The notes under the pieces: generated by a model
Databases searched by the model: none
What the model saw: the letters and a program-made list of their open reading frames with translations, nothing else
What the model was told of the DNA's origin: nothing
Source of the DNA: a virus
DNA length: 64,000 nucleotides
Virus record (IMG/VR): IMGVR_UViG_3300032770_000013
Coordinates: 1-64,000 of that record
Reading direction: 5' to 3' (one strand)
In this document: piece after piece, positions 1 to 64,000 of the stretch
Numbering within the stretch: position 1 is the stretch's first letter
Layout of the letters: each line of letters opens with the position of its first letter
Program-made: the position numbers and the translations under genes

Positions 1-76
1 GCGCCGATATAGCGCTTGCCGTTTATTTTGTTGGTTGCCATATAGACAGTGAAAGTGTGTTCTGTCACAATACAAC

Positions 77-757
77 CTATGCGCGAAAATAGTTCTGCAA
101 CCCAGGAGTGATATACATGGGCGATGACTCCGTCTGCTTGCAGGCGGTAGCGTAAGCTTCCTTTGCGTCAACTTTACGCTTGTCCTCGAGCGCAGGAGCG
201 TGATGGCGCGACAAGCGATAGGCGAGTTCTGCAACGTAGGCGTCCAGCCAGAAATATGGGATTGCCGCATTGCCCCCTTGCTGTGGCGTCGCGTCTTGGA
301 TCTGTTGGTAGTAGTAATATGTCATGACATAAGTGGCATTCGCATCCGGCACCGGCCACAGCATCAGCGTCTGCGTCAACAAACGATTATTCCAAAACGA
401 CGTCGGATAGCCTTCTTGGTTCGGCTCCGCGAGTGAAGCGTAGTCCGTGCGACTGAACGGGAAAAGCAAGCGATTGAAAGAGCCATTAACCGTTATGTAG
501 ACGTCCAAAACTGCGATCGCGTTGGCCGGCACGTTGTAGGTGGCTACGCCGGCAGAAAGCGGCTGCTGATACTCCGTTACCGTCCACCACGTAATCCCAT
601 CCGCCCCCCAGAAGGATTGCAGCAAATTCATCTCGAGGAACGCATTCTCGTGATGCTGTGGGGTCAACTCCGTCCTAGCGATTTGGCAACGGGAGAAAGC
701 GGCTAGGGTAAGAGAGCCTAGGGATGGTGAAAAGTTATAGGTGCCGCTGTTTGCCAT
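77..757 (-). CDS. Putative head-tail adaptor / tail tubular protein
   Basis: 226 aa; resembles podovirus adaptor proteins (LWPVPD...Y motif); structural gene context. Confidence 0.6.
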   Translation of the reverse strand: MANSGTYNFSPSLGSLTLAAFSRCQIARTELTPQHHENAFLEMNLLQSFWGADGITWWTVTEYQQPLSAGVATYNVPANAIAVLDVYITVNGSFNRLLFPFSRTDYASLAEPNQEGYPTSFWNNRLLTQTLMLWPVPDANATYVMTYYYYQQIQDATPQQGGNAAIPYFWLDAYVAELAYRLSRHHAPALEDKRKVDAKEAYATACKQTESSPMYITPGLQNYFRA

Positions 758-781
758 TGGGCTATTGTATCACAATACTCA

Positions 782-2221
782 TCAGCAACCACCTCCGGTG
801 CCGGCGTAGATCTCGTGGGTTGATGTGTCGATGCACATCGGCTGCTTGCCGGTTGGAGTTGTAGCTAGACTGGGAGCAAAAAGGTGACCTGACGTATCAA
901 TGTTCAAGCCAATGTTGCCATTGCCTTCAAGCCACATTCCAGCAGCAGCATTAATTGTGAAAGAATTTACTCCGTTACCGTTGGCGTTATTCGATCCATT
1001 CAACGCCATTGCCGCCTCAGAAACTGACGTGTTATTGCCAAATTGCAATCGTGTCGTTGCCGTAGAAGCCGAACTCGTTGAAGTATTTTGAAATGAAAAA
1101 TAGGTTCCCGCAGTCAATGCTGTCTCATAATACAGGCCGCCTTGAGCAAACTCGAAAGGCGTGCCATTGGCCGCAATCGTTGGGGTATTAGCCGCTTCCA
1201 GATATATGCCATTCGTCGGAGCGGTGCTGCTCGTTGGGATAAACGACCCGCCTGTTACGACGCCTGCGCCAGTAACGGAAAAATTAGCGTCTTTGAGAAA
1301 ATATCCCGAAATGGTATAGGCGGAGAGATCAATGCCAGTCGCAATCGTTTCCGAAATGCCGTCCGTGCAGACCACACAGCCGGTTGTAAGCAATGGTGCT
1401 GCGCCATTGACATTCTTCGCCAGCAACAGCGCCGTTCCCCAAGAAGCTGTGTTGCCAGATGCGGTCCCAACTTGCAGCGCGGCGTCGTTAACGGAACCAT
1501 TGACTTGACCCCATGCAACCAAACTCAAACCAAGCCGGTTGTTCATTGAAGAACCGGTCGCAGCAACTGCATCAATTTCGGCACCTTCGCAGGCGTACCA
1601 ATAGGTAGCGCCGTTATTGCAACGAACCACGATGTTTGCACCGAACGCCGAACCTTTGGCACTAGAGATCGTACCGTTGTCGCCCGAAGTGACCGTCATT
1701 TGGAGAACGCCACCGACGTAATTCCTGTTGGTGTTGCTAGGACTGGTTGGTGCATTAAAAGTCCCAGCCACATCCAGAACTTCGGCTACGCCAGTTTTTG
1801 TCGATCCGCCAATTCCTTCCTTGAAAAGCCAACCGATGTACGCGATTGGAGCGGCGATAGCATCTTGCGTAATCGTAAATGTGTTATACCCGCCATCAGC
1901 ACTGGACGCGCTTGATCCGGGTTGGAGTGTGCATATTCCATTAAAGGCAGGCGTACAGCCGCCGATGGACAAGCCGCTATCCGTCCATGTCGATCCATCT
2001 GGCATCGTCACCGTGCCGGTAAAGGTTGGCGAAGCAGAGGTGGAAAAATATGAAGCCAATACTTTCGCTGAAGCTCCGTTATGCAGCAGATACAGATAAT
2101 CCGAACTCAATGGGGATTGAACCGGGAGTCCATTCACATAATTGGAGAATGTCTCCTGTGCTGCTGCCGGGAGGGAAAGCAGGAGAAGAATTATGGCGGC
2201 TGAGATTGATTTGAGATTCAT
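782..2221 (-). CDS. Tail fibre/spike-like protein with N-terminal signal-like peptide
   Basis: 479 aa, G/S/T/N-rich, hydrophobic N-terminus. Confidence 0.5.
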   Translation of the reverse strand: MNLKSISAAIILLLLSLPAAAQETFSNYVNGLPVQSPLSSDYLYLLHNGASAKVLASYFSTSASPTFTGTVTMPDGSTWTDSGLSIGGCTPAFNGICTLQPGSSASSADGGYNTFTITQDAIAAPIAYIGWLFKEGIGGSTKTGVAEVLDVAGTFNAPTSPSNTNRNYVGGVLQMTVTSGDNGTISSAKGSAFGANIVVRCNNGATYWYACEGAEIDAVAATGSSMNNRLGLSLVAWGQVNGSVNDAALQVGTASGNTASWGTALLLAKNVNGAAPLLTTGCVVCTDGISETIATGIDLSAYTISGYFLKDANFSVTGAGVVTGGSFIPTSSTAPTNGIYLEAANTPTIAANGTPFEFAQGGLYYETALTAGTYFSFQNTSTSSASTATTRLQFGNNTSVSEAAMALNGSNNANGNGVNSFTINAAAGMWLEGNGNIGLNIDTSGHLFAPSLATTPTGKQPMCIDTSTHEIYAGTGGGC

Positions 2222-2290
2222 TTATGCCGCCTCATTCAAAAACGCCGGGCCGTCGTTGTCGTTGGCTGGGTTGAGGTCGCGGGCGGTCAT

Positions 2291-3760
2291 CTAGTTACAC
2301 GCCGATCCAGTCACGGCGCTGATATTGCCGCTATAGGTCAGATTGGTCCCACCGCCATTATGATACCACGATGTAGCTCCGCCAGAACTATCCAAGAAAT
2401 TCGTGAGAAAAGTTACGTTAGAGAGCGCACCGCCTTCCTGTTGGCCATCATACATAGCTGCTATCGCGGTATAAGTATTTCCGCCGCCGCCACATGACCC
2501 ATTCGGTCCTGGCATGAGAACGACATTATGATCCCAAGTCGTTCCATCAATGCTAGTCGTGTCTGCCTGTGGCGCAGCCAGCGCCGTTGGATTGGCGTAG
2601 TTCCCACCTGGACAATGGGTCGAATCGGCATCGACCGTGCAATGAAACGGATTCCAGAAAGTGTTAAATTCTGAAGTGTAGTTTACAGTACCATTCGATC
2701 CATAGAAGTACTGGCTCTCGCCGTGAGCGCATGGGCCGTGTGGGTTATTGGTCTGGCAATTCCCGATAGTGTCGTAGAGATTAAACTTTTCAACAATCGT
2801 TCCGCCGCCAGTCGTGCCGTAGAGTTGCCAACACTTGCTGTCTTGCTGATAGCAATAATTATATTCAAAGGTCAGCGAGGTTATTGGCCCACAGCAAAGC
2901 GAGCCATTCGGACCGCAGGTTGTTGAACCATCGCCGCATTGACCGCCGGGGCTGCCGATACCGCCAAGCACGGCACCGCCATTGAAGTCGTTAAACTTGA
3001 CAGTCCCGGAAGTACTGCTGTTGAGAGTCACGCTTTGACTATCTGAGGCAGGATCGCAAAATGAATTATTGCTGACTACATATCCAGTCACGCTACTTGA
3101 AATCACGAGCGTTGCGCTATGAGAGCAAAAGTCAAAGCCATTGAGCGTCACGTTGTTGCTGCCGATCGTGACCGTGGAACCCGAGACAGTAGCGCCTGAC
3201 GGCAGATTTCCTTGAATGGTGGGATCCTTCAGCGTCAATGTCCGATCATAACCGACCGGATAATCGACGCCTGGCATGTTCCATGTCGTTGAGGCGTTGT
3301 GCGGCGTTTGCTGGTAAACGACTGCGTGCATACTACCATTGGTGCCACCGGACGCTCCGGCAGGGATCGAGATCGTCGGGACCGACGTGCAGCCCGCACC
3401 GGGATTGCTGATAGTGTACGTGACGCCTGCTGCGCCACCGAGATAGCCGCTGGTGACCGTAACGGTACCCGATGCGTTGACTGAACAACCGCCGCCGCTT
3501 GAGGTCCAGGTGTATGGGCCCCCGCTGGTATAGCCGGAGCCAGTGAGGATCACGACAGAAACCACAGTCTGCGGCGTCAATATAGTCGTTCGTGGCGTTA
3601 TTCCACTTACCTGCGCACCCAAACACCCGTCAGAGAGCGCCGTGCCGAAAAGACACGAAGTCGGAACGGACGCATTGTTCAGCCCGAAGCTGACAAAAGC
3701 CGCATTCGCGTAACCGAGCCACATTCCGGCCAGCAAGATCCCGGCGATCAGTCTCAACAT
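2291..3760 (-). CDS. Beta-helix-like, Cys/Gly-rich structural or secreted protein
   Basis: 489 aa, signal-like N-terminus, beta-helix-like repeats. Confidence 0.5.
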   Translation of the reverse strand: MLRLIAGILLAGMWLGYANAAFVSFGLNNASVPTSCLFGTALSDGCLGAQVSGITPRTTILTPQTVVSVVILTGSGYTSGGPYTWTSSGGGCSVNASGTVTVTSGYLGGAAGVTYTISNPGAGCTSVPTISIPAGASGGTNGSMHAVVYQQTPHNASTTWNMPGVDYPVGYDRTLTLKDPTIQGNLPSGATVSGSTVTIGSNNVTLNGFDFCSHSATLVISSSVTGYVVSNNSFCDPASDSQSVTLNSSTSGTVKFNDFNGGAVLGGIGSPGGQCGDGSTTCGPNGSLCCGPITSLTFEYNYCYQQDSKCWQLYGTTGGGTIVEKFNLYDTIGNCQTNNPHGPCAHGESQYFYGSNGTVNYTSEFNTFWNPFHCTVDADSTHCPGGNYANPTALAAPQADTTSIDGTTWDHNVVLMPGPNGSCGGGGNTYTAIAAMYDGQQEGGALSNVTFLTNFLDSSGGATSWYHNGGGTNLTYSGNISAVTGSACN

Positions 3761-4899
3761 GCGCCGATGCCCAAGAGAGTGAGGGTGTGCGTCGTGCAGC
3801 CACCGCCGCCGGAGGTCGTGTAGATGATGACGATGATGCCCGGTTCTCCAGCGCCGCCGCCACTGGTCAAAACACCGCCTCCGCTAGTACCGCCAGAACC
3901 ACCGCCACCGCCATAGAGGCCGCCACTGCCGCCGTAACCAGGCAGGTCGCTTCCCGCAGCAGCACCACCGCCGCCCCCGCCCCCGCCGGGGCCGCCAGTC
4001 GGCCCAGCGGTCGACGTGTAGTCCGCGCCGGGGCCACCATTGCCACCAGGAGGGGGAACGGTCGTGCTGGTGGAGCTGCCTGAGCCTGACCCGCCGCCAC
4101 CGACTGTCCCCGCATTGCCCGCGACACCATCGCCGACTGTCGCGCCACCGCCAGAGCCCGCAGCGTTATTGCCACCTGCTGCGCCGGATGTTGAGGATGC
4201 GGCAGTACCGTTTGCGCCGACCGTCCCTGAACCGCCGCCGCCAGCGCCGCCGCCGCCAGAGCCACCCCAATTTGATGCGCCTGTTGCGCCGCCGTTACCG
4301 CCGTTACCATTCGCGCCGCCCGCAGCACCCCCGCCTGCGCCGTTGATATTGAAGTTCGCCGAGACGCCGCCGGTGCCCCCACTCTTGGTCGTCGTCCCGA
4401 CAGAGGATGCCGCCGCACCGCCCGCGCCGCCAACTGTTACCGTCGTCGAGACTTGACCGCCTTGCGCGCCACAGGAAAGACTCGAACCGTTGCTGACAGC
4501 ATTCGCGAGACTAGTGGCGTTGAACCAGGTATCGTTGCCTTTCGTCCCGGTTCCGGCCGTGACGGTGCTCTGACCGGTCGGACCGGCAGTCCCTCCCGCA
4601 CCAACACCGACGTTGACGTTTGCACCAATGCCGCCGAGCGTCGCAGCGGATATGTTGCTGATCGAGGCAAACGCACCCCCGCCGCCGCCCGGCAGTGATG
4701 TGCCGCCAGCGAATGAAGTGCCACCGCCGCCGCCAGCGCCGCCGGCGATACAGATGATCGTATTCGTGCTCGACCAATCGCTCGGGACTGCCCAAGTGCT
4801 CGATCCGGTAGCCGTGATGAAAATAGTCTTGACGGTCGCAAAGCACGGCGACGCAAACAGCCAGCAACCGAGAAGCGCGAGAAAAAGTCTACGGCGCAT
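3754..4899 (-). CDS. Glycine-rich phage protein
   Basis: 381 aa, GGGG/GAGG repeats, C-terminal LLGIG. Confidence 0.6.
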   Translation of the reverse strand: MRRRLFLALLGCWLFASPCFATVKTIFITATGSSTWAVPSDWSSTNTIICIAGGAGGGGGTSFAGGTSLPGGGGGAFASISNISAATLGGIGANVNVGVGAGGTAGPTGQSTVTAGTGTKGNDTWFNATSLANAVSNGSSLSCGAQGGQVSTTVTVGGAGGAAASSVGTTTKSGGTGGVSANFNINGAGGGAAGGANGNGGNGGATGASNWGGSGGGGAGGGGSGTVGANGTAASSTSGAAGGNNAAGSGGGATVGDGVAGNAGTVGGGGSGSGSSTSTTVPPPGGNGGPGADYTSTAGPTGGPGGGGGGGGAAAGSDLPGYGGSGGLYGGGGGSGGTSGGGVLTSGGGAGEPGIIVIIYTTSGGGGCTTHTLTLLGIGAC

Positions 4900-4900
4900 T

Positions 4901-7117
4901 TTAGTTCGCCGACGAATGCCCGGAGGCGTTGCAGATTACGCTCGCGCCGGTCGTCACATCTGCGGCGTAGAGCCCGTTGCCTGCTGTGGTCCACGTCAGC
5001 GCGTCGACGTCGCTTTCGGTATCGCCGCCACCGGCGGGGGCGATCAGCGTCATCAGGGTCGTGCCGCCACTGCCGTCTTGGATGCTGACCAGCGTAGCGG
5101 TGCCGCTGGAATTATTGCAACTGATGTGAGTCGGGTAGATGTGCTGGGAGGAAACAGCCGCAATGAGCTGCGTGCTCGACGTTCCCGTCATCGCCGCCGT
5201 GGTGCCCTTGACCAGCGTGTGGCTCAGGATCGAGCCGGGGGCGCCGATTGCTCGGCCTTGGTTGTCATATTGCGCGGCGGTTTGCTGGCCGTTAGTCGGC
5301 GACGGCAGTGTGGAGTTGTAGACACCCCCATCAAGGATCGAATCCGCCGCTGCCGTGCCCGCCGCTTTCGTTCCAGTAAGATTGGTCAGATCGACCACGG
5401 CACCGGAGGCAAGAGAACCGGAGGCATAAGCACCGGACGAGACGGCGCCCGAGGCAAAGGCACCGGATGCCACTGCGCCGCTGGCAATCGCTCCAGAAGC
5501 AATCGAAGCACTCGCCGCCTTGATCGCAACGGCGCCCTGGTCACTCGCGATGACGACAGGAGAGCTATTTGCACTCGTTGCAGACCCATTAGCATTCGAA
5601 TTGGTGACATACGCATTGACCGCAGGAACCGCAATTGCGCTCGGTGCCGTACCATAGTTCGAGGTCGCCGACCACGCGACCATGTTGGTGCCGTTGGTCA
5701 AGCCGATGGCGGTGCCGGTCGAGGGGAAGGCCGACCCGAAGCTTGACGACGTGCCGCCAGAACCCCCGCCCGCCTTTACGTTGACCTCAAGATAACCGGC
5801 CGAATCGGTCTGCAACGCAACGCTCTGGCCGTTCGAGGGCGTGACGCCACCGGAATTGTAGACGCCGCCGGCGACCTGCATATTCGTGGGGGCACTTCCA
5901 GCCGCGACGGTGGCAATGCCCCAGGTCGAGATCGTATTCGGATCGACCTTGCCAATGGCAGTCGAGCCGCTCGCTTGTAACGTCGCTTGCACGGCAAGCG
6001 TGCCAGTTCCGACGATGACAGGGTGACCGCTGGAATCGGTGGAGATATTGCGAACGTCCGTGCCGTCAGAGCCGCCGATGAGAACGGGATTGTTGCCGAT
6101 CGCCGATCCGCTGGCTACCTCGCCCGCGACTTGGAGCGCGCCGTTGCCATCAACGTGGGCCATAGCAACGGTGCCGCCCGAGTAGAAGCCAACGGCGAGC
6201 ATATTCGTCGGAATCGCGCTGCTTGTGAGGCCCCAAGTCGCGATGGTGTTTGGATCGACTTTGCCGATGGCGGTGGAACCGCTCGCCTGCAATGTAGCCT
6301 GCACGGCAAATGTACCAGTGCCGACCACAACGGCCTGACCAGACGAATTGGTCGCAAGTGAGCGCGCATCCGTTCCATCCGAACCCGCGATCAGAACCGG
6401 ATTACCTGCAAGTGCAGATCCGCTCGCAGCGGCGCCGGTCGCCAGCACATACCCAAGCCCGCTCGCAACCTTCCAGTTATCCACATTCCCAGATGCCGTG
6501 CCATCAACCGTGCCGCCCATCAGTACCGGAGGATTGGCCGCCGCCGTACCAGCGGCAGTCGGACCATAGACCGCGCCGCCGCCGCCAGATCCACCACCAC
6601 CGCCACCGGCACCAGTAGCCAAGCCGGTGCCACCTGACATCACCACCACATTCGAGGCCGAATCCCCGGCCTGGTTAATGCAATTCAGGTAAGTATTGGA
6701 GCCAACCGTAAAGGCAAACCATGAACTCGGCTGAATGACATCTTCATTGGCAACTGCGGTTCCAGACCCAACCGTCAGCTTGCACGATACCGCCGTAGTG
6801 CCGGTGTTGTAAGCAACAACAACCGCAGGAGATCCGCTCGGTAACGCATGACTGGCCGAGGCGGCACCGGAAGTCACCGTCGCGTAATTGCTCGAGGGAG
6901 CAAACCCACTGACCGAGGCCGAAACCGTAGCGTTGACGCAGAGCTTCCCGTTCGTATCGATCGTTACCGAGCCATAGGATCCGGCCGCATAGGTCGTAGC
7001 GGGACTGCCGCAGGAAGAAAGGATAAATCCCTGCGCTGCTCCCTGCGCAGAGGCACCTCCCATGGAGGCGAGAAGGCCGGCAATAACGAAAGAGAGAGCG
7101 GCAAAAATCCGGATCAT
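4901..7117 (-). CDS. Large A/G/S-rich structural protein with internal repeats
   Basis: 738 aa; duplicated NPVLIxGSDGTD...VQATLQASGSTAIGKVDPNTI unit. Confidence 0.55.
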   Translation of the reverse strand: MIRIFAALSFVIAGLLASMGGASAQGAAQGFILSSCGSPATTYAAGSYGSVTIDTNGKLCVNATVSASVSGFAPSSNYATVTSGAASASHALPSGSPAVVVAYNTGTTAVSCKLTVGSGTAVANEDVIQPSSWFAFTVGSNTYLNCINQAGDSASNVVVMSGGTGLATGAGGGGGGSGGGGAVYGPTAAGTAAANPPVLMGGTVDGTASGNVDNWKVASGLGYVLATGAAASGSALAGNPVLIAGSDGTDARSLATNSSGQAVVVGTGTFAVQATLQASGSTAIGKVDPNTIATWGLTSSAIPTNMLAVGFYSGGTVAMAHVDGNGALQVAGEVASGSAIGNNPVLIGGSDGTDVRNISTDSSGHPVIVGTGTLAVQATLQASGSTAIGKVDPNTISTWGIATVAAGSAPTNMQVAGGVYNSGGVTPSNGQSVALQTDSAGYLEVNVKAGGGSGGTSSSFGSAFPSTGTAIGLTNGTNMVAWSATSNYGTAPSAIAVPAVNAYVTNSNANGSATSANSSPVVIASDQGAVAIKAASASIASGAIASGAVASGAFASGAVSSGAYASGSLASGAVVDLTNLTGTKAAGTAAADSILDGGVYNSTLPSPTNGQQTAAQYDNQGRAIGAPGSILSHTLVKGTTAAMTGTSSTQLIAAVSSQHIYPTHISCNNSSGTATLVSIQDGSGGTTLMTLIAPAGGGDTESDVDALTWTTAGNGLYAADVTTGASVICNASGHSSAN

Positions 7118-7773
7118 CAGCCAGCCCCAGCCTCGAGGAATCTCGTTCGCAACTCTCCGGTTCCGGAGTTAATCAGAAGCCGGACCGCCTTAATCGGCGT
7201 AGTGTATGCCCCATCAATCGTTGCCGCAGCTCCAACAATGATGCTGCTGAACGGCAGCGGGTACAGAAGGCCAGCAACGAGATTATTGGGGTCATCGTAG
7301 GTATGCTGGATCGTGAAGTTTGCCGAACCCGACACGAGCTCGACTGCCACGCCAACATTCATCGGCGAATAACCGCGCCAGTTAAGCGACACCCAAGGTG
7401 AGGATCCGACACCATTCGTTCCCGCAGTCACGCCAGTCAAACCACCGCCGACCGGCGTAATGCTGGTCACGGTCACAAAATCAAGATTTGACTGTGCCGT
7501 ACCGCTACTGCCGATCGCGACGTCAGCAATCGGAGCGCCGCCGGCATTCGTACCGACAATCGTAAAATTGGTATCCGTGCCGGTATAGGAAATCGTGACC
7601 CGGCGCCCGATTGCGGAGTTAGCCGCAGTCGCCGTGTCAATCGTGGCTACACCGCTGGTGACCGCAGCGCCATTTAGCGTCAGCGGCGTGCCGGCACTGC
7701 CAGACTGGCTTGTGCAGATATTGTCAGAAGAAGCCGCCCCAAGCTGCTTGGTGAACGTCGTGCTTACACCCAC
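7117..7773 (-). CDS. Virion structural protein (hypothetical)
   Basis: 218 aa, GTG start, translationally coupled to the next gene. Confidence 0.55.
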   Translation of the reverse strand: MGVSTTFTKQLGAASSDNICTSQSGSAGTPLTLNGAAVTSGVATIDTATAANSAIGRRVTISYTGTDTNFTIVGTNAGGAPIADVAIGSSGTAQSNLDFVTVTSITPVGGGLTGVTAGTNGVGSSPWVSLNWRGYSPMNVGVAVELVSGSANFTIQHTYDDPNNLVAGLLYPLPFSSIIVGAAATIDGAYTTPIKAVRLLINSGTGELRTRFLEAGAG

Positions 7774-7781
7774 CGCTCACC

Positions 7782-8027
7782 TCAGCTGCTCTTGCGTGAT
7801 GGCCGGTCGGCCCTATGCTTCGCCGGCTCGCCCTCGACATGAATGTTCGGAAACTTGCGGCGAACCTTGGCTCTGATCTTGGCCTTGAGTTCCGGAGAAG
7901 CGTGCTGCGAAGCACGCGCAAGCGCATTACGGGCGTGGCTCTCGTCCTCGATTGGATAGGACCGGTCAGGGCCCGCGAAGGCAGAGTTCGGTAATGCGTT
8001 GCGCGTCTTTGCCTTGAGCTTTGCCAC
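7782..8027 (-). CDS. Small basic phage protein
   Basis: RNALPNSAFAGPDRSYPIxDxSHARNALARA motif, recurrent in phage head modules. Confidence 0.6.
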   Translation of the reverse strand: MAKLKAKTRNALPNSAFAGPDRSYPIEDESHARNALARASQHASPELKAKIRAKVRRKFPNIHVEGEPAKHRADRPSRKSS

Positions 8028-8032
8028 TGGCC

Positions 8033-8500
8033 TCAGTCCGAAGGCTCGCCCATTTCAGGTGTTTCTCCTGGCGTGACGTGTTTGACCTTGGCCGCGGTAG
8101 TCAGGGGAGTTTTGTCGGCGCCCATACCCTCGCCGCGGAGACGGCCGCCGCGGGCGCGGTGATGCGTCTTATGCTCATGCTCCACGGTCCCCTCATGCTC
8201 GTGGTGGACGGTTCCGTGATGCTTCACATGACCGCCGCGGGCGCGCTGCACGGCGTCGCCGGCCGCACGTTCATGCTCGTGCTCTTTGTGGTGCTCGACC
8301 TTGCCCCCACGTCGCCGACGATCAGCGCGATGCTTGGAGTGCTCGCCCTCGCCGTGCATATGCTCGGCCGTGCGTCCACCGTGACGACGCTCCTCGGCTT
8401 CCTTGGCCGCATTCTGGCCGCCGCCGGCATTCCAAACCGGCTTGCTGGACAGTCCACCGCCCGCGGCGCGCTTCTTTTCGTGGTGCCTAAGTCTGCTCAT
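8033..8500 (-). CDS. His/Arg-rich protein with RARGG repeats
   Basis: 155 aa ORF with RBS. Confidence 0.6.
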   Translation of the reverse strand: MSRLRHHEKKRAAGGGLSSKPVWNAGGGQNAAKEAEERRHGGRTAEHMHGEGEHSKHRADRRRRGGKVEHHKEHEHERAAGDAVQRARGGHVKHHGTVHHEHEGTVEHEHKTHHRARGGRLRGEGMGADKTPLTTAAKVKHVTPGETPEMGEPSD

Positions 8501-8562
8501 TTCAAAACCTCTTCACCCGGATCCGTGGGCTCGGCCGCGAGATTACCCTGCTCGCGATCAGG

Positions 8563-9882
8563 TTAGACTTGGGTGACTCCAACCAGACCGGCGGTCGTAG
8601 TCATATTGGCCACCAGCGGCGTCCAGAACAGCGTCAGCCGCTTTGTCCCATCGCTCGCCGATGGCGTACCAACCGTACCTCTGACGTCGCCGGTCAAAGC
8701 CGTTGCCGGGCTTGTAGTATCGGCCGCAGTGAACGATCCGCCGGACGAATCCGAGTTCAAGACGGTCAATTCCACAATACCCGAGCCTTCGGTAAACGCC
8801 GTGACGCTCGAGACGGAGAAGCCAATAGTCTGGCCGGCTCCGAAGGTATTGTTGCCCGTGATCGCACTGCCGGTCACCACATGGCCAACCGGCGTGCAAT
8901 TTGCCGAGGTCAGATTGACGATACCACCGGTAACCGCAGAGCCGTTGGCAAACGCCGTGAGTGTTGCCGCCTTGCCGCCGGTCGTAACCGCACTGCCATC
9001 GACACGGAAGTTGATCGACAGCAACGAGCCGTCGAACGGCATATCCACGGCAAACGTCTGACCGTTGGCAAGCGTCGCCAGCGAAACCGGAACCTCGACT
9101 ACGCTCTCGCCGCCGCTCAAGCCACCAGTTACCAGTTCCTGCGGGTTGCCCCACCAGGTCTGGAGATAGGAAGCGCGATCGGTTCGCAGCGGAATGCCAT
9201 AAGTGTCGGTCGTGCCGACGGTGATATTCGATCCACTCAGCGTGCCGGCCGGCGTGATCGACGCGATGTACTTGAAAGCTTTCTTCGTCACCGCAGCTGC
9301 AATGTTTCCACCCGTGACGGTCTGCGTCATCGGATAGAAATACTCGTCATAGCCAGCGACCACGAACGTTCCGCTGCTGTCATTGCCTGCGCTGACGATC
9401 TGAATGGCCCGCGCAATAGCCCATGCCGGATTCCAAAGCCTTTGTGACCCGCCACTGCCATTACCGCCGCTGCCAAAAGTGACCACAGGCTGCGGACTAG
9501 TCGCGGAATTAACGTCAATGCCGAGAAGGCCGGTAACAACCTGACCGGTATCGGCCCGGGTGATTGAGCAGCCAACCGTAATGCCGCTCCCAGACGATGA
9601 CACCAAAGTCAATGGCGTCGCCGCAACTGGAACCTGCGATGCCGCAATGTTCGACACGCTAATCGCAGATGGAACTTGGTCAATCAGCGGAATAGCGGTC
9701 GAGGTGTACCATCCATAGTTCGGTTGGTCAGCGCGTTGGCCAGGCTGATAGGTGTATGGCGCCCGAGGATCGAGCAGCATATCACCTTGATACCAGGCAT
9801 TAGGACCAGCCTGCGGATTGGAATCCGAAGTCTGTGCTTGTCCGAATGTAACCTGCGGGCCCTGTTCTGCGGTAACGCCCAT
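8563..9882 (-). CDS. Virion structural protein downstream of the capsid gene
   Basis: 439 aa; position and composition. Confidence 0.55.
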   Translation of the reverse strand: MGVTAEQGPQVTFGQAQTSDSNPQAGPNAWYQGDMLLDPRAPYTYQPGQRADQPNYGWYTSTAIPLIDQVPSAISVSNIAASQVPVAATPLTLVSSSGSGITVGCSITRADTGQVVTGLLGIDVNSATSPQPVVTFGSGGNGSGGSQRLWNPAWAIARAIQIVSAGNDSSGTFVVAGYDEYFYPMTQTVTGGNIAAAVTKKAFKYIASITPAGTLSGSNITVGTTDTYGIPLRTDRASYLQTWWGNPQELVTGGLSGGESVVEVPVSLATLANGQTFAVDMPFDGSLLSINFRVDGSAVTTGGKAATLTAFANGSAVTGGIVNLTSANCTPVGHVVTGSAITGNNTFGAGQTIGFSVSSVTAFTEGSGIVELTVLNSDSSGGSFTAADTTSPATALTGDVRGTVGTPSASDGTKRLTLFWTPLVANMTTTAGLVGVTQV

Positions 9883-9887
9883 GTCTG

Positions 9888-10982
9888 CTAGGCTCCAAAT
9901 CCAAGTGGGCCGTTGAACGCTGCGCTATCTTCAGCCGACGGTTCAGGCTGCTCTACAAGTTGGAAGCCAGAACGATCTGCCGTTGCTGGCGACCATGCCT
10001 CAATGATTCTCGTGACGGTTTCCACGTCTTTGATCCAGAACGGAACGCCGCGCTGATTCGTGATGCTGATGGCATCAACACGCTGGCCGCGCGCTTCTGT
10101 CGTATGCAACGTCAAACCGACGAAACGGCCGTCCCCAAGCGGGATTGCGCCGTCTTTGATCTCGTCAAATGTCGTGCAGCGGCCGAAGTTTTCGATCTCA
10201 GCCAGTAACCGCGCAGTGCGAGCTTCTGGCAAGGTTGCATGGCCTCCTAGATCAATGGCATTTTTCTGGATGTGGATTCGCGCGCGGTAGGCATCACCAT
10301 GAAGGTAGACGCCGTGATAACCACTGCGATTGGCACGATGAATTGGCTTATTGTGGCCGTTCTCACTTTTGGTCGCTGGACGAAGATTGCTCCAACGATT
10401 GTCGGCTTTATCGCCATTAATGTGGTCAACTTCGTGCTCTGGCCACTCGCCAGTCATGTAGAAAAAAGCAAGCGAGTGCTCAAGGTACTTTTTGTAATCA
10501 AGGCCGATCTGCCGATAACCAAGACCGTGATGACCCCCGGCGCGGTCGCCAATATTTGCAATCGATGAGTTCACGCGCCACGTAAACCAACCAGTCGCAG
10601 GTTCGTAGTGCAATAGCTCTTTAAGTCGCTCCTGCGTCAGCTGGCGCCTTTTGATGGCACCTTTGTGCTCATCCTGGACAAACAGATTCGCAATGCGATT
10701 GTCGGTCTTGCTTCCGTTGAGATATTTGATGCGGCCGCACGGCCATTCCCCCTTGACATAAAGCCAAGCAAGGACGCCGGCATTGTAGTTAGTCGCATCA
10801 ACAGAAATCATCGTGTATCCCAATGTGCTGATCCTGCCAGCACCAACTTTCCCGTGTTTGCGATCAGAGCCAGACCAAGTCCGTGGCTGTTGACGTCGAA
10901 CAAAAACGCCTGTCTCCGGATCGTAGTGAAACAACTCCTTCAATCGGTCCTGCGTTGGCCTAAGCCCAATTTCCTTTGCCAT
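9888..10982 (-). CDS. HNH homing endonuclease (tandem HNH modules plus AP2-like domain)
   Basis: Two TQxRLKELxHYxPxTG modules; VDHINGDKADNRWSNLR. Confidence 0.85.
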   Translation of the reverse strand: MAKEIGLRPTQDRLKELFHYDPETGVFVRRQQPRTWSGSDRKHGKVGAGRISTLGYTMISVDATNYNAGVLAWLYVKGEWPCGRIKYLNGSKTDNRIANLFVQDEHKGAIKRRQLTQERLKELLHYEPATGWFTWRVNSSIANIGDRAGGHHGLGYRQIGLDYKKYLEHSLAFFYMTGEWPEHEVDHINGDKADNRWSNLRPATKSENGHNKPIHRANRSGYHGVYLHGDAYRARIHIQKNAIDLGGHATLPEARTARLLAEIENFGRCTTFDEIKDGAIPLGDGRFVGLTLHTTEARGQRVDAISITNQRGVPFWIKDVETVTRIIEAWSPATADRSGFQLVEQPEPSAEDSAAFNGPLGFGA

Positions 10983-11049
10983 TTCTTTTCTCCACTTAAT
11001 CACCTATTCGGTGAATGTAGCATGAGAAAAGATAATCACAAGAGAAAAC

Positions 11050-11976
11050 TCAAGCAGTAGGTGCTGTGCCCCAAATGCTTCTCGGATCGTTATACGAAAA
11101 GCTGTATCTCTCCCAGCCTTTCACCAATAGGTTGTCCGTGGTGAAGTCCACCTGCATGTCGATCTCGAACGGCTCGCGCTCGAGATATAGAAGTCCCGGC
11201 TGATCGGTCTTGATGTACCAAGGATACGGGGAGGTGAAGAACACGTCCTTGACGTAATCCGTGATACCGCCGGCGGTGGACGGGATGACGTTGGGATCGT
11301 TCTGAGACGTTCCCGGCCGGAGTTCGGCGCGGAGCAGTCGGAGAGCGACCGGTTCGTTGTTCGGATGGATGACCAGCGTCTTGCCGGTTGCCATCATACG
11401 CAGACCGGCGTTGTCGTAGAAGCCGGTCTGGATCGAAATCATGCCGTTGAGCAGCGATGATTCGTTCAGGTCGACGTCAACGGTCGGCCGATTGGCCCAG
11501 GTCGACGGCCCACTGCCGCCCGCAGGAAGCGGGTGAGCGGTATTGATGAGCGACACGCCGTCGCCGCCGATGGTCTGATCGTAGACGGTCGAGTTATTGA
11601 AGACCGCGGCGCCATAGATTTCCTTGGTCTGCGCAAACGAACGCTGCAAGCCGAGGTTCGAGGGCCGGAACTGCGCCTTGTAGAGGTTGTCCGAGATCGT
11701 GTTGCGGGTGATGGCGTAGCCCAGACCGATGCCGGTATGAAGCTGGTTGTAGATGAACGCCTCGCCGGCGCCGTTGTCGAAGGAAGTCTGGCCGCCGTCT
11801 GTCTTCAACTGAGCCAGCGGCAGGAAGCGCATCGAAGGCGTGCGTTCCTGCGCCATCTCCGACTTGCCTTGGTCGAAGAGCTTGGGCCAGATCGAAGGCC
11901 ACTGCTTGTATTCGCCCGTGACGCCGCGGAGGCCGGGCAGGAGAAGGTCGCGAATCGCGGCAACGTTGATAGCCAT
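11050..11976 (-). CDS. Major capsid protein
   Basis: 308 aa, MAINVAAIRDLLLPGL start, ERYSF..DPR end, strongly GC3-biased codons. Confidence 0.85.
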   Translation of the reverse strand: MAINVAAIRDLLLPGLRGVTGEYKQWPSIWPKLFDQGKSEMAQERTPSMRFLPLAQLKTDGGQTSFDNGAGEAFIYNQLHTGIGLGYAITRNTISDNLYKAQFRPSNLGLQRSFAQTKEIYGAAVFNNSTVYDQTIGGDGVSLINTAHPLPAGGSGPSTWANRPTVDVDLNESSLLNGMISIQTGFYDNAGLRMMATGKTLVIHPNNEPVALRLLRAELRPGTSQNDPNVIPSTAGGITDYVKDVFFTSPYPWYIKTDQPGLLYLEREPFEIDMQVDFTTDNLLVKGWERYSFSYNDPRSIWGTAPTA

Positions 11977-11979
11977 GGT

Positions 11980-12597
11980 TCAGACCCCCAACAGCGACTT
12001 GTATTGCTGATTGTTCATCGACACGACGACGTAGTTGTAGGGCGTCGTCAGATCGGTGCCGTTCGCACCAGGCGGCGTGTTGATGACGTTGACCACCTTG
12101 AACGGAAGCGTGTTCGTGGTGGTTGGCGTCGAAAGCGACATGCCCGAAATACCGGTCGAGGTATTTCCAGTCGGCGCGGCTACGATATCCGCCGTTCGAC
12201 CGATACTGGTTTGGGTAATCGCGGAGCCGATACCGGCTTGAACCTTGAATTGCTGGTTTGGGTCGTCGATCACATAAGCGTTGACATCCCCGATGGCGTC
12301 CGAGCCTGCCGGGAAGTACCGCTTGAAGACCGTGCCGCCATAACTCGCCGAGTAGTAGGAGCACCCGACGAAGATGCCGACCAAGATCTGGGTGGCCGTC
12401 GATCCGTCACCATTCGCCCACTGCTCAATGTAGCCGGTCGGACCGGACACATTCATGCGAACAGCATCGCCAAAGAAGATTTGCGTGCCGTAAGCAGCAG
12501 CGATTCGATAAGGTGGATTGTGATTTTCCGCGAAATTAGGCGGACCACTGTTTGTCCCCCAAGCAGCAAAGCCAAAGGGAGCTAGGGTATTAGCCAT
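11980..12597 (-). CDS. Capsid decoration/stabilising protein
   Basis: MANTLAPFGF start, VGIFVGCSY and DDP motifs; immediately upstream of the capsid gene. Confidence 0.7.
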   Translation of the reverse strand: MANTLAPFGFAAWGTNSGPPNFAENHNPPYRIAAAYGTQIFFGDAVRMNVSGPTGYIEQWANGDGSTATQILVGIFVGCSYYSASYGGTVFKRYFPAGSDAIGDVNAYVIDDPNQQFKVQAGIGSAITQTSIGRTADIVAAPTGNTSTGISGMSLSTPTTTNTLPFKVVNVINTPPGANGTDLTTPYNYVVVSMNNQQYKSLLGV

Positions 12598-12850
12598 CGC
12601 AAATCGGCCCCAGTCTTGGCTTGGTCTGTGCCAGCGTGGCGCAGGTTCGGCCTAGAGGTCTGCCATCGCAGCGTGCGACAGCGCTCAAACTGTGTTGCGG
12701 ATTTGCCGTGCCCAGCCCGGGCTTGGCGCCTTCCCTTCAGCGGACCAATCCTGCGCGTGAGGATGGTTGCTGCTTCGACACACACAGCATGGTGTGTCGG
12801 TAATGGGCGTGCACGCTAATGGTAGTTCCGGGTGTTTGTCAAGCGGCAAC

Positions 12851-12880
12851 AAAAAAGCCGCCCCCGTTTCCGAGAGCGGC
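12851..12880 (-). terminator. Intrinsic terminator
   Basis: GCCGCTCTCG-GAAA-CGGGGGCGGC-TTTTTT. Confidence 0.8.
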
Positions 12881-12885
12881 AGCAG

Positions 12886-13413
12886 TTATCTTAGGTTTGT
12901 GAAGTCCCAGTAGCCATAGACGCACCGCCCGCCAATTTCAGTCCATACACCATTTTTATTTCGACCTTGATTGGCCTTCAGTTCTTGTCCGCGGTCTGGC
13001 TCAAACATCCAGCTTTTATCGCGCCGCGGGTCATATGTGTCGTGGATATTGCCGTCGATAACAGCCGTGTAATGTCTGCTGACGGACACTACGAGCCGCC
13101 CCATCGGCAATTCTCCATCGGCCAGATGAACCTTGCAGCCCTGACCGATCTTCATGCAGGAAACCCATCGCACTCTCGGGTTCAACTCATAAGCCAATTT
13201 GTGAGCCGTTGCCTTAAAGACCCCGGTTCTAGCTGCTGAGATTTTACGCTTGCGTTTGCCAAGCCGCTCCGACTTTGCCAACTCATTGATGAGGTCGTAA
13301 ACCTCTGAGTATGGCCGCTCGGCAGCTATGGCAAATGCTCGAGCACAACAGTCTCCCGTACTTCCTTGGAAGCCGCTTGCAGCACGGCCCCCATCGTCGT
13401 AAAGATGACGCAT
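12886..13413 (-). CDS. Conserved phage hypothetical protein
   Basis: 175 aa; GDCCARAFAIA and HYTAVIDG..HDTYD motifs; own promoter and terminator. Confidence 0.7.
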   Translation of the reverse strand: MRHLYDDGGRAASGFQGSTGDCCARAFAIAAERPYSEVYDLINELAKSERLGKRKRKISAARTGVFKATAHKLAYELNPRVRWVSCMKIGQGCKVHLADGELPMGRLVVSVSRHYTAVIDGNIHDTYDPRRDKSWMFEPDRGQELKANQGRNKNGVWTEIGGRCVYGYWDFTNLR

Positions 13414-13425
13414 TGGTTCTTCTCC

Positions 13426-13496
13426 ACAATGTCAAACAACCCGGCGGCTCCAACCGCCGGGTCACCCGGTCATCGAGTGACAATCGCATTATAGCA
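13426..13496 (-). promoter_or_regulatory. Extended -10 promoter, hairpin and boxA-like site
   Basis: TGcTATAAT (13488-13496); hairpin CCCGGCGG/CCGCCGGG; TGTTTGACATTGT. Confidence 0.55.
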
Positions 13497-13689
13497 AATC
13501 GACTTTTGGGATTTTCGGATTTGACGTGTCAGCGGCGCAAGTAATGCCGATGGCTTAAGGCTTTCTTTACGCGAGCCGAAAAACTTGACACGATAAAATC
13601 GTATCTAATCGCATCTATCTAACAAACTGCGAGCGCAGAAACCCGCGCCGTTGCGATGTAACATTTCGTGAAGCGCCCAGAAAAAAGGA

Positions 13690-13764
13690 TGGCAAGGGAC
13701 CGGAGATTTGAACTCCGACTGCATGGTTTTGGAGACCAGCCGACTGCCGTTATCTTAGTCCCCT
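13690..13764 (-). tRNA. tRNA-Trp(CCA)
   Basis: Cloverleaf, CCA end. Confidence 0.9.
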
Positions 13765-13765
13765 A

Positions 13766-13837
13766 TGGTACTGCGTGAGGGTTACGATCCCTCTTGAGCC
13801 GGATTCACAGTCCGTCCCCTGTCCAACAGCACGCAGC
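13766..13837 (-). tRNA. tRNA-His(GTG)
   Basis: Cloverleaf with short D-arm, A73, no G-1. Confidence 0.85.
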
Positions 13838-13842
13838 ATATT

Positions 13843-13916
13843 TGGTAGCGCGCCCCGGTGACGATCCGGGCCAACCATCCTTATGAGAGACAGCCGTTCA
13901 CCAGCGAACGCGCGCT
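13843..13916 (-). tRNA. tRNA-Met(CAT)
   Basis: Cloverleaf, atypical T-loop. Confidence 0.8.
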
Positions 13917-13923
13917 GTAAATT

Positions 13924-13999
13924 TGGCAGCCGAGGTAGGTCTCGAACCCACAACCTTCAGATTCAAAGTCTGCTGCGCTACCAATTACGCCACTCGGCC
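13924..13999 (-). tRNA. tRNA-Gln(TTG)
   Basis: Cloverleaf, CCA end. Confidence 0.92.
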
Positions 14000-14003
14000 G
14001 TAT

Positions 14004-14078
14004 TGGCACCCCGTGCGGGTGTCGATCCCGCTTCTCCGGTTTGAAGGACCGGGATTCTAGCCGGTAAACTAACGGGGC
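14004..14078 (-). tRNA. tRNA-Glu(TTC)
   Basis: Cloverleaf, C33. Confidence 0.88.
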
Positions 14079-14083
14079 AAAAA

Positions 14084-14157
14084 TGGTGCGGGCTCGGGGA
14101 CTCGAACCCCGAACCTCTGGTTGGAAGCCAGATACGTTACCTTTACGCTAAGCCCGC
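14084..14157 (-). tRNA. tRNA-Gly(TCC)
   Basis: Cloverleaf, CCA end. Confidence 0.92.
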
Positions 14158-14243
14158 GGCGGAAAGCTGAGAGCACGATTCTCACACCCGAAGGTGCCCT
14201 TCGTTTAGCAAACGAGGACGGGATCCCACCCGCTTAGCTTTCC
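14158..14243 (-). tRNA. tRNA-Ser(GCT)
   Basis: Long variable arm; ends GCC directly against tRNA-Gly. Confidence 0.85.
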
Positions 14244-14247
14244 GTAT

Positions 14248-14324
14248 TGGTGATCTCGGGAAGACTCGAACTCCCACACAATCGTTTAGGAAACGATGGC
14301 TCTGTCCAGTTGAGCTACGAGACC
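14248..14324 (-). tRNA. tRNA-Arg(CCT)
   Basis: Cloverleaf, CCA end. Confidence 0.92.
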
Positions 14325-14325
14325 G

Positions 14326-14396
14326 TGGTCTGGCGAGGACTCGAACCTCGATCCAACGCTTAGAAGGCGTCGCTTTATCCCGTTAAGTACCAGACC
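14326..14396 (-). tRNA. tRNA-Arg(TCT)
   Basis: Cloverleaf; full CCA not encoded after the discriminator. Confidence 0.85.
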
Positions 14397-14401
14397 GTAT
14401 T

Positions 14402-14475
14402 TGGAGGAACAGGGGAGAATCAAACTCCCATACGCGGGGTTGCAATCCGCTGCATCATCACTCTGCCACTGTCCC
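14402..14475 (-). tRNA. tRNA-Cys(GCA)
   Basis: Cloverleaf, U73. Confidence 0.88.
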
Positions 14476-14479
14476 GTAT

Positions 14480-14553
14480 TGGCACCCCTTGATGGAATCG
14501 AACCACCCTCTGCTGGTTCAGAGCCAGCCGTCCTGCCGATGAACGAAAGGGGT
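14480..14553 (-). tRNA. tRNA-Gln(CTG)
   Basis: Cloverleaf, CCA end. Confidence 0.9.
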
Positions 14554-14557
14554 AGAT

Positions 14558-14633
14558 TGGTCTGGGTGCGGTGTTCTGCCCACCGTCCTTCTGGTTCCAA
14601 GCCAGAGACTCTTCTAGCACGAGCTTCACCCAG
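14558..14633 (-). tRNA. tRNA-Pro(TGG)
   Basis: Cloverleaf, atypical D- and T-loops. Confidence 0.8.
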
Positions 14634-14639
14634 ATAAAA

Positions 14640-14718
14640 TGGAGCACACGGGGAGAGTCGAACTCCCATTTTCCAGTTACGGTTCCAATGATTCGTAGTC
14701 ATGGCCGATTACGTGTGC
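14640..14718 (-). tRNA. Atypical D-armless tRNA-like gene, anticodon ACG (Arg)
   Basis: 7-bp acceptor stem, T-arm, anticodon arm and CCA; no D-arm; about 20-nt extra region. Confidence 0.65.
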
Positions 14719-14719
14719 A

Positions 14720-14794
14720 TGGAGCCGCCAGCGGGTTCCGACCCCGCTTCATTTGGTTGAGAACCAAATATCCTAGCCACTAGACGATGGCGGC
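14720..14794 (-). tRNA. tRNA-Glu(CTC)
   Basis: Cloverleaf, CCA end. Confidence 0.88.
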
Positions 14795-14798
14795 AAGT

Positions 14799-14882
14799 TG
14801 GCTGGAGAGGGAGGGATCGAACCTCCGCCACGATGGGGACTCCGGTTAACAGCCGGGCACATTACCGCTCTGTCACTCTCCA
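14799..14882 (-). tRNA. tRNA-Asn(GTT)
   Basis: Cloverleaf with extended variable region. Confidence 0.88.
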
Positions 14883-14883
14883 A

Positions 14884-14955
14884 TGGTGGAGAAACGGAGA
14901 ATCGAACTCCGAACGGCAGCCTTGCAAGGGGTGCCTGTGTCCCAACACTTTCCCC
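14884..14955 (-). tRNA. tRNA-Ala(TGC)
   Basis: G3:U70 pair, short D-arm. Confidence 0.85.
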
Positions 14956-14959
14956 GAAA

Positions 14960-15035
14960 TGGTGCCCGGTCGTGGTTTCGAGCCACGCTCTCCTGCTCTT
15001 CAGGCAGGCGCTTTCACCAGATTAGCTTACCAGGC
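14960..15035 (-). tRNA. tRNA-Phe(GAA)
   Basis: Cloverleaf, CCA end. Confidence 0.9.
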
Positions 15036-15036
15036 T

Positions 15037-15110
15037 TGGTGCGGACACGGGGAGTCGAACCCCGGCCACTTCGTTGGCAACGAAGGAGACTGCCGTAATC
15101 CTTTGTCCGC
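15037..15110 (-). tRNA. tRNA-Gly(GCC)
   Basis: Cloverleaf, CCA end. Confidence 0.9.
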
Positions 15111-15111
15111 A

Positions 15112-15197
15112 TGGTAGGCGAGGCAGGACTCGAACCTGCGAAGACCGAAGCCGAGGGTTTTACAGACCCTTGTCGTTGCCGCTTGAACTACTCGCCC
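15112..15197 (-). tRNA. tRNA-Tyr(GTA)
   Basis: Long variable arm, CCA end. Confidence 0.92.
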
Positions 15198-15202
15198 TTA
15201 AT

Positions 15203-15276
15203 TGGTTGCGCAGGCCAGAGTCGCACTGGCGTCTTCAGGTTATGAGCCTGATATGGAACTCCTCCACTACCGCGCG
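15203..15276 (-). tRNA. tRNA-Met(CAT), initiator-like
   Basis: C1:A72 mismatch. Confidence 0.82.
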
Positions 15277-15282
15277 TCAGTT

Positions 15283-15371
15283 TGGCGGAAACGTGAGGTC
15301 TTGATCCCCAATGGCTTGCGCCATCCATCTCGCTTCGAACGAGCGCCGAGCACTTGCCCAGTTACGTTTCC
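15283..15371 (-). tRNA. tRNA-Ser(CGA)
   Basis: Long variable arm, G73. Confidence 0.85.
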
Positions 15372-15376
15372 GTATT

Positions 15377-15463
15377 TGGCGGAAGGCTGAGAACATGATT
15401 CTCATACGTTGCCGTACCAGCCGCTTTCCAAGCGGTGCCGGAGCCCTGTCCGGTTAACCTTCC
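15377..15463 (-). tRNA. tRNA-Ser(GGA)
   Basis: Long variable arm, G73. Confidence 0.87.
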
Positions 15464-15467
15464 GTAT

Positions 15468-15552
15468 TGGCGGATGGCTGAGGTGTCGATCCCCATACCT
15501 TGCGGTACTACGAGTATTCAAAGCTCGCTGCCGGGCCGCCGGCAAACCATCC
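15468..15552 (-). tRNA. tRNA-Ser(TGA)
   Basis: Long variable arm, G73. Confidence 0.8.
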
Positions 15553-15557
15553 GTATT

Positions 15558-15634
15558 TGGCGTTCCCTCGGTGATTCGAACACCGGGCCTCGGGCTTCGG
15601 AAACCCGCGCTCTTTCCTGCTGAGCTAAGGGAAC
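15558..15634 (-). tRNA. tRNA-Arg(CCG)
   Basis: Cloverleaf, CCA end. Confidence 0.92.
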
Positions 15635-15948
15635 AAAATTCCCGCCTTTTCAATAAAGACAATCTGCTTGTCGTCCTTCAAGATCGTCGGCCCGCGGCCG
15701 CACTTTCCGTCGAGCGCTTGAAACAGCGCCGTGATGAGGTTGTCCAAGTCCGGCCCGGTCGGGTCGATAAACAGCGCCGATAAGGAAATCTGGTGCTTCA
15801 GTTGCACAAGGCCAGCTTCCTGTGCTGCTTTCCACAATTCCTCTCGATAGCGCTTTAGCACCTCGCGATGAACGCGGCGGTGCGGTGCGCCATGCACATA
15901 GACCGTCAGCAGGCGCCGTGGATGATCGTACTGAACCTTGCAGCGCAT
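15625..15948 (-). CDS. rusA: RusA-like Holliday junction resolvase inside the tRNA array
   Basis: PDLDNL...DG...KDDKQI motif; GAGG RBS before ATG at 15948. Confidence 0.75.
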   Translation of the reverse strand: MRCKVQYDHPRRLLTVYVHGAPHRRVHREVLKRYREELWKAAQEAGLVQLKHQISLSALFIDPTGPDLDNLITALFQALDGKCGRGPTILKDDKQIVFIEKAGILFP

Positions 15949-15960
15949 AATCGCCTCGTT

Positions 15961-16035
15961 TGGTGCTTGCGCCGGGATTCGAACCCAGGTCAAACGGTTA
16001 TGAGCCGTCGGCACTAGCCACTGTGCTACACAAGC
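15961..16035 (-). tRNA. tRNA with CAT anticodon, probably Ile2 (lysidine type)
   Basis: Cloverleaf; third CAT tRNA in the array; Ile2-like arms. Confidence 0.8.
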
Positions 16036-16038
16036 AAT

Positions 16039-16115
16039 TGGTCGGGGTGGCAGGCTTCGATCCTGCGACCACTCGCTTCCGAAGCGAGGACTCTACCTGG
16101 CTGAGCTACACCCCG
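16039..16115 (-). tRNA. tRNA-Pro(CGG)
   Basis: Cloverleaf, CCA end. Confidence 0.92.
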
Positions 16116-16121
16116 TTGAAT

Positions 16122-16196
16122 TGGCGCGACTGGCGGGTGCTGACCCCGCGTCCTTTCCCTTGACAGGGGAGTGCTCCACCGTTGAGCTACAGCCGC
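16122..16196 (-). tRNA. tRNA-Asp(GTC)
   Basis: Cloverleaf, G73. Confidence 0.88.
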
Positions 16197-16200
16197 ATTA

Positions 16201-16276
16201 TGGTGTGCATGGGGCGAATCGAACGCCCACTGAACAGCTTCTCAAGCTGGTCCCTCTGCCGTTGGGGTACATGCAC
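16201..16276 (-). tRNA. tRNA-Leu(GAG)
   Basis: Cloverleaf, short variable loop. Confidence 0.88.
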
Positions 16277-16279
16277 GTT

Positions 16280-16355
16280 TGGTAGACCACCGGGGATTCG
16301 AACCCCGACCTCAGGGATTAAGAGTCCCGCGCTCTGCCGTTGATGCTAGTGGTCT
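16280..16355 (-). tRNA. tRNA-Lys(CTT)
   Basis: Cloverleaf, CCA end. Confidence 0.9.
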
Positions 16356-16360
16356 GTGAA

Positions 16361-16443
16361 TGGCGAACCCCGGTGGTTTCGAGCCACTTGGCGACGGGTT
16401 AAAAGTCCGGTCCCTCTCCATTCGGGTTTAAGCCTCGGGGTCC
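16361..16443 (-). tRNA. tRNA-Lys(TTT), atypical
   Basis: About 8 extra nt between acceptor stem and D-stem. Confidence 0.75.
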
Positions 16444-16490
16444 AAAGACCCCGCGTTTGAGTGGGTCACTCATTTTTCGAGTTCCTTATT

Positions 16491-16564
16491 TGGTGCGCCA
16501 GTGAGGAATCGAACCTCCGTCCCACGGTTATCGGCCGCGTTCTCTGCCATTGAGATACAAGCGC
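16491..16564 (-). tRNA. tRNA-Ile(GAT)
   Basis: Cloverleaf, C33. Confidence 0.88.
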
Positions 16565-16570
16565 ATTTGT

Positions 16571-16645
16571 TGGTGCGTCGTCGGTGAGTTGAACACCGGA
16601 CCTTTTGCGTGTCGAGCAAACGTTCCACCGCTGAACTAACGACGC
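16571..16645 (-). tRNA. tRNA-Val(GAC)
   Basis: Cloverleaf, C33. Confidence 0.88.
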
Positions 16646-16646
16646 A

Positions 16647-16721
16647 TGGTAGGCGCTGAGAATTACGATATCTCGACCTTCGCGGTGTAAACGCGACGCT
16701 CTTCCTCTGAGCTAAGCGCCT
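16647..16721 (-). tRNA. tRNA-Val(TAC)
   Basis: Cloverleaf, CCA end. Confidence 0.88.
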
Positions 16722-16727
16722 GTAAAT

Positions 16728-16804
16728 TGGTGCCCTAGGCAGGCCACGATCCTGCACTGAAAAGGGTTTAAGCCTTCTCCCTCTGCCAATTGGGGTACTA
16801 GGGC
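16728..16804 (-). tRNA. tRNA-Leu(TAA)
   Basis: Cloverleaf, short variable loop. Confidence 0.88.
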
Positions 16805-16805
16805 G

Positions 16806-16881
16806 TGGTGCACGTCTGGCGATTTGAACGCCGACTGAACGGGGTTTGAAGCCGCTGCCTCTGCCATTGGGCTAGACGTGC
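16806..16881 (-). tRNA. tRNA-Leu(CAA)
   Basis: Cloverleaf; register matches the other Leu tRNAs. Confidence 0.82.
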
Positions 16882-16885
16882 AAAT

Positions 16886-16962
16886 TGGTAGCCTCGGGGA
16901 GATTCGAACTCCCAACGCATGCCTTCTGAGGGCATCGTCTCTGCCAATTGGACTACGAGGCC
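16886..16962 (-). tRNA. tRNA-Leu(CAG)
   Basis: Cloverleaf, short variable loop. Confidence 0.9.
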
Positions 16963-16967
16963 GTAAA

Positions 16968-17041
16968 TGGTGCCCTCTACAGGTTACGATCCTGTGTCCG
17001 CTCCTTACCAAAGAGCAATTCTGCCATTGAACTAAGAGGGC
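16968..17041 (-). tRNA. tRNA-Thr(GGT)
   Basis: Cloverleaf, CCA end. Confidence 0.88.
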
Positions 17042-17046
17042 GCGAT

Positions 17047-17121
17047 TGGTGCCGGCTGGGTGAATCGAACACCCGCACTCTGCTTACAAGACAGAACCTC
17101 TGCCACTAAGGATAAGCCGGC
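17047..17121 (-). tRNA. tRNA-Thr(TGT)
   Basis: Cloverleaf, CCA end. Confidence 0.9.
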
Positions 17122-17122
17122 A

Positions 17123-17196
17123 TGGTGCTGGTTCCGTGAATCGAACACGGGCAACCTTCTTACGAGGGAGGTGGACTGCCACTATCCTAAGCCAGC
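17123..17196 (-). tRNA. tRNA-Thr(CGT)
   Basis: Cloverleaf, CCA end. Confidence 0.9.
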
Positions 17197-17210
17197 CTGA
17201 AAATTTACAA

Positions 17211-17500
17211 ATGGACGGGCGATCTGCTGAGCATCCCGAAGGAGGCAGTCGCACAACGCCGCGTCCAATTATTCTGGACGTTCACGATGTCAAAACATCC
17301 CGACGCTCTTTCGAGGTCGTCAGGCAGTTTGGATGGAGTGCGGCTCGCGGAGATTTTAGACTTTGGGGAACTTTGCGGGCCGTCTCGGTCCTCTCTGCCT
17401 GTGTTTGGCAGAGGGAGATTGACCCGCTGCCGTTTAGTCTTTCGTCCTTAACCCTTGTTCGGGCTTCATCACGCACGAATGCAACCAATCGCTTGGGCGA
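17211..17500 (-). promoter_or_regulatory. Structured leader of the tRNA operon with hairpin and boxA-like site
   Basis: Several stems; hairpin 17299-17324 followed by TGTTTTGACATCGT (17284-17297). Confidence 0.5.
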
Positions 17501-17586
17501 TTAAATCGCCGGGCGGCGGTTGTTAGTGCGGTATATGGGCGTATCGAAAGCATAGCTTCCTCTAAACGATGGTAGCCCATAGCAGC

Positions 17587-17613
17587 AAAAAAGCGGCCCC
17601 GCAAGGGGGCCGC
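17587..17613 (-). terminator. Intrinsic terminator
   Basis: GCGGCCCC stem followed by T6. Confidence 0.8.
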
Positions 17614-17639
17614 CCCTACAAACTAACGCTACGAAAGCG

Positions 17640-18059
17640 TTACGCCGAGACGGCGATTCTCTTCTGCTCCTCGGCTTCCGCCTCATTGCGAGGCGCCGCC
17701 GGCAATTGCAGGACTGTGGCCTTCTGCCCTTCGATGAGATCGTTGAGCATGACGATCTTGCCGTCGGGGAGTTCCAGCGCGTCGTGATGCTTGTGGGCGA
17801 TATGCTTGTCGATCTGGCGGAAGCGGGCGACCTTGTGCCCGTGGTCGATCGCCTCTGAACTCCACCACAGACCATAAGTCTTGGTCCGGATATTGTCGTC
17901 AAAGGCGAGTTCGCTGCCTGGAAGTAGGCAAACCGCGACGGTCTTGTCGTCAGCAGCAGCAAAGCCCTTGCTGGTTGAGCTCTCGAAGCCGGTGGAGACG
18001 AGCTTGTCGTCTACTGCGGCGGCACGAGATTTCACGCTAGCCAATGAGAAGTCGCACAG
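17640..18059 (-). CDS. Conserved rhizobial-type hypothetical protein (MCDYSL-like N-terminus), CTG start
   Basis: AAAGGA RBS then CTG TGC GAC TTC TCA TTG; AVCLLPGSELAF and HHDALELPDG motifs. Confidence 0.7.
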   Translation of the reverse strand: MCDFSLASVKSRAAAVDDKLVSTGFESSTSKGFAAADDKTVAVCLLPGSELAFDDNIRTKTYGLWWSSEAIDHGHKVARFRQIDKHIAHKHHDALELPDGKIVMLNDLIEGQKATVLQLPAAPRNEAEAEEQKRIAVSA

Positions 18060-18128
18060 GTTGAAGTGTCCTTTCGACCGGTTAGAGTTGAACCAAACGA
18101 ATCGGAAAGCCTGACTGCAACAATTCTA

Positions 18129-19046
18129 CTACAATTTCGCCATCGGCACTATGCCAAGCCGATCGAGCGCATTCCCAATGCAAGCGGCTGGCGTCAGAAT
18201 ATCTCTAAACCTCTCAAACTGCTTGGCATACAGCGCCTTCCAGAACGGCTTGTAGGATTCCGCCTCCCGGTAAAACCCGTCCAAGCTATCCGCAAAGCTG
18301 ATGATCTGATTCCAAGGCGCAGCCAATTCATGCGGCTCCGCAATGACCGGGCGTCCAAGGCTTAATGCCGACGCGCAGCGAGAGGACGACACCAGCCCCA
18401 TTTTCTCAAGGATCCGGATTTGCACGATAATCCGCGCACTCTGCATTTCCAGATCACGGGTCTCCTGCGCCGAAGCCGTTGGGTTATGCAAGGAAATCAA
18501 CTTGACCGTCCCGCGCCGACCAAGCTTCCTGAGAATTTTATATCGCCTGTTCGACACTGAGCCATAAAACCCGAAATCATGATCTGGCTGGCGGATTTGC
18601 GGCCGCATCATGCCGGGAGAATAGCCGAGTTCAATCTGCTCTGTCGGTGCATATTGCCCATACCAATGCGCTGTGTTCGGCACTAGAGCTAAGACGGCAT
18701 CGGCATATTTGGCGGCTTCGGGAAAAAGAGCCTGCCGCAAAACCATAAATCGATCGGCAGCATGATTAAAACCAACAAATCCAGGCTCCTCACAAGGCTC
18801 TTCAGTTGCAACAAAGATGAACCGACAATCATGTAATCTGCGCGCCTCTTTAAGCATGGCAATCGAAAGTAAATTAAATCCTTCAAAAATCAGATTTACA
18901 CCATCCTTTCCACGTAGAAATTCATCGTCCGAATGATCTATTTGATGACCTAAAGATCGGAGTTGATGGACAATAATTTGCGATGGGTCTTGTAATGACA
19001 GCCTGCCAATTTGTGAGTGATTAAAAAGATTTAACCGAAAGCGCAA
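18129..19046 (-). CDS. Glycosyltransferase-like protein (GT-B type)
   Basis: DFGFYGS...RR and VSSSRC...RPVIAE motifs; paralog of 53585-54772. Confidence 0.55.
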   Translation of the reverse strand: MRFRLNLFNHSQIGRLSLQDPSQIIVHQLRSLGHQIDHSDDEFLRGKDGVNLIFEGFNLLSIAMLKEARRLHDCRFIFVATEEPCEEPGFVGFNHAADRFMVLRQALFPEAAKYADAVLALVPNTAHWYGQYAPTEQIELGYSPGMMRPQIRQPDHDFGFYGSVSNRRYKILRKLGRRGTVKLISLHNPTASAQETRDLEMQSARIIVQIRILEKMGLVSSSRCASALSLGRPVIAEPHELAAPWNQIISFADSLDGFYREAESYKPFWKALYAKQFERFRDILTPAACIGNALDRLGIVPMAKL

Positions 19047-19048
19047 AA

Positions 19049-19139
19049 TCGCCTCGCCATACCAAACCGGGCCGATGCCAAAACATGCCTTACCTTTGCG
19101 AGCCGGGGCTTACCAAACTCCAGCATGCCGCACCATAAC
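19049..19139 (-). ncRNA. GGY-NN pentamer tract E (putative guide RNA)
   Basis: About 18 units, ending GGCGAGGCGATTTT. Confidence 0.75.
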
Positions 19140-19157
19140 TCAAAGCGATAAAAAAAT

Positions 19158-19254
19158 CCTCGCCGCGCCACACGCTGCCAGACCGTGCCGTGCCTCAGCA
19201 GACCCCGGCTCGCCCCGACAGGCCACGCAAGACCCGGCCGCAGCGTACCATGCC
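19158..19254 (-). ncRNA. GGY-NN pentamer tract D (putative guide RNA)
   Basis: 19 in-phase units, ending GGCGAGGA-T7. Confidence 0.8.
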
Positions 19255-19277
19255 TCCTTCAAAAATCGCCAAAATAT

Positions 19278-19410
19278 CCTCGCCTAATCCAAACCTCACC
19301 CGGCCTTGTCATACCTTGCCACAGCTCACTGAGCCAAGCCGGGCCGCACTTAACCTAACCTAGCCACGCCCCGCGTTGCCAAATCGCGCCCGGGATCGCC
19401 ATGCCCAACC
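19278..19410 (-). ncRNA. GGY-NN pentamer tract C (putative guide RNA)
   Basis: About 26 units, ending GGCGAGGATATTTT. Confidence 0.75.
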
Positions 19411-19421
19411 GCTCCGCAAAC

Positions 19422-20036
19422 CTACTTGAAGTTTACGATTCCAAAGCGGCCGAATGTCGGCCTAAAATCACCGATGCCGATCAAGCGACCAGCACTTTCA
19501 ATCGTTTCGCGCAAGGCATTGTGATCGACGTATTCCGGCAGCATCACGAGAAGATCAAACGTGACCTTCCAGCCGGCGCGCAAGGCAGGCCGCACGCGGT
19601 TGATACCTTGGCGCTGAATCATAACGCGCCGTTTATCCAAATAATCCCAATCCTTTACGCCGAGAGTGGCGAGCGGACTGGTGACGACAATGGCGGCCTT
19701 GAACAGGTCCATTGCGGACTTCCGCGGTGACCGCGGATCTTGCCGGAATTTCGCCGCGTTGATGATTGAGCCGCGAAGATACTCGCCGGGGACACAGATT
19801 TCACCGGCGTCGTTCCGATAGACGTAGGATTCTACGTCATCGGTCTTTTTGCCTTTGGAATTTTTAGCGGCGCGGGCTTTTTCATCGACCGCCTCGCTAT
19901 TCCATCTGTGCATTAAAAGATCGGCGGCCCCTTGAATCGTCACGCGAACCGGATATGGCTCGCTGTGAGAGATGACTTCGTTGCCACCGGAAGTCGGCTC
20001 AGAAATGTGGATAACTTTAGCTTTAGTTGCAGTCAT
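19422..20036 (-). CDS. Stand-alone RAMP/Cas7-like RNA-binding protein (Vipr-like)
   Basis: VTIQG..DLLMH, VPGEYLRGSI, RVRP and C-terminal G-loop GIGDFRPTFGRF; flanked by pentamer tracts. Confidence 0.75.
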   Translation of the reverse strand: MTATKAKVIHISEPTSGGNEVISHSEPYPVRVTIQGAADLLMHRWNSEAVDEKARAAKNSKGKKTDDVESYVYRNDAGEICVPGEYLRGSIINAAKFRQDPRSPRKSAMDLFKAAIVVTSPLATLGVKDWDYLDKRRVMIQRQGINRVRPALRAGWKVTFDLLVMLPEYVDHNALRETIESAGRLIGIGDFRPTFGRFGIVNFK

Positions 20037-20060
20037 TGTATTTGCTCCATTTTGGTTGAT

Positions 20061-20149
20061 GGAGACCTCACCGCACCGATGCTTGCCCTAGCTTGCCCAA
20101 CGCGACCTGACCAAGCCGCACCAAAGCGCGCCGTAAGCAAAAGGTCTCC
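20061..20149 (-). ncRNA. GGY-NN pentamer tract B closed by a GGAGACC/GGTCTCC stem
   Basis: About 14 units inside a 7-bp inverted repeat. Confidence 0.75.
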
Positions 20150-20269
20150 CCCGCGCTGAGCCTGCTAAGCCCGGAACGCGGTTCAGGGGTCACTTTTCAG
20201 CGACACTCAGACACGGGGAAGTTCGTGAGAGGTGCCGCGTTCTTCGCGTTAGCAGCCGCGAATGGAAAA

Positions 20270-20297
20270 ATAATACCGAAAATAAATCGAATGTCTA
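20270..20297 (-). promoter_or_regulatory. Sigma70-like promoter for tract B and the RAMP gene
   Basis: TAGACA-16nt-TATTAT. Confidence 0.5.
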
Positions 20298-20316
20298 GTG
20301 CCATTCACCAGCCCAA

Positions 20317-20332
20317 TGTTTCACGTGAAACA
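20317..20332. promoter_or_regulatory. parS-like ParB binding site
   Basis: Perfect palindrome TGTTTCACGTGAAACA. Confidence 0.7.
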
Positions 20333-20345
20333 TTTTGGTAATGTC

Positions 20346-20464
20346 GAACGGAGCCCGAAGGCCCCGTTCTCCCTTACCGAAACTCACCGCAGCCAACCGG
20401 ACCGGACAAGACCATGCCGAAGCCCACAACGGCAAACCATACCAAGGCCAGCACAAGCCCCACC
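20346..20464 (-). ncRNA. GGY-NN pentamer tract A with 3' hairpin
   Basis: About 18 units then GAACGGGGCC-TTCG-GGCTCCGTTC; TATAAT upstream at 20478-20483. Confidence 0.75.
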
Positions 20465-20517
20465 ACGTGAGGACAACATTATACAGTAATTCGTAACGTT
20501 CCAGTATATTTTCAGCT

Positions 20518-23500
20518 TCATGTTTTGCGATTCTCAACATGAGCGAACGGCTTGGTGGTCTTACCATGTTCAAGCCATTTTTTGAAATCCGGCAACGTCA
20601 TTTGGTGAATTGCGCCGACACGGTCCACTCCTCGTCCATCTGCAAATGCGCGGTGATAGACATTGGTGGCATGCTTGAGCGATGCCGCGCCAAGAATTAT
20701 TTTGTGCTCATCGAACTTCTTAGTGTCGGCGTCAACTTGATCCACGATGTAAACACATTTCGCTCGCGGGTGGTCGCACAAAAATACGTCTAGGTTATCA
20801 CCATCGGCACCATCGTGGCGTTTCAAATATCCGTAGTGGGCTGGAAGCACGCTCCGCCAAGGACGACCATCCTTATCGATGCCGCGACGGATTCCGCCTT
20901 TGCCATTTTCAATGGTGATCTGAAGTCCGAATTTGTGCAGATGGTCCTTTTTGTAATTCCCCGCTGCGATCTGCGCTTTGCTTGGATGCTTTTCGATATT
21001 CCGCACTTCGACTCTTCCCCCATGCGCCCGCTTTGGCGTCAAATTCTCGATTGCCTCATCCTTCGTCTTTCCGGTCGAGAGTAATTCGCCGTCCTTGTCG
21101 TAGACGCCCCATTTATTGAGCGGGATACCGGTAAACTCAGCCGTCAGACCTTGCGGTAATACTCGGCCGCCGCTGGCTCTTGCCTGCGCCTTTTCCTGCT
21201 GAGAGACCGTTGGCCTGCCCTGCAATTCATTCGATATATCGCTGATCCAGTTATCTTTTTGACCAGTGACGTTCATCATGAAGTTGTCGTACAGCTTTTG
21301 CGGTGTTGATTCGCTGCGCGCATCCTCCACGTTGGTCGACGGTCGAAAGTCCGCGTATGGGTCTGGTGCCGGACCGCCATCAGCTCGCTCAATTCTCTCG
21401 CGCGGCCCTATTGGATCGCTTGGATCGACGTCGGCTGTTTGCCGAGCCATCTGCCATTCGGCGTTGGATTGAGATTCGGGATGATCGTCTGGAGCGCAGA
21501 TAGAGCCGCCTTGGGCCATCCCTTGTGTATTGGTCTTTGCGAATGGATCGTAATCTACGGGAACGGTTTGGAAATGAGATGCACCCCCTGCAACCAATCC
21601 GGCGAGGCCGTATTTCTTGATGATGTCGATCAGCTTGTCGTTGAAGACGACGTAATTTCTGGTCGGATTCTCATATGAATTTATCTGCGCCTGAAGGTTT
21701 TTGATCACGCCTTCATCACCGCGCGCTTGGGCTTTTTCTAAAGCTGTCCGCAGTGCCTGCAATTGAGTCGGTGTCGCGCGAGAGCCTTGGTCTAGATATT
21801 TGATACCGGGGATTCCAGCATCGCGAAGTTGCTGCGCCACGCGCTGAACATCGGTGTGACCTTGGCCCGGCGTATGCAGACTGATTTCATTGTTGCGATA
21901 AATCTGCTCGCCGGTCTGATTCGCGTGCGCTTCTGGATGCGCGAGCCAAGCGTCTTTTAATTTTTGCTGGACAGCCGGACTCTGCTCACTCAGCGGCTTA
22001 TCCCAATCAAGGAAATGCTCGGGATCGGCGTTGATGTTGACTTCGTAGAGATTGCCAGCCTTTGATGGGTATGGTATTTCACTGCGAACATGAAGATCGC
22101 CCTTATCTGCGCTTCTTGCGGCAAGAGCTTCCTCAAGCATCGCAGTGCTTTGAGGCCCAATCAGCGGACGTTTTGCAGTCGCGAGTGCCACGTAAGGGGC
22201 CAGCATATCGACGGCCTTAACGCGGCTGGCTACAAGATTATTCGCGTTGGTAGGAAGCAAGTCTACGAGCATAGATGGATTATTGAGCAAAGCATCGGAC
22301 GTAAACTCCTTCCCACCGAGCATGTGCATCACATCAACGGGAAGAAGTCGGACAACCGCCTTTCCAATCTCCGGGTCTTGGAGGAGTCCACGCATCACCG
22401 GGAGCACGTCGCTCCTACTTTCGACATCGAGCGAGCGAAAGCCCTTTACGAGCAGGGGATTGGATACCGCAAACTTGCCGAAATTTTCGGCGTGGCTCGC
22501 CAAAACATCAGAGGGTGCTTCATACGTAGGGGCTGGCATGTTACCGGCCGTACCCGCCGTTCTATAACTCTCGGCAGTTGATGGATGCTCAGCCAGATAA
22601 ATTCCATGCCCATAAGCCTGTGCGCCTTCGCCGGTGCCGATCTTCGATAGATCGAACTTGTCGAAGTCGTAGGGGCTGCCGTGATAGGCGCGGATGCCTT
22701 GGGGTTGTGGAACTTCGGACAACAAAGGATGAATGAGCTTATCGCTTCCGACATTAGCGGGATCAAACGAATCAAAACGTGATCGCACTTGGCTCGGTTC
22801 AAAGACCATGATGTGCGGACGACCCGGCGTTCCAGTTATCTCCTTCTGCGGATCGCCAATGATCGCATCATATCCAGCGTCCCGAATGGCCTGAGCCTTT
22901 AGCGCCACAGGTGTGTCTTGACCAAGGCCGTGATAAAAAAGCGTGCTGCCGGTCCAGTATTTCAGCGGGCCACCTTCGATCATCTTTTTGGCCTGCTCGG
23001 TGCGGCCGGCGGCTTTCAAAACTTCTGCCGCTTGCTCGGCAGTTATCGGCTGGTCCATGCGAAACGGATTCTGCACTTTGAGCTTGACGGGCATGACGCG
23101 CGGAGTATCGCCGGACCAGGCGCCAGTGTGCTTATTGGCAAATTCAGCGGACGGCGTGAAATAAAAGTTGCCCCCGTATTGTATGTTGTCGCGGACCTTC
23201 ATCGGATCGAAAGCTTCGAACTCCTGCGAGCCAGTCCCGTGGAATGCGTCAATCGTCCAACCTTGCTGTGCGGCTCGCGCCATCCGGCTTGCTTCATCCA
23301 TTGGGAGCGCAGCGCGAGCGGCAGCAGTTAATTCCGGCGCAACCTTTTCGGCCGCCCCCATCGCCACCTTGGCTGCCCGCATTTCCGGCGTCAGCAACCC
23401 GGCAGCCGACATCAGCGCGAAGTTCTGCGCTTCATCGGGCGTCATCTGACCACGCAACGCGCTGATTGCATCATTGACGCCAGTCACATCGCCAGCAACA

Positions 23501-23649
23501 TTGGCGACCTTCCCGGGCATTGATGCTATATCTTGCCCTACAGTCGGTGGCGCAATTGTCTGCCCCGGCTTGGCGACTGGCCCTACCGCGAACGGATCAT
23601 GATCGACCGGAACGAGGTCATAATCAGGCTGCAATTGATCGTCGGGCAC
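20518..23649 (-). CDS. Polyvalent ejected protein: two ADP-ribosyltransferase-like domains and a C-terminal pyrophosphatase-like domain
   Basis: AFHGT..YFTP; AYHGSPYDFDKFD..GHGIYLAE; GNYKK..ITIEN..HYGY..GADGD..FDEHK. Confidence 0.7.
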   Translation of the reverse strand: MPDDQLQPDYDLVPVDHDPFAVGPVAKPGQTIAPPTVGQDIASMPGKVANVAGDVTGVNDAISALRGQMTPDEAQNFALMSAAGLLTPEMRAAKVAMGAAEKVAPELTAAARAALPMDEASRMARAAQQGWTIDAFHGTGSQEFEAFDPMKVRDNIQYGGNFYFTPSAEFANKHTGAWSGDTPRVMPVKLKVQNPFRMDQPITAEQAAEVLKAAGRTEQAKKMIEGGPLKYWTGSTLFYHGLGQDTPVALKAQAIRDAGYDAIIGDPQKEITGTPGRPHIMVFEPSQVRSRFDSFDPANVGSDKLIHPLLSEVPQPQGIRAYHGSPYDFDKFDLSKIGTGEGAQAYGHGIYLAEHPSTAESYRTAGTAGNMPAPTYEAPSDVLASHAENFGKFAVSNPLLVKGFRSLDVESRSDVLPVMRGLLQDPEIGKAVVRLLPVDVMHMLGGKEFTSDALLNNPSMLVDLLPTNANNLVASRVKAVDMLAPYVALATAKRPLIGPQSTAMLEEALAARSADKGDLHVRSEIPYPSKAGNLYEVNINADPEHFLDWDKPLSEQSPAVQQKLKDAWLAHPEAHANQTGEQIYRNNEISLHTPGQGHTDVQRVAQQLRDAGIPGIKYLDQGSRATPTQLQALRTALEKAQARGDEGVIKNLQAQINSYENPTRNYVVFNDKLIDIIKKYGLAGLVAGGASHFQTVPVDYDPFAKTNTQGMAQGGSICAPDDHPESQSNAEWQMARQTADVDPSDPIGPRERIERADGGPAPDPYADFRPSTNVEDARSESTPQKLYDNFMMNVTGQKDNWISDISNELQGRPTVSQQEKAQARASGGRVLPQGLTAEFTGIPLNKWGVYDKDGELLSTGKTKDEAIENLTPKRAHGGRVEVRNIEKHPSKAQIAAGNYKKDHLHKFGLQITIENGKGGIRRGIDKDGRPWRSVLPAHYGYLKRHDGADGDNLDVFLCDHPRAKCVYIVDQVDADTKKFDEHKIILGAASLKHATNVYHRAFADGRGVDRVGAIHQMTLPDFKKWLEHGKTTKPFAHVENRKT
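22090..22581 (+). CDS. HNH endonuclease with zinc finger and HTH, nested antisense within the polyvalent gene
   Basis: CASC..FCSREC; YEHR..VHHINGKKSDNRLSNL; C-terminal HTH. Confidence 0.8.
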   Translation: MKIALICASCGKSFLKHRSALRPNQRTFCSRECHVRGQHIDGLNAAGYKIIRVGRKQVYEHRWIIEQSIGRKLLPTEHVHHINGKKSDNRLSNLRVLEESTHHREHVAPTFDIERAKALYEQGIGYRKLAEIFGVARQNIRGCFIRRGWHVTGRTRRSITLGS

Positions 23650-25840
23650 GGCTGACTACCTTGAGATACTTTCCGGGACGATGAGGATCAGCCAAATAAT
23701 AATTGCCGTCCCTCGCCAGTCTAGCCCCCTTCGGTAACTGTGGATTATCGGCCTTCTGACGCTTCGAATCGGATGGCTCGCGTATCTTGCCACCTTGCGC
23801 TCGCGATTTCCCTTGCTGATCTATTGCGCCGCCGTGTTTTTGCTGGGCTGGTGGCCGTACAATGTTGTTCTGATTGGGTGCACCCTGTGCCGTCCCCGGT
23901 CCTTGCTGCGCAAGATTTTTAAGGTCAATCCCAAGCGGCGTAAGAGCGCGTTGCAAATTCATCGTAGCCGCGACCGCCGCCCGTTGCCGAATAGGATTCG
24001 GTGCCACTTGCAACGCTGATTTGGCGCGGTTCCACTGCTGCATTCTGTCGGCAACGATAGGCAGCTGCTTGGTGATACCAGAATGCAATCGCTCCAATGC
24101 TCGTTCCGTCTGACTGCCAGCAGCAAGTCCAGCAAGTTCGCCGACCAGCGGAATCGGCACGACAGCATGACCAATCAAAGCTCCAACGATGCCGCCTATC
24201 CGGCTTCTAATCGCAGCCATTGCCTGCTGTATCGGAGGAGCGGAAGGAAAGTAACTTCCCGGCGGCATCGTAATGCGCCGCATCAGATTGGCATAGGCGC
24301 GCAAGGTCTCCTGTTCCTGCGGCGAGTAAATGACACCAGCCATATCGCTATTAAGAAACTTGCTCATGCGTTGGGCTATTTGCCCCGTACCCAATGCAGT
24401 CTCGCCTTCTCCGGCTTGCATTAATTTTTGGGCGACACCCTGCTTCGTAGCTATCCATTCTGGCGACTGCTCGCCGAGAATCGATTTTAACCGATTGGCC
24501 ACGCCGATATTCAAGGTAGTCGGATTGGCTGATGAGCCGACAATTTGATCCATGACCTTCCCGGAAGTAAGAGGGTCATTAACATTGTCGCCGATTATCT
24601 TTTGAACGACACGGCCAACTGGATCATTTCTGCCTGCGGTAAAAGTGCTACGATAATCCGCATAGGCCGCGCGAGCATTGTTCCAAGCCGCAACCGCTGC
24701 TGGGTCTCCCGTATAGCGACCGCCGTTTACTGCTTGGTCAATTCGGTCGTCGAAAGCATCAATAACAGCCTGCGCCGCTCGGCCATCGGCGGCATTTCCA
24801 CTTGCGTAGGCGTCCTTTCTGAAAGACGAAAGGCGCTTCCGCATTTGGTCGACGCCATCCAGATTGATACCGGTTATGTTCTGCGGATCTGGAACCGGAG
24901 TAGCCTTCTGTAATTTCGCAACTCCGTTATTCAGATCATCAATCATCTTCGACGCAAACGGTGTCGTCTTGTCGTCAATAATGACCGGATTATCGCCAAG
25001 CGTGAGATCGTTTCTGATGCCTTGGCTTATATCCTGAAAAACGCCAGCATGAATCTCACCTGGCAACGCACGGGCCTGCGCATATGCCTGCGCAACTGCT
25101 GCTTTCCTTGCCGCCGCAGTGTTCTGCACGCCTTGGGAAACTAGCTGCCCAGCCTCTTGCGGAGTTTCAGCCAAAATCTGACGCGCTGGATCAAGTCCCT
25201 CTACCAGCGCATCCTTCGAGTCCTGCAACTGCTTCGCCCGCTGCGCCGTCCAAGCCTCGGTGCCTGGCACTGCATTACGAATCGCCGCAGCTTCCCGCTG
25301 GCGCAATGCTAGATCGTTAGCCGCCTCTCCCTTGCTCAGGGTCACTCCAAACGGAGCTTCGGGCAGTTCAACGGGCTTAGGAATGCCCTTCGGCACCGGC
25401 AACAAGAATGACGCGCCGATTTCTGCTGCTGTTCCAGCCGCAGGGCTTCCAGTAGCTTCGGCAATCGGCCTGCCAACGATAGTATGCAACGGAGCATTAA
25501 TCGGCGACGTAACGTAGCCAAGGCCGCCAAGAGCGACGTTGCCCAAGCCCTTAGCAACTTCCAACGGCTCGCCAGTTTCGATTTGCGAAACGCCCTGGCC
25601 CATCTGGCCAATGGATTCCTTCACCATCTTCTGATAAGTTGCAGGAATGCTCGTGATCGGCTCAATGGCTTTCGCCAGAGGCGATACCTTGTCGCTTGGG
25701 TCCGCGTCGCTCGGCAAAACGAATTTTGGTTCGTCCGCAGCCGCTTCTGGCGGCGTTCCGTTTACAGGAGGCGCAGTCGCAGTTGCCGGTGGAGGCGCGG
25801 CAGGAGCGTCGCTCGGCAGAACAAAATCATCGTCGCTCAT
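23624..25840 (-). CDS. Internal virion / DNA ejection protein
   Basis: 738 aa, helical A/Q-rich; position. Confidence 0.6.
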   Translation of the reverse strand: MSDDDFVLPSDAPAAPPPATATAPPVNGTPPEAAADEPKFVLPSDADPSDKVSPLAKAIEPITSIPATYQKMVKESIGQMGQGVSQIETGEPLEVAKGLGNVALGGLGYVTSPINAPLHTIVGRPIAEATGSPAAGTAAEIGASFLLPVPKGIPKPVELPEAPFGVTLSKGEAANDLALRQREAAAIRNAVPGTEAWTAQRAKQLQDSKDALVEGLDPARQILAETPQEAGQLVSQGVQNTAAARKAAVAQAYAQARALPGEIHAGVFQDISQGIRNDLTLGDNPVIIDDKTTPFASKMIDDLNNGVAKLQKATPVPDPQNITGINLDGVDQMRKRLSSFRKDAYASGNAADGRAAQAVIDAFDDRIDQAVNGGRYTGDPAAVAAWNNARAAYADYRSTFTAGRNDPVGRVVQKIIGDNVNDPLTSGKVMDQIVGSSANPTTLNIGVANRLKSILGEQSPEWIATKQGVAQKLMQAGEGETALGTGQIAQRMSKFLNSDMAGVIYSPQEQETLRAYANLMRRITMPPGSYFPSAPPIQQAMAAIRSRIGGIVGALIGHAVVPIPLVGELAGLAAGSQTERALERLHSGITKQLPIVADRMQQWNRAKSALQVAPNPIRQRAAVAATMNLQRALTPLGIDLKNLAQQGPGTAQGAPNQNNIVRPPAQQKHGGAIDQQGKSRAQGGKIREPSDSKRQKADNPQLPKGARLARDGNYYLADPHRPGKYLKVVSRARRSIAA

Positions 25841-28800
25841 TGCTGCGGCTCAGTCAGGAGCGTATCGGCGATGCCATTGCCATATTTTCTATTGATCGCC
25901 GCAATGGCCGCAGGGTTGTCACGATGAGCAAGTAACGCGGCCCGGTCCCGCGGATCCACAAGGCCGTTTGCAATCGCGCGCCTTGAATAAACTTCCGGCG
26001 GATTAGCCCTGTTAAATTCAATCTCAGCCCCAACCGTATCGCCGCCATGGGTCCGCATATAATCTCTGGCAAACTGGTAGTAGTCAGCTTGCCGCTGGAC
26101 CTGCTGTTCGATAGCCGAGGAAACCAGTCGGAAGCCTGTCGGCGTATTTTCGGCATTAGGCACCGAACTGGTCGCCTGCTGGACGATCATCATGGCCTCG
26201 CGGGAGCCGAGCGTCCGGGCGAGTTCAAAGCCCATTTGCGTCGTCTGCTTATTCAGGCTTTCCCAGCTTCCAACGGTCTTTGGGTCGAAAACCGGATTGG
26301 CCCCAAGCGTCGCGGCAATCGAGTTGATGGTCTTGGCCAGACCGACGCGGGCTGATTCGCCAGTGCCGGTAGTCGACCAGCCAGCCGCATTAAGCTGATC
26401 GGCATCCTGCCGCATGATGCCCAGCCGCATTTTAATGTCTTGGGCATTGGCGTAGGCATCACCAGCCTTTTCGAACTTCTTGGCCGCATCCTTCTGCATT
26501 TCCTCAATGGCAGGAGTGACCGACGAGGATACGCTGCCGTCTGGATTGCGGATCAGCCGGGGGGCAAATTCGCTAGGCTGGCCCAATGGGAGGACATTAG
26601 GCGGCGTAGGAGCGGCTGGAGCGGCAGCGGGGGCACTTGGGGTACCCGGCGCGGCAGGCGTACCAGTGACGCCCGGAAGCCTGCTAATGGCCCAATCCTG
26701 AGCCGCCCGAAGGGCAGGACTGGTATCCGCACCAGTTGTAACCACCTGATTCGGAGCGACCGCTATTGGCCTGCCGCCCTCTCGGATAGCCGCCTGAGCA
26801 ATATCGTAAGGGGCTTCGGCCTCCTTTTTGAGACCAGCGGCCCTAGCCGCTGCTTCTGCGGCACCCGGAACCGGAATGACGTTCCCATTCTGATCGGTTG
26901 TGATTCCTTTGGAAATCATCGTCTCGTACAGCGACATCATCTTTTCGCCAGCCGACTGGTAAGCCGGGACGCCAGATCGGATATACCGCTGTGCCGTGGC
27001 GAGGAGATGGTTGGGATTCATCACTGGCGTATTATTCGCATCCACCGCCACTGGACCCTGCGGCGTCTGTCGTATCGCCGCCACGTTGGACACGGCCTGT
27101 GTAGCTTGATGTAAAGTCGCTACCGGGTTTTCGGCAGGCGCAATGTTCGGAGTTGCGGCCTGTGGAGCAGGCGGCAAAACAGACGCAAGGCCAGAACGCG
27201 GAGTAGCGGTTACCGTCCCGGTATCCTCGTCCCGCATCTTCGTCAGCGCATCAAGATTTCTTGCCTCGGTCTCCGCTTCAATCGACAGCTTCCGAGCCTG
27301 AGCGTTTATTACCTTCTCGTTCATTTCCTGCTGGCGCTCGGTCGTATAAGTCTGCGCACCAGCCAGTGCACCTTCACCTAGCGCAACGCCCGGAAACGGT
27401 GATCGAGAAGCGAGCATTCCAGCACCGGCCGTGATTAGCGCGGGCCAGAGTTTGGAATTACTCGACCAATCAATACCTGATGTTGGAGCAACTCCCTGCG
27501 GCGCGGAGACCGACACGTTACCTATGTCTAGCGGTGCACCGGAAGTCGCTGCATTGATGGCCATTATTCCCGGCGCATTTGCTATGCCGTTTTGGTTAGC
27601 AAAGGCCAAAGCATGCACGCCATTGAATCTGCTATCCCAAAGATTCGTAAATTGACCAGCCGTCATTCCCGGCGCACCGCCATTCTGCACGACCGCATTG
27701 TGACCGACGATGCTTGATGCTGGCGCATCGGGATTTGTCAACAGAGCGAGCGCGCCATTCGCCCCCTGCTGATGAGCTAAATACAATTCAGCAGCAGTCG
27801 GATCGCGACCGAGACCAGCGCGCAATGTCTGGAAATTATCACGTCCCAAGCGACCAGCCGCATCCGTACTAGCTACCGGATCTGTAGGATCATCCAAACC
27901 ATATTGCCGCGCTGTGCTCGGTATGAATTGGAATAGCCCGGTTGCGCCAGAAAATTCGTTCCGAGCGTCGGGATTGTAGTTGGATTCAATCTTGGCGGTC
28001 TGCGAAAGATAGCCGGGAGGCAAACCGTACTTCGCCTCGGTCTTGTCAAACAACGTCGGGCTGCGACCGCTTGCAACTTCATCTGGCATTGCTGCGACAT
28101 CCGCCGCGATTGGCCGAGACTGAGGCAGCGGCACATCAGTCGGCGCGACACCGGCATTCGGCGGCGGCAATACGATGGCGTCACCCGTGGCAGGATTGAC
28201 GACGCTGTTCGACCAAGACGGCATATTGGTCACGTCGCCAAATTCTTGATTAAAGTCTGGCGAGCCACCATCGGCATATCCCTTCGGCATCACGATACGA
28301 TCATGCGTCGGCAGATTGGCAATACCGCCAGAAGCATATCGTCCGACCGAACCGCCGCGGTGATAGATGGCCTCGCTCGAGGAAGGCGGCGGAGCTACAC
28401 CTTCAGGAATAGGCACGATCGTTCCAGCGGGAGACGGCGTAAACGTGCTGCCGGGAGGCGAGATATTGGTCGGCTGGTTCAAGCCTAACTGAATCTGCTG
28501 ACCAAGCTGACCGATGCCTTTTGCCTGCTGGGCGATGCTGGGTTGCTGTTGTGCACCGAGGTTTGGCGGATAGCCCGGAGGGCCGCGGCCATGCGCCGGC
28601 TGCGAGGACGGCACATAGTTGACGCCGCCAGTATAGGGCAGACCGGATGACACAGGCGGCAGACTTCCCGGATAAGGCATGCCACCGGAATGCGGCGCCC
28701 ACGGATAAGCCATTGCCACACCGCCACCCGGCGCAAATCCCGGAACGCGATTCGCTACGCCGCCACTGGAGCGGCGGATCGCATCCTCAGTCGCACGATC

Positions 28801-29853
28801 ATAATCGACATGCTTCCAGCCGCCGATCTCGCGGATGGCATCAGGATGATGCTTCTGCACCTCCTGCGCTATCAAACCGATCCGGGTCGTCGGATCGCCC
28901 TTGTAGTTGAAACGATAGATCGTCTGACCATCAAAAAGCTTGCCGATCCTGCGGATGTTTTCTTTCGCCCGGCGATCAGAAAGAGCGCCGAGAGCGGGAA
29001 GATATGAAAGCAATCCAGCCTGGCCACCTAACCCGGTAGCAAGCGTGCCGAGGCCGGCAATCTGGCTGATCGGATTAGGCGGCGGCCCGACCGTCTGCGA
29101 CGTGCCGCCCATCAAGCTCCCAAGACCGCCAAGCTGGCTCGCTTCCCATCCCGTCGCCTGAAACGGATAACCAAGCTGAGCAAGGTATTGCTGATAGGCA
29201 AAGGTGTCGGCCGCCTGTTGGGTTTGCTGCGCCGTTGTGCCAAGGCCGAATTGCTGGCCGGCACCGGTCAAAGCTGCATTCTGACCGGCCACGCCAAGAC
29301 TACCGACCGAATAGGCTCCGGACGCCAAAGCCTGTTGCTCGGTCAATGCGGTATTGACGCCTTGGGTATAGCCTTGGCTTTCCAGTCCGGCGATGACCGG
29401 GGCCTGGGCAAGCTGTTGCTGGTTCGCCAATTCGGCCGCTGCAATGGCTTCTCGATTACCCCCCATCGCACCTTGCGCGATCGCATTGCCCTGAACTTGT
29501 TCCTGCTGCTGTGCGTTCTGATTGGCAAATTGAGCCTGCGTCGCATTGACTACTGCTGCCGTGTAAGGGTTCGTATATTGCGAAATATCCGCCGCAGTAA
29601 TTGGTTGTGCCGCCTGCTGCGCCATCGTCTCCGCAGTGTTCACATACGGAACGGCATAACCCGCGTATTGATTGGTGTTGGCGATGCCGGTGCGCTGCTC
29701 TGGCGTAAGCGGAGCCACACCTTGACCAGTGAACGCCGTGTAGGGTGTTTGCCCGATATTCTGGATGGTCGGGATGACCGAGCTATACGCCGCCATTGCC
29801 GCCGGGTTAGCGGAGGTGGTTTGCGTGGTCGTGTTTTTGTTAGTCCCACACAT
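25837..29853 (-). CDS. DNA ejection protein with peptidase S74-like chaperone domain and lytic transglycosylase domain
   Basis: SDRRAKENI..IYRFNYKG..GLIAQEV; IESNYNP..ATGLFQF..T..YGL. Confidence 0.75.
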   Translation of the reverse strand: MCGTNKNTTTQTTSANPAAMAAYSSVIPTIQNIGQTPYTAFTGQGVAPLTPEQRTGIANTNQYAGYAVPYVNTAETMAQQAAQPITAADISQYTNPYTAAVVNATQAQFANQNAQQQEQVQGNAIAQGAMGGNREAIAAAELANQQQLAQAPVIAGLESQGYTQGVNTALTEQQALASGAYSVGSLGVAGQNAALTGAGQQFGLGTTAQQTQQAADTFAYQQYLAQLGYPFQATGWEASQLGGLGSLMGGTSQTVGPPPNPISQIAGLGTLATGLGGQAGLLSYLPALGALSDRRAKENIRRIGKLFDGQTIYRFNYKGDPTTRIGLIAQEVQKHHPDAIREIGGWKHVDYDRATEDAIRRSSGGVANRVPGFAPGGGVAMAYPWAPHSGGMPYPGSLPPVSSGLPYTGGVNYVPSSQPAHGRGPPGYPPNLGAQQQPSIAQQAKGIGQLGQQIQLGLNQPTNISPPGSTFTPSPAGTIVPIPEGVAPPPSSSEAIYHRGGSVGRYASGGIANLPTHDRIVMPKGYADGGSPDFNQEFGDVTNMPSWSNSVVNPATGDAIVLPPPNAGVAPTDVPLPQSRPIAADVAAMPDEVASGRSPTLFDKTEAKYGLPPGYLSQTAKIESNYNPDARNEFSGATGLFQFIPSTARQYGLDDPTDPVASTDAAGRLGRDNFQTLRAGLGRDPTAAELYLAHQQGANGALALLTNPDAPASSIVGHNAVVQNGGAPGMTAGQFTNLWDSRFNGVHALAFANQNGIANAPGIMAINAATSGAPLDIGNVSVSAPQGVAPTSGIDWSSNSKLWPALITAGAGMLASRSPFPGVALGEGALAGAQTYTTERQQEMNEKVINAQARKLSIEAETEARNLDALTKMRDEDTGTVTATPRSGLASVLPPAPQAATPNIAPAENPVATLHQATQAVSNVAAIRQTPQGPVAVDANNTPVMNPNHLLATAQRYIRSGVPAYQSAGEKMMSLYETMISKGITTDQNGNVIPVPGAAEAAARAAGLKKEAEAPYDIAQAAIREGGRPIAVAPNQVVTTGADTSPALRAAQDWAISRLPGVTGTPAAPGTPSAPAAAPAAPTPPNVLPLGQPSEFAPRLIRNPDGSVSSSVTPAIEEMQKDAAKKFEKAGDAYANAQDIKMRLGIMRQDADQLNAAGWSTTGTGESARVGLAKTINSIAATLGANPVFDPKTVGSWESLNKQTTQMGFELARTLGSREAMMIVQQATSSVPNAENTPTGFRLVSSAIEQQVQRQADYYQFARDYMRTHGGDTVGAEIEFNRANPPEVYSRRAIANGLVDPRDRAALLAHRDNPAAIAAINRKYGNGIADTLLTEPQQ

Positions 29854-30506
29854 TAAGCAGCCGCCCCGTTTCTCTTAGGAGCCGCCCAAGTATCATCTAT
29901 CTCGCCGAGTGCTTCCGCTGCTTTTCGGAGAAGCGGAGCGATATTCTTGCGCACAGTATCAAAGTGGACGCGCTTATCGTTGCAAGTTTGAGCCCACTCC
30001 CGTAGTTCGTTTCGCAGCTCACCATGATCTTCCAGCGGCTGTGGCTTCCATTCGGCATTGTGAACAAAAAACGCTCCGGCTGGCTGCCCAAGCAAGCGGC
30101 GGTAAAGTCTGACTTTCCCAGCCATCTGTTTGTTGGTGATAATCCCAGTCAACAGCGGGCAACCCATCTTGTTGGCAAGAGACTTGCCAAACTCAATCAA
30201 TGCTTCTGCATTTCTTGAACGACGAAACTCTTTGTCGACAAAGTTCCAAAGCTCGGAAAGATGCCAATCATCACTGTAATAATATTCGTTTATGCAAAGA
30301 CACGTCGAGGCTTCTAAATCGCCTACTGGTCCGATCACTCCAACAATAGTTCCCTCGCGATTGAAATACCGCCGCAACTGATCGCGCACCTTATTCTCGT
30401 TTAGCGAAAACAGGCCATTTTCTTCCCAGAGACGGCGAGCCATCGCCATCACGGCTTCCTCGTCCGCCGGCTCCGCAAGTCTGACTGTTGGCAGTTCTTG
30501 CGCCAT
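29853..30506 (-). CDS. GNAT-like acetyltransferase
   Basis: VRLAEPAD start, FVDKEFRRS motif. Confidence 0.6.
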   Translation of the reverse strand: MAQELPTVRLAEPADEEAVMAMARRLWEENGLFSLNENKVRDQLRRYFNREGTIVGVIGPVGDLEASTCLCINEYYYSDDWHLSELWNFVDKEFRRSRNAEALIEFGKSLANKMGCPLLTGIITNKQMAGKVRLYRRLLGQPAGAFFVHNAEWKPQPLEDHGELRNELREWAQTCNDKRVHFDTVRKNIAPLLRKAAEALGEIDDTWAAPKRNGAAA

Positions 30507-30835
30507 CAGTTCGGCTTACCTCCATCGGCGCCGTTGCTGTGTATCACCTTCTCGATTGCGTCTGTGATCGCCGTCTCGTTGTGCCGCGCGGCGGCCATGG
30601 AGGCCAAAACCTCAGCCAGCGCATCACGCAACTGGATAGCGCACGGCTCCGTCAGGCGCAGACGCGAGACGATAGTGGGGTCTGGCGCGATGGTTGTGCC
30701 GTCAGAATCTGGTGTGAATAGGAACACGCCTAAACAGACGTTCAAGACTCCTTGGGCATACCCTCGACCAAGCACAAGATTACAAAACGTGACGCCAACT
30801 TCGTCTGCCGCTTTGATAAACTTTGGTTCTTTCAT
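30506..30835 (-). CDS. Hypothetical protein
   Basis: Translationally coupled ORF. Confidence 0.55.
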   Translation of the reverse strand: MKEPKFIKAADEVGVTFCNLVLGRGYAQGVLNVCLGVFLFTPDSDGTTIAPDPTIVSRLRLTEPCAIQLRDALAEVLASMAAARHNETAITDAIEKVIHSNGADGGKPN

Positions 30836-31035
30836 AACAGCATTCCTCTTTCCCGCATGAAGTCTACCGGATCTTTCGCACCTTTGCTTAAGTTGCAAGC
30901 CTCACAGGTGATCTGCAAATTTTTTCTGTCGTTGTGTCCGTGACGGCACGGAATATTAGTGAAAAAGAATCGCAATCCTTTATCACCAGCCTCTTTACGA
31001 GAAATAACAACATGCTTAGTCTCATCATCAGCCAT
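30832..31035 (-). pseudogene. Internally deleted HNH endonuclease remnant
   Basis: N-terminal FFTNIPCRHGH fused directly to C-terminal NLQITCEACNLSKGAKDP. Confidence 0.65.
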
Positions 31036-31109
31036 TTGAACCCCCTGCGGTTCATTTCGGTTAGAGGTTCGCAGGCGCAGCACACGCTTGCGAACCTCGT
31101 TGATTCATA

Positions 31110-32087
31110 TCATTTTTTCGCTGGCGGTGGAAGTTTCCGCAAAGTCTTGATTTCCTTTTTGCGCGTTTCCATTATCCACTTATCCAAGATGGCGTGGCCT
31201 TTCTTCAGGCTCCCAAATTTTTTGATGATGAGTTCGGGAGGGATGATGACCTCGCCACCACTAACGTTCACGTCGACAAGACCGCGTTTGTCTGCGCCTC
31301 TCGCGCCGCCTTCGCTCGCGTAGTGCATGCCATTACCAGCACTGCCTTGCATCAACCGATGGCCCATGCCGAACATTCTGGAAACAATCGCCATACCCGC
31401 ATTCGTGTTGCCTTGACCCAGAGCAGAGACGTGGGCGGCCGGCAGGACGTAGCTCGACGAGGGAACCTTAATTGGATGGTTGTCCCGCCTGCCTGGCACA
31501 ACCGATAATACCGGACCAACATGGAGATTCCTAAACTCCTGCCGCTGATACGGCGGCGGCCGGAGATTAGCGCTCTTGGCGACGTCAAAGCCGCCCATTG
31601 CCCGATTAGCTACTCCGCCGGTATTGAGAAGCTTTTGAGCGATTGGATTGGCGGGATTGAGATTCTGCTGCACAACTCCGGGTAGGGTGGATTGCATCGT
31701 AGTTGAAGTAGCGGCCGCAGCCGGATTCGTCCCGGGCGCAGCCACTCCGGCAGGAGGCGGCGCCGTCATTGCCGTTGCCGCGGTCGAGCTCGGTGCTGCT
31801 GGATTGCTTGAGTTTGGCGTCGTGCTTGGTGTGCTGGTTGTCCCGGGAGAACCTACGCCTGCTCCCGCGCCTTGCTGAAGTGCGGCTATAATTTGTTGAA
31901 CCGCTCCACCATTGTCAAAGTTTGCTACGCCGCCAGTGGCGCGACCAGAACCGCGCCGCTGAGTTTCAAGCGCGATTGCGATCGCCTGTTTGCGAGATTG
32001 AACGTGGGGAGACTTTCCAATCTCACCCATCAAGACGTGCATATTACGCTTGAGGGCACCGGGGCTGGATGAATGTTCAAGCGGCAT
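31110..32087 (-). CDS. Hypothetical virion-associated protein with xAxGG motifs
   Basis: 325 aa ORF in the structural module. Confidence 0.6.
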   Translation of the reverse strand: MPLEHSSSPGALKRNMHVLMGEIGKSPHVQSRKQAIAIALETQRRGSGRATGGVANFDNGGAVQQIIAALQQGAGAGVGSPGTTSTPSTTPNSSNPAAPSSTAATAMTAPPPAGVAAPGTNPAAAATSTTMQSTLPGVVQQNLNPANPIAQKLLNTGGVANRAMGGFDVAKSANLRPPPYQRQEFRNLHVGPVLSVVPGRRDNHPIKVPSSSYVLPAAHVSALGQGNTNAGMAIVSRMFGMGHRLMQGSAGNGMHYASEGGARGADKRGLVDVNVSGGEVIIPPELIIKKFGSLKKGHAILDKWIMETRKKEIKTLRKLPPPAKK

Positions 32088-32982
32088 GACTGTTGCTCAC
32101 AGGGAATATTGCTTCTTTTACCATGACACCGTGCGCAACCTTCGCCCCAAATGCCTTGTGGCAAGAGTAACATAAAGTCCGTCCATTTTCGAGAGAGTAT
32201 CTAAGTTCTGGGAAAAGCGAGAATGGCTTAATATGATCGGCGTTCAAAACGCCGCCTCTGATGCCGCAAATCGTGCATTTGTAATCGTCGCGCTCGAACA
32301 CAGCTACGCGCCAACGCTCAGCTTGCCTTGATTTTCTAGCTGCTTCGTTTTTCGTCGTTACACCGCCGCGCCAAAACGGATGATCTGGACCTCTTAATAT
32401 TTTTTTATTTGGTGGTTGAGGTATTTTCCCACCGAAAGCAGCCATTACTTTACGGCCAGTTTCACGACGTGCTGCAATAATTTCCGGCCGAGTTTGAACT
32501 TCTTTGATAGCGCAGGATCGACACCGTATGCCATGATTATCTATCCTACGCAGCCAGCTACACCCACAATCAATACACGTTGCCTGAACCATTATGCGGC
32601 GTTCATTTTTCTTATGGCGCTCTCCTCCTCGCCAATTAGGATGCTCCTTTCCTCTTAACACTTTTCTTCGGCGATAAGATTCCTTAACCTCAGGTCGCGA
32701 GCTAACCTCTTTCTGAGCGCACGACAAGCATCTACCTTTCCACTTTCGGATATTGCTTACATGCATCATCCAGGTATGACCGCAATCGGAACAAACGACT
32801 TGCCGTTTCTTATCTCTATTTGCCTCTCTGTTGCAGACACGAGAACACTCACAGCAGAGAGAACCGCTAGTCCATCGCAACCCCGAATGACCATAAGGAC
32901 ACGGACGACCTTGATATTGCTTCAAGCCAGCTGCCAAGGCAGCATTCCGCGCTTCAATTGATTCCCGTCTGACCGACATCAC
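32077..32982 (-). CDS. HNH endonuclease with multiple zinc fingers
   Basis: VFERDDYKCTICG..ADHIKPF..NGRTLCYSCH. Confidence 0.85.
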   Translation of the reverse strand: MMSVRRESIEARNAALAAGLKQYQGRPCPYGHSGLRWTSGSLCCECSRVCNREANRDKKRQVVCSDCGHTWMMHVSNIRKWKGRCLSCAQKEVSSRPEVKESYRRRKVLRGKEHPNWRGGERHKKNERRIMVQATCIDCGCSWLRRIDNHGIRCRSCAIKEVQTRPEIIAARRETGRKVMAAFGGKIPQPPNKKILRGPDHPFWRGGVTTKNEAARKSRQAERWRVAVFERDDYKCTICGIRGGVLNADHIKPFSLFPELRYSLENGRTLCYSCHKAFGAKVAHGVMVKEAIFPVSNSHAA

Positions 32983-33293
32983 TTACCTATGATGGTCCAC
33001 GCTGTCCCGTTAAACCAGCAAAGATAGGGCGTTGAATGTCCGCCCGAGGGGCTGGTCCCCCAGCTCGCTCCCGACGCCCCGTCCGTAATTCGTGCGATTG
33101 TACCTGCACTTGGGCTGCTCGGCAATGTAGCTACCGTATAGCTTTTAATCGGGATGACCGCCAATGCCTGTACGGCGGCGATTAGTACAAGCATATTCTG
33201 GTTGGCGGCCGAAAGCTGGCTGGTTACGCCCTTGATCTGCGTTGCTAGATCGGTACTACCGGCTGAGCCTTGGCCTACATCGTTTGCGGCCAT
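32979..33293 (-). CDS. Small tail-associated protein
   Basis: YTVATLPS..ITDG..WFNGTAW motif; follows the nozzle gene. Confidence 0.55.
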   Translation of the reverse strand: MAANDVGQGSAGSTDLATQIKGVTSQLSAANQNMLVLIAAVQALAVIPIKSYTVATLPSSPSAGTIARITDGASGASWGTSPSGGHSTPYLCWFNGTAWTIIGK

Positions 33294-33295
33294 CG

Positions 33296-35575
33296 TTAGC
33301 GTCTCCCCGCTGGAGCGTACCGGTACTTACACGAACCAAGGCGCCAAAAGCTGCCAATGTCCGCCGATTCCATCGTTATGCTCATCAATCGCCCACGAAA
33401 TCTAACGGACAGAAACTCAGTAGCAGATGTGCATGTGTACGGCCCGAAAACCGTTGGCGTATCGCCTGGATAATTGAGCACGTTAAAGCTTAATTGGATT
33501 TGCGCCGATGTCGCTCCATCAATCGTCTCCCAACGAAAGTCGGGTATGATCTGGTCGACGAAGACGTAGTCCTCGCTCTCCGCAAGATAAAAATATCCGG
33601 TGGTGAACGTAGCCACCAGTGGGTTACCGGCGGCATCCGCCGTCGTCTCATGCTGATAGACAATGCCATTGGACGCCGCACCGATCGGCATGCCAAGCAC
33701 GCTCTGATCGAGCCACGCCGAACGCTGTAGCGCATTGGCAGGTCCGTAATCCCATGGTGCGCCCGGCTCGAGAATGTTCATCTTGACGTAGCTGTCACAC
33801 TCGCCCGACACGCTCGCAGCACTCGGATAAAGCCATCCAACCTCGTTGTACGGCGTATTCGGCATTGCCCGCACGTTCTGCAAAAACTCACTGTTGATAT
33901 TCTGGAACACCTGATCCCAGATTGGGCACGGGATGATCGAGGCACCATTGCTCGTATAGGAACAGAAATTAGTGCGGTTCATCCAGTACAGGCTTCCCCA
34001 AACCGCCTGAATCGAATGCGAGGACACCGCTCCCATGCCGGCTCCGACCTTGTTGAAGCCGAATACATTGGGCGGTCCGATATAGTTCATCGCCCACAAA
34101 TCAAGATCGGTGATGATGATGTTCTGATTCGGTGCCGCCAGACCGGCCATAATCATCGAGCCGGTTGAAATGGTATAATTGCCCGCTTGGTCGGATGCCT
34201 CCGCATTCCACTGGAAGAAATTAGATACGTCACACCACGATACCAACAGCGGCTGCTTCTGCCAGCCGATTGCCTGGTGGATCGAGGAGCCATACGCCAC
34301 CATGATCTGCTCGGACATCGAGATAAACATGCCATTGTTAAACGGCGGAGCCGTCGCAATAACCTGTGCATTCTGAAAGCCCGAGGTAGGATCCCAGTAA
34401 TAAAGCGCGCCGCCGTAAGGATTGGCGGCAAGAATCTCGCCCCAGTTGTCAGTCGTCCAGTCTGATGCCGTAATTTCGGTGCCGGTCTGCACGCCTTGGA
34501 CGGACCCGGTGCCATAACCGCCCAAGCCATAACCGCCTAAGCCATAGCCCGTACCGCCAGGCGATGGACCTATGGCGATGTAGTAAACCAACTGCGCCTC
34601 GCCGCCATTCATCCCGAAGGTAGAGCCGGCTGTGGCAAGCGTATTGGTCGTTATCGTGAAATCATTTGCATCCAGCACCGCATTGACGTCGTAGCTCCCC
34701 GTAATCGTGACGCCATCTGCCGTGGTTGGAATGGCAAAGACCACAATATCCGCAGCTTCAGAACCGGAAGCCGCCACTACGCCGTTATCAATGAACGTGA
34801 CCTTGACCGAATTGCTGCCGTTTGTAGTGGTGAAGACCGGCACGCTGTTGAAGACGATACTGTCTCCCGAACCAACTCCAGGAGCGGCGACGTTCTGCGA
34901 TAGCGTAACCGTGGTGCCGCTGACGTTCTGGACTATCGTATTGGCCGGAATCGCAGTCGGATTGGTGAGGTCGAAGGCCACCATGCCGATGGTTATCCAG
35001 CTTGGAGTTCCGCCGGGATACTGAAGGATTTTGCTTCCCGCGCCGGTCGAGCCTCCCGTGGTTGTTGGGTTAGATACCGTCGCTGTGGCATTGGTCGGAG
35101 CCGTAATCTCGTAAGAGCTCGGCCCGGTAACCTGCGTAATCTGATAGAGGCCATCAAGAATAAGACCGCCAATCGAAACCGGCACATTGAAAAACACCGC
35201 ATCATCTACAGTCGGCCCATTGGTATTTGGATCGACAATGGTGACGACAGGACTGTTTATCGTCGTCGACATATTCGGCGGGAAATTGGAAATCAGTTGC
35301 TGCGGCGTGATGTCCTGCAATTGACCATTGGTCAGGACAATCAGCTTCGCCGTGGTTCCTACCGAAAGATGCTTGTTGTTGTTGAGGTCTTGCCACGCAT
35401 GGAGATCGCGCGGCAGGCCGGCGATTGGATAGGGATAGTACGGTGTCCAGCCGCCGTATTTTTGCACCAGACTATCGCGGAAGCGGATCAGGCTCGACGA
35501 CGAGAAGCCCGCACGCAACAGCAGCGGCGTGCGCAGAACGTTGACGCCCGGCACTAAGGTAACCGAGCCTTCCAT
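33296..35575 (-). CDS. Tail nozzle / DNA stabilisation protein (P22 gp10-like)
   Basis: 759 aa; RFR..QKYGGW start, RFRGRL..FWRLG..GRR end. Confidence 0.7.
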   Translation of the reverse strand: MEGSVTLVPGVNVLRTPLLLRAGFSSSSLIRFRDSLVQKYGGWTPYYPYPIAGLPRDLHAWQDLNNNKHLSVGTTAKLIVLTNGQLQDITPQQLISNFPPNMSTTINSPVVTIVDPNTNGPTVDDAVFFNVPVSIGGLILDGLYQITQVTGPSSYEITAPTNATATVSNPTTTGGSTGAGSKILQYPGGTPSWITIGMVAFDLTNPTAIPANTIVQNVSGTTVTLSQNVAAPGVGSGDSIVFNSVPVFTTTNGSNSVKVTFIDNGVVAASGSEAADIVVFAIPTTADGVTITGSYDVNAVLDANDFTITTNTLATAGSTFGMNGGEAQLVYYIAIGPSPGGTGYGLGGYGLGGYGTGSVQGVQTGTEITASDWTTDNWGEILAANPYGGALYYWDPTSGFQNAQVIATAPPFNNGMFISMSEQIMVAYGSSIHQAIGWQKQPLLVSWCDVSNFFQWNAEASDQAGNYTISTGSMIMAGLAAPNQNIIITDLDLWAMNYIGPPNVFGFNKVGAGMGAVSSHSIQAVWGSLYWMNRTNFCSYTSNGASIIPCPIWDQVFQNINSEFLQNVRAMPNTPYNEVGWLYPSAASVSGECDSYVKMNILEPGAPWDYGPANALQRSAWLDQSVLGMPIGAASNGIVYQHETTADAAGNPLVATFTTGYFYLAESEDYVFVDQIIPDFRWETIDGATSAQIQLSFNVLNYPGDTPTVFGPYTCTSATEFLSVRFRGRLMSITMESADIGSFWRLGSCKYRYAPAGRR

Positions 35576-36079
35576 TTAATTTGGCCTCGCAAACTCGCCA
35601 TGAGGCCGATTAGCAGCATCCACATACGCATGATGAGCCGCAATCTCGGTATCGAAAAGTCCCAAATGTATCCGTTTATTCTCGTGTTGTATGTTTGCGA
35701 GCCATTTCTGCGATGCTTTGTGCCAACTCACGCCCTTAAATTTCGAACTCTTCGGTCTAGACCATTGTTTCCGGTTATGCTGATTTTGCGATTTTGTCGC
35801 GGCACGAAGGTTATCAATTCGATTATCGTCTCTAACACCATTTTTGTGATCGACTTCAAATTCAGGCCATTCACCAGTCTCAAAAAGCCAAGCTATCCGA
35901 TGTGCCTGATAGACTTTGCCTCGCAGTTCAATCTCGCGATATCCTTGACCGTTTTTGTGACCTGCTTCAGCGCCGACCGAACATCTGCGTGCAGGAGCGG
36001 CCCTCCAATAAAAAAGGCCAGTCTCCGGTTCGTACCGAAGCCAAGACATGAGTTCGTTGCGAGTTAGACTTTCAGCCAT
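35576..36079 (-). CDS. HNH-AP2 homing endonuclease
   Basis: AHRIAW..VDHKNGVRDDNRIDNLR; FKGVSW..HLGLF. Confidence 0.88.
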   Translation of the reverse strand: MAESLTRNELMSWLRYEPETGLFYWRAAPARRCSVGAEAGHKNGQGYREIELRGKVYQAHRIAWLFETGEWPEFEVDHKNGVRDDNRIDNLRAATKSQNQHNRKQWSRPKSSKFKGVSWHKASQKWLANIQHENKRIHLGLFDTEIAAHHAYVDAANRPHGEFARPN

Positions 36080-36089
36080 GGCGATAAAT

Positions 36090-37058
36090 TTATGTCTTCA
36101 CTAATGGTAAGAAGGAAACGATTGTCGGCTGGACGTTCCCGGACGCGCCACTAAAAGCATTCCGGACGGTAACTGACGTAGTGATGTTGGCGTAACCTGT
36201 CGCGCTATTCAGTCCAGATCCACGGATGACGGGGGCTATGCCTGCGCTATACGGCGAAACTGAGGTGGTAAGTCCGAGATCATGTTGGTGCCCGCTATCT
36301 GTCGAGGTCGCAACAGCGGTATGGTTATGCAGTTGCGGATTATCATCGCCGCCGGCCGAGGCCATCGCACTGCCGTTAATGCCACAAACGCTAGGACTCA
36401 ATCGGCCCGTGCCGACACCATCATAGCCGACTCTCGCCCGCGCGAGCTCGTCCGGCACGGCAAAGGTTAATCCCGGTGTGCCTCCGAAGGCGTTTCCGAG
36501 AACTGAAGCCAGCGCCGGATATGTTGAATTGTTGTAAACTGCGCCGTTCTTGATGAGATAAGGAATGACCGTGCACAGCAGCATCCACTTGGGATAATAG
36601 GTTGCACCCTGTAAATCATATGCAGTGCCCGGGTCTGGCGCGTTGACAAAGTCCATATTCGTGCCATCGTTGAAGACGTGGCACTTCTTTCCATAGGGTA
36701 TCCCAATCGCATTCCCAGCCCCGCCGCTCAGCAGTTGCACGCCATGCGTCGTCGGTGTGCAAAGGTTCTGCACAATGAAGAAGCCAGCCCGTGGGAAAGT
36801 AACTTGGACGTCACCGGTAAGCACTCCGGTAAAGACAATCAGCGAGCTTTGCGATTGATACGGTCCGCTCCAAGCCGCTCCGCTATTCGGCGGCGTGCTC
36901 AGCGTCACCGGCCCGCTCGATAGGCTGATCGTCGCTACGTTGCCGAAGAGGCTGTCAATTGCTCCAAAGTTGGCATTATTGGGCAAATCCCAGGTGCCCA
37001 CGTCCGAGCCCCTTGTCGGCTGGTAGATTTGGATATTGGCTGTCTGTGGATCTGCCAC
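36090..37058 (-). CDS. Tail fibre / tail collar-domain protein
   Basis: YPALASVLG..FGG..TFAVPD collar motif; NVQPTIV..VKT end. Confidence 0.7.
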   Translation of the reverse strand: MADPQTANIQIYQPTRGSDVGTWDLPNNANFGAIDSLFGNVATISLSSGPVTLSTPPNSGAAWSGPYQSQSSLIVFTGVLTGDVQVTFPRAGFFIVQNLCTPTTHGVQLLSGGAGNAIGIPYGKKCHVFNDGTNMDFVNAPDPGTAYDLQGATYYPKWMLLCTVIPYLIKNGAVYNNSTYPALASVLGNAFGGTPGLTFAVPDELARARVGYDGVGTGRLSPSVCGINGSAMASAGGDDNPQLHNHTAVATSTDSGHQHDLGLTTSVSPYSAGIAPVIRGSGLNSATGYANITTSVTVRNAFSGASGNVQPTIVSFLPLVKT

Positions 37059-37070
37059 GGGTTATCCTTC

Positions 37071-37781
37071 CTAAGCGCGCGGCGGCGTGGCAATCGGGTT
37101 TGGTTGTTTTGGCGTCCAACCTTGCGACTGATACCGTTTGCGCATTTCCTCAGTGTTTGCAGATGCCCACAAATCCTGATAGTGTTTTGACCAACTCGAC
37201 GAACCTTGCGGATCGTCTGTAAGAGCGCCGAAGTCTTTCAAATAGCCATAACCAAATATGAGAGATTCTGCTAGGAAAAGGTCCGGCAGATACAAACTCA
37301 AATAAGTTTGCGGGTTAGTAGCACTCAATGGCGTTGGTCTAATTGTCCCGATAACCTCCATCGTGTATGCCGCATCTGGAGGTGGCCCTACAATGATTGT
37401 CTGGTCCGTTATCATCGCGTAGTATTGCGGGACCGATGGCGTTGTTGTTGCCGTCTCGTTGCCCCACATCCAATCGATGAACTCGCGCGAGGTCGGCACA
37501 AGCTGAACGCGATTGCTGGAGTTGAGCGGATAAAAGACATTCATGCTCTCAGTAACAACAAACCGTCCTTGGTCCTGAGGTAGCGTGAAGCTGCGACTAT
37601 TAGGTGTAAGAGTCGCGCTGGAATCTACAATTACAGAATTTAAAATATCTAATTCTCTGAGGATTCTTTGCTCGGAATCGTCGATCACATTCGGCAAAAA
37701 TGTTTGAAAATTCGGGTCATTCTGAGGAATGACCAGCATGTTGGCCAGCGACTGAACGTATGTCGTATAGGTAAGGCTCAT
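37071..37781 (-). CDS. Head-tail adaptor protein
   Basis: EQRILRELD, PQYYA..VGPPPD and PDLFL motifs. Confidence 0.7.
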   Translation of the reverse strand: MSLTYTTYVQSLANMLVIPQNDPNFQTFLPNVIDDSEQRILRELDILNSVIVDSSATLTPNSRSFTLPQDQGRFVVTESMNVFYPLNSSNRVQLVPTSREFIDWMWGNETATTTPSVPQYYAMITDQTIIVGPPPDAAYTMEVIGTIRPTPLSATNPQTYLSLYLPDLFLAESLIFGYGYLKDFGALTDDPQGSSSWSKHYQDLWASANTEEMRKRYQSQGWTPKQPNPIATPPRA

Positions 37782-37800
37782 ATAACTTCCCGATAAATAG

Positions 37801-37915
37801 GAAAGGCCGCCACGTTAGCGACGACCTTTCCACCCCTATCAGACCGGAACTCACCAGAACTCACCCGAGCTAACCATAACCGACCTGATCTCACCGCATC
37901 TCGTCTCACCATAAC
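37801..37915 (-). ncRNA. GNY-NN pentamer tract F with 3' hairpin (putative guide RNA)
   Basis: 17 in-phase units then GAAAGGTCGTC/GGCGGCCTTTC stem. Confidence 0.75.
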
Positions 37916-38103
37916 AAATGTTGACGAGAAAGAAATTTGGCGAGGATGCGCCGGACGGCCTCGGAACGGGTAGGCTTGTCCTCTTGAGTTTGCCTCCATT
38001 GATCGATCGCACCGCGTAATTTCACAGGCAATCTTATCGCGGTCACAGGGTCTTGACCTGTCTGCGGCCTTCCTCTTTTTCGTACTACAGGTATTGACCC
38101 CAT
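37906..38103 (-). CDS. Ribbon-helix-helix transcriptional regulator
   Basis: KRGRP.TG.DP..AIRLP..IDQW..PTRSEAVRRI. Confidence 0.7.
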   Translation of the reverse strand: MGSIPVVRKRGRPQTGQDPVTAIRLPVKLRGAIDQWRQTQEDKPTRSEAVRRILAKFLSRQHLLW

Positions 38104-38149
38104 AGCCTATTTGTAATACACTTATGCCGCTGAAACAAGACGGCAGAAG

Positions 38150-38581
38150 ATGACCTACGAAGAATACATCCGTTCGCCGCAATGGCACGCAAAACGCGAA
38201 CTTGCCCTTGCAAGGGACGGATTTCGTTGCCGAGCATGCGATGCAACCGAAAATCTTGAGGTTCACCATCGGCGCTATCCCAAAATTCTTGGCACGGAAA
38301 AAGTAGACGATTTGACAACGCTCTGCGGCGGCCAAAACGGCTGCCACATGGCCATCACTAATCTCCTTCGATCTCGCAGACATGCCTTGGCGACCATCGA
38401 GGCTTCCACAACAGTCCGAATCAGCATTGGACGCATAGAGGTATCTCATGAACTACAAGAACCTGAAATTTCGGATACGCAGCGTTGCACCCCTGCTCAT
38501 GCACAACGGGCAACTGGCGGACCCACTGAACCACCATGTGAAAGAAATGCGCAAGATTACGAGCAAGCGGATCAAAACTGA
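38150..38581 (+). CDS. HNH endonuclease
   Basis: YEEYIRSPQW..RDGFRCRAC..LEVHHRRY..LTTLC..CH. Confidence 0.8.
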   Translation: MTYEEYIRSPQWHAKRELALARDGFRCRACDATENLEVHHRRYPKILGTEKVDDLTTLCGGQNGCHMAITNLLRSRRHALATIEASTTVRISIGRIEVSHELQEPEISDTQRCTPAHAQRATGGPTEPPCERNAQDYEQADQN

Positions 38582-39014
38582 TTCCGACTTGGAACAACTT
38601 GCCAAGCTGGAATGGTTCGGCTCGCTTTACATCAGCAACGGCGTCCCATGCTTGCCTGGAGAACTCGTAGAGGCGACGTTTGTCAACGCCGCCAAAAAGA
38701 CCAAACGAGGCCAACAAGCTAAAGCCGGCATAATTTCGGACGGCTTTTGGCCAGTTGAATACGATGGGCCAAAAGACTTGGAAGAAATGTGGAAAGATGG
38801 ACGGTTTCGGCTCACTACCGCCGTTCGCGTATAGCGCAACAAGGTTATGAGGACACGACCGATCTTTCGACAGTGGGAATCCACTATCCAAATCGACTAC
38901 CTGCCGGATCAATTGGGCGTCAACGAGATCACAGATATCGTCGCCATCATGGGACGATTGATTGGCTTCGGCGATTGGCGTCCGCGTTTTGGACGCTTTG
39001 AAATCGTCTCTTGA
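38448..39014 (+). pseudogene. Second RAMP/Cas7-like gene interrupted by an in-frame TAG (38832-38834)
   Basis: PLLMHN..LPGE; frame continues RNKVMRTRPIF..GFGDWRPRFGRF to TGA at 39014. Confidence 0.75.
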
Positions 39015-39045
39015 CCGCATCGCCCCACGTCACCCTTAGCCCCGC

Positions 39046-39612
39046 TTATTCCTCGATCTGCATGGGAACCATGCGGCCGACCTCCTTAACCACGCGAGGC
39101 CGCACGCGGTCATCCTCCCGCGTCATCTCGCCCTTCGGCGTTTTGCCGAGGCGCTGTTCGGCTTCCCGGATTTGGCGGTTGGCGAGTTGCTCATTCTCGG
39201 TCCGGGCCTCATCGGTCAACTCTTTCGGCCGCTCCATGAGGATCAGGCCATCCTTGATGATGTGCGGCTTGTCGTAGCCCGGAGGCAACGGCACCCAATC
39301 CGGATGCTGCCGCGGGTCGACGGGCAACCAGCCCTGCTCTTCCATGCGGGAGAGATAGAACGGATCATCGGCGCCGACGTTGCTGAAGCGCTTCCATTCC
39401 ACCGATACGTCGGACGGAATCTTATCGAGATTGACCGCATCGAACGGATTGACCTGGACCGAGGCGCTACGCTGCCGGGTGCGTTTCCGCGGCGCATCGT
39501 GCTCGGCTACATGCTCGGTTTCCCGGGCATCGGGCGGCGGTGCTGCCGCATGTTCCGGTGTGCGATCGGCATTGCGACGCTGACGCCGCTGGGCAACTGT
39601 CTCGGGTTCCAT
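39046..39612 (-). CDS. Conserved head-module protein
   Basis: GW.PV..HP and GLILMERP motifs; follows the scaffold gene. Confidence 0.65.
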   Translation of the reverse strand: MEPETVAQRRQRRNADRTPEHAAAPPPDARETEHVAEHDAPRKRTRQRSASVQVNPFDAVNLDKIPSDVSVEWKRFSNVGADDPFYLSRMEEQGWLPVDPRQHPDWVPLPPGYDKPHIIKDGLILMERPKELTDEARTENEQLANRQIREAEQRLGKTPKGEMTREDDRVRPRVVKEVGRMVPMQIEE

Positions 39613-39624
39613 GATCTTTTCCTT

Positions 39625-40728
39625 TTAATATCCAACTCGGCCAATTTTTCCTTCAGCCGTAGCCTTCACAAGCTCGGCCGCATAGGTGCCAAAGGCCCGC
39701 TTGCGGTGTGCTGCCTCATCCTCGCCCTGCTTGGCCGGATAGGAGAACAGCGCGACTTCCTGCTGCTGCGGATTAAGCTGAACCCGCTGGCGCTGGCTCT
39801 GGCCGGTAGACGCAGACGGCGCCTCGCGCGTAACCGGCGCCGATGGCACCGCACGTTGCTGGGTCTGCCGCTGGACTGGTTGCTTGGTGGCTTGCTGGTG
39901 CGCCTCCTCGCCTGCCGGCTTGACATCAGCCGCAGCCGATACCGGCGCACGCGCGCCAATGCTTTCCTCGATCACCCTGAAATAATCCGGGGTATCTGTC
40001 GCAAATCCCTGTTCGATCGCCGCATAATGACCTTTCATCATCGCGGCGTTCTTTTTCGCATCGCCGCCGACTTGCACCGGAACACATTCAGGATGAGCCC
40101 GCAGCCACGCCTGAGAGGCCGGCGTGTATCCAGACACGTATTGCTCAAACGGTGAAAGGCGCGTTTCGACCTGAGTAGTCGTGCGCGTAGCATCTGCGGC
40201 CTGCCGCGCCGCCTTGTTCTCCAAGGCAACTTTATCTGCCTCCAACCGGTCGATCGCCGCGGCAAGCTTGGCGGCTTTGATCTGCGCCTTGGCTTCCTTC
40301 GCAATCTCGCCGGCTTCCTTGGCGTGGATGACTTCGGCTTCCACCGCCTCTAGTTCGCGGGTAGCCGCTTCAAGCCGCGCCGTGACGCCGTTCAACTGGC
40401 TGCTGGCGGCTTCCTCGACGGCTTCCTGCGCCCGCTGCTCGCTTTGCTGGGCCCGCTGTGCCGCTTCATTAGCTCGCAACCGCTCGGCTTGGGCGGTCTG
40501 CTGGGCGGCAATGCGATCCTGCTTTTCCTTTTCCAGCGCCGCCTTCAACGCATCCGCCGCCTCGTCCGCGGCATTCTTTGCCGGCGGCGCTACTGGAGTC
40601 TTTGGCTCAGGCTCCGGTGTCTTGGCCTCAGTCACCTTCGCCGGCTCGACAACCAGATCGCCGTCGACCTCGACCTCGATAACCGTGTCGTCCTCAATCT
40701 CGACTTCGCGTGTGCCAGATTCGGCCAT
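39625..40728 (-). CDS. Putative capsid scaffolding protein
   Basis: Acidic N-terminus, coiled coil, YA..K C-terminus. Confidence 0.65.
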   Translation of the reverse strand: MAESGTREVEIEDDTVIEVEVDGDLVVEPAKVTEAKTPEPEPKTPVAPPAKNAADEAADALKAALEKEKQDRIAAQQTAQAERLRANEAAQRAQQSEQRAQEAVEEAASSQLNGVTARLEAATRELEAVEAEVIHAKEAGEIAKEAKAQIKAAKLAAAIDRLEADKVALENKAARQAADATRTTTQVETRLSPFEQYVSGYTPASQAWLRAHPECVPVQVGGDAKKNAAMMKGHYAAIEQGFATDTPDYFRVIEESIGARAPVSAAADVKPAGEEAHQQATKQPVQRQTQQRAVPSAPVTREAPSASTGQSQRQRVQLNPQQQEVALFSYPAKQGEDEAAHRKRAFGTYAAELVKATAEGKIGRVGY

Positions 40729-40836
40729 GGCGCTATTTCCTTGCTAACATCATGATAATACACTAGATATAGCGAAGCCGCCAGACGTTCGAGCGCCCGA
40801 CGGCTTCTCGCCAACACCAAACCCCAGGAGGTCTAG

Positions 40837-41550
40837 GTGGCTAATTCCCGTATATGCTCGGTTGAAGGTTGCGGCAAGCCGCACGAGGCACACGGCTATT
40901 GCCCGATGCACTACACCCGTTGGCGCAAGCACGGCGATCCACTTTACGAGGTGCCGCTTAAAAACTACGGGCCAATTTGTTCGGTTGAAGGATGTGAAAA
41001 GCCGTCCCGCGAACGAGGTTGGTGCAGCATGCACTATGCCAGATGGCTTACGCATGGCGACGTAAACTACGCAGGCAAGCCGCGTCCTAAAACCAAGTTG
41101 CAGAAGTTCATCGAAGAAGCCGTAGCATACAAAGGCGACGATTGCCTTTACTGGCCGTGGCCGACAAAGAGCCGACGCGGCTCGATCTTTGTTGACGGCC
41201 GACTGGTCAAGGCTCCGCGCTATGTGTGCACTTTGGTTCATGGCGAGCCACCAACGCCAGAATACGAAGCCGCCCATTCATGCGGCCATGGCTGGGAAGT
41301 ATGTCTCAATCCAAACCACTTGAGATGGGCAACACCGATTGAAAATGCGGCCGACAGATACCTCCATGGAACAGATGCAAGAGGGGAGAACAATCCCGGT
41401 GCCGTGTTAACAGAAACCAATGTGCGCGAAATCCGAAAGTTGCTTCGGCGTGGCATGAAACAAAAAGACATCGGAAAGATATTTGGTGTTTCCAGAGGTG
41501 CCATCTTGTCGATCAATCTGCGCAAGTCATGGGGGTGGCTAGAAGATTAG
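40837..41550 (+). CDS. HNH endonuclease with zinc-finger repeats and HTH
   Basis: Two CSVEGC..C.MHY.RW repeats; AAHSCG..CLNPNHLRWAT..EN..D. Confidence 0.85.
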   Translation: MANSRICSVEGCGKPHEAHGYCPMHYTRWRKHGDPLYEVPLKNYGPICSVEGCEKPSRERGWCSMHYARWLTHGDVNYAGKPRPKTKLQKFIEEAVAYKGDDCLYWPWPTKSRRGSIFVDGRLVKAPRYVCTLVHGEPPTPEYEAAHSCGHGWEVCLNPNHLRWATPIENAADRYLHGTDARGENNPGAVLTETNVREIRKLLRRGMKQKDIGKIFGVSRGAILSINLRKSWGWLED

Positions 41551-41946
41551 GTCGGGAGCGGGAATCCTCATTGCGATGTCTTGATCTCTGACTATGCGGC
41601 AAAGTTGCCCGTTCACCACGATTTTTCTGCCGTCTACCGTATGAAGCGCAACCCAGTCTCCCGGCGAAACGGAATCGGGTCCGAAATCATATTGATCGTC
41701 GGATTTGAAAGCCGAATGGCCCAGCATCAGGACGCAGGCCGCCTTGCCTTGGAACTCGTCTTCTTTGATCGTGACGTCGGCCAAATGAATCCCAGATTTG
41801 GTAACTTTCGGCCGCTCATAGATGCCGACAAGGACGCGATTCCCAAACAATTCAAAGCCGGGCAAAACGCCTAGCTTCTTCATTCCGATCTTGTCGTAAA
41901 TGACCTTTCGCGGATCGTCCTTCGCCTGCATTTCCATATAAGGCAT
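41539..41946 (-). CDS. groES: GroES-like co-chaperonin
   Basis: GNRVLV..TKSGIHL..VLMLG..PGDWV. Confidence 0.75.
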   Translation of the reverse strand: MPYMEMQAKDDPRKVIYDKIGMKKLGVLPGFELFGNRVLVGIYERPKVTKSGIHLADVTIKEDEFQGKAACVLMLGHSAFKSDDQYDFGPDSVSPGDWVALHTVDGRKIVVNGQLCRIVRDQDIAMRIPAPDLIF

Positions 41947-41959
41947 TGTGGCGTGTTCC

Positions 41960-42445
41960 TTATTTCTTCGGTCCAAAGACCAATGTGAAAACGGCTGGCG
42001 GACCTTCGTATGCTTTCGTCTTGATGCCAGTAGCCGACGTCAGAGCAGCACAGAGAAATGCGCCGTCGCAGGATAATCCTGTACCAATCGGAATGTCGCG
42101 GTAAAGGAAACAATGGCTGAGCAGGTGCGCTTTCCACCCCGCTTCATTTAGCGCATCGACAATGTCCTCAGCCAATGGTCGGCAATCGGCATTGTCGCAT
42201 TCAACCTTCACTTCCTTGCTTGCCGTGACGCCTTTAAGCGTCGCCACAAACTTAGCATATTGGTTGTCGTTCAGTTCGTACCAATGCCATTTCCTGTAGC
42301 GTTCAAGTTGGCGGTTATTGGATTGGATGGTCGTCATGTTCGACGGAAGATAATAAGCGCCGTTCTTGTCGCTGATCCAGTCATCGGCAAACGCCGAGCT
42401 AACGAGCACGGTGACGAGTAATGCTACGCCGAGAAACGCCCTCAT
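41960..42445 (-). CDS. Hypothetical protein with signal peptide
   Basis: MRAFLGVALLVTVLVSSAFA. Confidence 0.55.
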   Translation of the reverse strand: MRAFLGVALLVTVLVSSAFADDWISDKNGAYYLPSNMTTIQSNNRQLERYRKWHWYELNDNQYAKFVATLKGVTASKEVKVECDNADCRPLAEDIVDALNEAGWKAHLLSHCFLYRDIPIGTGLSCDGAFLCAALTSATGIKTKAYEGPPAVFTLVFGPKK

Positions 42446-42449
42446 CCGG

Positions 42450-42674
42450 CTACCCTCTTTGATCTGAAATTGTCTCATAAAGCGTGCCGGCAATATCATC
42501 GCATTTCTGCATGATGACGTTGCAAGCCTCGATAAATCCTACCTGCCCGCGATAGGCCGGATAATCCTCAGCCGCACCTTGGGCAAGTGAAACCATCCGT
42601 TCATCAATCAACTCCAACAAAATCGGATAGAGTTGCCGATAGAACGGATCGTGGATATCTCGCGGACCAGCCAA
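42450..42674 (-). CDS. Small conserved head-module protein
   Basis: LAQGAAEDYPAYRGQVG motif, typical upstream of phage GroES. Confidence 0.6.
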   Translation of the reverse strand: MAGPRDIHDPFYRQLYPILLELIDERMVSLAQGAAEDYPAYRGQVGFIEACNVIMQKCDDIAGTLYETISDQRG

Positions 42675-42676
42675 GA

Positions 42677-43555
42677 TTACACCGCTTGCGCTTTGCCGGC
42701 CCCTTTGGGCTTCTCGCCGATCTTCTCCAATCTGCCCTCACCCGAAACAGCGCCAGCAGTCATGTGATGCTTCTGGCTCGGCAAGCGACCCTTCGGACCA
42801 GTGACGCCCTCGACATGGCCGCCCATGGCGCGACCTTCGATCGGCATCTTCTCGGCCTTGTTTGACCGGATCAAGCCTTCTTGCTTGAGCGTTTTCATAA
42901 TCAACTGCTTGTCTTGGAGTTCGTCCGGGTGGTTGACCTTACCCCCATGCTTCCGCGGAGGCACGACCCCCGGAGGCACCGCACCGGGCGCCATCATCGG
43001 CCGAGCCATCGCGCCAGGAGGCATCCCAGCGGCCCCCGGAGGCATCATGGGAGGCGGTGGTCCACCAGCCGGTGGAACCATAGGTCCGCCCGGAGGAACG
43101 ACAGGCGGCGGCCTCATGCCCATTGGACCGCCTCCGCCTTGGGGTGCAACGATCACATTTACATGCGTCGAGCCCTTATGCTTCGTCCGACCGCCGCGGG
43201 CACGGTTGGCCTGAGACTGATTGAGATTGGCTTCCTCGACCGGGGAATCCGCCGTTGTCGAGCCGCCGCTGTCCCGGTGATGAACCTTGCCGCCCCGGGC
43301 CCGCTTGACATGGCCGCCGCGCTTTAGGGTAGCCACCGGATTGGCTACCATCTGCTTGCGGCTGGCGCGATCGGCTCGAGAACGCGGGACTGTGGCATCC
43401 GCGCCAAGCCCTACCGCCTGCTCCGGTCCCTCGCCGCCCTTCATCCGCTCGGATGGGGCGAGGATGTCATTGGCCGGGCTTCCGACATATCCGTCCGTCA
43501 TCCTGCGCATTTTGGCGTTGTGTGACTCGGTCGATTCCTTCTTATGCGGGTGCAT
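42677..43555 (-). CDS. Pro/Gly-rich protein with RARGG motifs
   Basis: 292 aa ORF with RBS. Confidence 0.6.
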   Translation of the reverse strand: MHPHKKESTESHNAKMRRMTDGYVGSPANDILAPSERMKGGEGPEQAVGLGADATVPRSRADRASRKQMVANPVATLKRGGHVKRARGGKVHHRDSGGSTTADSPVEEANLNQSQANRARGGRTKHKGSTHVNVIVAPQGGGGPMGMRPPPVVPPGGPMVPPAGGPPPPMMPPGAAGMPPGAMARPMMAPGAVPPGVVPPRKHGGKVNHPDELQDKQLIMKTLKQEGLIRSNKAEKMPIEGRAMGGHVEGVTGPKGRLPSQKHHMTAGAVSGEGRLEKIGEKPKGAGKAQAV

Positions 43556-43573
43556 AGCCTCAGTTCCCTCTTC

Positions 43574-43825
43574 TTACGCCGTTTCGGGTCTAAGAGGGAA
43601 TTGGATCAACTTATCGCCAATCCCCTGCATGAAATAAACGTCTGATGCCACAACGGGGCCGCCATTTGGCGCGACCGCCGACAACGCAGCAAGTACAGAT
43701 GCTTCAGCTTGCCGAAGATCGACCGGGAAAACCACACGTAAGCCGGAAGTATCCTTGGCCGTCATAGCGCATTCCATGAATGCTAAGACAGCCTTGTCCA
43801 AGACAGCTCGATCAATCCGAAGCAT
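43574..43825 (-). CDS. Hypothetical protein
   Basis: ORF in operon. Confidence 0.45.
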   Translation of the reverse strand: MLRIDRAVLDKAVLAFMECAMTAKDTSGLRVVFPVDLRQAEASVLAALSAVAPNGGPVVASDVYFMQGIGDKLIQFPLRPETA

Positions 43826-43966
43826 GTCAGTCCTTTTCCTTTGGCTCTTTCGGTGGAGTTCCGTCGCTCTGCTTGTACGGTGTCGTGACTTCCTTCTCGC
43901 CCTTCATGGCGCGGTCTAGCCATGCTGGCTTGTGCTTGTACTCGGCGTCTTTCTCGGGATAAGCCA

Positions 43967-44173
43967 TCAGGCCGCCTCCGCTTTTGGCTTGTCTTGCAGC
44001 GAATAACGGCAACTATCAGCGTCGAACATAATCGCCTTAGAGCCGCCGTTCTCACGATAGAAGGTGATAAGTTCGTCGATGTCGTTCCAGTGCAGCGCGC
44101 CAAGCGCGTTCCGCGAAAGCCAGCGGACCGCAAATTCATCCTCGAACATTTCCACCGCGACAGTCGCGCTCAT
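43967..44173 (-). CDS. Hypothetical protein
   Basis: AGGAG RBS. Confidence 0.45.
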   Translation of the reverse strand: MSATVAVEMFEDEFAVRWLSRNALGALHWNDIDELITFYRENGGSKAIMFDADSCRYSLQDKPKAEAA

Positions 44174-44216
44174 GTTACGCTCCTATACCCGACTTTTCGG
44201 CCCTTGTCATGGTGGC

Positions 44217-46619
44217 TCATGGAGCCGCAGGCTCTACTGGTTGTGTCGCCAATTGATGCTGACGCTCCAAGGCATTCTGATTGGCCTCGTGCTGCCGATC
44301 CAGATGGCCTTGGATCATTTCGTGGGCCCGGGCAACACCAGCCTGCCTAGCCTCGTGAACCCTGCCAGCATGCGCCTCTGCGGCTTGCTGCGCGCCCTGA
44401 TTCGCCTGCGCCCGGTTCGCCGCGGTCGCCAAAGCCAGTTTATGAATGCGCTCCGCCGCCCGATTCTGATTGCTGATACCCAACTCTTCCCGCGCAGCCT
44501 GCTGATCGGCATTGTGGATTACGAGCTCGCGCGCCACCCCAAGTGAGGCAATTTTTTCCTTGCTGGCAATGGTTTGCGTGTCCGTGGCGGATTTAAGCTG
44601 CGCCTCTTTCGCTCTCGTCTGACTATCCGCCAATCGGGCTTCGGCAGCCAACAGCGTAGCTTGGGCAGTTATTGCACTCGGATCTGGCTGCGCTGCACCG
44701 GGCGGCGGAGCGGGCTTAAAGAATCTCTGACTGTCATCCACGCCCATAACCTGAAAGGCCCAGTCGTCGACTTCGTTCAGGTCTAAATTCGGATTGGTCA
44801 TTGCCATCTGCCGCGCGGCCACGACCTTCAGATACCGCTCGGTCTGGCTCGAGGTGTTCGGATCGGCCGCCGGCACCAATTCACAATCGCTCAATGCCGC
44901 AAGGAATAGCTCCCGGTGCCGCTCTTCGGCTTCGTCCTCAGCGTCTACCACTGGCTGCTGTCCGGCTTCGGCAGTCAGTAGAGCCAATACTTTGCTTTTC
45001 TTGTTATGCCTCCAAAGGGCCTCTGGGTCTTCCTCCAAGAGGCTCTTGAGCATATCAAATTCAGCCCCTTGCGCCTGATGTAGTCGCTTATGAACAGCCG
45101 ACATCAATTTCGTGGCCTGCTCAATCAGAGCAAGCGTAGTGCCCACCGGAGCATCTTGCCGACCCTCTCCGATCTGCAATTCCGCCGTTCCACCAACGCG
45201 CTGCGCTGTGGTGGCAATGTTCTCGATAAGCTGGATGAAAACCGCGCTCGGATCCTTGTACGGCAACGGCATTATCGCCTTGGAAATATCGTTTCCGACC
45301 GTATCGATCGCCATGCCGCCGCCTGGCGGAATGCGGAACTGGTTGGTTAATTGCTTGGCGAGGGATTTGAGATAGAGAAATCCGGGGAAGTTGGCGAACA
45401 TGCCGGCGTCGATCATCAGCCGCCATGCCGCCGTCACAGCCTTGGTGGCATTGCCGAGAACATTCAGCAGGCCGATGCCGTAGAACCCCAAGCCTGGAAT
45501 GAAGATGTAGGCGATGATACGATTGACGGCGAGGCAGAACGCATCGTCCTCATCCCAATTGCGGCGGATTTCAAGAATTTTCCGGGCTTCCTTGTCGATC
45601 GTCACCTTGTACGGCAGCGGCAGTCCGGTTTCCTTGCTCTCCAGTTTATGCTCGAAGCCCGGCAGGTCGTACTCGCAATAACACTCGTAGAGCTCGCGGT
45701 CCTGATCGGCGGTGTCGAGATAGGTGGAAGGCGCTATGCCTTGCGTCTGGTCAATCTTGATATCGACCGCATCGCGCGGTGCCGGCGTTCCCGGAGCGGG
45801 CAAGCTGATATCGCGGTAAACGCCCAACAGTTGCATACGCCGCAACACGCTTGGCCGCATCATGACGCGGTGGGTGACTCGGCCAGCACCGTCAATATCC
45901 GTCGCCGAGTTGCTGACGATTAAATCGTTCGCATCAATCGAGGCGATGACCGGACGTCGCTTGATCGGATCGTGACTGCCCTTCTTGAAGGAAATCCCGG
46001 AGAACCCGAGCATCAGCAGCATTCTATCCGTGTCGGGATAGTATTCTTTCGCTACCTTGGTCAGGTAATGGTTCAAATCCTTTTCGAGCGCTTGGGCCAG
46101 CCGTGCCGATAGCGAGTTCTCCTCGCCATCATTGCGGACCTTGACCGGCCCATCGGACGGCAAAAGCTCGCCGCGGGCATTCGCCTGAAAGCGCAGGACG
46201 GCCTCGAGCAGGAGCGGATGGTCGACGGTGGATACGCCTTCGGCCGGCGTGGCTCCCGAGGCCGCGGCGCCGCGGGGATTCTTGACTTGGAGGCCGAGCA
46301 ACGAAATGCCGTTGCTCATATTCTCCAGCCATTCCTGGCGGCTTTGCAGATCTTGCTCGATGCCGAATAGTAGCTTCTCAGCCATGAGGCTGAGTTCGGC
46401 TTCGCTTAGTTCTTCCGCTAGATTGGCCTTAAAGCCCTTGTCTTCTTTGCTTTCTTGCGGAGGCGGACCCCAAGTAATCTCGACATTGCCGTCAGGAAGC
46501 GGGACTTGTACGGTATTGGTCCCGATATCGTAATCAACTGCGTCCGGGTCATCGCTGGAGAGGGCGACAACCACGTCCGACATGGGCATAGAGCGATCTA
46601 ATTGGTAAACATTGCTCAT
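44217..46619 (-). CDS. Portal protein
   Basis: 800 aa; HPLLLEAVLRFQA..ELLPSDGPVK, PGLGFYGIGL, APVGTTLALIEQ. Confidence 0.88.
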   Translation of the reverse strand: MSNVYQLDRSMPMSDVVVALSSDDPDAVDYDIGTNTVQVPLPDGNVEITWGPPPQESKEDKGFKANLAEELSEAELSLMAEKLLFGIEQDLQSRQEWLENMSNGISLLGLQVKNPRGAAASGATPAEGVSTVDHPLLLEAVLRFQANARGELLPSDGPVKVRNDGEENSLSARLAQALEKDLNHYLTKVAKEYYPDTDRMLLMLGFSGISFKKGSHDPIKRRPVIASIDANDLIVSNSATDIDGAGRVTHRVMMRPSVLRRMQLLGVYRDISLPAPGTPAPRDAVDIKIDQTQGIAPSTYLDTADQDRELYECYCEYDLPGFEHKLESKETGLPLPYKVTIDKEARKILEIRRNWDEDDAFCLAVNRIIAYIFIPGLGFYGIGLLNVLGNATKAVTAAWRLMIDAGMFANFPGFLYLKSLAKQLTNQFRIPPGGGMAIDTVGNDISKAIMPLPYKDPSAVFIQLIENIATTAQRVGGTAELQIGEGRQDAPVGTTLALIEQATKLMSAVHKRLHQAQGAEFDMLKSLLEEDPEALWRHNKKSKVLALLTAEAGQQPVVDAEDEAEERHRELFLAALSDCELVPAADPNTSSQTERYLKVVAARQMAMTNPNLDLNEVDDWAFQVMGVDDSQRFFKPAPPPGAAQPDPSAITAQATLLAAEARLADSQTRAKEAQLKSATDTQTIASKEKIASLGVARELVIHNADQQAAREELGISNQNRAAERIHKLALATAANRAQANQGAQQAAEAHAGRVHEARQAGVARAHEMIQGHLDRQHEANQNALERQHQLATQPVEPAAP

Positions 46620-47158
46620 TGCGTGGCTGCGCCGTTACTAAAGACCGAAAATTCCTTAGCGTAACGAAGCGAAGCTTGCCTGTAGGCTAAAGCTGCATCA
46701 TCAATATTATTGAATAGTCCCAAACTGATCCTTCTTCCAAAGTAAATACTTGCTCTCCATTTTTTTGTTTTTGGATGCCAATCAACTCCAGTAAATCCAC
46801 TCGTGTTGTTTTTCTTCTTCTTAACGTTGTGGTTTTGTTGCGATCTGGTCGCCAGCCGAAGATTGGCAATTCGATTGTCGGCTGTATCTCGATTGACGTG
46901 GTCTAGCTCTGATTCTGGCAAAACCCCATAAACATAGAGCCACGCTAGGCGATGCGCTAAATATCTTTTCCCATCAAGCTGAATATACCAATAGCCATTT
47001 GGCTTTAGATCACCAGCTACCTTCCCGGCAAACCTTTTGTTCCAAGTCTTATCGAATCTATTGGTCTCTACGCGATGCAGCCAAGTAAATATGCCGGTCT
47101 CTGGCTCGTAATTTAGTCGGACCTTTAAAGTCGGCGCCTCGGTCAAGTAATCGAACAT
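46616..47158 (-). CDS. HNH-AP2 homing endonuclease
   Basis: AHRLAWLY..LDHVNRDTADNRIANLR; SGFTGV. Confidence 0.88.
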   Translation of the reverse strand: MFDYLTEAPTLKVRLNYEPETGIFTWLHRVETNRFDKTWNKRFAGKVAGDLKPNGYWYIQLDGKRYLAHRLAWLYVYGVLPESELDHVNRDTADNRIANLRLATRSQQNHNVKKKKNNTSGFTGVDWHPKTKKWRASIYFGRRISLGLFNNIDDAALAYRQASLRYAKEFSVFSNGAATQ

Positions 47159-47217
47159 TTAATATACCTTTGTATGGCCGCGAAGCTCATTCAGTCCCGC
47201 GCGAATCAGGCGCTATC

Positions 47218-47610
47218 TTACTGCTTTTGACTGGCTTCCGGTCCATTAGGCTCTATCCGTGGGCCGCGGCGGGACAAACCCAGGCGTTTAATAGTCTCAT
47301 CAAGCTTGGTGTCGGCATTGCCGTCAACGCGGACTGACTTTGCTATGCTAAAAAGCATCTCCTTGTCATAGCACGCCGCCATCAGCGCGTGCCATTGAGC
47401 CAAGCATTTCAGCAAGAAAGGAAAGGCGTGCTTGACCTGATTGATATGAAGATTGTCGGCCACTGAGTTGTATGTAACGGCAAAGCCAAGGACTTCATTG
47501 CCAATTACGATACTCGTAGCATCGCTATCTTTGCGAACGAAAAAACCTTCTGGCAGCGGCGGCAACGCGGCCTTGATTTCTTCAACTGCCTTGTCGAGAA
47601 GCGACGTCAT
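47218..47610 (-). CDS. Hypothetical protein
   Basis: Coupled ORF. Confidence 0.5.
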   Translation of the reverse strand: MTSLLDKAVEEIKAALPPLPEGFFVRKDSDATSIVIGNEVLGFAVTYNSVADNLHINQVKHAFPFLLKCLAQWHALMAACYDKEMLFSIAKSVRVDGNADTKLDETIKRLGLSRRGPRIEPNGPEASQKQ

Positions 47611-47888
47611 GGCCGCGCCCGCACGATGCTCGACATGGGCTTCGGGTTCACGATCTCGCCCAGCAGCCTAGCCTGTAGCATCCCGGCGCCGACGTACAGA
47701 TCACCATGAAGCATTCCCACATAAGCATTCGCCACTCCGCGCTGCTGGCTTATTGCCACGATGCCACAGGCGGCGAGATTGCCGGCCTTGGCCTGCGCGA
47801 GAAATTCTTCCAGCATCTGAACGATGGGATTCTTTAGCTGCGGGATTGGGGGTAGATCGTTGGCCGCTGGTTCGCCGTTCATGCTCAT
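47607..47888 (-). CDS. Hypothetical protein
   Basis: Coupled ORF. Confidence 0.5.
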   Translation of the reverse strand: MSMNGEPAANDLPPIPQLKNPIVQMLEEFLAQAKAGNLAACGIVAISQQRGVANAYVGMLHGDLYVGAGMLQARLLGEIVNPKPMSSIVRARP

Positions 47889-48088
47889 TGCTCTTCCTCT
47901 CTCACCCCAACCGGCCGCTCACTCTCCGGCACAAAGTCGGCCCGGATGGCAGACCGCGGAAACACACTCACTACACCGGGAACCTTGACGGCTTCCTGTT
48001 CCGCCTCGGCGGCGGAATAGGCTTGGGTCTCGACCCAGTCTTCAATAACCTTTTTTACCCGGACGCGCCAGATGTTAGGGCGTGGCAT
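47885..48088 (-). CDS. Hypothetical protein
   Basis: Coupled ORF. Confidence 0.45.
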   Translation of the reverse strand: MPRPNIWRVRVKKVIEDWVETQAYSAAEAEQEAVKVPGVVSVFPRSAIRADFVPESERPVGVREEEQ

Positions 48089-48423
48089 TCAAATATCGTC
48101 CCTGCATTCCTGCTCGCAGTCCGCGCAACAAGTGCAAAACTCTGCATTATCGTCGTCGTTGATCTCCCGCTGATACGGGCATGAATGCGGCGGCAACGCA
48201 TCGTTCGGCGCTTGCTCGCGGCCAAAGCGTCGACAGCGTTCACACTTTGGCATTTGGGTCACGGTCATCAGTCGTCAATCGATGCAAAAAACCTATTGCA
48301 TCTCGATTAGCACCCGGACGAAGCCTAGCGGTTAATGGTTCATCGTAAGTCGGGCGCACGATGGGTAAGCGTTTACATTCGTCCTGCCGGACAGGACGGC
48401 CGCTAGGATGTTTTGGCGGCGTA

Positions 48424-49650
48424 TTAATCTTTGTCGACATAATAAGATTTTACCTCATTAGACCCAGAATGACACGCGGCATCAATCTCGCCCTTCAGCC
48501 CCATCCGCAGTTTGTTCAGCCGCATCGCCTTAACGTGCTGGTCCGATGCTATCTCATTGTGCCGTCCGCCGGTAGCCTTTGGCACCATATCCTCAAGCAC
48601 GTCAAACGTCTCGGCGTGAATGTCCACCAGCGAACTCAGTAGCTTTGATAAGCCTGGCTGACGAAGCAGAAACCGTCCCGCTTCCGCATGACGCTGGTAT
48701 TCCCGCTCGATCAATGCCCGCTTTTCCGGGCCAAACCGCATCCGCTTCACGATCAATACCGCAAACCGGTCAAGGAAATCACCCGGCGTCAACGGCATCT
48801 TCACCGAGCAAATCGGCGAGGGATCATGCAGACGAAGCCGCCGCGCATTGGCCCCGTCTAGGATAAGCCCAATCAGCTCATCATGGTTGAGGTCCGTGAT
48901 CTTATATTCCTCGACGTCGAAATCAAACCCGGCAAACTTCGCCACCGAGGCATAGGGGAAAGTATCCTTTGCCCAATAGGCCGGCGCTCGGCCGCCATCT
49001 ATATCCGGTGTTGCCAAGGTCTTGCGACACGGCCATTGGCCGGTGACGAATACCGACATCAACCCGCATTGCGGCCCGATCACCCATTCGGTCGCGCACG
49101 CCTTCGCCAATAAATCATGCAGCCCAAGCTTCTTGTCGTTCACCCATACTTTGCGCCCGGCCGCATAAAGCGCAGCTACCAGCCGCGGATAGAAGCTCGG
49201 TTGCGTGTTCGGCCATGTTGTCGCTTCCACGATCATCACCGTATTCGGCTCAAACGGCGGCGCATTCGGTAATCGCGGAAGACTTAACGGCGCTTGCGGA
49301 TCCAGCCCGAGCACCATGCGGAACATATCGGCGTGGGTTACGTCATGCTGTGTGGGAAGATGATCGAGCTTGATCCTGTTCCGGACCATACACGGATGCG
49401 CGTAGAACGGCTGGCCGTTGCCGATGATGTTCTCGTATGATCGCTGAAAAGCCTGGTTTGCCTCCGTGCCGAATGTGGCAATGTCATCGACGCGGTATCG
49501 GACGCCCTTGAACAGATCGACCAAACCGACATGGCCGCTTTTAATAACCAGTTCAACGTTGTCTGTCCGATGCTGGCGGCAGAAACTCTCATAGAGCGAA
49601 GCGACCAAGTAGACATCGCCCAAGCCTCCGAGAACTACGATGGTCTGCAT
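48424..49650 (-). CDS. GT9-like glycosyltransferase with C-terminal helical domain
   Basis: GGLGDVYL and VIGPQCGL motifs; paralog of 54978-55763. Confidence 0.5.
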   Translation of the reverse strand: MQTIVVLGGLGDVYLVASLYESFCRQHRTDNVELVIKSGHVGLVDLFKGVRYRVDDIATFGTEANQAFQRSYENIIGNGQPFYAHPCMVRNRIKLDHLPTQHDVTHADMFRMVLGLDPQAPLSLPRLPNAPPFEPNTVMIVEATTWPNTQPSFYPRLVAALYAAGRKVWVNDKKLGLHDLLAKACATEWVIGPQCGLMSVFVTGQWPCRKTLATPDIDGGRAPAYWAKDTFPYASVAKFAGFDFDVEEYKITDLNHDELIGLILDGANARRLRLHDPSPICSVKMPLTPGDFLDRFAVLIVKRMRFGPEKRALIEREYQRHAEAGRFLLRQPGLSKLLSSLVDIHAETFDVLEDMVPKATGGRHNEIASDQHVKAMRLNKLRMGLKGEIDAACHSGSNEVKSYYVDKD

Positions 49651-49898
49651 CTGATTTATGGCGCGTAAGTTATTTCCGGAATCTTACCTCCGACTACGCG
49701 CTTGCAATGATCGCACATCAGATAAATGTCATCCATGTGGGTGACGCCTCCGCAACTTGGACAACGCGGTAAGTGCATGTCGCTGAACTCGCAAACGCCA
49801 TCTACGTGCCATGTCTTACACTTACACTCTTCGCAATGAAGAATCATGTCTGCAATCATCTGGCTAGCGTCTCGCGTTTATGAGTTCTCAATGCGTGC

Positions 49899-50384
49899 TC
49901 ACTCGGCGGCTTCTGGATAGCCAATTGTGGTGCAGGTTGATCGCTCCACAAATCGCAGTGCGATGCAGAGTTCGGTCGTGTTCGTGACAAAGCCTGAGCC
50001 AAGTAGATACATCAATTCCGGCTCAAACTGATCTTCGTTCAACATGAACACCACGTCCTTGCCTTGGCCGCAGGCGTAGCCAGCTTCCAAATGGGCGGAA
50101 CGCCCACACGGCAGAACAAGCACGCAGGTATCGCACCAGTTAAGCGCGTCCTTGTCGAGCTTGAACCCGGACGCCGCAATAGGATGGCGCTCGATCTCGA
50201 CGACGTATTTTTGTAGGGACCAGTCCTTCCATTCGCGATCTATGGCAGACCAGTGGAAGCCCTCGTTGCCATCGGCCGGATGCCGAAAGTCATAGACTTC
50301 GTGACCTTCAGCACGCAACGCCTCGACGACTTTCGGCTGTAGTTTGTTACGCCAAGACGATGCCACATAGATTTTGCGTTTCAT
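49899..50384 (-). CDS. Nucleoside 2-deoxyribosyltransferase-like protein
   Basis: KIYVASSWRN..EVYDF..CVLVLPCGRSAHLEAGY. Confidence 0.7.
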   Translation of the reverse strand: MKRKIYVASSWRNKLQPKVVEALRAEGHEVYDFRHPADGNEGFHWSAIDREWKDWSLQKYVVEIERHPIAASGFKLDKDALNWCDTCVLVLPCGRSAHLEAGYACGQGKDVVFMLNEDQFEPELMYLLGSGFVTNTTELCIALRFVERSTCTTIGYPEAAE

Positions 50385-50425
50385 TTTTCAGACCTCGCGT
50401 TAAGGAGCGGTTAGAGCGTGCTTTG

Positions 50426-50914
50426 CTATGGCGCGTCAGCGATGCCACCGCTGGCGCGGAGGTCCGCGTAGCTGGCCTCGTCAACGGCGCGATTAAGCTC
50501 AATCTGCAAAAGCGTCCCGACCACCGTATCTATCACCTGATACCAAGTTGGCGAGCTAGGCGTCTGGTTGCGAAAGACATTCATCAACTCGGTGAGTTCG
50601 TTCAAGCTCGCCATTTTGCTTCCTTCCTTGCGGCGACAAAGCTTGCAGCGGCCGTTGCCTAGGTTATGCTCCGCTTTGGATATTGGAGTATTGCAATCTC
50701 GACAAACGTGTCGCGGAAGATCGCTCGTTGCTTCGGCTTTTCTTAAAGCTTCGCCAGCGATCTTTCGACATGCTATCAGCCGCGCCGGTGTGTCTTTGTA
50801 CTCACCTTCGCCCCAGCCGATCTTCTCGATGGTCCATAGGGCTCTCTCCATTAAAGCCTCACGGCTAGGAGTTTTGCCGTCCTTGTAAAGATGTGCCGCC
50901 CAATGTGAAGTCAT
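50426..50914 (-). CDS. Hypothetical protein
   Basis: ORF with CxxC pairs. Confidence 0.4.
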   Translation of the reverse strand: MTSHWAAHLYKDGKTPSREALMERALWTIEKIGWGEGEYKDTPARLIACRKIAGEALRKAEATSDLPRHVCRDCNTPISKAEHNLGNGRCKLCRRKEGSKMASLNELTELMNVFRNQTPSSPTWYQVIDTVVGTLLQIELNRAVDEASYADLRASGGIADAP

Positions 50915-50979
50915 CGGTAAATCCTAAGCGTTCCCGGTGAAGGCATGGCGACGGCGAAGTTCATTTAGAGCGCACTTTG

Positions 50980-51357
50980 CTAAATCGTAATGACGGGAGA
51001 ACTGACCTCAGCCCGATCAGGCCAATATGGAAAACTGATCGCAGCCCGAGGTTCTGCTGCATCTATGTCATAGGCCAATTTGCCATCATGGAATCGCGAG
51101 TCTTTGAACACGGTGCCGCATCGCTTATTTTGGAAAACGCCGTCAGCGACCTTGACCCATTCGTCATCGGCGCCGGTCAATGGCGCAAGCGGCTTCCCAG
51201 CAATACACCGCATCAGAACCGGTGCGACAGCGTGGACAGCGCCTCCGCTGTCCCATTGACCGAAGAACTTTTCCAGTATCTCGATCATTACTCGGCTATC
51301 TTCTTCGCCGAAGTTGATTGCGGCGAGTTCGGTTTTAGCTTGGTCAACGATGCTCAT
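50980..51357 (-). CDS. Conserved phage hypothetical protein
   Basis: PLAPLTGADDEW..FQNKRC..VFKD. Confidence 0.65.
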   Translation of the reverse strand: MSIVDQAKTELAAINFGEEDSRVMIEILEKFFGQWDSGGAVHAVAPVLMRCIAGKPLAPLTGADDEWVKVADGVFQNKRCGTVFKDSRFHDGKLAYDIDAAEPRAAISFPYWPDRAEVSSPVITI

Positions 51358-51790
51358 AGTCCCTCCTCGCGTTTATAAGTCCTTAGAGCGCGCTCGCTCG
51401 ATCTCGCGACGCGCTATTTCACGGCATTTTCTTTTTGACCATTCCCTTCGCTGACGTGGACCCTCTGCTCGTTCCTCGCGGCGAAGCGTCAGAAATGCCC
51501 GGTGGATCGGATCGGGCCACCGTTGTGTTTTCATTTCGGAACCTCACGATTCTCAATGCGGCGATAGCAGTCTGGATGATATTTCCTATGATCGACCTGA
51601 ATCATCGGACCTTCGCCGAGCGGATTTCGACAAGCTGCGCATGGGATGGCGCTGATGATCGCTCCAAGAAAACACTCAAACCGCTGCACCGATGGCTCCG
51701 GCTCGTAATATCCATCCCTGTGCCTGCCGTAAATCATCAGAATTTGCCCTCGTCCTTACCTCGCTGTTTCACGCCGACGCGATGACTGGA

Positions 51791-52279
51791 TCACAGAAAC
51801 ACATCGAGGCGACCGGCCTCTATATTGGCGATGGCCTCTCGTAGCCTCTGAGCTTTGTCAGCGGCCATGCGTTCTTCGGATTCGGCACGCTCTAGCCTAT
51901 AGCGCGCCGATTGAAGCATTTTCGTCAGACTTCGCTTGGCGCCCTTGCGCAGATAGAAATTATCGCGACTCGAATTGGAATGGTTGAGGTTCACAATGTC
52001 CGCATCATCGTAGTAATCAGCCTGGTGCTCACTGGACTTTTCGAGGTCCGCGAGATTGCCCAAGTGCTCCAACGTCAACGCCGGCAGATCGGCTTCTGCA
52101 AAGGATCGACCGTCATTGCCGCTGCCCCAAAAGGTATCTCGCAGCCGACCATTCTTGACGACGGCTATGCAGGAACAACAATGGTAGCGACCCCATGAAC
52201 CGTCGCGCTCAGGGTCGGGTTCGCGAAAGCGCCAACGATAAATGTCGCCTTCCCGCAACTTCTCTGAAACTTCTGCCAT
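51791..52279 (-). CDS. Hypothetical protein
   Basis: 162 aa with RBS. Confidence 0.55.
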   Translation of the reverse strand: MAEVSEKLREGDIYRWRFREPDPERDGSWGRYHCCSCIAVVKNGRLRDTFWGSGNDGRSFAEADLPALTLEHLGNLADLEKSSEHQADYYDDADIVNLNHSNSSRDNFYLRKGAKRSLTKMLQSARYRLERAESEERMAADKAQRLREAIANIEAGRLDVFL

Positions 52280-52380
52280 CGCTCGCCTCTGTTTCGCCGC
52301 CTCGCGTCTAAGCGATAACTGACGGGCGCTTTGATTTCATTGATCTGCGCACACACACTGCCTTAGAGCGCACCCATCGA

Positions 52381-52530
52381 TTACCCGACTCCACGCCGCG
52401 CCGTTCCGAGGTCAGGATAACGTATTATCTCTTGATGCACGGACAAGTCCACTTCCTCAAGGTTAACGCGCCCAAGCCGATGAGGAATAAATCCCCGCCA
52501 CTCTATCGTGCCTATCCGGTTGTCGCTCAT
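52381..52530 (-). pseudogene. Displaced duplicate of the 3' end of the 53585-54772 gene
   Basis: IEWRGFIPHRLGRVNLEEVDLSVHQEIIRYPDL versus VEWGGFIYAVPHRSGRIYLEEIDLGKHPEIMRYSDL. Confidence 0.7.
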
Positions 52531-53588
52531 TGAGCTACACGTCCCCGGCTTCCCTCAACAGGACCCGCAGCACTACGGGCGAGAATGTTCTTTGCACTAT
52601 TGTGGTCACGGTCATGGACCGCACCACATTCATCACAAATCCATTCCCTTATTCGCAACCCTTTTTGACCTTTTGGGCCACTGCGCGCACCGCACGCAGA
52701 ACAGGTTACGGTCGTAAAACTCTCGTTCACTTCCTCATAACCTACTGATTTGTATTTCAGCATGGTACGGAAAGTAGACCAACTAGCATCCAGCACGGAC
52801 TTTGCCATCCGTGTCTGTGCAAGCTGCTTCGCATTGACGTTGCCCACGACGATTAGCGAGTATCGAGCCGCAAGCTCCGTCGAAAGTTTGTGTAGAAAAT
52901 CTTGGCGACAGTTTTGGATTTTGATCCACAGACGCCGCGACTTTCGCTGGTTATTGGCGCGCTGAGATTTAGCTATTCGCTGTTCATATTGCCGATAATA
53001 TTGCGGTGCTCCAATCCTGCGGCCATCGCTCAATGTGACGAATGATTTTAGACCGAGATCAATCCCAATAGCTGCATCTCCGCCAATCCGCTGCTCAACC
53101 TCAACATGAAAACAAACATACCAGCGACCCAAGCTATCTTCAACGAAGTAGCCGCCTTTAGCATTCTCAGGAAGCGGTCTGCCGCCTTCCCAAAATCGAT
53201 ATCTCTTACGAAAATAAGTAATAGTATTGCCTTCAATTTGACGACCTTGATTCTGAAATGGTATCCATCCCAAAGAACGTTTCGCACCAAAACTTGATCT
53301 GAAATTCGGAGCACGTTTAATCTTGTCTCGAGCAACAGCAAACTGCCGACAAACCTCGCCTACACTCTGCTGATTCAAATTCAATATTTTGCTGACTCCC
53401 TTGCAAAGCTTTTGTAGATCATAGTGAGTTGCCCATTTACGAGGCTTCTCACCAGCCCGATAGCGTGCTTGCACGTCAAGTTGTTGAGCACAGCAGTAAT
53501 TCCAAACCTGATTAACAGCATAAGCATGTCGCCTCAGCGTCTTTTTGGCTGAGCGATCTTTGATGCGATATTTATAAGTGAGAATCAT
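52527..53588 (-). CDS. tnpB: TnpB RNA-guided endonuclease (IS200/IS605 family), no tnpA
   Basis: TYKYRI; GIDLGLK; TTVTCSACG..WICDECG..HDRDHNSAKNIL. Confidence 0.9.
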   Translation of the reverse strand: MILTYKYRIKDRSAKKTLRRHAYAVNQVWNYCCAQQLDVQARYRAGEKPRKWATHYDLQKLCKGVSKILNLNQQSVGEVCRQFAVARDKIKRAPNFRSSFGAKRSLGWIPFQNQGRQIEGNTITYFRKRYRFWEGGRPLPENAKGGYFVEDSLGRWYVCFHVEVEQRIGGDAAIGIDLGLKSFVTLSDGRRIGAPQYYRQYEQRIAKSQRANNQRKSRRLWIKIQNCRQDFLHKLSTELAARYSLIVVGNVNAKQLAQTRMAKSVLDASWSTFRTMLKYKSVGYEEVNESFTTVTCSACGARSGPKGQKGLRIREWICDECGAVHDRDHNSAKNILARSAAGPVEGSRGRVAQ

Positions 53589-54772
53589 TTTGATGACATT
53601 AAGCGTCTGGCTTCTGACAGGTCGGAATAACGCATTATTTCGGGATGTTTTCCTAAGTCGATTTCCTCAAGGTATATTCGTCCTGATCGATGAGGGACGG
53701 CATAGATGAAACCGCCCCACTCTACAAGATTAGCTCCACCATAGGATTCAACCAATCGCGCCCGCGGCCCGCTATGCACAACATTTTGCGTGTGGCTGTT
53801 TACCCGGATCAGCTTCTTCGGCGGCCCTTTCGGCGTCTGCACCGCCGGCAGCACCACATCAGGCGGCTTGGGCAGAATAGCTATCGCTTCCGCTATTCTG
53901 CTCGGCTTGCGCTTTAATGCCGCCAATTGCTGCTCGTGCACCTCTTCCCATCGGTCGAGAACTTCCAGCGCAGCATCGTAAAACCCGCCATCCGGCGCAA
54001 ACCGAACTATCCTCGCCCATTCGCCTTGGACCCGCAGCGATCTGGCCTCAGCCACAACCGGCCGACCATACCCGATCGATGTCACATACCGGACCGACGA
54101 TACCAGATCCCACCACGGATATTGCTTAAGATCCAAGACTACACGCGAATACGGCAAGCGCCGATCCCGCTCGGCCAATGGCGTTGAATGCGGGATGACG
54201 TCGACCGAATGCCCGCGATGAATGAATTGGTCGAGCGTCTTGGTTCGGCGCCGGGTCAGGCTCCCGAAAAAGCAGAAATCATATCGCGGCATAACCTTGC
54301 CTCTTACCCTCGCCACGCTGGTCCGCGGCGGCACTATCGTCTTGAACCGCTTGCCCCAGACCATATCAATATCGGCCGCCCGAGGCACAAACCGCCTGAT
54401 AATCTTGGCGGTATCCGGTGCATAGCACCATGCCGCTGTCATATACGGTGCACTCTCAATGAAGCACTCCGCCCGCTCGATCCAGTCGTCCGAGGTGCGG
54501 TAGTTCCAGACCACGCCTTCATCGGTAACCAATGTCGGCTCTTCCGTCACCAGCACAATCATCTGGTAGCCAGCCTCGGCAAGTGATTGCACCAGCCTTG
54601 GATTATTGGTTACTTCGCTGACGCCTTCGGAGAAGATGTTAAACCACGGCGGAGGGAGGAATATCCCGCGATTGACGGCAAATTCATGCCCCAATGCTTC
54701 GATCTGGTCGCGGAGATCGTCTACTTGATCGCCAGCTTGGGCATCGATCGAGAGCATGTAGCTGAAGCGCAT
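53585..54772 (-). CDS. Glycosyltransferase-like protein (GT-B type)
   Basis: TEEP, YDFCFFGSLTRRR, VSSVRY..RPVVAE; paralog of 18129-19046. Confidence 0.55.
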   Translation of the reverse strand: MRFSYMLSIDAQAGDQVDDLRDQIEALGHEFAVNRGIFLPPPWFNIFSEGVSEVTNNPRLVQSLAEAGYQMIVLVTEEPTLVTDEGVVWNYRTSDDWIERAECFIESAPYMTAAWCYAPDTAKIIRRFVPRAADIDMVWGKRFKTIVPPRTSVARVRGKVMPRYDFCFFGSLTRRRTKTLDQFIHRGHSVDVIPHSTPLAERDRRLPYSRVVLDLKQYPWWDLVSSVRYVTSIGYGRPVVAEARSLRVQGEWARIVRFAPDGGFYDAALEVLDRWEEVHEQQLAALKRKPSRIAEAIAILPKPPDVVLPAVQTPKGPPKKLIRVNSHTQNVVHSGPRARLVESYGGANLVEWGGFIYAVPHRSGRIYLEEIDLGKHPEIMRYSDLSEARRLMSSK

Positions 54773-54977
54773 TCATGCCTCTATTTTTGTTTACGGTATT
54801 TATGACGATTGGCCGCGATATTGGCCATTAATCGTTGGTCGTAGCAAGGACCGCAATAAGTCTTTCTATTATCGTTCAAGCGCATTCCGCATTTAGCACA
54901 TTTTTTAGTAACAATTTTCGCACGGTTGCCCGCTTCAATCCGATGCCCAGCTTCCCATCCAATCGCTCTTGTCATTT

Positions 54978-55763
54978 TCAAATACCAACGGCAATCCTCT
55001 CGACGGCCTCTTCCCAATTGGTAGGAGATACCACGAAATGCCTGACGTCCGGATGGTCATTCCCTGCGAAGGTGGAACAATGGCCATACGGCATGGTTTC
55101 GGTCAAGCCAAAGAGATAAGGATTTGCCTTGCTCAATTCGCAAATAGCAAAGGTCTTGCGGCAAAAGAATAGCGCATCGCAGAGCACCGACATAACCCCA
55201 CATTGCGGACCAATGACATGCTCGGAAGCATCGCACTGATCGAACAACTCCCGTAGCGACCATTCCGGCTCGACTAGCCTAGCGTCCATGCGCTTTGCCA
55301 GCGCCTCCCAGAATTGAGGCGGCAGATTTGGCCACGACCGCGACGTATGGATTATCAGCGTGCCACTACCCCGCACGATCCTTCGTGGACCGAACGGGAC
55401 TTCCAGCGGCGCCCACGGCGAAAGGCCGAGTAATGCGCGGTACATATCCGCTTGGCTGACACGAGGCTTAACCGTCAGTTGGTCGATACGAACCGGTGTC
55501 CGAACGAAATGCGGGTGAACGTAGTAAAATCCGCGGTCGGCAATCTCGTTGGCATGGCTGAGTTGAAAGAACTGGCTTCCTTCCGCCGAGGCCACAACCT
55601 CATCGCTCGCCTCGTAATCCACGCCGAACATTTGCGGGATTGCGACCTGCGCCGATTTGACTACCACGCAAGCCTTGATGCTGTGTTCCTTTTCAAAGGC
55701 ACGGACAAGACCGCAGATGAGATAAGCATCCCCAACGCCATATAGAGCCACGAGGCGAATCAC
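54978..55763 (-). CDS. GT9-like glycosyltransferase
   Basis: YGVGDAYL and VIGPQCGV motifs. Confidence 0.5.
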   Translation of the reverse strand: MIRLVALYGVGDAYLICGLVRAFEKEHSIKACVVVKSAQVAIPQMFGVDYEASDEVVASAEGSQFFQLSHANEIADRGFYYVHPHFVRTPVRIDQLTVKPRVSQADMYRALLGLSPWAPLEVPFGPRRIVRGSGTLIIHTSRSWPNLPPQFWEALAKRMDARLVEPEWSLRELFDQCDASEHVIGPQCGVMSVLCDALFFCRKTFAICELSKANPYLFGLTETMPYGHCSTFAGNDHPDVRHFVVSPTNWEEAVERIAVGI

Positions 55764-55944
55764 GACAATCTCTTTCGCTTGGGCCGCACATTGTCCCGAG
55801 CTCGCTGACAAACTTCATGCCAGCAGCGCCGGCAGAATGCTTTGCCCGGACGCGTTGTCCTCATAATTCCCCGCCACGGATAAGCGGTCGATTGGATCTT
55901 GACCAGCATCGTGTCCGGATGACGTGGACAAAACCAATGGGCGA

Positions 55945-56343
55945 TCATCTGACTGCCGATGCAGCAGCAACGGACGCCCAGTATTTATCGTGCAGGCGAT
56001 CTGGCTGCAAAATACCTACATGACCAGCGGCCTTCGCTCTCCGAACCATGTCCGCCGTACTACGACCGCCAGTAAATGCCACCACCATATCCGGCTTGCC
56101 TTCATCTAACATGCGCTGATTCCGGATTGGACCAGCAGCGTTGCCATCCCGCTTCCATGCCGCTGGATAGGGCCACATACGTACACGGTGCTGATATGCC
56201 CATTCGTGAGCAAACGCATCAGCACCGCGCGCCGCACCGTGTATCACGTCCGTAATCGGACGATGACGATTCAGGTGGTCAAGCACAGCAAATACAAAAT
56301 CCTTGTCTTTGAAGTCTCGACCGCCGCATACAAGCACGCGCAT
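55945..56343 (-). CDS. SLOG/YspA-like (DUF2493) protein
   Basis: [29 protein letters not shown]. Confidence 0.85.
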
Positions 56344-56346
56344 AAC

Positions 56347-57147
56347 TCATCCCTGAACCGTGACGGCAAGCGGTTTGCCGTTCATCCTAGCCTGCATACG
56401 GACAGTCTGCGGCGGAGCCAGATCCGTCGTTACCAATAGTCGCAATGATTCTCTCAATCGCGGGTCTGACGGATAGCGGTCGCCAAGCTCGGATGCTGAT
56501 ATTGGCGAATTTTGATCCCACAAATACGAATCGGGCGGATTGCTTACGCACCACCTCCACCATGCGATTCCGCGCTCGCCATGAAGCGGCCGGCGCCCGC
56601 GGTGCTCATGACTGGTCTGGGCGAGAAACATTGTTCCGGCCGGGCCGTAAATCGTCCGCATAACACCGTCCGGTCCGATAATATCGTGCGGTCCCTGCTC
56701 ATCATTAAGCACGTCCGTCAGATAGACGAACATGGCGAGGAAGCCTGCCGGATCGTCCGCATCGCGGTGAAATTCCTGAATGTCAGGTCGCGTCGGACCC
56801 TGCGCTGGTCGTGTGTAAAAACTGTTCGCCGAGTAAGACAGTGCCGGATCGCGGCCGAGATAGCCGCTTACAAAGTCAGTCAACGCCATTGCCTTCTCGA
56901 GAATGACCGGCGTTAGGATGGCATCACGAAGCGAAATGCAGATTGCGCTATCGTTTGGCACGGTATCTCGTGAGACTGGGTCGAGAATGCCGCTGTTCTT
57001 CTGTGCTGCTACTCGGATGTGAGAGCCGGGGAATACCGGACGGGAAAGGAGATAGCCGAGCACTTCATTGCGCTCGGCATCGGTCAGCGGCGGCAGCATT
57101 ACGTATGCCGTAGCGCGGAGGCTTTGGTCGATAGCTGCGTAGTCCAT
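56347..57147 (-). CDS. 2OG-Fe(II) dioxygenase (PhyH-like)
   Basis: FHRD..FVYLTDV..GPH..GPAGT..HRG. Confidence 0.7.
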   Translation of the reverse strand: MDYAAIDQSLRATAYVMLPPLTDAERNEVLGYLLSRPVFPGSHIRVAAQKNSGILDPVSRDTVPNDSAICISLRDAILTPVILEKAMALTDFVSGYLGRDPALSYSANSFYTRPAQGPTRPDIQEFHRDADDPAGFLAMFVYLTDVLNDEQGPHDIIGPDGVMRTIYGPAGTMFLAQTSHEHRGRRPLHGERGIAWWRWCVSNPPDSYLWDQNSPISASELGDRYPSDPRLRESLRLLVTTDLAPPQTVRMQARMNGKPLAVTVQG

Positions 57148-57153
57148 TTTGAT

Positions 57154-58131
57154 TTACCCAAGCGACCGAAAGCCAGCGGCCCGACGCAAACCGCCGACAC
57201 CATCAGATTCAAGTTTTTGCTGACGCATTTGCCCGAGACGCTCAAATACCACGTCTTCGTCCTGACCAAAACATTTGATGGCAATAATCACTTCACGTAG
57301 ATGAGCTACGCTGTAGTCTTCAGTAAGTCGGACCCACCGTTCAAGTGTTATTTTGTCCAACGACGGCTCTTTGGCTTGGAAGTAAACGCGACGCGCATTC
57401 GCTGAAGGCATTCCAACGTGCATAATGGTATCAAAGCGCGATGGCCGATCTACGAAACGACGATCAAGGTATTCTGGATAGTTCGTTGTAGCCAAATGAA
57501 CGACATTTGAAATCTGCGTTTCACCGTCAAGTAAAGCCAAATACCCATGATCGCCGTACTGCTGCACGAGTGCATCCAAATCTTCCATGATTGTAATCAT
57601 GGGACGATCTGGTTCGATTCGCCTCAGCAAACTGATGCAATCTGTCGCGAGAGTAGGCTTCTCAATGAACACCACAACACCACGATGTAACCGCACTAAC
57701 TCCTGCGTCATCTGCCAAATTGCACTGGTTTTACCACTGCCGGGCGGCCCCCACATCAACAGCCCGCGCTTGAATGTAAAGCCGCGCTCAGAAAAATTAT
57801 TCCGCAGCGTCCAGAATTTCTTAAATTCTGCCATTAGCTTCTCAACCGCGCCATCAGGCAATGCGAGCAAACTATCAATTTGAATTGGCATTTTTTCTAA
57901 ATAAGGACCACGATTAGACAATTGCGGACGATAAGCGCCAGGCGGCAATTCATTCACAACTTCCGATACTGGGAAAAAAGCATCACCAGATTGCGCCCAA
58001 CAACGAGCACTAGCTGCAATCTGCGCCCAATTGCTATCTGGTGGCCCTTGTGCTTCTACGGCAGCGGTCGGATTGCCATAAGCAGCCCGCTCGCGAAGAA
58101 GAGAGCCAACCAATTCGTTAAAGTCGTTCAT
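57154..58131 (-). CDS. AAA+ ATPase
   Basis: Walker A GPPGSGKT, Walker B IMEDLD, RPSRFD. Confidence 0.88.
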   Translation of the reverse strand: MNDFNELVGSLLRERAAYGNPTAAVEAQGPPDSNWAQIAASARCWAQSGDAFFPVSEVVNELPPGAYRPQLSNRGPYLEKMPIQIDSLLALPDGAVEKLMAEFKKFWTLRNNFSERGFTFKRGLLMWGPPGSGKTSAIWQMTQELVRLHRGVVVFIEKPTLATDCISLLRRIEPDRPMITIMEDLDALVQQYGDHGYLALLDGETQISNVVHLATTNYPEYLDRRFVDRPSRFDTIMHVGMPSANARRVYFQAKEPSLDKITLERWVRLTEDYSVAHLREVIIAIKCFGQDEDVVFERLGQMRQQKLESDGVGGLRRAAGFRSLG

Positions 58132-58718
58132 TTCTGGAACCACCCAATTCCAAGCCTCTCCCCAATCACAGCCACATCTAGCCCATGCGCCCGCAGATCG
58201 GCAATGAAATGCCGGACCTCGTATTCCGGCGCGAATGCATCATGAAACGCCACAACCCCGCCGGACCGGACCAGCGGGGAATACCGCAGGTAATCGCTAC
58301 ACGCTTCCCGATAGCCATGATCGCCGTCGATGAACAGCATATCAAACGGCGCTTGCTGCCGCGCCTTCTCCAGCGTCTCCAGATCCCGGCTGTCCCCATG
58401 AATTATTGCGTGCGGGCCTGGTACGCTGCTTAGAAACGTCCCGATATTGTTTTCGTCCCGCTCGATCGTCCATGCCTGATCGAACATGAGCTCGAAGCAG
58501 CAATGAATGGCGCCGGCCGAGCCAAGGCCGATCTGCAAGCACTTGCCGTTGATGCCGAGCTCTTGGAGCACCTTGGCGAACGCCATGAACTCGCTGCGCT
58601 CCTGCTGAATTGCCGGGAGATAAGGCGTGTTGCTCTCGTAATCATTGTGCCATCCGGAATGTGGCGCGAATCGACCGTCGTAGGCAACGGCATCGAAGTC
58701 TTGCGGTTGGCAACTCAT
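58128..58718 (-). CDS. Class I SAM-dependent methyltransferase (Methyltransf_24-like)
   Basis: LQIG; FDMLFIDGDH.Y..GGVVAFHD. Confidence 0.8.
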   Translation of the reverse strand: MSCQPQDFDAVAYDGRFAPHSGWHNDYESNTPYLPAIQQERSEFMAFAKVLQELGINGKCLQIGLGSAGAIHCCFELMFDQAWTIERDENNIGTFLSSVPGPHAIIHGDSRDLETLEKARQQAPFDMLFIDGDHGYREACSDYLRYSPLVRSGGVVAFHDAFAPEYEVRHFIADLRAHGLDVAVIGERLGIGWFQK

Positions 58719-59021
58719 CGGACGAAATGCACCACGATTATCTCGACTTGCAGCACGACAATAGCAGCAATGAGGCAGAGGATGGCGAGAACTATTTTAT
58801 GGTGGGCGGACATCAATCGTTCTCAAGAAACATAGGATGCGCCGCGATCGATTCAGTGTAATGACTTCCGTCAGGTCGAACGCAGTCATACCACGGCTGA
58901 GGTGCTTTGCATGTTGGCTGTATATCGCAATACTGCTTGCCGTGATCGACTTCGCAGTGTGGCGGATCGGGCGCCAGACAGCTTAGTGTCGTTGCGAGAA
59001 CTAAGGTGCATACGTCCATGA

Positions 59022-59216
59022 TTATTCCCACTCCTCGCAACCAGCACGCCACTCAGCGTCGGCCGCTAGAGCCATCCGCTGTTCAGGCGTGAATGTATGC
59101 CACATCTCACGGGCACGAGCACCAACGTGATTGCGCCAGTCGTGAACGCGCCCCGCATCGGCCCATTGCGGATCGTCCACGTCAGATTGCTTTGAAGAAT
59201 TGCGATAGATGCTCAC
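59022..59216 (-). CDS. Hypothetical protein
   Basis: RVHDWRNHV..W motif; coupled ORF. Confidence 0.5.
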   Translation of the reverse strand: MSIYRNSSKQSDVDDPQWADAGRVHDWRNHVGARAREMWHTFTPEQRMALAADAEWRAGCEEWE

Positions 59217-59782
59217 GGCCGCCCCTGAAACGATTCGATGAACCGCCGCACATGCGGATTCTTACTCTGCGCCATCTCTTCCGCCGAGTTAAAAGTCTCA
59301 CCCCCGGCAGTATGGATCGGCCATACATCGCCGTGATGTGCAGTGGCTTGAGCAGCAGCGTTTACCTTGTCGGCCGCGTCCAATATCTCGCTGGCCTTGT
59401 TGGCAAAGATCGAAGAGATCGGCATGATTGTCATTCCCCCCATTGTGTAGTCGAAGCAAACCGCTTTCCGACCATCGATCGTGCAGACCGCGGCTTCTTG
59501 CCCTGGCATGCCGACGACAAAGTCGACCTCGTAGCCATTCTCTTCCATGAGCACCTTGGCGATCGCCATCCGCTTCTTGAGCACGGGATGACTCTCAACT
59601 GTTCGTTCCCATGTCTCGCGGATGTTATTGAGCCATGCGAGCCCCAGCGCAGACTGCATCGCGTGATTGCGCTCAAACCGAAAGCTAGCATCGGTATCGG
59701 CGCCGAACTCTTCCTCGACCAGCGAGGCGGCGTATTCAATGATCTTCTTGGCGACGTCGCGGTAATCAATGGCCATCGCCAA
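59213..59782 (-). CDS. Hypothetical protein
   Basis: 189 aa with GAGG RBS. Confidence 0.55.
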   Translation of the reverse strand: MAMAIDYRDVAKKIIEYAASLVEEEFGADTDASFRFERNHAMQSALGLAWLNNIRETWERTVESHPVLKKRMAIAKVLMEENGYEVDFVVGMPGQEAAVCTIDGRKAVCFDYTMGGMTIMPISSIFANKASEILDAADKVNAAAQATAHHGDVWPIHTAGGETFNSAEEMAQSKNPHVRRFIESFQGRP

Positions 59783-59805
59783 TCCTCGTTCTCTGCTAGA
59801 GGGTT

Positions 59806-60048
59806 CTAATAGCCGAACTCAGCTATCTCGTGAACCGTAACACCTTCCGTTGCTGCGGCATGACGTTTAGCCGCCTCGCGATCGTATCTGCCAGCTTCGT
59901 CAATCAACTCGGTATAGCCGCTCCATCCTGGCCGATAAAATAGACCGCGTTTGCGAATCACAACGCCGAGAGAAGATGGGGCGATATATGGATCGTCATG
60001 TTTAATCATCGTCGTTTCTAATTTGAGTTCCACCAGCGGGCCACTCAT
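59806..60048 (-). CDS. Hypothetical protein
   Basis: YRP..SGYT..EAGRY motif. Confidence 0.5.
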   Translation of the reverse strand: MSGPLVELKLETTMIKHDDPYIAPSSLGVVIRKRGLFYRPGWSGYTELIDEAGRYDREAAKRHAAATEGVTVHEIAEFGY

Positions 60049-60326
60049 AGTCGCTCCTTGCGGCCACCTCGATCTTGATAGCCGCGTATGCCATGTTGAG
60101 AAGGATCCAGACTTTGAGGGCTATGAACCAGTTCACGTCACCAACTCCACGCATTTCTCACAGCATAATCCCCAATAGTTATACGGCTCGGGGATAAACG
60201 CTATTCGCCAGCCATGCCGGGCAATTTCTGCGTTGGCCTCAGCATGCAATACGCTCGGCTTGAATACCAGTTCCGACTTGCATGGTACGCAGACGAAACG
60301 CATTATCGGAGGCTTTTTGGTTTCAG

Positions 60327-60584
60327 TCACGGCATACATCCCTTTTGTGCTGGCAATACCATTCTATTCCGACGAAGCCGCAGGAACGCATTTAGCATCG
60401 CGCTTACAGAACCCGGAACTTCTCCTGCCTTGTGCCATCGCACTAAAGTTCGCTCAACCACATTGCATCGCAGTCGCAATTCCTGACGCCATGCGAATGG
60501 ACCCCAAATCTCTTGGCTGATCGAAACAGCATCGTCCCACGAATAGCGATGGCCCGCAGGCATTAGGATCGAGTTATTGCGCAT
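60327..60584 (-). CDS. Small HTH-like protein
   Basis: W..EL..RCNVVERTLVRW..GEVP. Confidence 0.45.
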   Translation of the reverse strand: MRNNSILMPAGHRYSWDDAVSISQEIWGPFAWRQELRLRCNVVERTLVRWHKAGEVPGSVSAMLNAFLRLRRNRMVLPAQKGCMP

Positions 60585-61080
60585 AGCCTTTCTTCTCCAA
60601 CTTCTCCCGCCCGCGGTCCGTCAGCTTAATCCCGAACGCCGCTTCCGATTCAAGCTCTGGACTAGCCGCGCCTGCCCAGATCACGCCATGCACCAGCACG
60701 CCCATTTGAACGCAGCCCTTGGCCGAAAGCTGGTCGTAAACCGACATTGCCTGATTATCCTCTGGCGCTTTCTTCTTGCGCGATAGCACCATGAACCGAG
60801 AGGCATATTTGCCGGTCGTAGCTTCGTGCACCTCGGTCAACGCCGCCATTTCCTCACCGGTCAACGGGTCATCGAACTTGACCAGCGTATCTTGGTTCTC
60901 CGCTCGTTTGGCATTGCGCATGGCTGTGGCAAGCCGATCATGGGCTGCGGTGTAATCCAGATGCGGCCGGACGAACGGATCGGTCTTCCTCGCCGCCAAT
61001 GCGCCTTCAATCGCTTTGATTGCGGCTGTGGCGAATATGATGGTTTCGAGATCGTCGTGGTCGACGGTAACTTTGGTCAT
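60574..61080 (-). CDS. Hypothetical protein
   Basis: Coupled ORF. Confidence 0.5.
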   Translation of the reverse strand: MTKVTVDHDDLETIIFATAAIKAIEGALAARKTDPFVRPHLDYTAAHDRLATAMRNAKRAENQDTLVKFDDPLTGEEMAALTEVHEATTGKYASRFMVLSRKKKAPEDNQAMSVYDQLSAKGCVQMGVLVHGVIWAGAASPELESEAAFGIKLTDRGREKLEKKGYAQ

Positions 61081-61265
61081 GGCTTAATCAACTCCGGCTC
61101 GGCAAAAGCAGCATGCAGCAACTGGCGATCATTAAACCAACAGACATCATAGACCACTAATTGCTGCCGATCGCTGGATATGCGGCGCACCATATCAATC
61201 ACCATTGACGGGCCGCCAGACCGCAGCAGCACGATGTCGCCGACTTGGAATTTTGGTTCACTCAT
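61077..61265 (-). CDS. YodC/DUF2158 family protein
   Basis: FQVGDIVLLRSGGPSMV..CWF. Confidence 0.8.
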   Translation of the reverse strand: MSEPKFQVGDIVLLRSGGPSMVIDMVRRISSDRQQLVVYDVCWFNDRQLLHAAFAEPELIKP

Positions 61266-61445
61266 CGTATAATCTCCTATTTCACCGCAACAGCGTATTC
61301 CGCAGTTGGTCCTTCGAGAACCCGGGACCGTAAACCAAGTGATGCTGCACGATCGCTTGGCGCACCTCAGAGACTATGAAACCGATTATTATTCCGTAGC
61401 TGAAGAATACTACGGCAGGGGCTTTAAGGGTCGGAGCCTCGGCCA

Positions 61446-61685
61446 TCACACTTCGACGCCGAGTTCCCGAAGCTCGCGCTTGAGGCGGATAATCTCATCC
61501 TCCATGATTCCCTTCATGACACCAACTGGATCGCGGAGAAGATGACCGAGATATTCACCTGTTCTTTCCTCGCCACGTCGCAGACACATATTTTCCCATG
61601 CCGACTTCGGCAGTGCCAAATATGTTTCCACTCGCTCAATCCGACTTCGGAGAGTCGCAGCAGTCGCAATATCTGCGTATTTCAT
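61446..61685 (-). CDS. Hypothetical protein
   Basis: GAGG RBS. Confidence 0.45.
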   Translation of the reverse strand: MKYADIATAATLRSRIERVETYLALPKSAWENMCLRRGEERTGEYLGHLLRDPVGVMKGIMEDEIIRLKRELRELGVEV

Positions 61686-61941
61686 TTGAATGTTCCTCTT
61701 GATTGTGCCGTAGCCGATTCCGCACATCACTTCGCCTCCGCTCTCATCCACCTCGCCTGCGAGGGGCAGCTTTTATCCATCGTCAACACCGCTCCAACCG
61801 GACCAGGCTTAACGCCGATGTAGCCCTCGCCTACTCTTGTCAGGAGAGCGCAGGGATTCGTTTCCGCCGGCCAGAGCCACCATCCAACCGTTGCGGCTAG
61901 AATGCTGCCGAGGATTATGGCGCGGGCGTAGTTGATGAGGG

Positions 61942-62328
61942 TCATTCATCGCCCCACAACTCGATCTGCTCCTTCTTCCATTCTTCAAGTGCAGCCAAGT
62001 TACTCTCGGTTCCCAAATAGATTTTGCTCCAAGGGACGATCACCTCTTGATTCATCTCAGGAGAGGAAATCGAAATACCTTCCTCACACACGCTCATATC
62101 GAGGCCGAATGGTTCCTTAAAGAACACCTCAATCACTTCTGTAGCAATCTTGCGAACGGCACGCTCGAGCACTTCCGGCTTTAGATCGATGCTAATCTCA
62201 AATGAATTACCGTCCTTTTCGATATTCACTGAGATGCCTTTTTCCAAGTCGTCCGGCCAATCTCCCCATTCCCAATTGGAAAGATTGACGCGGACCTTCT
62301 TCTTTCGCTTCGTCGCTCGTTTTGCCAT
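61942..62328 (-). CDS. Hypothetical protein
   Basis: Coupled ORF. Confidence 0.5.
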   Translation of the reverse strand: MAKRATKRKKKVRVNLSNWEWGDWPDDLEKGISVNIEKDGNSFEISIDLKPEVLERAVRKIATEVIEVFFKEPFGLDMSVCEEGISISSPEMNQEVIVPWSKIYLGTESNLAALEEWKKEQIELWGDE

Positions 62329-63036
62329 CAGATTATCTCTTTCAGCCCATGCTGATTTTCGAGTATCTTGTTCTTGGCGCGTAATTGCTCGATCTCATCA
62401 GCAGCTTCCAGCATATCGCGCCGAGCGGTTTGTTCATCCATGATTGCGATTGCCGTTCCCGTCATGATCGAACCGCGCGCTATGCTGCCATCGGGCAAGA
62501 TTGATCCCAATGTCATCATTGGGTGGCGAAGCCGCTCGACTAAATCGCGGTGGTCGGTCATGGCAACCAATAAACTGTTGAGGATTCACCATACGGTGCC
62601 CAATAGCTTTTGAAACGGACATGCTGCCGCCAAACCCATCGCCTTTGGCCATTGCGCTTGTTAAACTCATGGACCGAAAGATAGGCTTTAACCGGGAACC
62701 AAGCCCACCAAAGCTCTCCGTCTTTCATTTCCGCTTCTCCACCACATCATCAGCAAATCGCAGGTCGGCAATCGCTTCGGCAATGAGCGTCCCGATTTCA
62801 TCCTGCGACAATGAACTAAGTTCTTTGCCTTCAGCTTGGATGCGAGCCAGAACGCAGGCCATGACCATGTTGCGGTCGATCATTTCCGCTTCTCCGCTTG
62901 CCGATTAGCTATTGGCCCAAATCTTTAATGGTATTCGGGACAATCCAAAAGCATTCTGAACCTTTTGAGCCGTTGCCATAATAAACGGCCCATCCCCAAG
63001 TAGTTCGCTTGAAGCGTATCCGCACGCATTGCATTT

Positions 63037-63453
63037 TCATGACTTCTTCTCCGCTTGCCGGCGATACCAAGTACGGCGCGACATCCCGAGCTTCTTCCAC
63101 GGTTCCTGCGCCGCTAAGGTTTTCGACCTGTCCTCGAGGCGAGGGCGCTTAAATGGTCGTGGCTTATGATCGAGGGTTCCCGTCTTTCCGGTCACGCGCG
63201 GCCGAGGATTTTTGACCGCAACGTTGTCACCCACAACCTTGTCAGCACCGTCCGCCCGGCGCGAGCCTACTGGGACTTCGACAACCCGCGGCATCCGAGA
63301 CCTCGCCGATGCCGCCAAGTCTCCATCCGTTCGCTTGGGATTGGTCCTCGTCTCAAACTTAGGGCACGGCCCTAACCGATGCCGTTCACCACAAGTCCTG
63401 CATTTCGGCAAATCCATGACACCGGATTGGCACAGAATTGGCACCGCAGTCAA
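63037..63453 (-). CDS. Hypothetical DNA-binding protein with C-terminal HTH
   Basis: PWKKLGMSRRTWYRR. Confidence 0.5.
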   Translation of the reverse strand: MTAVPILCQSGVMDLPKCRTCGERHRLGPCPKFETRTNPKRTDGDLAASARSRMPRVVEVPVGSRRADGADKVVGDNVAVKNPRPRVTGKTGTLDHKPRPFKRPRLEDRSKTLAAQEPWKKLGMSRRTWYRRQAEKKS

Positions 63454-63896
63454 GAGCCATCTTCCGGTTTCCTGTTCGCAACTCCCTGCGGCCCAGATAA
63501 CTGCGCCATGTCCTCGAATAAGCCGAGTTCCCGCATTTCCTCGAGGATCTCAGCCCGCAATTGATCCCGATCCTTGCCGTTGAGCGGATTGTCTTTGTCG
63601 CCTGAGACTTTGAGCGCCGAAAGCTTCGGATAATAATAGGGCGCAACCTTATCGGCTAAGGCCGCCGCATCTTTGACATACCCGTCGACCGTTTCATCAT
63701 CGATCCCATTCCGCAGGCAAATCATAGCCTTGCGCCTGAAATGCCACATCGCCTCCTTCATGATCGAGAGGCAATCGAGATTGGGCGTATCATCAGCCGC
63801 ATAGGAAAGAGCGGCCATCGCGCCGCCTGGACTATCGCGCAGTCTGGCTTCGCGGGCGAGCGTCCGTTTGTTCTTTGAGCCCTTTGGACGAGCCAT
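63450..63896 (-). CDS. Putative terminase small subunit
   Basis: RPKGSKNK start; APYYYPKLSA..SGDKDNPL. Confidence 0.6.
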   Translation of the reverse strand: MARPKGSKNKRTLAREARLRDSPGGAMAALSYAADDTPNLDCLSIMKEAMWHFRRKAMICLRNGIDDETVDGYVKDAAALADKVAPYYYPKLSALKVSGDKDNPLNGKDRDQLRAEILEEMRELGLFEDMAQLSGPQGVANRKPEDGS

Positions 63897-64000
63897 TTAC
63901 GACCGTATTTCCAATTTTTTCCTGTTGCCGCCCAAACATTTATCGTGAACGGCTGGAATATATCCGGGAAATACGAGTATTTCAATTATAGCTTCGGAGC

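Follow-up and report, generated by a model that had tools for sequence, protein, structure and literature searches.

A transposase-less tnpB gene lies between a putatively foreign spare tail and the probable original tail of its neighbouring gene in a phage

Introduction

TnpB is thought to persist through the aid that it gives to its transposon. Nuclease genes that act without a transposon include SegF, SegB and Mob of T-even phages, which are free-standing homing endonucleases associated with intronless homing and marker exclusion. Synthetic home-and-rescue and recoded-rescue CRISPR drives insert a nuclease into a gene, along with a 3' replacement that resists cleavage, and direct the guide against the wild type. 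An architecture of particular relevance here is that of the mORFs of fungal mitochondria, such as those in atp6 of Allomyces macrogynus and in atp6, atp9, cox2 and nad3 of Glomus, whose mobility is endonuclease-driven (PMC3630166).

In IS200/IS605 elements such as ISDra2 (PDB 8EXA, 8H1J), TnpB is a nuclease with a RuvC core and a zinc finger, a structured RNA (omega-RNA) lies over the 3' end of its gene, and the DNA following the right end serves as guide. Homing through the cutting of element-free alleles has been proposed for TnpB (PMC10055086; non-restorative homing, PMC13565253), and TnpA-independent spread of IS605 by TnpB was reported on plasmids (PMC13565253). The TnpB2 or RIIr proteins lack the Glu at the canonical RuvC-II position and instead carry a conserved substitute ~45 residues downstream; clades with this rearranged RuvC-II are active nucleases (PMC10530073, PMC10691335), and some RIIr branches are virus-specific (PMC10691335). 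Finally, IStrons combine a group I intron with TnpB (PMC10690162).

Here, we analysed a tnpB locus in a window of 64,000 nucleotides, which represents the first part of a 96-kb phage record (IMGVR_UViG_3300032770_000013), and compared it with these systems. A first-pass annotation, made from the sequence, had suggested RNA-guided homing for this locus.

Results

Layout of the locus and the host gene

The tnpB gene, which has no transposase, lies between two versions of the 3' end of the neighbouring gene, hereafter the host gene. The features are as follows:

53585..54772, minus strand: host gene, an ORF of 395 aa, glycosyltransferase-like
53588..53758, minus strand: in-gene tail of the host gene, probably foreign (codons ~339-395, low GC3, end ...EARRLMSSK)
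53706..53725, minus strand: resident counterpart of the guide target in the in-gene tail, read from the sequence
52527..53588, minus strand: tnpB, an intact ORF of 353 aa
52507..52625, minus strand: omega-RNA scaffold, within and just 3' of the tnpB end (5' end approximate; terminus ...AACCGGATAGGCACG)
52487..52506, minus strand: predicted 20-nt guide ATAGAGTGGCGGGGATTTAT, the first bases past the conserved scaffold end
52381..52530, minus strand: 49-codon ORF, consisting of an 8-codon leader encoded by the right end (MSDNRIGT) and the remnant tail
52381..52506, minus strand: probable native tail of the host gene, displaced downstream (41 codons and a stop codon, in frame, with a single 9-nt deletion)

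The host gene stop and the tnpB ATG overlap as ATGA (53585-53588 region, minus strand), which agrees with the overlap previously noticed between tnpB and the upstream glycosyltransferase-like gene, and a second ATGA joins the tnpB stop to the start of the 49-codon ORF.

Residues 1-305 of the host protein are glycosyltransferase-1-like and are followed by a C-terminal extension of ~90 aa. The gene had no Pfam or PHROG match, and its feature and structure neighbours in the ESM Atlas were Glyco_trans_1_2-like, which is a lead only. In total, 89 homologs were collected, the two closest being P0002 (78% identity) and P0003 (75%). No homolog was found in GenBank phages, a metagenome scan with the host-gene alignment gave no matches, and the search of genome contigs returned one homolog that was cut off before the C-terminus.

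Two versions of the host-gene tail

The two tails are homologous (BLASTP, 25/41 identical, 61% aa, E 3e-14; tblastx of the two tnpB flanks, 1e-11), and their DNA alignment starts at TAGAGTGG; the 49-codon ORF had indeed been described as a paralog of the host-gene C-terminus. The AT-rich character ascribed earlier to the last ~50 codons of the host gene is also borne out: GC3 is 0.55-0.85 up to ~codon 339 (~53758), ~10 codons before the guide-target position, where it drops to 0.30-0.45, and it remains low through tnpB. The GC3 of the remnant is 0.50, which gives no clear pointer to a native or an imported origin. However, the displaced tail ends in ...ARRGVG as in both closest homologs, and it is identical to the P0002 tail at 34/41 positions, compared with 29/41 for the in-gene tail. 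Because of these two features, the downstream tail is most probably the displaced original, as the first-pass annotation had assumed.

By the same comparison, the in-gene tail would be the foreign one, derived from a diverged ortholog. It appears to supply a functional C-terminus, so that the host gene stays whole, and the equally low GC3 of this tail and tnpB suggests that they arrived together. The resident copy had been considered recoded and thereby resistant to the guide. Resistance is consistent with the 5/20 guide mismatches described below, but silent recoding does not fit a tail with non-synonymous differences at 16/41 aligned codons and a third-position identity of only 41%; instead of 'recoded', the copy is better described as imported from a phage that is related but of lower GC. 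In a set of 5.8 billion proteins, the in-gene tail matched only itself and the 49-codon remnant ORF likewise retrieved this one sequence, which implies that both the donor and a second carrier are unsampled in this set.

The TnpB protein

TnpB contains OrfB_IS605 (PF01385, 7e-15; RuvC core) and Cas12f1-like_TNB (PF07282, 1e-17; zinc finger) domains, matches PHROG 506 and is similar to the ISDra2 TnpB structures (5e-24). D177 and D328 align with D191 and D361 of ISDra2 (RuvC-I and RuvC-III), and all four Cys residues of the zinc finger (C296, C299, C318 and C321) are present. At the canonical RuvC-II position, the sequence reads VGNV, with N250 aligned to E278 of ISDra2. Another Glu, E289 of the motif VNES, lies 39 residues further on and is invariant in 15 relatives, and the canonical Glu position is occupied by N or D throughout the clade. 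Thus, the previous idea that this residue substitutes for the missing Glu gains support, and the change would be a clade-wide rearrangement.

Loss of the canonical Glu together with a conserved downstream substitute is the pattern that defines TnpB2 or RIIr, and it was found here across the clade, with the substitute ~40 residues downstream and before the zinc finger in both cases. The difference is that the canonical position is N or D here and G or P in the largest groups (PMC10530073, PMC10691335).

The omega-RNA, its guide and possible targets

Conservation among ~20 relatives ends at ...GCACG in all of them and is followed by abrupt divergence, which places the scaffold/guide boundary at 52507/52506. 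The predicted guide is therefore 52487-52506, inside the interval (52440-52510) in which it had been anticipated. Pairing across relatives involved 17 pairs in 4 helices (95.9% paired, 36 double-sided changes); none of 500 shuffles reached the observed value, and slid controls gave 30-41%. Covariation hence supports a putative omega-RNA that appears intact in the window. No Rfam family matched 51800-54000 at E up to 1, group I introns included, and the locus was not considered an IStron.

The predicted guide coincides exactly with nucleotides 1-20 of the displaced tail (codons I-E-W-R-G-F-I), and homology to the host gene begins at this same base, abutting the scaffold end. It should be mentioned that the guide of any TnpB is whatever follows the right end, so the match by itself is automatic. 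The corresponding site of the resident tail (53706-53725) has mismatches at guide positions 1, 10, 12, 15 and 18 and is preceded by CTT. A search of the phage genome with bases 1-16 of the guide, allowing up to 3 mismatches, returned only the template and one 16-mer with 3 mismatches (genome 71654-71669), which lies beyond the window and has no relation to the host gene. Neither the exact guide sequence nor the degenerate coding pattern NL[VI]EW[KR]GFIY had a match in viral scans, and the promoter and terminator scan gave signals at chance level only.

The only indel of the remnant is the in-frame 9-nt deletion, located between 52486 and 52485 (FIY[AS]VPH to FI---PH). It lies ~21 nt past the scaffold end, in the usual cut zone of TnpB, a placement whose probability by chance is ~5-10%; TnpB with a rearranged site cleaves at positions 21-22 (PMC10530073).

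Element ends and relatives

The left ends of relatives consist of CAT or CGT followed by GCTTATCCGGTT. Since these elements are inserted after CAT, and some after CGT, this trinucleotide is likely their TAM. In homologs of the host gene, the codon before the target is Leu, Ile, Phe or Tyr in all cases and Leu in the close ones, from which a naive allele would be expected to carry CTN or TTR, neither of which can give CAT or CGT.

No left-end motif was found upstream of tnpB. Short resemblances (TTATCC) within the in-gene tail were examined as a possible relic and rejected, as they fall in the conserved RY(P/S)DL motif at chance level. The absence of tnpA reported earlier holds for the whole 96-kb record, in which no Y1_Tnp was detected; the only resolvase-type gene is 33 kb from tnpB, outside the window. 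As the phage has one tnpB copy and lacks both a left end and a Y1 TnpA, ordinary transposition is excluded as the current mode of movement. Several relatives are likewise devoid of a left end, and the clade still makes mobile copies with both ends as well as MITE-like derivatives.

The flanks of 40 relatives were tested for duplicated gene ends. A long duplication was present in none of them and was seen only in the window. One relative (L034) has a flank duplication of 14-15 nt, by which the interrupted gene regains its reading frame. The flank match of another (L127) was low-complexity signal-peptide similarity and not a duplicated gene end, and a gene-tail-like peptide before the right end of a third (L124) was a longer variable stem. 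A leader ORF of the right end continuing in frame into downstream genes was also considered and found to be weak (11, 7 and 3 of 22 frames open for at least 40 codons).

Discussion

Comparison with known systems

The order of parts at this locus, i.e., gene core, diverged in-frame C-terminus, nuclease ORF and a C-terminus nearest to sister taxa, is the same as in mORFs, where the native copy also resembles sister taxa, the inserted copy is diverged and the gene is whole (PMC3630166). However, mORFs belong to organelles and encode a LAGLIDADG or GIY-YIG nuclease that consists of protein only, whereas here the nuclease is a phage TnpB whose specificity would be written in the displaced tail itself. 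What is new, judging from this analogy in layout, would be an RNA-guided nuclease in the place of the protein-only endonuclease.

The locus shares with IS200/IS605 the nuclease type, the position of the structured RNA and the source of the guide, and with TnpB homing the proposed cutting of element-free alleles. In contrast to these elements, it has no left end, TnpA or transposition, its cassette would carry part of the host gene, and self would be told from non-self by substitutions and not by whether the element separates TAM and target. In T-even phages, the nuclease gene is also located beside its target gene, substitutions make the carrier allele resistant and mixed infection leads to co-conversion of flanking markers, but those enzymes rely on protein-DNA contacts and no gene end is duplicated. 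IStrons also place a TnpB element within a gene whose function is preserved, by RNA splicing there and by a spare tail here. The plan of synthetic rescue drives, with an RNA-guided nuclease and a resistant 3' part in the gene and a guide to the wild-type sequence, is the same, except that these are engineered, use Cas9 and operate in diploid animals.

Origin of the locus

What can be read directly from the locus is its anatomy, the position of the guide, the polarity of the tails, a set of catalytic and RNA features that seem intact, and the lack of any machinery for transposition. Our preferred explanation, which we believe has an even chance of being correct, is an immobilised TnpB/omega-RNA module (right end only, no TnpA) that acts like an mORF and was copied in by break repair. 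During repair of a double-strand break, a unit composed of the foreign gene tail, tnpB and the omega-RNA scaffold would have been copied into the 3' portion of the glycosyltransferase-like gene, the donor being a related phage of lower GC. The host gene would now close with the imported tail and remain whole, and the native tail would have been displaced downstream, where its first 20 nt would be transcribed as the guide. As the displaced tail templates the guide, the latter would spell the native-type allele of sister phages, from which the carrier's own copy departs at 5 of 20 bases, position 1 among them. In a co-infected cell, alleles of the native type would be cleaved by TnpB, with one of two outcomes: the cassette would be copied into the rival by repair from the carrier, or the rival would just suffer damage. 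The break-repair origin, the present-day cutting and the spread of the cassette are what we infer from the locus.

This explanation would account for the un-ameliorated low-GC3 tract that starts ~10 codons before the target, as would be expected of a co-conversion tract, and the 9-nt deletion would be a repair scar at the cut site of a TnpA-independent cassette. The likeness to mORFs also counts in its favour, since the architecture there is precisely the same and the endonuclease is proven to drive mobility. On the other hand, the TAM of relatives, set against the expected Leu codon, argues against cutting of a naive allele, and the long tail duplication is a single case. Both points would suit a passive scar, in which ordinary homologous or illegitimate recombination of related phages brought in the block of tail and tnpB, TnpB is a passenger and the guide has no relevant target; nuclease genes and partial duplications are also common at phage mosaic boundaries (PMC10448857). 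We regard such a scar as unlikely but deserving serious consideration: the right junction is located precisely at the scaffold/guide boundary, which is no arbitrary site, the deletion is within the cut zone, neither TnpB nor the omega-RNA shows any damage, and the identical layout in mORFs is endonuclease-driven. A Campbell-type single crossover of a circle was rejected, because the remnant would then begin ~10 codons earlier, at the start of the foreign tract.

Another scenario is that a complete IS inserted by TnpA truncated the gene and a foreign tail later replaced the left end, leaving TnpB as a relic. The right-end junction is as precise as TnpA would make it, the small duplication in L034 shows that the frame of an interrupted gene may be restored, and the left end is gone in several relatives too. 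Nevertheless, this in-place repair is improbable, because the low GC3 common to the imported tail and tnpB points to joint arrival, canonical insertion requires CAT or CGT before the target, which a Leu codon is unable to provide, and two rare events are needed, the second of which must create the exact ATGA overlap. The absence of the canonical RuvC-II Glu (N250) might also suggest a TldR-like domesticated RNA-guided DNA binder, which represses or marks its target without cutting, and phage TnpB derivatives of this kind exist (10.1101/2025.07.22.666180). This appears very improbable: the protein has kept its full length, the whole clade retains D177, E289, D328 and the zinc finger and still yields mobile copies, and the phage genome offers the guide only its template and the 16-mer mentioned above. 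The locus was therefore not assigned to TldR, the nuclease-dead TnpB-like repressors in which RuvC catalytic residues are missing or the C-terminal RuvC/zinc-finger part is cut short.

Implications

If the preferred break-repair explanation is extended beyond this locus, phages may carry TnpA-independent, left-end-less TnpB cassettes that are RNA-guided mORFs and act as a natural 'cut-and-rescue' drive, with the window as one member. We propose this generalisation tentatively, at somewhat less than an even chance. Each cassette would bring a resistant spare end for the gene that it enters and would spread by break repair in co-infection, and the displaced native end would be kept because it is the guide template against sister phages that are not yet invaded.

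Although it is accompanied by no transposase and no left end, the TnpB of the window is intact, apparently freshly imported and laid out like a homing cassette. The locus offers a directly testable pair, i.e., the guide 52487-52506 against the native-type or the resident tail. If native-type alleles are cut, TnpB could move between phages alone, as a programmable homing endonuclease, and the locus would represent a naturally occurring equivalent of the engineered rescue drives, with both guide and target legible in the genome.

Organization of the locus

The phage record comprises 95,988 bp and is rated complete by CheckV, the window being its first 64 kb. On the minus strand, the glycosyltransferase-like host gene is followed by tnpB and then by the 49-codon ORF; these are listed below together with the only resolvase-type serine recombinase of the phage.

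53585-54772, minus strand: host gene, 395 aa
52527-53588, minus strand: tnpB, 353 aa; its start ATG and the host-gene stop overlap as ATGA
52381-52530, minus strand: 49-codon ORF; its ATG and the tnpB stop overlap, again as ATGA
86589-86990 of the genome (outside the window), minus strand: resolvase-type serine recombinase (PF00239, 1.5e-40)

The first-pass annotation had described a tnpB that overlaps the stop codon of the upstream gene and lacks tnpA, and both points were borne out: the overlap is the ATGA at the host-gene end, tnpB is present as a single copy, and no Y1 transposase was found in the whole phage record. The resolvase-type recombinase lies 33 kb from tnpB and is probably unrelated to the cassette.

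The host protein matched neither a Pfam nor a PHROG family. ESM Atlas neighbours of its residues 1-305 are glycosyltransferase-1-like, an identity that serves as a lead only, and its last ~90 residues form an extension absent from its ~300-aa relatives. A paralog of the glycosyltransferase-like body at 18213-18968 (minus strand; 29% identity over residues 22-284, E 3e-16) also has no such C-terminal extension. Two genes that resemble each other and belong to no known family, 54978-55811 and 48424-49650 (both minus strand), lie on either side of the locus. In L014, a relative with 50% identity, their homologs directly adjoin the host-gene homolog; compared with L014, the window has additional small genes and the tnpB cassette between them.

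Two versions of the host-gene tail

The 49-codon ORF and the C-terminal 45 residues of the host protein are identical at 25 of 41 positions (E 3e-14), the DNA of the two tails can be aligned from TAGAGTGG to the end, and tblastx of the two flanks of tnpB gave 1e-11, which confirms the paralogy reported earlier. The resident copy had also been regarded as a recoded version of the original. Silent recoding does not fit the data: only 41% of third codon positions are identical and the amino acid differs in 16 of the 41 aligned codons, which argues that the two copies are old homologs and not a recent duplication that was later silently recoded.

The two closest full-length homologs of the host protein, P0002 and P0003 (78% and 75% identical, respectively), end in ...PDLGAARRGVG and ...PDLVTARRGVG. 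The remnant, i.e. the second tail copy within the 49-codon ORF, ends in ...PDLGTARRGVG, and the in-gene tail in ...SDLSEARRLMSSK. Identity to the P0002 tail is 34/41 for the remnant versus 29/41 for the in-gene copy, that of the gene body being 79%. Within the host gene, GC3 stays at 0.55-0.85 until about codon 338 and is 0.30-0.45 from there to the stop, in agreement with the AT-rich codons noticed at first, and it is still 0.25-0.50 in most of tnpB. Taken together, the tail ends, the identities to P0002 and the GC3 values suggest that the in-gene tail and tnpB arrived jointly from a lower-GC relative and that the remnant is the tail native to the phage lineage, supporting the earlier view of a displaced original. 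This import appears to be recent because the composition has not been ameliorated. The imported tail was not found in any sampled protein, and the remnant ORF is present in no other genome of the protein set searched.

The TnpB nuclease

The tnpB product matched OrfB_IS605, a Cas12f1-like zinc-finger domain and PHROG 506, as well as the ISDra2 TnpB structures (5e-24). D177 and D328 align with D191 and D361 of ISDra2, and N250 occupies the position of E278. In all 15 aligned relatives the canonical RuvC-II position is N or D, and E289, located within V(D/N)E 39 residues after N250 and just before the CxxC...CxxC finger, is invariant. A rearranged RuvC-II arrangement has already been published: a Fanzor enzyme depends on the substitute Glu for cleavage, and TvTnpB, which is of this type, makes a TAM-dependent cut at positions 21-22 (PMC10530073, PMC10691335). 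The residues observed here most likely represent the same arrangement, consistent with the initial proposal that the Glu of VNES substitutes for the RuvC-II Glu replaced in VGNV, and the window's TnpB looks like a competent nuclease.

Scaffold and predicted guide of the omega-RNA

Relatives of tnpB (46-71% identity, plus one weak 30% match) were collected from nine viral-contig loci by protein scan, from further loci by a scan for the right-end motif and from 37 metagenome loci. Their 3' regions are conserved as far as ...AACCGGATA(A/G)GCACG and diverge completely beyond it, and the end of conservation probably marks the boundary between scaffold and guide. The scaffold end of the window reads AACCGGATAGGCACG, with its last base at 52507, and 52506 is the first base homologous to the host gene (ATA GAG TGG..., codons I-E-W). 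These two positions would place the guide at 52487-52506, within the interval 52440-52510 anticipated by the first-pass annotation, the boundary being taken from the relatives.

The scaffold contains four helices, in which 95.9% of cells are paired and 36 changes are double-sided. None of 500 shuffles matched this pairing, slid controls reached only 30-41%, and the window's copy keeps every pair. The scaffold is a genuine structured RNA, for which no family was found in Rfam.

At the right end of the window (52507-52530) and of the relatives, an ATG overlaps the tnpB stop as ATGA or TAATG and starts a leader, M..NRI(S/G)T, which extends into the flank; this frame is open for at least 40 codons in 11 of 22 loci versus 7 and 3 for the other frames, a weak enrichment. 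The 12-mer GCYTATCCGGTT occurs with at most two mismatches at 22 sites in the window versus 7.9 ± 2.9 in shuffles (largest 15), and 52510-52521 is the only exact copy among them.

Ends and mobility of the relatives

The relatives are tnpB-only elements of 1.15 kb whose left end, CAT or CGT followed by GCTTATCCGGTT..., repeats the right end in inverted orientation. No left end was found in the window, where the imported tail stands in its place, and the cassette would be without means of transposition. L124, the closest relative (71% identity; 1.7-kb contig), likewise has a tnpB without a left end. As in the window, the start of this tnpB shares an ATGA with the stop of the reading frame before it, a putative gene (L124:330-380).

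IS200/IS605-type elements have hairpin ends, and terminal inverted repeats are unusual for them. Repeats of ~26 bp were observed in this family (L005, L007, L009, L010, L034, L062, L117 and others), with a left end, CGTGC/CATGC-TTATCCGGTT...CACAG, that is reverse-complementary to the right end, CTGTG...AACCGGATAAGCACG. In the relatives, the flank CAT and the first G of the left end form the ATG of a mini-ORF (MLIRL...) that ends at or near the tnpB start. Three tnpB copies of this family occur on the 117-kb phage contig IMGVR_UViG_3300050119_000104 (loci L006, L025, L027, L086, L087, L093 and L105), along with at least eight short MITE-like derivatives that share their ends; in some phages, the family is actively mobile.

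Self, target and a possible scar

The in-gene site 53706-53725, preceded by CTT, differs from the predicted guide at positions 1, 10, 12, 15 and 18. With up to three mismatches, the first 16 nt of the guide matched only the guide template and one 3-mismatch 16-mer in the phage (genome 71654-71669, outside the window), which has no relation to the host gene. The only indel of the remnant is a loss of three codons (FIY[A/S]VPH to FI---PH). Counted from the end of the scaffold, it directly follows nt 21 and is located between 52486 and 52485 (±2 nt). TnpB enzymes cut ~21 nt into the target, which is the zone of this deletion, and the deletion is a possible repair scar; the chance of one indel in ~125 nt landing in the cut zone is ~5-10%.

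Proposed homing and alternative explanations

In the proposed model, a carrier (gene body, spare tail, tnpB, scaffold, guide/remnant) and a native-type phage would co-infect a cell, and TnpB would cut ~21 nt into the native-type target. The downstream end of the break would pair with the carrier's remnant and prime synthesis that runs back across the scaffold, tnpB and the spare tail and enters the gene body, while the recipient would retain its own tail past the cut. Cutting and repair from the carrier would explain why the right junction is exact, why the remnant is native-like, how the scar arose and why the gene is intact, and co-conversion would explain the start of the foreign tract ~10 codons before the target.

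One difficulty for homing concerns the TAM. In over 30 left-end junctions, relatives have CAT or, in fewer cases, CGT at the end of the flank, and this motif is presumably the TAM. All homologs encode Leu, Ile, Phe or Tyr just ahead of the target, and a Leu codon reads CTN or TTR, so that CAT or CGT is impossible there. Either this left-end-free TnpB would use a different TAM, or typical naive alleles, which have no cassette, would be uncuttable in this register. Besides, any TnpB automatically has a guide identical to its downstream flank, and a long duplicated gene end was found in none of 40 relatives with testable flanks. Neither naive-allele DNA nor a donor lineage turned up in the viral and metagenome scans. 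Only L034 (1233-2420, minus strand) has a flank duplication, a direct one of 14-15 nt (TCTGATATCATGCT). The copy beyond the right end gives the interrupted downstream gene its first codons (SDIML...) back, in frame with the right-end leader ORF, which makes the duplication a small-scale parallel to the duplicated tail of the window. A passive recombinational import, with TnpB as a passenger, is an unlikely explanation, albeit one to be taken seriously. It is quite improbable that an IS inserted in place and that the gene was patched afterwards with a foreign tail, since tail and tnpB share a common composition. A TldR-like binder is hardly credible given the intact catalytic set and the mobile and MITE-like relatives.

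Homing of the cassette is plausible, with strong precedent for it and the TAM problem against it. In plasmids, IS605 is reported to spread by TnpB independently of TnpA, in what was termed non-restorative homing (PMC13565253). The mobile endonuclease ORFs (mORFs) of fungal mitochondria show, like the window, a gene core, an inserted foreign C-terminus, an endonuclease ORF and the native C-terminus, although their endonucleases are protein-only, in contrast to the RNA-guided TnpB. The native C-terminus of mORFs is closest to that of sister species, and in Allomyces the endonuclease was shown to drive mobility (PMC3630166). The literature searched contained no description of a TnpB cassette that carries a spare gene end. 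The locus may be classed as a homing cassette of the mORF type whose nuclease is RNA-guided or, equally, as a TnpB freed from its transposon.
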